From a virus (lineage: Duplodnaviria > Caudoviricetes): DNA of 26,416 bases. Below are positions 1 through 26,416 of this stretch, in pieces; positions within the stretch are counted from its first letter, which is position 1; each line of letters begins with the position of its first letter. Made by a program: the position numbers and the translations under genes. The notes beneath the pieces were generated by a model that saw nothing but the letters and a program-made list of their open reading frames with translations, made no database searches and was not told the origin of the DNA. The stretch lies in IMG/VR virus record IMGVR_UViG_3300038393_000621, positions 1-26,416 of that record, one strand, 5' to 3'.

Positions 1-152
1 GCAAGCTCTTGGACAATCCGTTCTCTTGCCAGCCTACGAAAGTGCAGCCGGGTTGCTTCGTCCTGAGCCGCCCAAACGCCACTAGGGTCAGAGGCGCGGA
101 ATAGCTGGCGGGCGAGAGCGTCTATTTCTTCGGAAGCGCTTCCGTGATCCAT
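1..152 (-). CDS. Hypothetical phage protein, runs off the window edge (MDHGSASEEIDALARQLFRASDPSGVWAAQDEATRLHFRRLARERIVQEL...)
   Basis: Hand-translated; ATG at 152 and frame open to base 1. An upstream in-frame ATG also exists, so the start is uncertain. Confidence 0.45.
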   Translation of the reverse strand, partial: MDHGSASEEIDALARQLFRASDPSGVWAAQDEATRLHFRRLARERIVQEL

Positions 153-295
153 CGCAAGCTGCTCATAATTTGCAGGCCAAGCTCCAGTGTTTCGATATAG
201 GTCAGATCGCAGATCTTGAGGTTGTCCACGAGCAATTCCCATTGAGGGTTCTTACCATCGGTGGACACGCGCACGCGGACTCTCTCGCTGCTCAT
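122..295 (-). CDS. Hypothetical protein, 57 aa (MSSERVRVRVSTDGKNPQWELLVDNLKICDLTYIETLELGLQIMSSLRWITEALPKK)
   Basis: Hand-translated; ATGA overlap with the phosphoesterase stop at 292-295. Confidence 0.6.
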   Translation of the reverse strand: MSSERVRVRVSTDGKNPQWELLVDNLKICDLTYIETLELGLQIMSSLRWITEALPKK

Positions 296-1191
296 AAGGC
301 ACCTGTCCAGCGTCCACGCTCATCCAGAGCCATGGGGATAGGGATTGCGCGACCGTGCATGATGACGAGCGTCCCAAGGCGCTCATAGCCCTTCGAATAA
401 CCAAAGAAAGGATGGCGAGGATCGATAAGGCAACCAGTGAAGGCGCCCCAATAGAGCTTCTGCCCAACCTTGAGATCGGGCGTGGCTTGACCAAACCGCG
501 AATGGAAATGCCCGAGCACGATGCTCATATGCCTGCCCGTTTCGGCAGGGATTTCCTCTAGAATGACCCGTTTAAGATTCATGATGTCACGATGGCCGTG
601 ACGGAACAGGATATCACCCATTCGAATGGAGGAATGCCAGGACCAGCCAACAGGAGCGTCGATCAGATCTTCAATCGGCCTCAAGAAGCTAGATGGTATG
701 CGGCCTCGCGTCCTGGCCTTGTCGAACCGGCCATGGACATGGTTGGATGTGCAGGATACCGCGATGGGAAATTCCGCGAAAAGCGTCCTCAGAAACCCTT
801 GCGCTGCGGCGAATTCACTATGTGGCTGGTCCACTTCCGGGAGCTTTGCAAACTCGGAAAGCCAATTGAGGTCAAGTTCATCGCCAATGCAAACCGTGTT
901 GACCGGCTTGTATTTGTCCCGGATGGCGCAGAGGAAGGCTAAGGCGTCAGGATGCTGTGCTGGCGCCTGGATGTCAGGAATGACGAGTGTGGTAGCCTCA
1001 GGAATGGTTCGCGGCGTATGGTCGCCGCGAACCGGGTTGAACGTCGGAGAGTGGATTAGATTTGCCTTGACGAGACGCGCATGGACTGAGGTGTAGTTGA
1101 CCTTCAGTCGCCGCGCCGTCTCCCTGATGTTGCCGGTCTGGTCCCAATGAAGACGCAAATCTGCATCGGAGAATTTGGGCGTAGCGGGCAT
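292..1191 (-). CDS. Calcineurin-like metallophosphoesterase with N-terminal HTH-like segment
   Basis: Motifs in order: LVIPDIQ, IGDELD, SNH, RHGH, GHFH. N-terminal GNIRETARRLKVNYTSVHARL looks like an HTH. GAAGG precedes the ATG. Confidence 0.85.
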   Translation of the reverse strand: MPATPKFSDADLRLHWDQTGNIRETARRLKVNYTSVHARLVKANLIHSPTFNPVRGDHTPRTIPEATTLVIPDIQAPAQHPDALAFLCAIRDKYKPVNTVCIGDELDLNWLSEFAKLPEVDQPHSEFAAAQGFLRTLFAEFPIAVSCTSNHVHGRFDKARTRGRIPSSFLRPIEDLIDAPVGWSWHSSIRMGDILFRHGHRDIMNLKRVILEEIPAETGRHMSIVLGHFHSRFGQATPDLKVGQKLYWGAFTGCLIDPRHPFFGYSKGYERLGTLVIMHGRAIPIPMALDERGRWTGAL

Positions 1192-1237
1192 CCTTCTATC
1201 TCCCGGATTTGTTGCGGAGGATCGAGGGGGTTCGCGC

Positions 1238-1990
1238 TTACTTTGCCGCCTCCGGGATTACGACATCAGGGGCCGCCACCTTCAGATAAGCGTAGATGTC
1301 GGAGACAGGGGTATAAAGCCCATAGTACGGGAAGCCTCGCATGCCTGCCGTGGTGACACCAAGCAGTTCATAATCGCCTGCATCATTCTTGTGATAGAGC
1401 GCGCCGCCAGAGGAACCAGGCGCGATGTCTGGCGTGGCTTTGTAGTAGACGGTCCCAGCTTTCGCGAAGTCGCTCGTCTCCTTGGATGCGAACAGGCCTC
1501 TTGTCACGGTGAGGCCAAGACCCAACGGGTAACCGACAGTCCACACATCCTCGCCCATAAGCAAGGTAGGTTTCTCCGGTGCCAGCTTCGCCACATTGGG
1601 GAAAAAAGTCTGCTTGTCCTTCAACCTCCACAGGGACAAATCAGCCTTGTAGTAGACGCCATCGATGCGACCGACATAAGCGTCTTTCTTCACGACTTCG
1701 TTGTCTTGGTAGACAGGAAATTCAATGCGCTGGTCCGAATCCTTATCGATGGCGCAGTGGCCCGCCGAGAGGATGAGCGTGGTGACATCGCCGCTCACCT
1801 TGTCGCGGTTCGAGTAGATGACGGTGCCGCTGCAATTTCCATTGAGCTGCACCGTAACGCCAAGCACCTCCTTCTGGAGCTTTTCCAGTTCGGAGCGGTC
1901 GGCGGCGTGGGCGATGCCGATAGCGGAGAAGACGGCAGCACAAAGCAAGGCGGCCAGCCAAAGGGCCGGCTTCAGGATAGCACGGGTCAT
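1238..1990 (-). CDS. Exported trypsin-like (S1) serine protease, 250 aa
   Basis: CSGTVI, ILSAGHC (His), ADLSL (Asp), PGSSGG (Ser). Signal peptide MTRAILKPALWLAALLCAAVFSAIGIAHA-A. Start moved to ATG 1990. Confidence 0.88.
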   Translation of the reverse strand: MTRAILKPALWLAALLCAAVFSAIGIAHAADRSELEKLQKEVLGVTVQLNGNCSGTVIYSNRDKVSGDVTTLILSAGHCAIDKDSDQRIEFPVYQDNEVVKKDAYVGRIDGVYYKADLSLWRLKDKQTFFPNVAKLAPEKPTLLMGEDVWTVGYPLGLGLTVTRGLFASKETSDFAKAGTVYYKATPDIAPGSSGGALYHKNDAGDYELLGVTTAGMRGFPYYGLYTPVSDIYAYLKVAAPDVVIPEAAK

Positions 1991-1995
1991 GGGAT

Positions 1996-2082
1996 TTAGC
2001 CTTTGAGGGTGAGGAGGATAGTCACGATGAGGCAGAGGAAGGACGCAAGAACGAGAACGCCAAGAACAAAGCGCGGGGTCAT
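1996..2082 (-). CDS. 28-aa single-pass membrane peptide (MTPRFVLGVLVLASFLCLIVTILLTLKG)
   Basis: Hand-translated; ATGA overlap with the upstream stop, fills the gap before the protease, wholly hydrophobic. Confidence 0.55.
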   Translation of the reverse strand: MTPRFVLGVLVLASFLCLIVTILLTLKG

Positions 2083-2309
2083 GGCGAACCCCGTAGAGCG
2101 AGCCACATGAGGCCAAGAGCGCCGGCAATGAGAATTCCGACTACGGTCACTAAACTCTGTTGTTTTACGGTGGCGACAGATTCTCGCCAGGCGCGGAGAT
2201 GTTGGAGGTCGCGCTGGAACTCCAACGGGTCTTCCGTATCGACCCCAAGCCGTGTCAGAGTTTCGTTCACTGTCTCGGCAATGATGCGCCTGATTTCATG
2301 CTCGGTCAC
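2079..2309 (-). CDS. 76-aa membrane protein with C-terminal TM helix (possible holin/antiholin)
   Basis: GTG at 2309 overlaps the o-spanin stop (GTGA). Charged helical N-terminus followed by TM SLVTVVGILIAGALGLMWLAL. Confidence 0.7.
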   Translation of the reverse strand: MTEHEIRRIIAETVNETLTRLGVDTEDPLEFQRDLQHLRAWRESVATVKQQSLVTVVGILIAGALGLMWLALRGSP

Positions 2310-2620
2310 TGCGCATCCCCTTCCAGGCCAGCGACTACATTGTCGTAATGGTGAGCGCACCGCTGGACGCGGGCATTGGCGCGGTCTGTGGCGCGTCTCT
2401 CGCGCTTGAGGACGGAAAGAGCCTCGGCGCCTACAGGAACGGGCGCATGGGGCTCTTGCGCCCTACAATCGCCTGGCAGTGGCGGAAGATGAACGCCAGC
2501 CTGCACCCTACCCTTCTCCACCGACGATTGGTGAAGCGCCCGCTCAAGGCTTGAGCAGCCAGCGACGGTCATCATCACTGATAGAACAAGAGCGGCCTTT
2601 AGCAGCCTGTTCCTTTTCAT
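2306..2620 (-). CDS. Rz1: Outer-membrane lipoprotein spanin (o-spanin, Rz1-like), 104 aa
   Basis: MKRNRLLKAALVLSVMMTVAG-C lipobox, Pro-rich HLPPLPGDC, overlaps the 3' end of the i-spanin in another frame. Confidence 0.8.
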   Translation of the reverse strand: MKRNRLLKAALVLSVMMTVAGCSSLERALHQSSVEKGRVQAGVHLPPLPGDCRAQEPHAPVPVGAEALSVLKRERRATDRANARVQRCAHHYDNVVAGLEGDAQ

Positions 2621-2927
2621 GGTCAGCAATCTCCTGCTCAAGCTGCGCATCAGCGGCGCGATTCTTTTCCTGCTCGGCGGCAAGCAATTCAGCATATTGG
2701 GAAAGGGCTTTCCGGCCGGCCGCGAGCTGCCGTTCGGTTTCCGCCAATTTGGCTTTCGTGGTGTCCAGTTCGACTTGCTTGACGTAGCCGGCGAGTGCAG
2801 CGTGGCGGGTGCCTGCATCGTGCGTCGCCAGCCACAGACGGAAGCCCACGACAGCAGCGACGACGGCAAACGCACCCGTGACGATTCGGCCAAGCTTGGT
2901 GAAGAGCAGCCAATCGAGGACGATCAT
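2544..2927 (-). CDS. Rz: Inner-membrane spanin (i-spanin, Rz-like), 127 aa
   Basis: N-terminal TM, long coiled coil, C-terminal Cys; downstream of the endolysin; ATGA-coupled start at 2927. Confidence 0.78.
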   Translation of the reverse strand: MIVLDWLLFTKLGRIVTGAFAVVAAVVGFRLWLATHDAGTRHAALAGYVKQVELDTTKAKLAETERQLAAGRKALSQYAELLAAEQEKNRAADAQLEQEIADHEKEQAAKGRSCSISDDDRRWLLKP

Positions 2928-3031
2928 GCAAACACCAGACAGGCGAGAGAACCGACAATCAGCAGCCCAATGATTATCCACGGGCCGTAGTCATCGATGA
3001 TCGGGATGAGGAGTTGGTAGAGGCCGTTCAT
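2924..3031 (-). CDS. 35-aa membrane peptide (MNGLYQLLIPIIDDYGPWIIIGLLIVGSLACLVFA)
   Basis: ATGA overlaps at both ends (endolysin stop and i-spanin start); hydrophobic C-terminus. Confidence 0.6.
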   Translation of the reverse strand: MNGLYQLLIPIIDDYGPWIIIGLLIVGSLACLVFA

Positions 3032-3543
3032 GATGGAAGGCCCCGGAGGCAAAGGGCGCGTTCGCTCAAATGGCCTCGCATGCCGTTGATGCGCCGATTG
3101 GCTAGGCCTTGGATGTACTTGCCGTTGACGTAGACCCAGCGGGAGAACTGATTGCAGGCGCCTCGCAGGTTTCCTGCCCGGATCATTTTGATCAGTGTCG
3201 ATTTGCAGGCCGCCCCAGCCCCAACATTGAACGCCCAATCGTTCACCGCGATATAGACATCATCGGGAACCTTGGCTGGGTCAGCCATCTCGGGTGCGCA
3301 AGACAGCAATCCGGCCTCAATGCGAAGCTGATCCTTCACATGAAGGGCATCGCATTCCGCGTCGGTGTAGCGCTTGTTCTTAATGATATCGGGACCGGTG
3401 TGACCATCGCACACGGTAGCGACGCCCCCGACATCGAAGTACGGCACATAAACGCGCCCTTCCCATGGGGTCGTGTAGGCGAGCTGAGCAGCAAGCAAAG
3501 CTGCGCCAGCGCCGCCCGCGAGATAGCGGCTCTTCACTCTCAT
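3028..3543 (-). CDS. Endolysin, GH24 phage lysozyme, probably SAR type, 171 aa
   Basis: E-x8-D-x5-T triad in WEGRVYVPYFDVGGVATVCDGHT; FNVG, STL, GLANRR..E. Gly/Ala-rich weakly hydrophobic N-terminus. GAAGGA RBS before ATG 3543. Confidence 0.92.
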   Translation of the reverse strand: MRVKSRYLAGGAGAALLAAQLAYTTPWEGRVYVPYFDVGGVATVCDGHTGPDIIKNKRYTDAECDALHVKDQLRIEAGLLSCAPEMADPAKVPDDVYIAVNDWAFNVGAGAACKSTLIKMIRAGNLRGACNQFSRWVYVNGKYIQGLANRRINGMRGHLSERALCLRGLPS

Positions 3544-3554
3544 ATGCGTATCCT

Positions 3555-3752
3555 TCAGAGGTCTTTGTAAATCAGGTGCCCAACGCCAGAGGCGACGGCG
3601 AAGCCAAGGCCGAGCCCGGCATAGACAAGCGGCGGAATGGGGAGCGTTCCTTCGAACAACGGCCATACGCTCGCCAAAGCATCGAGGACCACGAATACGC
3701 CAGCAATCCAGGCGCAGTGAAAGCGGATGCGTCGGGCGATGGATCTGCGCAT
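3555..3752 (-). CDS. Putative holin (2 TM, 65 aa)
   Basis: Basic N-terminus, two hydrophobic segments, directly upstream of the endolysin. Confidence 0.65.
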   Translation of the reverse strand: MRRSIARRIRFHCAWIAGVFVVLDALASVWPLFEGTLPIPPLVYAGLGLGFAVASGVGHLIYKDL

Positions 3753-3765
3753 CAACTTGCTCGCT

Positions 3766-4281
3766 TCAGTCAGTCAGGAACGGGTTGACCATCACCTTGA
3801 GCATGTGACGCCCGGTGCCGTTGTCGTTGGTGGTCCAGCCAAGCCAGACCTTCGCGTAGCGGCCCAGAAATAGCGGCCAATGCCGTTCGAATGAGAAGTA
3901 CCGCTTGCCAGATTGCGTGGTCATCATGGCGGTTCTGCCCCATGCCCCGCCGCCCTTCGATGCTCCGAACTCCGGCGTCACCCAGGATATGCTCACGTCA
4001 TTGCCAAACCCGAGCACATAGGCATTGAAGCCGTAACCAGGATTTCTGCACAGCCACCACATTGCCGTGGTCCAGCGCTTCAGGAAAGTCGCTGGCATGG
4101 GCTCACCTGTCATGCGCGAGCCGTAGATATTGTCATCGTGGGTATGCACCCAGGAGAGCGGCCCAGGCAGGCGCTCCAGCTTGAATGCGGCCGCCAGGAA
4201 AGCCCACAGCCAGCACGTCAGGATGGCGAAGAGATTGAACGCCAGGCCAAGCGGGGCCGATGCTGCATATAGCGCATACAT
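3766..4281 (-). CDS. Hypothetical Trp-rich membrane-associated phage protein, 171 aa
   Basis: GAGGAG RBS; hydrophobic N-terminus; THDDNIYG and WLCRNPGYGF motifs. Confidence 0.75.
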   Translation of the reverse strand: MYALYAASAPLGLAFNLFAILTCWLWAFLAAAFKLERLPGPLSWVHTHDDNIYGSRMTGEPMPATFLKRWTTAMWWLCRNPGYGFNAYVLGFGNDVSISWVTPEFGASKGGGAWGRTAMMTTQSGKRYFSFERHWPLFLGRYAKVWLGWTTNDNGTGRHMLKVMVNPFLTD

Positions 4282-4303
4282 CGCTCACTCCTCGAATAGT
4301 GGA

Positions 4304-5011
4304 CTAGGCCAGACCTAATTCCGACCGCTGGTCATCATTCAGATGAAATGGCTGCTCTATCTTGGCAGCCTCGCGCCACCAGCCGGGAACGTCCCGCGTC
4401 CTGAATACGCGCCTATCCGGCCTAGGCATGCTGTCCTTTGAACTGCGGCTTTCCTGCTTATGGATTATCGCCGCTCTCGTCGTCATCCGCTGGTAGAGGC
4501 GCTTGAGGGGATGACTGCTAAGGATAGTGATAATGCCGTCGTCCATCCATTCGACGGTAGGCGGCGCCGATGTTAGAGCGCAATCCCACCATGCGTACCC
4601 GAGTAGCACCTGGTCAAATACGAACGGATATTCCACGCTATAGGCGCACCACTTATCGAGGAGCGTTGTTGCCCCGTCTCCATCGCCAAAATAGATGTGC
4701 CCTCCAGCGAATGACCAGCCACCGCGCTTGGTGGTGGATAAGTCCGCATCGCTACCGATCAGTGCAATCACAGGCCTGCGGACAACAGCATCGGCATCGA
4801 CCCACAGAACCGGCCTCCCCTCTTCTGCGCGGATTTGTCTGATGAAAAGTGCCTTCTGCGCGCAGTTCTCAATCCAGCTTCCTCTCGATGGGCGCGGCTC
4901 TATTCGCGATTCAAGTCCCAGCCTTTTAACAGACGCTTCTAATATGCGTGCGTGCCGTTCATATGCAGCGTCGGGCGTGAAGTACGAAACTATTAGCGGG
5001 TGTCCTCTCAT
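4304..5011 (-). CDS. GT-A fold glycosyltransferase (GT34/GT77-like nucleotide-diphospho-sugar transferase)
   Basis: SW..NCAQKALFI, VLWVDADA (DxD after a hydrophobic strand), DQVLL, IIHKQ.SR. Confidence 0.8.
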   Translation of the reverse strand: MRGHPLIVSYFTPDAAYERHARILEASVKRLGLESRIEPRPSRGSWIENCAQKALFIRQIRAEEGRPVLWVDADAVVRRPVIALIGSDADLSTTKRGGWSFAGGHIYFGDGDGATTLLDKWCAYSVEYPFVFDQVLLGYAWWDCALTSAPPTVEWMDDGIITILSSHPLKRLYQRMTTRAAIIHKQESRSSKDSMPRPDRRVFRTRDVPGWWREAAKIEQPFHLNDDQRSELGLA

Positions 5012-5017
5012 CAAATC

Positions 5018-5046
5018 TTCTTACGAAGACTCCTCCGCGATATCAA
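5018..5046 (-). promoter_or_regulatory. Candidate sigma70-type promoter for a leaderless glycosyltransferase mRNA
   Basis: Minus strand TTGATA-N17-TAAGAA, then 6 nt, then ATG at 5011. Confidence 0.4.
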
Positions 5047-5055
5047 CGATCCTGT

Positions 5056-5706
5056 TTAGGGCGAGACTGCCATTGTGAAAGCGACCCACGCCTGAGACGC
5101 TGCGATTGTGAAAGCCCCAGGATCATCGGTTGTGTTCGTAAGTTGCCGCTCCGCGCTTTCGATGACCGACACATTGGCACCAGTGGACGCAATTGTTTGC
5201 TGGCCCTGCGTGTAGGTTGCTGGATATCCTGTGGCCGTCGATACCCTTTGGGCGGCGCCGGCAAGCCACAGATAATCCTTGGATCCTGCTGCTGGGGTGA
5301 CGCTCGGAGCGTCGGGACCGGTGCTTGTTCCTGTCGCGGTCGCAACGGTATAGACCCCGGCGGACGTAGCGTTGATGCGCCACGCCATCCAGACCGTTTC
5401 ATTGTTGCCGTGCGAGATGGTGACGCCTGTTTCGCCACCGGCCGCGACCTTGGTGTAGACACCCAGGATGACGGTATTCGTGATTGGAACGAATGCGGCG
5501 GTCCAGCCGGCCGGCGTGCTTGGGCCGGCGCCATTGTTTTCCATGGCAATGGCGACGACAAGGAGTTCCCCGGCAACGGCAGCGGAGAATGATGGGGACG
5601 TGGATGTGCCGCGCGTCGTGGCTCCGGCGCTTGCCCGCTGCACCACTTGTGGAAACGCTGCCGCAGACGATGGCGCCAGCATGACTTGCTGCATGACTGA
5701 TGGCAT
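5056..5706 (-). CDS. Second tail fibre / receptor-binding protein, 216 aa
   Basis: TGATG-coupled to the fibre gene; Ala/Thr/Ser/Gly-rich, beta-strand-like; GELLVVAIA, TPAGWT, PDAPSVT motifs. Confidence 0.6.
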   Translation of the reverse strand: MPSVMQQVMLAPSSAAAFPQVVQRASAGATTRGTSTSPSFSAAVAGELLVVAIAMENNGAGPSTPAGWTAAFVPITNTVILGVYTKVAAGGETGVTISHGNNETVWMAWRINATSAGVYTVATATGTSTGPDAPSVTPAAGSKDYLWLAGAAQRVSTATGYPATYTQGQQTIASTGANVSVIESAERQLTNTTDDPGAFTIAASQAWVAFTMAVSP

Positions 5707-6725
5707 CAGGTAAGCCCCGTGCCGGAAATGATCCACTCGGTAGAGGTTATCTTGAGGGCGGTGGCGATACCGTTGGCCGCCAGTGTCCTGCTGCCCGTCG
5801 TGCCGGCGCCAGCAAGCCGCATTGTATCTGTGGTGATTGAAATCGTGATGGTGCCCGCGCTCGCTTGGTTGACGAAGGTGACAGCAGTCCCGATCGGGAA
5901 CGCCACCGAGGAATTGGCAGGAATGGTAAATACCCGCGCCGTAGTGTCGGCCGATGGGTGGAGGATGTGCTTGCCGCCATCGGTCAGGACCAGCGTATAT
6001 GCCGCGCTTTGGCTGTTCTGCCTGATTAACGACGAGAGCTGCGCATCATAGGCCAGAACGTCGGTGCCGATGGCAAGGCCAAGGTTGGTCCTGGCATTTG
6101 CGGCAGAGGTAGCATTGGTGCCACCATTAGCAACAGGAAGCTGTCCCGTTACGCCTGTGGACAGCGGCAACCCGGTGAGATTGGTAGCGGTGCCGGATGC
6201 TGGTGTTCCCAGCGCACCGCCAGTGAAGTAGGCCGACCCGGTTCCTACTTCGTCGGTCAGCAGCGCGCGCAGATTGGCGGAAGTCGGGCTGGCCACCCAG
6301 GCATCGAAATTGGCCGCCCGAGTGACCGCTGCCCACGATGCCAAATCAGCGTCATATGGCTGGATGTTCTGCCCGAATGCCAGCGATGTCGTACCGATCA
6401 CAATGGGATTGGCCGTCGTCACCCACCACAGCGGGCCATTGGTCGAGCCGCCCGTGACGAAAACAGCGGTCCCCTGCTTCACGTCGCGGTTAGAACTGAA
6501 ATCCTTGGCTCGCCTCCATACGCCCGTGCTGACGATGTAAATGCCATTGTCGGCGGCATTGGTCTGGGCCTTTACCAGCACGCGATCATCCGTGACGCAG
6601 GAAACGCCGTCGATGGTCTGTTCACCGGAGAGCGTTATGTTGGCCGTGGTTGCGGCTTTGCAGGGGCCTTTGATCGCGGTCGAGCTAGAAAGCCCGTCAG
6701 TGCGGTCGGTCTGGATTGAGGTCAC
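5706..6725 (-). CDS. Tail fibre protein, 339 aa
   Basis: N-terminal AATTANITLSGEQTIDG..DRVLVKAQT..NGIY module, LPVANGGT..AANARTNLGL shaft motif, C-terminal YTLVLTD..FPIGT..EWIISG domain; AGGAG RBS and GTG start. Confidence 0.8.
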   Translation of the reverse strand: MTSIQTDRTDGLSSSTAIKGPCKAATTANITLSGEQTIDGVSCVTDDRVLVKAQTNAADNGIYIVSTGVWRRAKDFSSNRDVKQGTAVFVTGGSTNGPLWWVTTANPIVIGTTSLAFGQNIQPYDADLASWAAVTRAANFDAWVASPTSANLRALLTDEVGTGSAYFTGGALGTPASGTATNLTGLPLSTGVTGQLPVANGGTNATSAANARTNLGLAIGTDVLAYDAQLSSLIRQNSQSAAYTLVLTDGGKHILHPSADTTARVFTIPANSSVAFPIGTAVTFVNQASAGTITISITTDTMRLAGAGTTGSRTLAANGIATALKITSTEWIISGTGLT

Positions 6726-6798
6726 CGGGCATCTCCTAGAAAGCCGTCCGAGAGGAACAGCTTGAAAAATCCTGGGTTTTGGAGTTCAGTGCGCGTCC

Positions 6799-6984
6799 AT
6801 GCACAAACAGACGTTTGAATTCATCATTGCCACGCTGATCGGCGCGGTTGTCTTTGTCATCATCGGTTACTTTGCTCAGGCGGACGGGCTGAGCTTTTCG
6901 TACTGGCTCTCGCGCCCGCAGCCTGGGCCGTGGGCTTTGGTCGGCGCTTTCGTCGGCTTTGGCCTCAGGTTCATCCGCCGTTGA
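6799..6984 (+). CDS. Small 2-TM membrane protein (antisense moron gene 1)
   Basis: 61 aa with two hydrophobic helices; lies in a gap between minus-strand structural genes. Confidence 0.7.
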   Translation: MHKQTFEFIIATLIGAVVFVIIGYFAQADGLSFSYWLSRPQPGPWALVGAFVGFGLRFIRR

Positions 6985-7160
6985 GCCAGCCTGCCGCCAT
7001 CGTGATATTCGCCGGTTGGACGCTTGCCTTCGTCTTCGGCGTCTACGTGTGGTCAACCGGCAAGATTAAGGGCTTCGGCTATTTCCTTGCTGTATGGCTT
7101 GGCCCGTTCGTGATCGCTGGCGCCTTAGCCGCGCTGGTTTCCCTCGATCATTCCTATTGA
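6981..7160 (+). CDS. Small 2-TM membrane protein (antisense moron gene 2), 59 aa
   Basis: TTG start overlapping the gene 1 stop (TTGA); two hydrophobic helices; ends tail-to-tail with the ejection protein. Confidence 0.6.
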   Translation: MSQPAAIVIFAGWTLAFVFGVYVWSTGKIKGFGYFLAVWLGPFVIAGALAALVSLDHSY

Positions 7161-9664
7161 AACGGCCTCAATGGTTGGACCATCATCCTTTGCCCGTATT
7201 GGGATTGTCGCTTCGATTCCGTCTTCCTGATGTAGCCTGGCGTTGCAACCTCATGCAGCGAATTCAGGAATAGGAAATCCAGTGCCGGGCGGACATAGTA
7301 GAGATTGACGAACGGCGTATTTTGCGTTGCGTAGTTCAGCCAGTCCGCCAGTTTCACCTGCTCATCCGAACTCACGGACGCGTCGCGGGCCTTCAGGATC
7401 AGATCCACCAAACCAGAGCCCGCGCCGATCGTGGGCCCAAGGAAGGTCTCCAGCGGGCCACCACCGAACCGGCTGACTCGGCTGAATAGGTAGTCGCCAT
7501 AGATACCGGCTGCCCCGCCCTGCACGAATGCAGCGCCCCATGTGTGCGGGTCGGTCGGATCGCGCGGCGGCCAATAGCCTCTGGTGAAATCCTTCATGGT
7601 CATGGCGGCATAGCCAGCCATGGTGAGACCCGCCAGCATCGTACCGATATGCGCAACCTGCTCCAGTCTCGCGCCCTGTCTGAAGCCGAAAGCCGCCCGC
7701 CCCATGGTGCGCTGCGCAAAGGCGATCGGAAAGCCCTTGAACTGCATGATGAAGCGAAGGCCTTCGCCTGCGATGGTGCCAGGACGAGTCCCCAATGTCG
7801 TAGTGCGCCGCGAGCGCGCATCGGTCTCGATTACGCCATACGAGGTCTCATCCGCGAAGAACCGGCGCAGCGACATTTCCAGATCATGACGGGCGGCATC
7901 GGCTGTCTTGCTCAGCCCGGCTACTGCTTCATCGGGCAGGTCGCGCATCCTTTCGGGCGTGACATAGACGTTACCGTTGATCTCTCGGAACTGCGCCTGG
8001 CGGATGGCTTCCCACTTGGGCTCAGTGATGCCGTGGAGGCCAAGCACATGGCGGTAGTTCGCCGGCAGATCAGCAAAGGCGGTCCTTGCTCTCATACCCA
8101 TCTCTGCGGAGATCATGCGGCCCGCCGATGCGCGCTGAATGTCCGTCCACCAGGACAAGCCGTTCCAGCGGAAGAATGTCTCTTGCATCTTGGAGAGCTT
8201 GCCTACCGGGCCGTCAATCGCCGCAGCCGGAGAAACGATGTGCCCGATCAGGCCGTCAAAGCCCTCCCCGAGGAGATAGGAAATCTCAGCCTGCTCATTC
8301 TTCGGCCGGCCGTGCATGATGCCATCGATTTGGGCTATGAAACCCTTGAGAAAGCCGGAGCCCCGGAATTGTGCGGCAAGCCCTGCCGTCACGGTATCGG
8401 ACATGGATGACCAGATAGCGCCGCCGAGCTTCGCCATGGACTGGACCGCGCGGATGTCGGAGCCAACCTTTGCCATGGTGGCGTTGACCGGGCGGGAGAT
8501 CAGGCCTGTCGAGATATCCAGCGCATCACGAAGCGCCCCAGCGTCGATGGTCAGGCCCTTCATCTGCTTGGCCTTCTCAGCCGGCGGAAGGTTCGGGTTG
8601 TCTTTGATCGCTCGTTTCAAGCCCTCGACAACGGACCCGTACATGACCTCCGGGTTTGGCCCGAGCGCTTCCATGTTGGCGGCCATGCGGGAGGCCGAAC
8701 GAAGGTGAGCGATGATGCCAGAAACGGTGTTGCCGTAACCAAACTGATCGCGATAAGCCAAGGCGGATTCCGCATCCTTGAAATGCAGCACGCGTGACTT
8801 GCCGAGCGACTTCGCCAGATTGGCGGGAGAAACACGCTGCCCGACCTCGCGAGGCGTCGGCTTGTTAGGCAAGCCAGTGACCAGTGTATCGTAAATGCCC
8901 GAAAGAGCTTCCTCGATATCCTTGGCCGACGCTGCATCAGGGAACGTGCGGGCCATGTCGAGTTTCGGCAGGATGGCGTTGATCCAGGCTTCCTTGCCGG
9001 CCGCGATCATCTTCATGTCATCGTGCGTCTGAGCGCCGGACCAGCCGTCGAGCTTGCCGATGGAAGCCCCGAGCTTGTTCAAGTCCGTGCGGCTCAATTC
9101 CGCATAGGTCGAGAAGACCTTGGCAAGATACTCCGCGTCCTTGTTGCCGGTGATGCCCGGCTTGCCGCCGTCCCTCAGTTCAGCCATTTCCCGCGCGATG
9201 TCGGCGTCAAGTACGCGATCACGTAATGCGTGGATGAGATGAGGCGCTTTGGCCTGAATCTCGGCAAACATATCGCCGATGTAACGAGCCTCGTAAGCGA
9301 GGTTGAGCGCGCCCACCGAATTGCGGCTGTTCTCAACGCCTTTCGATGTCCCCTCCAGAACTGCGAGCAAAGCGCGCTTTGGCGTCAGGCCGGCAGCAAG
9401 GAAGCCCTGCAATGTCTTGTCCAGCCGATCACGCACGAGAATATTCAACGCGGCGTGACGGCGCTGCATGGCCGCAGCAATCTTGGTCCTCTCAGCTTCG
9501 CGTTCGGCGAAGGATTTCAGCTTATCCCCAAGATTGGTGATGTCGCCGCTCGCCTGGAGGCTGGCCTTGTATTCGGCCATGCGCTGGAAAGCGGCCTCGA
9601 TCTCCTCGCGGTTAAGCTGTTCACCCGATGCCTTGTTGGCGGCATTGAAGCAATCGGCTCCCAT
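7154..9664 (-). CDS. Large internal virion (ejection) protein
   Basis: About 836 aa, helical; SRVLHFKD, QFKGFP, GGAAGIYGD, LGP, P..NL.Y motifs; last gene of the ejection cluster. Start 9664 or 9691. Confidence 0.75.
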   Translation of the reverse strand: MGADCFNAANKASGEQLNREEIEAAFQRMAEYKASLQASGDITNLGDKLKSFAEREAERTKIAAAMQRRHAALNILVRDRLDKTLQGFLAAGLTPKRALLAVLEGTSKGVENSRNSVGALNLAYEARYIGDMFAEIQAKAPHLIHALRDRVLDADIAREMAELRDGGKPGITGNKDAEYLAKVFSTYAELSRTDLNKLGASIGKLDGWSGAQTHDDMKMIAAGKEAWINAILPKLDMARTFPDAASAKDIEEALSGIYDTLVTGLPNKPTPREVGQRVSPANLAKSLGKSRVLHFKDAESALAYRDQFGYGNTVSGIIAHLRSASRMAANMEALGPNPEVMYGSVVEGLKRAIKDNPNLPPAEKAKQMKGLTIDAGALRDALDISTGLISRPVNATMAKVGSDIRAVQSMAKLGGAIWSSMSDTVTAGLAAQFRGSGFLKGFIAQIDGIMHGRPKNEQAEISYLLGEGFDGLIGHIVSPAAAIDGPVGKLSKMQETFFRWNGLSWWTDIQRASAGRMISAEMGMRARTAFADLPANYRHVLGLHGITEPKWEAIRQAQFREINGNVYVTPERMRDLPDEAVAGLSKTADAARHDLEMSLRRFFADETSYGVIETDARSRRTTTLGTRPGTIAGEGLRFIMQFKGFPIAFAQRTMGRAAFGFRQGARLEQVAHIGTMLAGLTMAGYAAMTMKDFTRGYWPPRDPTDPHTWGAAFVQGGAAGIYGDYLFSRVSRFGGGPLETFLGPTIGAGSGLVDLILKARDASVSSDEQVKLADWLNYATQNTPFVNLYYVRPALDFLFLNSLHEVATPGYIRKTESKRQSQYGQRMMVQPLRPFQ

Positions 9665-9678
9665 CTTGTAGCGGATTT

Positions 9679-11568
9679 TCAAAGCAGGCACCCCGCTACT
9701 GACTTGATGGCTTCAGCGAAAGCGGAGCCGGCGTGATAATCGGCCTCAGCCTGAGCGAGAGTGGCGGCATCGTCCGGTGTCAAGCGGCCCTCGGCAGCGA
9801 GTTGCGCCACTTCGGCTTCCTCTGGGAAAGCACCGGTCGCAGGATCGACACTATGTTGGGCGGCAAGCGCCTTGACATCTTCCGGCTTGGCGATGGAAGC
9901 TTCGGCTTGCTTGAGTCCTTCCGGGCGCGGCTCTGGGGCTGGCTTGGTTGTATCGACAGCCACAGGCTGGTCATTCTTGCGGGCAATGCGCACCAGGTTC
10001 TGGTCAAAGACCACGATGTTATGCGAGCCGTCACCAGCATCGCGCGATGATGCGTCCAGATATTTGATGCCGGGGATGCCGGCATTCATGAGATCGGTCG
10101 CATGCGTATTGCCAAGGCCATATTCGACATATTCGCCGCCCGTCTTATTGGCAAACTGCTCGAAATTGGCATCGCCCATCTGCTTGCGGAGTGCATCCTG
10201 AACGAATGGAGACTGTTCAGAAAGGGGCTTATCCCAATCGAGCAGATGGTCTTTTGAAGCCCGGATGCGAACCTCGTAGAGATTTCCCGGCTGCGGCTGA
10301 GACAGAAACCGATGCGCATCGGCATACACAGGGTTGCGCATATTATCGACGCCCGGCGCGGCTGGCTCGAACTCCCGGTCAAGCTGCCTCAATGCTTTGG
10401 CGAAGTCGCCACCATTGGCGTCCAGAAGGTCGCGAACAATGCTCCCCGCCTGCGGGTTGTCGACAAGCATGGAATCGACGCCAAGCTTCTTCTGATAGCC
10501 CTTGGCAATGTCGGCATTCTCGGCGAAATACAGGCCACGACCATAAGCCTGAGCGCCCTCCCCAGAGCCGATATGCTCGGTAGCAAAGGCAGAAAAATCA
10601 TGCGGCGAACCATGATAGGCGGTGATCTCGTCCGCCACCCGCGCCAAAGGCTCCGTCGCATTAGGCGACAGATTGACATCCTCGCCCCGAACAATCGCAT
10701 CAATGCCCTCATTCAGGGCAATGCGGCTCTCCATGGTGGTCTGGAGAGTCGATAGGCGCTGTTCTGCCTCTGCCATGCGACGGGCGTCGATGCGCGCTCC
10801 TATGGCGCCGTGGATGGTCCCGAAGGCCGAACCAATAAGCCCTGCCGTTGCGATCTGCGAAATAAGCGCCTGCCACGAAACATCGTCGCCGAGTTGAGCA
10901 CGAGCATCGGCAGTACCAATCCCGAACAGAGCGGTGTTTGCTGCGGCATCCAAGCTGGCAGTTAGCGCCTCGCCGCCGATCCTGCCGAAGCGGCCAATCG
11001 CAGCCGCTTTGACCAGCGGCCCGCCGACCGGGACATAATTGATCGGATCAAGAGCCTGGCCCGCCATCGAGCCGAGAAAGGCAGCTATCGGTCGCTTCTG
11101 CGCATAGAACTCGCGCACCTTCTTGGCATCATCCATCGCAGCCAATGCGGCGGCCCGCGTCTCCGTCATGCCGGGATCGTAGGGAATATCCTTTCGAAAC
11201 GACGGGGACGCCCTGTATTGATCCTCCGTAAGCGCCCCTGCGTCCTGCCGGCGCTGTTCAAGCTGGGCCGGCGTATCGCCCCATGTGCCCATAAGCGCAT
11301 CACGCATGCCGACATTGGGCGGGGCATAGACATCACCAGTTCCGACAACGGCATTGCCGTTCTGATCGACGCCATCCTGGACCGGGGCTTCTTCCGGCAA
11401 GGCCCCACGGCGCAAGACAGTGCCGAGACCGAAGCTCTCCAGCGCACCGCCCTTGCCCTCCTCGAACAGCGTCGAAGTCAGGCTGAGCGGTTGGCTCATT
11501 GCCGAGTCCAGAAGATCAAACTTGGACAGCCCGCTATAGGTCGGGCCGCTCATCGAATAGACGCTCAC
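9679..11568 (-). CDS. Internal virion protein with ADP-ribosyltransferase-like (ART-PolyVal-type) domain
   Basis: DPINYVP and Gly/Ala-rich hydrophobic stretch; AYHGSPHDF..IGSGEGAQAYGRGLYFAEN..GNLYEV..GIPGIKYLD..NIVVFD. Confidence 0.75.
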   Translation of the reverse strand: MSVYSMSGPTYSGLSKFDLLDSAMSQPLSLTSTLFEEGKGGALESFGLGTVLRRGALPEEAPVQDGVDQNGNAVVGTGDVYAPPNVGMRDALMGTWGDTPAQLEQRRQDAGALTEDQYRASPSFRKDIPYDPGMTETRAAALAAMDDAKKVREFYAQKRPIAAFLGSMAGQALDPINYVPVGGPLVKAAAIGRFGRIGGEALTASLDAAANTALFGIGTADARAQLGDDVSWQALISQIATAGLIGSAFGTIHGAIGARIDARRMAEAEQRLSTLQTTMESRIALNEGIDAIVRGEDVNLSPNATEPLARVADEITAYHGSPHDFSAFATEHIGSGEGAQAYGRGLYFAENADIAKGYQKKLGVDSMLVDNPQAGSIVRDLLDANGGDFAKALRQLDREFEPAAPGVDNMRNPVYADAHRFLSQPQPGNLYEVRIRASKDHLLDWDKPLSEQSPFVQDALRKQMGDANFEQFANKTGGEYVEYGLGNTHATDLMNAGIPGIKYLDASSRDAGDGSHNIVVFDQNLVRIARKNDQPVAVDTTKPAPEPRPEGLKQAEASIAKPEDVKALAAQHSVDPATGAFPEEAEVAQLAAEGRLTPDDAATLAQAEADYHAGSAFAEAIKSVAGCLL

Positions 11569-14465
11569 TGGCCCATTTCCCGACGCATCTGGTTAAGCTG
11601 CTGAGTGTCGGCGCCAGTCGTGCCGAGATTGCTTATCGGTCCCTTCTGTGCCGGCGGGAGGTTGCCGGTGATCTTGAAGATGATAGGCGCCCCGCTTTCG
11701 TCCGAGACTGCCTTGTCGGTGTAGGGATCGATGAACACATAGCCATCGCCGGAATTGCGGAAGAAGCCATTCGCGATGATGTTCGGAATGTGGTTCGCGG
11801 CGGCGGCGCCAATGATGGCAGCCGTTCCGTTGCTACGATTGTCGTAGTACCTAGCCTGGGCTTCGTGCAAAGCTTGCGCATATGCATCGGCATGCTCTGG
11901 CGTGTCGAAAACCCCCAGGTTCTGGCCGGTCTTGTGGTACAAGTCTATCGCCTGCTGGTCCGATAGGATTTTACCGTCAGGCGAAACGGTCGGCACCAAG
12001 ATTTCTTTGCCGTCTTCTTCAAACGACATGGAACGCACGGTGCTAATTGTCCCGTCCGAATTCTTGACAACTGGCCGCTTGGCCAAGTCGATGTTGCCGG
12101 CCTGGACTTGGCCGGCTGGCGTACCTGCTGGAGCCGGGCCGGGGAGTGCCAAGGCCTGTTTCAGCGCCGTTTCGACTTCCGGCAGCTTCGCCGACAGTTC
12201 GGTAATGACCGCGCCCCTGTCCTGATTGGTCGGGACAAGGATCTGCATGTGACCCTGGTTCACCACCTGAACGTCGCCATAGAGGTCTTTCGACACGCCC
12301 GCGATGGCCTGGTCCATCGTCTCACCGTTGCGAAGGCGAAGATTGACGGCGTTGTTGATGAGCTTCGAATCCCGCTGGGCTCGGGTGTAGTTCTCTGCCG
12401 TGCCGCTGCTCAACCCATAGTAGATGTCACCGATCTGGCCCTGGTCCATGATTTGCTGCTGCACGGCCTGATCGATATCGCTGGTCTTGATGTCGTTCGG
12501 GATTTTGCCGGCGAGTTTCGAGGGATCGACCATCGCGGCCTGGAACAGGCGATCAGCCGCCGCGCTATCGCCGCGAGACAACGCCTCGAAGGCACCCTGG
12601 GTGATGTCGGGAAGTCCTTGGGCAACCATCTGGTTAAAGAGCAATTGCCGCTGATGCGGGTCTTTCGTCGCCATGACAATGCTCGCGACGGCGCCAATTC
12701 TGTTGGCCTGGGGCTGGGTTTCGTCCTTGAAGATGTTTACCGCGTTGCCGGCTATCTCTTTGGGCAAGGGTTGGACATTCTTGATGCCAAGCTGCTCCTG
12801 CGCGATGATGGAGGCATTCACCGCGTCCGTGTAATTGCCAGCCGCCTGAGCCTGCTTCCACTTCTCATCAACGGACGGAAAGACAGTGCGGGCTACCGTT
12901 GCCCCGTCTGCCTCACGCGCCTTGATGGTTGCTTCCTGTGCGTTGACCAGCGTCTCGTATCGCTTGGCCTGAAGTGCCGCGTCATCACCCGACGAGGTGG
13001 GCTTAGCGGCGTTGACCATCTGCTGGATATCGCCCGCAGACATGGTGCGCATGTCGTAAGCCTGTTTGCTCGTCTGCATCGAGGAGACGAAGGCATCGTA
13101 GCGTGATGCGCCTTCCTGCGGACCGTAGGCGTCGAAGAACTGCTGCTGTGTCGGCGTCGCGCCCGTATACTGCCCGGTGGAAAACATGGCGGCAGGGCCA
13201 TTGGTGACGGCTGTTTCAATGTCAAACTTGTTGTCTGCCGCAATCTTGTTGCGGGTTGCGTCCGCCTTGGTCTGGACAGCGTATTTCTCTTCAGGCGAGA
13301 GCGTGTCGTAATAATCCGGGTTCTCACCGCCGCCGGCCTGGCGAGTGGCAGTAGCCATCCTGGCATCGGCCCAATCCTTGACCTCACCAGCCGTCTTGCC
13401 TGCGAGGATGGAACGATTGGCAGCAATGGCCTGCGGGCTGAAGATGGCGCTTACAGGGGTGTTCGCTGGCGCCTTGGCGAGCTTCTCCGCAACCCCGTAA
13501 CCGCTGAAATGTGCAAGATAGACTTCGCCCGGCGTGGGCTCGCGGCCAAGGTCTCGCCTCAGCCCGGCGATATTGTCAGCCGTCAACCGTGCGCCGGCAT
13601 CCGCATTCGCTTCCGCGTCGAATTTGTTGCGCAGATGGTATTGGTTCGCCGTGCCGTCCACGAATTGAAACAAGCCGCCGGCTGAAGAGGAACTTGACTG
13701 AGCGTTCGGGTTCAACCCACTTTCGATCTGAGCGATGCCGAGGGCGATGCTGGGGGGCACACCGTACTGCCGGGCCTTAGCAGCGATCATGTTGCCGATG
13801 GCGCCGCGCGGTCTTTGGAACGCGTCAGGGTTGGTTTCGGCCTCCAGTTCGGCCCGACTGAAATTGGCCTTGTTGATATATAGCTCCCGGCGCGCTTCAG
13901 CCTGGCTTGGGTCGAGCAAGCCCGACGCCTGTCCTTGCTGAATAGCCCCGGCGATGTCCGCCTTGGCCTTGGCCCTGACATCTGGAGGCGTGTTCGGATC
14001 GACATAGAGCCGGCGATTGGTCTCCAATGCATTGTCGAAGGCGGCCGTTTCGGCTTCGCGCTGCATCGTGACGCCATGATCATTGATAGCGTCGTTGACG
14101 CGCAACGCGTCCGTGCCAGCGCTGAGAGACCAGCGCTCGCGCATCTGCGGGTCTCGGATCAGGTTTGCCGCGTTCTCGACGACTTCGCTGGTCTGCGCCG
14201 GAGCCCGCTTGTTGTAGGTCGAATAGTCTGGGTCATATCGGAAGTCGTTCTTTATTCCGATAAATCCCTTTTCCTTTTCGGCTTCCGCGCGTGCAATATC
14301 GACTACGTTCTGCTGCTGGCGCCGTTCAGCCGCGATCCCTTGGATATCAGCCCCGAGACTGGCGAGCCCCCGCCCGATACCGCTCGTATCGATCTGGGCT
14401 ATCGCCCTGCCGGAGCGAAGGTTCTCCGGTCCGCTCAAATCGAGCTTGGATGGAAGGCGCGCCAT
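11565..14465 (-). CDS. Internal virion protein with SLT-type lytic transglycosylase domain, 966 aa
   Basis: AQIESGLNPNA, SAGGLFQF, YLAHFSG; syntenic position after the small ejection protein. Confidence 0.82.
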   Translation of the reverse strand: MARLPSKLDLSGPENLRSGRAIAQIDTSGIGRGLASLGADIQGIAAERRQQQNVVDIARAEAEKEKGFIGIKNDFRYDPDYSTYNKRAPAQTSEVVENAANLIRDPQMRERWSLSAGTDALRVNDAINDHGVTMQREAETAAFDNALETNRRLYVDPNTPPDVRAKAKADIAGAIQQGQASGLLDPSQAEARRELYINKANFSRAELEAETNPDAFQRPRGAIGNMIAAKARQYGVPPSIALGIAQIESGLNPNAQSSSSSAGGLFQFVDGTANQYHLRNKFDAEANADAGARLTADNIAGLRRDLGREPTPGEVYLAHFSGYGVAEKLAKAPANTPVSAIFSPQAIAANRSILAGKTAGEVKDWADARMATATRQAGGGENPDYYDTLSPEEKYAVQTKADATRNKIAADNKFDIETAVTNGPAAMFSTGQYTGATPTQQQFFDAYGPQEGASRYDAFVSSMQTSKQAYDMRTMSAGDIQQMVNAAKPTSSGDDAALQAKRYETLVNAQEATIKAREADGATVARTVFPSVDEKWKQAQAAGNYTDAVNASIIAQEQLGIKNVQPLPKEIAGNAVNIFKDETQPQANRIGAVASIVMATKDPHQRQLLFNQMVAQGLPDITQGAFEALSRGDSAAADRLFQAAMVDPSKLAGKIPNDIKTSDIDQAVQQQIMDQGQIGDIYYGLSSGTAENYTRAQRDSKLINNAVNLRLRNGETMDQAIAGVSKDLYGDVQVVNQGHMQILVPTNQDRGAVITELSAKLPEVETALKQALALPGPAPAGTPAGQVQAGNIDLAKRPVVKNSDGTISTVRSMSFEEDGKEILVPTVSPDGKILSDQQAIDLYHKTGQNLGVFDTPEHADAYAQALHEAQARYYDNRSNGTAAIIGAAAANHIPNIIANGFFRNSGDGYVFIDPYTDKAVSDESGAPIIFKITGNLPPAQKGPISNLGTTGADTQQLNQMRREMGQ

Positions 14466-14917
14466 CAGCCGAACACACCTGACTTAGCCATGCCGCCAGC
14501 CATGGAGCCGAAGCCGCCCAGAACCGAACCAAGCAGGGATGCATTGCCCGACATGCGGCGAGCCTTAGCGCTGTCCCTCAGCCCCGCCGCTCGGGAGTAT
14601 CCGCCGTACATGGCCGTCTGCGCGTTGTAGTCGGCCTCTCCCGCCGTCTGCCCCATGAGCTTGACGATGGTGGGCGCGTCCGTGCCGGCACCCGCGCCGG
14701 ATGCAGCTGCAAGGGCCTGTGCGCGCGAGTTGAGGATTTCCCCTTCCTTGCGCTTGGCGATGGCGTCGCGCTGGGCTGCGGCAACCTCTTCCTTGGCTTT
14801 CATGTCCATCTGCGCGGCTTCGAAGTCGGCGGACTGCTTTTCCGCAGCCCCGGCCGCTATCGTCCCGGCGCCGGAAAGAACGGAGCCAAGCGCGCCAAGG
14901 AGTTCCAAACCGGACAT
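14465..14917 (-). CDS. Small internal virion protein (T7 gp14-like position), 150 aa
   Basis: Hydrophobic Gly-rich termini, Ala-rich coiled coil, AAASGAG motif; start moved to ATG 14917. Confidence 0.75.
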   Translation of the reverse strand: MSGLELLGALGSVLSGAGTIAAGAAEKQSADFEAAQMDMKAKEEVAAAQRDAIAKRKEGEILNSRAQALAAASGAGAGTDAPTIVKLMGQTAGEADYNAQTAMYGGYSRAAGLRDSAKARRMSGNASLLGSVLGGFGSMAGGMAKSGVFG

Positions 14918-14924
14918 CAGGCCG

Positions 14925-15290
14925 TCACCCAACTTTGCATCGGAAAACCTCGTTGCCGTTCTCGGTGGCAAAGAACTCGAACCCCGCCAGCTTGATCAGC
15001 CTTGGCGCGGTTTCATATTGCGGATCGCGGATCGCGTAGACGTAGCGCTCGCCCAGCTGAGCGGCCTTCTTCATGAACTTGCGCGCCATCGACAGGATGG
15101 GGCGCGCATATTCCGGTTTCGGCGCAGTTACGGTGAACCATATCCAGCACCGGTCATTGCCCCATGCCAGGCCACCGGAGCCGACAATGACATCATCATC
15201 CACTCCGACATAGGCGATTGCCGGCCAGTCGATCTCAATGTCCAAGGCCACCGCAACGCTGTACGGGTCGGCGTGGTGGATTGTCAGCAT
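14925..15290 (-). CDS. GNAT-like acetyltransferase (T7 gp13-like position), 121 aa
   Basis: TGATG-coupled to tail tube B; VGSGGL..WIWF and APRLIKLAGF resemble GNAT motifs. Confidence 0.65.
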   Translation of the reverse strand: MLTIHHADPYSVAVALDIEIDWPAIAYVGVDDDVIVGSGGLAWGNDRCWIWFTVTAPKPEYARPILSMARKFMKKAAQLGERYVYAIRDPQYETAPRLIKLAGFEFFATENGNEVFRCKVG

Positions 15291-18034
15291 CAGCCGTTGG
15301 TGGTCACGCCGATAACAAGAGATATTAGAGTCATTGTATTTGGTGAGGAGCATTCGACACAGACGCGACTATCGGTATTCCACTCGCCAGGAAAGACGAA
15401 CGGCTCTTCGTCATCGACATCGCTCAAGACGATGGCCTGGGCCGTGGTGAACCCCTGTTGTACCGGAAGCGGGAACAATGGGCGCTCGGTATTGTCGAAC
15501 TGTGAACCGTAGCGAACACCAGCCCTGACGAAATCCGTCATGACCAGGCCGAGCTCATCCACCTTCTTCTTCTGGAGCATCGCCGTGCCGCCAGCCGCGC
15601 CGTATGCCAGCTTTGCCGATTTGTAGCGAGCGGTGTACGGAAGGCCGGCTACCCAATTCGTGACCGCCGCACCGAGCGTGATGTTGCCGCTTCCGTCCAC
15701 GGTATAGGTATTCGGCGTGGTGTAGCCATCTGCCCCAAGCGTCACCAGCGGTGCGCCATCGGCCCAAACCACCACGCTTTCCCCAATCAGGTGCGTACCA
15801 ACGGCTATGGTAGCCGATGCCGGGGAATTGATGCCGTGAGAGAAGGCATCCATGACCTTGCAAAGCGTCGTGGGCTTCACTTCGCTATCCAGCGCCATCT
15901 TCTCGATATAGCGGACTGTCGAGCCGTTCACGGTGCGGTTGACAACGAAATAGGTCCTATCCTGGTCATCCGCAGGGAGAACGGCAACGCTTTCGAACTC
16001 GCCGTCCGTTTCCATGGGGATGAAGGCCAGCACCTCCTCCAGGGGCTCATAGACGACACAAACGCAGGACCCGTCATTGTTGATGACCCAGATGCGGGTA
16101 TCGGGTCGGCGCTGAACGGCAAGCGTCTTGATGCCGGAGGTGAAGAGGTCAGTCGCCAGCTTGCTCATCTGCGTGGCGTTGTAGTCCGAACTCTGCCCGT
16201 CAAAAGACAATTCGAACAGCGCCTTTGACGAGCGATCGACAAACAGGCCCCTGGTGTCCACACGAGCCGGGTCGATTGAAGATGCGCCCGTGGAAGACGA
16301 GTCCTTGATGGAAAGGTTGGTAGGCGTCAGTGGTTCATCGAAGGATGACGACTTGACGGTTGAGACAGCCCCTTCCGTGCCCACAAGAAGCCGCTGGAGG
16401 GCAAGCAGCCATTGCGTGTCATTCACGCCGCCCGTGGCTATGGAACGCGAGATAGGCCCGCTATCGCCTTCGGTAGCATCATCGAAGTCTTCGAAGCCAT
16501 CGGAGACCGAGCCCCACAACCTATCAGAGCCAGACCACCACAGACGACCTTCCGCAAAGCTCACGGCAGAAGGCCATGTTTGGGCGGCCGACCATTCGCA
16601 TTCGCGCCAGTTGTCGGTAGGATTGGTGCCGTGCAGCGGAGACAGGATTTCAACATCCACTGACGTTGAGCTGTTGAACGCCGTCACGCGGCAGATGCCG
16701 GAACCCGCACTCGCGCCATAAGTCACGTTGATGGTTGCAACACCTGATGTGTAGGTCCCCTCTTCGAATCCAAGCCGATACCAGATGATGGCATTGTCGC
16801 TGTTATCGTCGTTATTGGTCGATGCCAGGTTTGTGGTGATGTCGATGGTGGATGAGCCATGCTGATAGGGATACGGCTTGAAGCCCCTGTCATCGCCATC
16901 GAAAGAGCGCTGCCACCGAAGCGTTCCCGACCATGTTCCGGTGACGGTGTATGTCCACTTCCGGTCATTCCAATCGGTGCTGGAAATGCCGGTGACCTTG
17001 AAGGCATCGGTGAACTGCCCTGCCCCTGCCAGTTGCGTCGAACAGGAAAAGCCCTCATGGAACAGCGAAAACAGCGTGCCCACATGATCGGCCGTGAAGA
17101 ATGGCGCCGACGCCGTGAGAGTGCCATTGCCCTCGGTGGCGCTCGGGGTGATCTTGACCGCCCGCGTCCTGTCGAGCGTGAACGGCCCATTGTCTGGCTG
17201 GTAATTGACGACGGACCATGACCTGGTGGAGCGGCGCTCGATGCGTTGCGGCCGGTAGCCGTCGCAGGCAACGAACACCACATCGGCCGACTGCGCGAAA
17301 CGCATCGTCCACAGATCGGCCTCGAGCCAGTTCGTGGGCAGCGTCATGATGCCCGCCGCCTCCACGGTGACGCTATCGACGCGCTTCAACTGCTCCAGTT
17401 CGGATTGGAACAGCAGATAGAACGACGCCCCTGTGGGCGTGAAGGCCAAGGAATGTGTACCCGTCCGCAGGATCGTTTCGTTGATGTATTCGTCACCGCC
17501 CGATGTCGATCCTACACGCAGCGTTACCGGGCCGCGCTCGACAACAATGCGAAGCGCATGTTCAGTCCCGATCTCATTGACGGTGATGGTTTGCGCGGCT
17601 GAGGCTTTTGAGCCCCGAGCGAGGGCTGTCAGGTTGAGATAGCCGCCAGAGACCGTGCTGGTAGCACCCGACGTTGCGGTGAGCGTCCAGCCGGTGCCCG
17701 ACGAGAAATTGCCGTTGGTGATTGCCGCCGTGACGGTTGGGCGCGTTACCAGCACGTCATCCACCTTGACGCGCAGAAGCCTGTCGGTGAATTCCATCAA
17801 CGCGGCGTCCGTCGCGCCGAAGACGAATTCCTTCAGCCGGCAGATATTGTTGCTGTCCGTGGTCGAGAGGTATTCAAGCCCCGGTCGCATGAAGGCGGGG
17901 CCGCTGGTGAGAGGAAGCAGATTGGTCTGGATTTCGGCCGCAAGCCGCATGCGCTCCAGATCGACGCGGGCAAGGTGCTTCTTGTCCTGAACGCCTACGC
18001 AAAAATGCTGGAGGTACGTGTTGACGCGTGGCAT
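15290..18034 (-). CDS. Tail tubular protein B / nozzle (T7 gp12-like), 914 aa
   Basis: GPAFMRPG, AQSADV, WPSAVSFAEGRLW, LWGS, LLVGTEGA; follows tail tube A. Confidence 0.85.
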   Translation of the reverse strand: MPRVNTYLQHFCVGVQDKKHLARVDLERMRLAAEIQTNLLPLTSGPAFMRPGLEYLSTTDSNNICRLKEFVFGATDAALMEFTDRLLRVKVDDVLVTRPTVTAAITNGNFSSGTGWTLTATSGATSTVSGGYLNLTALARGSKASAAQTITVNEIGTEHALRIVVERGPVTLRVGSTSGGDEYINETILRTGTHSLAFTPTGASFYLLFQSELEQLKRVDSVTVEAAGIMTLPTNWLEADLWTMRFAQSADVVFVACDGYRPQRIERRSTRSWSVVNYQPDNGPFTLDRTRAVKITPSATEGNGTLTASAPFFTADHVGTLFSLFHEGFSCSTQLAGAGQFTDAFKVTGISSTDWNDRKWTYTVTGTWSGTLRWQRSFDGDDRGFKPYPYQHGSSTIDITTNLASTNNDDNSDNAIIWYRLGFEEGTYTSGVATINVTYGASAGSGICRVTAFNSSTSVDVEILSPLHGTNPTDNWRECEWSAAQTWPSAVSFAEGRLWWSGSDRLWGSVSDGFEDFDDATEGDSGPISRSIATGGVNDTQWLLALQRLLVGTEGAVSTVKSSSFDEPLTPTNLSIKDSSSTGASSIDPARVDTRGLFVDRSSKALFELSFDGQSSDYNATQMSKLATDLFTSGIKTLAVQRRPDTRIWVINNDGSCVCVVYEPLEEVLAFIPMETDGEFESVAVLPADDQDRTYFVVNRTVNGSTVRYIEKMALDSEVKPTTLCKVMDAFSHGINSPASATIAVGTHLIGESVVVWADGAPLVTLGADGYTTPNTYTVDGSGNITLGAAVTNWVAGLPYTARYKSAKLAYGAAGGTAMLQKKKVDELGLVMTDFVRAGVRYGSQFDNTERPLFPLPVQQGFTTAQAIVLSDVDDEEPFVFPGEWNTDSRVCVECSSPNTMTLISLVIGVTTNG

Positions 18035-18664
18035 CTAGAGGCCGCGCCTCGTGCCGGTCAGCGAACCCCTGCGGAGCCGGGAGCGTACCAGCCGGCCGGC
18101 CGGCGTGTAAGCCACGCGCTCGTCCACGGCGTCCAGGGTCTTGGCTTCAGTCAGGAGAGTCTTGGCGAGATTGAACAGATCGGAGCGTGTTCCCTTGTCG
18201 GAGGAAATCGGCAGCGAGCATTGGAACGCCAGATAGGCCGCAAAAGCCTCCGCGAACGGCTGCCGCCATGCCCCGATGTTCCACCCGTAGGCATCGCCAT
18301 TCGAAACATAGCGCACATAGAGCGTGTCGCTATTGGCGTACCAGTAGGAGGTTTCGTCGGCGAAATCCTCGAAGCCGATGCCGAAGTCAGGATCTGTGTT
18401 GATGTTGACGGTTCGGACCCAATCAGCCGGCTTGGAGAACGCATACTGATAGCCGAACAACGGCTCCACATCTTCATCAGCGCTCAATTGCGATGTGCGG
18501 ATGGCGAAGTTCCAAAGGCCCTTGGCGAGCATGTATTCGCCGGCATCCTGCCATGCATCGTCCAGCGCATAACGAGCGGGGCTCACCTCTGTGAGGCTTG
18601 CCACGCCCGCTGCGTTGCCGAGATAGCGTAGCGCTGATTTGTAGATGGAGAGGCGAGAGGCCAT
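18035..18664 (-). CDS. Tail tubular protein A / adaptor (T7 gp11-like), 209 aa
   Basis: IYKSALRYLG, WNFA, YAFSKPADW, FAEAFAAYLA, AKTLDAVD. Confidence 0.85.
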   Translation of the reverse strand: MASRLSIYKSALRYLGNAAGVASLTEVSPARYALDDAWQDAGEYMLAKGLWNFAIRTSQLSADEDVEPLFGYQYAFSKPADWVRTVNINTDPDFGIGFEDFADETSYWYANSDTLYVRYVSNGDAYGWNIGAWRQPFAEAFAAYLAFQCSLPISSDKGTRSDLFNLAKTLLTEAKTLDAVDERVAYTPAGRLVRSRLRRGSLTGTRRGL

Positions 18665-18665
18665 G

Positions 18666-19091
18666 TCAGGCTTCGCACTTCATGGTCACAACCTCACCGC
18701 CCGTACTATCATCCAGCAGTGCAGCTATCTCGACTGCCTTGGCTGCATCGGCGCCCATGTACATGGCGGCATTGGCCGCTGGAGACCCACTACCCCATGC
18801 GCCAAATTCAGTCGTGACATCGAAAGATGCGCCGGCCTCATAGATCGTGAGAGAGCCAGTCTTGCGCAGTCGAATGATCGTAGACTCCGAAAGCGAAGGT
18901 CTGTCGCCGCCTTCGCCATTTTGAAGCCAGCGGATGAAAGCCACCGCCTCAGCATAGGTGCCAGTGACGCCCGCAACGTCGCCGGATGGCAAACGGAAGA
19001 GTTTGCTGGCCGAATATCGATGTATCCAGCCGCCGTTCATCATCCGACTGTCGGCGGCCAGGATGCCCCCGCGATAGGCAATGGTTGTCAT
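18666..19091 (-). CDS. Proteasome-beta/HslV-like Ntn hydrolase, 141 aa
   Basis: MTTIAY..ILAADSR, SKLF, GSG, A..AM..GA.A..AVEIA..LD..TGG; ATGA-coupled start at 19091 exposes Thr1. Confidence 0.8.
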   Translation of the reverse strand: MTTIAYRGGILAADSRMMNGGWIHRYSASKLFRLPSGDVAGVTGTYAEAVAFIRWLQNGEGGDRPSLSESTIIRLRKTGSLTIYEAGASFDVTTEFGAWGSGSPAANAAMYMGADAAKAVEIAALLDDSTGGEVVTMKCEA

Positions 19092-19561
19092 GCCGAGAGG
19101 CCCGAAGCCTTCTGGGAATGCGCGATTGCAGCCGCTACAGCTTCGGCCCGCGTCTTGTGATCCTTGCTGACCACCAGATGCGGATCGTTCGTCATGGCAC
19201 GCCATTTGTGGGCCGGCGCGAAATTGACGGTGTAGCCTTCGGGAGGCTGAGGCGCGTCTTCCGGCAGTTCGCCTGTCTGCTCAATGACCGGCTTGACCGC
19301 GGTCTTCGTCAGATCGATCGCATGAAGGAGCGCCGTCTTGACCCAGCCTGTGCCGCGCTCCACAACAAGCAGATGCAGGCGCCAGGAGCGGTCTTCCGGC
19401 GTGACGATAACTTCGTCATCGACCGTGACCTTGGAAAAGATGTTGGCCCAATTGCCGGGGATGGAGACATCCTCCATGGTCATGGAGTTCGGAACCACCA
19501 TGCGCCGAAGCGTGCGGGTGTAATCAGCGCTGTTGAGCGCCGTCTGTGCGGGGATCTTCAT
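19088..19561 (-). CDS. Hypothetical phage protein, 157 aa
   Basis: GAGG RBS before ATG 19561 (MKIPAQ...); stop coupled to the next gene. Confidence 0.75.
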   Translation of the reverse strand: MKIPAQTALNSADYTRTLRRMVVPNSMTMEDVSIPGNWANIFSKVTVDDEVIVTPEDRSWRLHLLVVERGTGWVKTALLHAIDLTKTAVKPVIEQTGELPEDAPQPPEGYTVNFAPAHKWRAMTNDPHLVVSKDHKTRAEAVAAAIAHSQKASGLSA

Positions 19562-19582
19562 TTGGTGCCTCATGGATTGGGA

Positions 19583-19657
19583 GCGGTTCGGGGGCCAGCA
19601 CAAGGCCAGCCCCCACGACCGCGAGGGAGGCAACCCGCGACCGAAGCCGCGAATTGC
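19583..19657 (-). other. Two tandem GC-rich RNA hairpins after the capsid and 88-aa genes
   Basis: GCAATTCGCGGC-TTCG-GTCGCGGGTTGC (19630-19657) and GCGGT..GGGGGCTGGC-CTTGT-GCTGGCCCCC..ACCGC (19583-19622); no U-tract. Confidence 0.65.
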
Positions 19658-19660
19658 TTA

Positions 19661-19927
19661 TCAGGTGATCGCGGTCGGAGCCGCCACCGTGGCAGCCGCG
19701 CCGGAAACCGACGCAACCTGGTAGCGTTTGTATTTGGCGGTGCCGGTGTTGATGGCGTCCACCAGATCGCCGACGCGCATGCCCTTCGTCACGCCGTCCG
19801 AGAACCAGGAAGCGCCGGTGATGGTGGCGTCCGAGTCCGCAGCGGAGTTGAAGTACATGAACACGCGCGGCATGTAGCCGCCGACCGGGTTGATGGTCAT
19901 CGCGAGATTGTCGGGAACGTATGCCAT
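19661..19927 (-). CDS. Small virion protein, possible capsid decoration, 88 aa
   Basis: TAAGGAG RBS, directly after the capsid; Ala/Thr-rich; GMRVGDLV motif. Confidence 0.75.
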   Translation of the reverse strand: MAYVPDNLAMTINPVGGYMPRVFMYFNSAADSDATITGASWFSDGVTKGMRVGDLVDAINTGTAKYKRYQVASVSGAAATVAAPTAIT

Positions 19928-19939
19928 TGGTTCGTCTCC

Positions 19940-20776
19940 TTACGTGGCAACGAACGCCGAGCCGTCGTGAGTGATTTTCACGATGCCGGTGTTCTGGAGG
20001 ATTTTTGCTGCGTGGAAGACGGTGGCGCGAGACCAGGACGTGTCCTGCTTCTCATCGTACCCGATGGCGATCTTCTCCTCGCCAACGTTCACCGCATAGC
20101 CGATGGCGTCGCGGTGGAACATATAGCAGATTTCCGAAGAAGTGCCGAGGCCGGTGATGCGGCTGGAGACGGCCCAATTGATGCCCATCCAGCGGAACAT
20201 CTTGCGGGCCGGGCCACCGAACGGCTTGACATCCACGTAGTCGCCCGAAGCGAATTCGGTCGTCTGCATGAGATAGCCGCGAAACGCCGGGGAGATGACG
20301 GCGAACATGTTGTTCTCGTCTTCCACCGGAATGTCGGCATTGCCAAGGATCGCCTGGGCGCCGGTAACGGTTGCCAGGGAGGCAGTGCCGGTGCCGAAGT
20401 CCTGCGTGGCGTTCGCCAGTTCGGCCAGCATCGTGAGATCGATGTCGCGGTTGATGACCGCCATCGACGCATTCTGCATGACGCGCTTCTGGTCGCCCTG
20501 CGAGGCGAAAATGTTGAACCCGGTCAGCTCATACGGCGCATGCTTTTCAACAAGCGTCGCGGTAACCTGCGAGTTCGTGGGGTTGCCATACGGAATCTGG
20601 CCGTTGGTCCCACGGCTGACTGCGGTATCCGTACCGGAACCGGAAACGAGGAAGGTGGCCTGGTTGCCACTGATCACCGATTCCTTGGTCGTCATGGCCT
20701 TGAGCAGGCTCACGCGCTGCTCGAAAGCCCCGATGAACTCTTTCCGGTACTGGATCATTGCGGCTTCGATAGCCAT
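19940..20776 (-). CDS. Major capsid protein, 278 aa
   Basis: Y..EF..AFEQRVSLL, AVINRDID, WMGINW, FHRDAIG; position after the scaffold; GAAAGGAA RBS. Confidence 0.88.
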   Translation of the reverse strand: MAIEAAMIQYRKEFIGAFEQRVSLLKAMTTKESVISGNQATFLVSGSGTDTAVSRGTNGQIPYGNPTNSQVTATLVEKHAPYELTGFNIFASQGDQKRVMQNASMAVINRDIDLTMLAELANATQDFGTGTASLATVTGAQAILGNADIPVEDENNMFAVISPAFRGYLMQTTEFASGDYVDVKPFGGPARKMFRWMGINWAVSSRITGLGTSSEICYMFHRDAIGYAVNVGEEKIAIGYDEKQDTSWSRATVFHAAKILQNTGIVKITHDGSAFVAT

Positions 20777-20806
20777 GATCAGTTCCTTTCAGTGTTGAGG
20801 GGTTTT

Positions 20807-20944
20807 GGAGCCGCTGTCGTGCAGGGTGGCCGAAGGCGTTCCGGGGCCTTTGCAGGGGTGGCCGGTCGGCTTGTCGGGGCTTCACGTCATAGGCAGAAGG
20901 ATTGCTTTGCGCGGGGCCGTTTCCGGGGTGGCCGTGCAGGCAAT
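20807..20944 (-). repeat. Three-copy structured motif GGCCACCC..GGCYCC in the capsid leader
   Basis: Copies at 20913-20933, 20843-20863 and 20807-20831; inner stems CCG-GAAA-CGG, CCT-GCAA-AGG and CTG-CACGA-CAG. Confidence 0.75.
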
Positions 20945-20970
20945 AAAAAGGCCCGCCGAAGCGAGCTTTG
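20942..20970 (-). terminator. Rho-independent terminator between scaffold and capsid
   Basis: GCTCGC-TTCG-GCGGGC hairpin followed by CTTTTTATT. Confidence 0.75.
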
Positions 20971-20995
20971 TTCACTGACGGGCTGTCAGGAATTC

Positions 20996-21895
20996 CTACT
21001 TCTTGCGCTTCAACTCGCGCTCAAGGATCTGCGCGTACTCCTTGTCGAGACCCTTTTCATAATACTCATCGGTGCCGATGATCTTCTCGATCTCCTCCTT
21101 GCGCGCGGTGTGCTTGCGCTCGCTGTCGGAGGACGTGAAGGCCACATCGCCGAACTTCTCGCGGCCCATGTCGGCGGCCCATGCGATGAACTCGGGGATA
21201 TCACCAAGGCGCTTGCCATCCACGCGCGCCTCAGCCCACTTGGCGCCTACGCCGGGAATGCCCTCGATCCAGCGGCGGGCAATGGTGGTGTTGGCCTTGT
21301 ATTCGCCGTGCGCCCAATCCTTGCGAAGGGTGTCCTCCGCTTCTTCCGCAGCCACCTTGTCCGTCTCGGATTGCTTGGCCTGGAGCGTGTCCATCATGTC
21401 GATGTACCACTCGGAGGCGATCTCAACGACATCAGGCCGGGCGCCCTTGGCGTGGGCGAATTCGGTGAAGCTGGAGAGGATCGGCTTGTCCTCGTCGGTC
21501 AACCGCTTCTGGACTGCTTCCGGCAGTTTGTAGCCGGTCGGATCGTCCGGGATGCCTTCGGCCTTGCGCCATTCGGCCATCGCCTTTTCGTCTTTGCCGT
21601 CCGGCTTCGCTGGCCGCTGCTGGCCAGACCTGATTGTGGCCTGTGCCTCACGCAGAGCCCGCGCGACCCCCTTGGGTGAACCATAGCGAGAAATGGCCTT
21701 GGCGACATCATCGTCACCGCCAGCCATATCCTCGCGCCAGTTGTCGCCCCATGGGGATTTGGGTTCCGGCTTTGGGTCGGCGGGAGGCGGATCAGCCGGG
21801 CTGGGCTCAGGTGCCGGATCGGCCGGCTTCGGGTCGAGCGCTGGCGCAGGGTCCGGTACAGGGTTGGGGTTCGGCGCGTCTGCCAAGTCAGTCAT
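20996..21895 (-). CDS. Capsid scaffolding/assembly protein, 299 aa
   Basis: Pro/Asp-rich N-terminus, GIPDDPTGY, acidic helices, LRKDW..Y; lies directly upstream of the capsid. Confidence 0.75.
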   Translation of the reverse strand: MTDLADAPNPNPVPDPAPALDPKPADPAPEPSPADPPPADPKPEPKSPWGDNWREDMAGGDDDVAKAISRYGSPKGVARALREAQATIRSGQQRPAKPDGKDEKAMAEWRKAEGIPDDPTGYKLPEAVQKRLTDEDKPILSSFTEFAHAKGARPDVVEIASEWYIDMMDTLQAKQSETDKVAAEEAEDTLRKDWAHGEYKANTTIARRWIEGIPGVGAKWAEARVDGKRLGDIPEFIAWAADMGREKFGDVAFTSSDSERKHTARKEEIEKIIGTDEYYEKGLDKEYAQILERELKRKK

Positions 21896-22193
21896 TCGGT
21901 GCCTCTTGCCTCTTGCCTCGAACTGGTTTTGGCGGCTTGCCCTCGACTGCCTTGAGGGTTTCCGCGCGGAGCATTTTCACGATCTGGGCGCCGACAAATC
22001 GCCTGCCCTCAGCGAATGCCGTGGCGTGACTGTCCTGCTTGCGGTAGCTCAGGTCGTAGTAGTTGCTGGCCTGGTTGATGATCCAGTCCATGGCCGTCTG
22101 TTGCTGGCCTTCATTGGCCTTGCCGGCGATCACGGCGCGAACCGCCATGAGAATGTCTTTGTCATAGGCGGCCGGCGAATGTGCTTCCGTCAC
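21888..22193 (-). CDS. Small conserved head-module protein (Bbp19-like), 101 aa
   Basis: GTG at 22193 (GTGA overlap); TAFAEGRRFVG motif typical of the gene between portal and scaffold. Confidence 0.75.
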   Translation of the reverse strand: MTEAHSPAAYDKDILMAVRAVIAGKANEGQQQTAMDWIINQASNYYDLSYRKQDSHATAFAEGRRFVGAQIVKMLRAETLKAVEGKPPKPVRGKRQEAPND

Positions 22194-22309
22194 CAGCCCA
22201 GCGCCTTCGCGATTGCGGCGCAGACCGCGATGTAAGTCAGCACCATTGCCAGCACGACGCCGCCAACGAAGGCGGCAACGATTGCCATGATGATAAGTGC
22301 CGCGCTCAT
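22190..22309 (-). CDS. 39-aa hydrophobic membrane peptide (MSAALIIMAIVAAFVGGVVLAMVLTYIAVCAAIAKALGW)
   Basis: Hand-translated; coupled at both ends (ATGA and GTGA). Confidence 0.65.
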   Translation of the reverse strand: MSAALIIMAIVAAFVGGVVLAMVLTYIAVCAAIAKALGW

Positions 22310-22593
22310 GGAGACACGAGCCATTCGCTGCGGAACTCGCCACACCAGTCATCGGAGTACGTGTCCGAATGGCTGCAAAACTCTCTGACGTACCCAGGCT
22401 CCATAAATTCTTGTATGGAGTCGTCCGCTGTCTCTACGCCTGTCATATGCGAATAGATCGCTGCGATGCCCTCTATAAGCCTCTGTGGCGTGCCCTCAGG
22501 CTTTGGGGGGAACCGACGACAGGTGCCCATACCGCCGCCATATCCCTCCCAGAAGATGCAATTCTTGCACTGGACGTGCTCAGGTTTAGCCAT
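22306..22593 (-). CDS. Cys-rich hypothetical protein, 95 aa (possible metal binding)
   Basis: AGGAGG RBS; CKNCIFW..GTCRRFPP..DWCGEF. Confidence 0.8.
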   Translation of the reverse strand: MAKPEHVQCKNCIFWEGYGGGMGTCRRFPPKPEGTPQRLIEGIAAIYSHMTGVETADDSIQEFMEPGYVREFCSHSDTYSDDWCGEFRSEWLVSP

Positions 22594-22602
22594 AGTTGCC
22601 TC

Positions 22603-22722
22603 CTATGGGTGTTTCTGTTCTTGAGCCTTTACGAACTTGACGATTGCCAGCGATGTTTCACGTGACATATCCGGCTTGGATGCGCAGCCCGCGAGGAGCA
22701 GGAGCGCCAGAATCAACCTCAC
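22603..22722 (-). CDS. 39-aa lipoprotein (MRLILALLLLAG-CASKPDMSRETSLAIVKFVKAQEQKHP)
   Basis: Hand-translated; GTG overlaps the portal stop (GTGA); canonical LAGC lipobox; its stop overlaps the next RBS. Confidence 0.65.
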   Translation of the reverse strand: MRLILALLLLAGCASKPDMSRETSLAIVKFVKAQEQKHP

Positions 22723-24383
22723 GCGGCCACCGCTGGCGGCTGGATCATGCCGGCTTGCTGGAGTGCCACGGACGCATCCGCGACGTTCTTGCCCACCACA
22801 GCCCCGCCCTGTAGCGCTGTAGCGGCTTGCGTAAGGCCGTCGATGGTGTTCTGTTGGTCCGTGGCGTCCTGAACTGTCTGTTCGTCATTGAACCAGTCTG
22901 CGGGCGCCTGCGTGCCGCGCACGGCATCCTTGGTGGCCTTCTGCCAGTCAATGAGCGTTGCCACCGTCTTGTCGATCTGTGCAGCCCCGGCGACGATCTG
23001 GATGGATTCCTGAAATGCCTGGACGTTCTGCCGACCCTCGGCGGTGTTCAGCGGGCCTTCGAAGGTGAACGTCACATCCGCTTCGCTCAACGCCCTTGGC
23101 ATTTCATCGATGTTGAAGGCGTTGTTCCTGATCGCCATCTGGAAACCGATGTCCAGGAGAGGCAGATGGTATTCGCTCTCGATAGGCCCGGTGAACGGCA
23201 GGATGGCGCGGCGGTATTCCTCAAGCCTTGCCTGCGTCTCGAAGGCCGTCTTCTGCTGCGGCGGCAGCGTGATCTTGTTGAGCAGGAAGGCTTCCGCAAT
23301 GAGTGCCCTCACGTCCTGCTTCATTTCCTGCCCAAAGCTTAGGCCGCCTGACGGCTGTTCGATGAAAATCGAATCCTGAAGCTTCTGGTCCGCTTCCATG
23401 TCCACATAGGTCAGACCGCCAGCATATCGATTGACGGCATCGCGGAAGATTTCCCCTTTGCCGAACATGGGCGGGTCAACCGCCTTCTCGCCCTGCTCCA
23501 GAAGGATGCGGGCAAGAGACTGAAGCATGCGCGCATCGGGAAGCGAGTTGATGGCTGCGGGGCTGAAGCCCTGCGGGAAGCTCGATACCGTGCGCCATCT
23601 TGGAATGACGTAATTGAAGACCGGGAGCGGCCCCTCCCCCAGAATAGCCTCATGCTCCACATCGATATAGAGCGAGCAATAGGGGTTGTTCTTGTACTGG
23701 CGGCGCTTGGCCTTGTCGTCGCCGTAGATCTCCTCGAATGGCAGGACGATATGCCGGACCTTGAATTCCTTCGAGGGGTCCTTCTCGGCAGCGGTTAGAA
23801 TGTCCTGGTGAAGGTTTCCCGCCCATGCCTTGCGCATCTTCATGTTGCGCGCCGTCATCGGCATGTTGCGCTGGTTATGGTCGATCTTGCCGACCGCGTT
23901 CACCATCCATGCGCATTCCTTGGGATGCCAAGTCCGAAACAGGAAATGCGAGCGATCCGGGCTTTCTTCCACTGACAGAACAGGATTGCCGAACGCCACC
24001 CAATCGTGATCCGCCTCGTTCGTTGCCCTGACGAAATTGGCCCTGCGATCATAGACCAGCCGGCGGAAATGATTGGTCGCGTATTCCAGCCAGCGGGCAT
24101 TCGCCGGGTCTTCGTCAACCTCGTCGTAGCCTGTCTTGACCGCGAACCATTCGCCCTGACGAAGCAATGCCCCGATGGTGTTGCCGAGCGTTTCCCGCGC
24201 CTGAACGGGATAGGAGTCCATCAGGTCTGTCGAGAAATCATCCCCCAGCGTGAAGGACTGCGTGAAGTCCGCGCGCATGGGGTAGATTTGCTCGGCAACC
24301 TCCTGATTGAGCGAATCCCATTGCTGCTTCTTGGCGAAGAGCTTATCCCCGATGCTCACCAGCTCGCGCGCTCTCGTGTCCAT
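22719..24383 (-). CDS. Portal (head-to-tail connector, T7 gp8-like), 554 aa
   Basis: 554 aa following the terminase; WF, D.VAFG, Y.IPRW, EKAVDPP, KTAFE..R.EE, E..LPL motifs. Confidence 0.9.
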   Translation of the reverse strand: MDTRARELVSIGDKLFAKKQQWDSLNQEVAEQIYPMRADFTQSFTLGDDFSTDLMDSYPVQARETLGNTIGALLRQGEWFAVKTGYDEVDEDPANARWLEYATNHFRRLVYDRRANFVRATNEADHDWVAFGNPVLSVEESPDRSHFLFRTWHPKECAWMVNAVGKIDHNQRNMPMTARNMKMRKAWAGNLHQDILTAAEKDPSKEFKVRHIVLPFEEIYGDDKAKRRQYKNNPYCSLYIDVEHEAILGEGPLPVFNYVIPRWRTVSSFPQGFSPAAINSLPDARMLQSLARILLEQGEKAVDPPMFGKGEIFRDAVNRYAGGLTYVDMEADQKLQDSIFIEQPSGGLSFGQEMKQDVRALIAEAFLLNKITLPPQQKTAFETQARLEEYRRAILPFTGPIESEYHLPLLDIGFQMAIRNNAFNIDEMPRALSEADVTFTFEGPLNTAEGRQNVQAFQESIQIVAGAAQIDKTVATLIDWQKATKDAVRGTQAPADWFNDEQTVQDATDQQNTIDGLTQAATALQGGAVVGKNVADASVALQQAGMIQPPAVAA

Positions 24384-24556
24384 TAGGCGGCACCGCGAAT
24401 GTCAGCGTTGGTTCTTGCGTACTCAACCAAATGAGCATCACTCGCGTCGATTATGGCGCAATACCCCCTGGTCAACGGGATAATGCAAATGTCGTCATGC
24501 CGCTCGATTGGCCGCACCTTTTGACATCTCAGACGGTCGGGTACGCGGCTGTCCAT
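24383..24556 (-). pseudogene. Truncated HNH(-AP2) homing endonuclease remnant, 57 aa
   Basis: Hand-translated MDSRVPDRLRCQKVRPIERHDDICIIPLTRGYCAIIDASDAHLVEYARTNADIRGAA; IPLT.G..AIID..D matches the N-terminus of phage HNH-AP2 endonucleases; no HNH motif follows. Confidence 0.6.
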
Positions 24557-24559
24557 CGA

Positions 24560-24763
24560 TTAGCCGGCCTGCCCAAGCAGTGAATTGGAATAGCTCGCGG
24601 TCCCGGCATCACCAGTACGCCGAGATAACATCGTGGATGCCCTGCCCGTCCGTGCCGCTATCTGCTGACGCTCGCGAAGGTCGGCCGCACGGGCTGCCGC
24701 ATCATCAGGAACGGGCATTGGCGTGGGCGGGGTGGGCTTTGGTGCCTTGCCGAAAAGGTTCAT
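24560..24763 (-). CDS. Small conserved protein between terminase and portal, 67 aa
   Basis: TGATG-coupled to terL; Pro-rich start, GRASTMLS, ends SLLG. Confidence 0.75.
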   Translation of the reverse strand: MNLFGKAPKPTPPTPMPVPDDAAARAADLRERQQIAARTGRASTMLSRRTGDAGTASYSNSLLGQAG

Positions 24764-26160
24764 CAGGCTCTCCGTTTCTTCATGTTCGAATGGCCCAGAT
24801 TGACGACTGGCGTTTGCCGGCCAAATCGGCTTTCTTCCCGCCTCGTCATGGCAGGGAACAGGGAAGCCAGGCCCCAGATCATTGCATCTGCCCTGTCCGG
24901 GCTTCTTGACCCGACATAACCAGCGGTTGTCATTGCGCAGAGCTGATCTTCCAAATCGCCGAAATAGCCGACGAGCGAGACCTTCTGCTGCTCAAAGAGA
25001 GCCGCGATAGGTTCGGCCCGCACAATCTTGCCGCGCGATGCGGTGACTTCTCGATACGGCACGGTAGAACCGCCACGTTTGGAGGCCGCCGAGCGGATGA
25101 TTTCCGCCACCATGGCCCCGCCGAAATTGCTCTCGGCCACAACGCAATCGGCTTCCCATCGATCGAACGCAGAGACAGCCGCTGCGCCCCATAACGCGGG
25201 AGCCATGCGCCCTGAAATGTCCTCCAGGATGTATCCTCTGCCGTCCTTGCCAAGACCGCAGACGACAATACCGACTTCATCGGAGCGCTTGTCTTCCTCG
25301 CCGGCTACACCGGAAGGATCAACCGCGACCACGATCCGCACCATCTCCGGTATCTTGCCATCAACGATGCGCTGCTGATCCAGCAATTCCATGGTCCACA
25401 ACGCCGAATCCGCCATGTCGGCGAACTGCCCAAGCCAGAAGCGACGCCTCATGGCTTCCGACATGCCCTGAAGCTCCTCCAGATACGAGGCCGGGAGATT
25501 GGCCTCATTGTCCTTCGGATTCATGGTGATGGCGGCGTAGTTCGCGGGATTTGCCAGCGGCGTCCGGCGATCTGGATCCTTCTTTTCAACGAAAAGCTTG
25601 TAGGTCCAATGCGCCATTCCTGGCGGGTTGCAATCGTAGTAGGCTTTCAGCCTGAGCGGAGTCTTTTGCGCTAGGCGTGTGATCGCCATGTTGCGAGAGG
25701 CATAGGGTATTTGCGAGCACTCGTTGAGATAGAGCGTCGCGTATTCCTGCCCCAGGATCTTTTCGGTGCGCTCTTTGTCGTCCAGCCCGCCGAACCAGAT
25801 TTCCGAGCCATTCGGCAGCGTTAGATACCAGTCGGATTTGTCCAGCTTGCAGTTGGCAGCAACACCGGGAAAGCACCGCTCCATCACTGTGGGCAGCGTG
25901 TCGAGAATGATCGAAGCCTTGATATGGTTGAACCGGTAGCGAAGCATCGCGTGCCGGCTTTTATGGGCCAAAGCCCGGATAATCACTGCGCGGACAAACC
26001 CGAATGTCTTCCCCGAGCGAGAGCCGCCGTATGCCATGATGTGAGTGGCATCAGAGGCCAGAAGATCAATCTGAGCCTGCTGCTTTTTGTGAAGCTTGAA
26101 CGGATCATTGGGGCGAGAGACGCTGCCCAGGATTTCCGTCCACTCACCAACATCGATCAA
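24763..26160 (-). CDS. terL: Terminase large subunit
   Basis: Walker A YGGSRSGKT, Walker B-like LYLNEC, coupling motif DCNP, nuclease residues VAVDP, AESN, SPDRADA. Confidence 0.93.
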   Translation of the reverse strand: MIDVGEWTEILGSVSRPNDPFKLHKKQQAQIDLLASDATHIMAYGGSRSGKTFGFVRAVIIRALAHKSRHAMLRYRFNHIKASIILDTLPTVMERCFPGVAANCKLDKSDWYLTLPNGSEIWFGGLDDKERTEKILGQEYATLYLNECSQIPYASRNMAITRLAQKTPLRLKAYYDCNPPGMAHWTYKLFVEKKDPDRRTPLANPANYAAITMNPKDNEANLPASYLEELQGMSEAMRRRFWLGQFADMADSALWTMELLDQQRIVDGKIPEMVRIVVAVDPSGVAGEEDKRSDEVGIVVCGLGKDGRGYILEDISGRMAPALWGAAAVSAFDRWEADCVVAESNFGGAMVAEIIRSAASKRGGSTVPYREVTASRGKIVRAEPIAALFEQQKVSLVGYFGDLEDQLCAMTTAGYVGSRSPDRADAMIWGLASLFPAMTRREESRFGRQTPVVNLGHSNMKKRRA

Positions 26161-26416
26161 AGGATAGCCGCGTCCTTGGTGCCTATGACTACCTGGATCG
26201 GCCCGCCATCAGGGCCGGTATGTTCCTGCTTGTCGCGCCAGTCCGCAGGGCGGCGGTTCTTCAGCCAGAAGATGGCCGCAGTCGTGTCGGGCGCAACATG
26301 CTCGCGAACAGGGGCTCGGATAATCTCGCCCTGGTGCTGGAATATCTTCTCGCTTTCGAACGTGTAGCCGACCGCCTTATGGTAAAGACTGCTCACCACG
26401 CGCTCGTCGGCTTTTT
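26157..26416 (-). CDS. terS: Terminase small subunit (5' end outside the window)
   Basis: ADERVVSSLYHKAVGY..PDTTAAIFWLKNRRP..WRDKQEHTGPDGGPI; overlaps the terL start. Confidence 0.85.
   Translation of the reverse strand, partial: KADERVVSSLYHKAVGYTFESEKIFQHQGEIIRAPVREHVAPDTTAAIFWLKNRRPADWRDKQEHTGPDGGPIQVVIGTKDAAIL

Follow-up and report, generated by a model that had tools for sequence, protein, structure and literature searches.

The leader of the major capsid gene of a rhizobial podovirus carries three copies of a small internal loop, five nucleotides opposite two and embedded in a helix, and in related phages one letter of this loop varies together with a single residue of the scaffold-like protein encoded upstream, which very probably binds the loops directly. 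Our preferred reading, to which we assign a probability of about 0.47, is that the N-terminal domain of this protein binds the three loops and promotes capsid synthesis in step with the amount of free scaffold.

The capsid leader and its fold

The stretch of DNA analysed here, called the window, is a virus record of 26,416 bases, 52% complete. On its minus strand, the terminase and portal genes are followed by a weakly Bbp19-like gene, a gene for a scaffold-like protein of 299 aa, a gap of 219 nt (20777-20995, the length that had been read from the sequence alone) and a capsid gene of the PF19821 family; 3′ of the latter come a gene for an 88-aa protein and then the podovirus tail and core genes (Table 1). 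Elsewhere on the same strand, a virion protein with a short match to ART-PolyVal is encoded at 9679-11568, and an HslV-family peptidase lies within the head-tail block (18666-19205).

Table 1. Coordinates of the scaffold-like gene, the parts of the leader and the capsid gene in the window.
Feature	Position	Strand	Basis or remark
Scaffold-like protein, 299 aa	20996..21895	-	putative scaffold; phrog_3742; between portal/Bbp19-like genes and capsid gene
N-terminal three-helix domain, residues 52-92, predicted RNA reader	21620..21742	-	conservation, model, covariation
Tyr71 codon of scaffold-like protein	21683-21685	-	within N-terminal domain
Small hairpin directly 3′ of scaffold stop, 5′ of terminator	20975..20990	-	by eye
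Hairpin resembling an intrinsic terminator, with U tract, next to module 1	20942..20966	-	
Module-1 hairpin: loop CCACC opposite CC, GAAA tetraloop	20901..20944	-	fold and covariation
Long nested stem: basal helices and module 3	20810..20894	-	short strand 20875-20881 pairs long strand 20823-20832
Module-2 inner hairpin, GCAA tetraloop	20841..20865	-	covariation and parser
A/C-rich linker with Shine-Dalgarno-like GAAAGGA (20784-20790)	20784..20809	-	
Major capsid protein, 278 aa	19940..20776	-	PF19821, E 1e-25; phrog_3437, E 1.5e-47

The sequence-only reading had drawn three repeated units on the mRNA (minus) strand of this gap, each as a hairpin of its own. The three unit sequences are present where it placed them, and of the four copies of GGCCACCC in the window, where 1.38 are expected, three fall in the leader. 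The 5x2 loop common to units 1 and 2, their GNRA tetraloops and the exchange of a G-C for a U-A pair between them were confirmed in the sequence, and unit 1 as drawn was also the predicted fold, with stems that covary in 30 leaders (0.214 vs 0.068 in shuffles, 0/500; the basal helix was omitted from this test since MAFFT had left it out of register). It was at unit 3 that the drawing failed: as a local hairpin it showed no covariation (0.120 vs 0.122 shuffled, 266/500; 42 leaders, in the module-like register). In a nested fold, the long strand of the third copy pairs with AGCCCCG, 50 nt upstream, and so encloses unit 2. The covariation of this fold, measured in 42 leaders from the same clade as the window (0.263 vs 0.094 shuffled, 0/500), exceeded that of all slid controls, and both sides had changed in 11 of 19 pairs; the shuffle takes no account of kinship, and the sequences tested are those from which the structure had been derived.

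The leader is accordingly drawn, from sequence comparison, as a terminator-like hairpin, the module-1 hairpin, a long stem in which module 3 surrounds the module-2 hairpin, the A/C-rich linker and the Shine-Dalgarno sequence. The small hairpin at 20975..20990 (minus strand) has arms that differ in close relatives and yet still pair, as judged by eye. Folding energy of the leader is unremarkable (z about 0), and the local and nested folds are nearly equal in this phage (-36.8 vs -36.4 kcal/mol), so that the case for the motif rests on comparison; when unit 2 is folded alone, its inner stem is absent from the minimum free energy structure. The motif had not been recognised as belonging to a named family, and Rfam bore this out: no Rfam 15 family matched at its gathering score in the window or in 10 related loci, and the only match in the window at E<=10 was to rsmX, with 21.7 bits of the 56 needed, on the terminator.

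Conservation of the module in related phages

Searches with the capsid protein yielded 188 loci with a capsid start, comprising 101 distinct leaders. The close relatives of the capsid come from Mesorhizobium, Rhizobium and Neorhizobium genomes, and distant homologues of both the scaffold (27%) and the capsid (30%) are found in HTVC010P. The nested pair could be parsed in 96 of the 101 leaders, and a parser score of at least 24 was reached by 92 of them, compared with 12 of 306 shuffled controls and a single one of 101 reverse complements. On the mRNA strand 105 of 127 tetraloops are GNRA, vs 6 when the opposite strand is read. Module 2 is flipped in one clade, its short strand coming first in 26 of the 81 leaders that parsed cleanly; the module works in either orientation, and the conserved unit is therefore the loop in its helix and not a linear repeat. 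The last letter of the loop was C in all 281 loops, a position at which the parser favours C, and the short strand is mostly CC, CU or CG, A being rare. The terminator-like element, present in 38 of 53 unflipped leaders vs 1 of 30 flipped ones, is placed by this comparison outside the conserved core.

The modules are confined to one place. At 159 loci, 294 strict modules lie within 200 nt 5′ of the capsid AUG, and no other 100-nt bin between -2500 and +3300 holds more than 9. Modules are not enriched 5′ of the scaffold gene; in 47 of 83 loci there is an overlap of 4 or 8 nt between the start of this gene and the stop of the one upstream. Among 82 leaders, long strand 3 is found 42-64 nt 5′ of the capsid AUG, and the linker that follows has an A+C content of 71%. 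In 62 of these 82 leaders the capsid AUG is itself predicted to be paired (probability >0.5), often with the early coding region (20750-20782 of the window, minus strand), a count made without a shuffle comparison. Gaps of more than 290 nt between scaffold and capsid genes occur at 23 loci, of which 9 belong to the main set and 14 were held out; all 9 of the former parse, with the modules remaining near the capsid AUG, and in the latter the loop strands are kept near the AUG, as seen by eye. In L014 (1818-2303) the scaffold-capsid gap contains an inserted ORF that we take, by eye, to be HNH-like, and in one clade (L296:1397-1873, L299, L307) the gap holds an ORF on the opposite strand, presumably ModE-like, again labelled by eye.

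A blind scan with an 18-letter pattern gave 65 matching stretches of viral sequence, counted without dereplication; 40 of these sit 62-104 nt 5′ of a capsid gene of this phage's capsid family, and one further stretch was assigned by PHROGs to a capsid-gene leader of the same family. In L405 the pattern occurs 209 nt 5′ of a capsid gene that belongs to a different family (phrog_267), which may be chance. By eye, neither BPP-1, with its 13-nt gap, nor Hodr has such a leader. In HTVC010P (L088:5690-5895) a variant module, ACAAU opposite AC, was seen by eye together with AGAAC, and the residue at the reader position is Phe; this variant was missed by the nested parser. Contigs from RNA libraries of relatives span the leader and the capsid gene, and are uninformative on strand, ends and level.

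The sequence-only reading had called the repeats a cis-acting RNA element. Conservation, covariation, the flips of orientation and the concerted change of the copies, described below, all speak for this; what had to be given up was the three-hairpin anatomy, at unit 3.

Loop letters and a residue of the scaffold-like protein

The 299-aa protein is taken to be the scaffold because its position and its helical fold fit. Its model is helical (pLDDT 89.8), and a tblastn search matched a gene of HTVC024P annotated as ‘putative capsid assembly protein’ (27%, E 5e-3). The N-terminal domain was modelled as three helices (pLDDT 88.7), the second and third of which flank Arg70-Tyr71; it is present in 1563 clusters, and three of its residues are nearly invariant (W53 in 93/94, R54 in 94/94, R70 in 87/94). 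Fold searches with this domain gave a best Z of 3.1 and no Foldseek match at E<=0.001, and no Pfam family fits it. With the near-full scaffold (residues 44-299), there was no fold match in the PDB, and BFVD returned only unnamed phage proteins. A profile search with the domain found no match in BPP-1, Hodr or HTVC010P, and the miss in HTVC010P makes that search uninformative.

Within a leader, a change at loop letter 4 or 3 is shared by the copies, and this has happened on independent branches; letter 2 does not behave in this way. Such concerted change on independent branches points to a reader encoded by the phage itself, and not to conversion between the copies. Hand correction of the loops in 16 leaders, and the removal of two leaders, preceded any look at the protein columns. 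In 88 scaffolds, Tyr at residue 71 goes with C at loop letter 4 in 60 of 60 cases and Phe with A in 23 of 25. Among 791 columns from five neighbouring proteins, residue 71 was the best predictor of letter 4, followed by scaffold residues 80, 81 and 69, all in the same N-terminal domain, and none of 150 simulated traits matched the fit of residue 71 on any column. With independent pairs drawn on a tree built without the N-terminal domain, the count was 7.8 to 0 (n=8, p about 0.008); on a capsid-only tree, with only 5 usable pairs, it was 4.8 to 0 (p 0.06).

The rule recurred in loci outside the main set. With automatic calls at held-out loci, Tyr was paired with C in 9 of 9 cases and Phe, Ile or Val with A in 29 of 29, besides one Met with C; 23 of the 62 domains in this set were uncalled, and many of the Phe-A cases are close kin. 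The loci found by the pattern scan included 18 with the domain, and after four seen before, one duplicate and two with tandem domains were left out, the rule held in all 11 new single-domain cases. Exceptions are Phe with C in L053, Phe with U in L190 and, by eye, Tyr with A loops in L331 and probably L289, both of which are among the held-out uncalled domains. In two scaffolds (L382 and L414) the N-terminal domain is duplicated in tandem, Tyr being found in one copy and Phe in the other; in L414, it is the complete copy that combines Tyr with A, and the Phe copy is partial. In L286 the domain is present, with Ile at the reader position, and the capsid leader is without a clear module. Of the other letters, letter 1 was set aside because it tracks the clade split and fits many columns. 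A candidate partner for letter 3 (Gln85 to Lys/Arg) was not significant (p 0.5) and was rejected, leaving this letter with no clean residue partner.

The link between letter 4 and residue 71 makes it likely that the loops are bound by the scaffold. The suggestion that the repeats are a protein-binding site therefore appears sound, with the binder narrowed to the scaffold-like protein; its other candidates fared worse, the columns of the capsid and of the 88-aa protein tracking the loop less well.

Proposed control of capsid synthesis, alternatives and known systems

In the proposed mechanism, the three-helix domain would bind the three copies of the helix-embedded 5x2 loop in the capsid leader, and the bound scaffold would promote capsid synthesis, either by protecting the mRNA or by helping to load ribosomes, with no refolding of the ribosome site along the way. 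The capsid made would then soak up free scaffold through the C-terminal tail of the latter, closing a feedback loop. Given binding, a positive effect has slightly better than even chances, a judgement drawn from the logic of assembly. As the modules are found only on the capsid leader, self-repression through the module is unavailable. For the last step, a complex prediction of the C-terminal 52 aa of the scaffold with the capsid scored 0.46 against 0.00 for the best control; the runs agreed in at least 87% of contacts, and the partner pLDDT was at least 72. The same mark is reached by 116 of 157 solved pairs and 2 of 215 mismatched ones, and at scores of <=0.60 it takes in 18 of the solved pairs and both of the mismatched. 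This model weakly suggests that the scaffold tail docks on the capsid. More broadly, it is conceivable, at somewhat less than even odds, that the scaffold is a sequence-specific RNA-binding activator of capsid synthesis, its three-helix domain and the internal loop it reads both being uncatalogued, with a code of one residue to one base (Tyr-C, Phe-A) that extends from rhizobial prophages to ocean phages of the HTVC010P type.

Access to the ribosome site was followed by prediction in 82 leaders. With the modules forced, the opening energy of the Shine-Dalgarno sequence was unchanged (median 3.36 vs 3.30 kcal/mol), opening being easier in 12 leaders and harder in 9, and the mean probability of its pairing with the module regions was 0.01-0.10. 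All the evidence for scaffold binding would also fit if the loops served to tether or titrate scaffold near the ribosomes that make capsid, there to catch nascent chains and nucleate procapsids; three sites at a fixed spacing outside the ribosome site, with access to that site unchanged, also suit this possibility, which we regard as unlikely, though it is, with repression, one of the main rivals. Should the bound scaffold repress capsid translation, it would act as a P22-like repressor on the next gene, for which the autoregulation of the P22 scaffold is a precedent, and a complex of some bulk, bound 35-60 nt upstream, could get in the way of ribosome standby. The modules, however, lie outside the ribosome footprint, and a capsid level lowered by excess scaffold would presumably worsen the imbalance, so that repression seems improbable.

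That no protein is involved, the element being a stabiliser, a processing signal or a tertiary module, is harder to uphold. The scaffold gene is adjacent to the leader, which would allow the Tyr/Phe link to arise by hitch-hiking of neighbouring DNA, and a terminator-like hairpin with its U tract abuts module 1. Against hitch-hiking, the signal resides in one domain about 750 nt away and not in the nearer C-terminal columns, survives in trees built without that domain and recurs in the held-out sets, which leaves this explanation a small chance. Smaller still is the chance of a two-state switch, in which an unbound module strand would hide the Shine-Dalgarno sequence or form the local unit-3 hairpin until binding frees it. 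The near-equal energies of the local and nested folds in this phage would permit it, and opening of the 25-nt initiation region becomes easier in 28 of the 82 leaders, as against 16 in which it becomes harder; the local hairpin, however, does not covary, and with Shine-Dalgarno opening unchanged and its pairing with module strands rare, a switch at the ribosome site is unsupported.

Coat feedback is common in phages, and the capsid and 88-aa genes are the downstream neighbours of the leader; a binder other than the scaffold (one of these two proteins or a host factor) is nevertheless very improbable, because the best column of the 88-aa protein leaves 13/24 errors for letter 4 vs 4/25 for residue 71, no capsid column is among the top seven, and a host factor fits poorly with concerted change that is specific to the phage. 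It is equally improbable that a transcription regulator recognises the repeats as DNA, as the threefold 9-bp direct repeat and the small, helical reader domain might suggest, given the compensatory pairs, the strand-specific GNRA loops, the permuted orientation and the single parse of the other strand among 101.

The loop invites comparison with the C-loop, in which a 3-nt long strand faces a short strand with a conserved A. Both are small, C-rich, asymmetric internal loops in a helix and free of orientation. Assignment to the C-loop was nonetheless rejected: the loop here is 5x2, its short strand rarely contains A, let alone a conserved one, and the letters of its long strand vary with a protein residue.

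Structured RNAs have been described before major-capsid genes, among them GP20-a (RF02991), GP20-b (RF03003) and csRNAs (Fremin et al. 2023, PMC10690425). Like the present motif, these are structured RNAs predicted to act in cis upstream of phage structural genes; at least two of the six Phage_capsid entries given there concern HK97-type capsids, and the motif described here differs in having no Rfam match. Overlap with one of the 10,006 csRNAs of that work may exist, as the motif is set apart from them by descriptions and not by alignments. A literature search by title and start of abstract found nothing on the motif, which may nevertheless be listed without comment in the supplements of three motif surveys (PMC10690425, PMC5737381 and PMC11109978); the main texts of the latter two contain neither ‘capsid’ nor ‘scaffold’. 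A preprint (bioRxiv 10.64898/2026.07.01.735769) appears unrelated to the motif.

For the scaffold, the closest system known is that of P22, in which free scaffold represses and coat relieves the repression. No P22 protein (gp8) appeared in the PDB sequence or fold searches, an absence that does not exclude homology. Translational autoregulation of the P22 scaffold was reportedly established in 1985, by Casjens and Adams and by Wyckoff and Casjens. In the passage devoted to this autoregulation in bioRxiv 10.1101/2022.12.13.520362, it is the N-terminus of the scaffold that acts post-transcriptionally on head-gene expression, and here covariation points to an N-terminal segment, residues 52-92, as the predicted binder. 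The P22 scaffold targets its own leader, with a site in its own initiation region, whereas here the target would be the capsid leader, and the scaffold gene, which mostly overlaps the upstream gene, has no module. As the own-leader feature is absent, the present system is not classed as P22-type autoregulation.

To our knowledge, the understanding of scaffold/capsid balance in tailed phages rests on the 1985 work on P22, and we know of no defined RNA site there. In contrast to P22, the present case offers an RNA loop that is both defined and repeated, along with a rule relating residue to base, and what is new is this RNA site together with a candidate reader of 40 residues. Tyr71Phe against C-to-A provides a reciprocal pair of mutations for direct recognition, and so tiny a protein-RNA pair with natural specificity variants could serve as a tool. 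Set beside the P22 scaffold, the arrangement suggests cross-control of the capsid gene, beyond self-repression alone.
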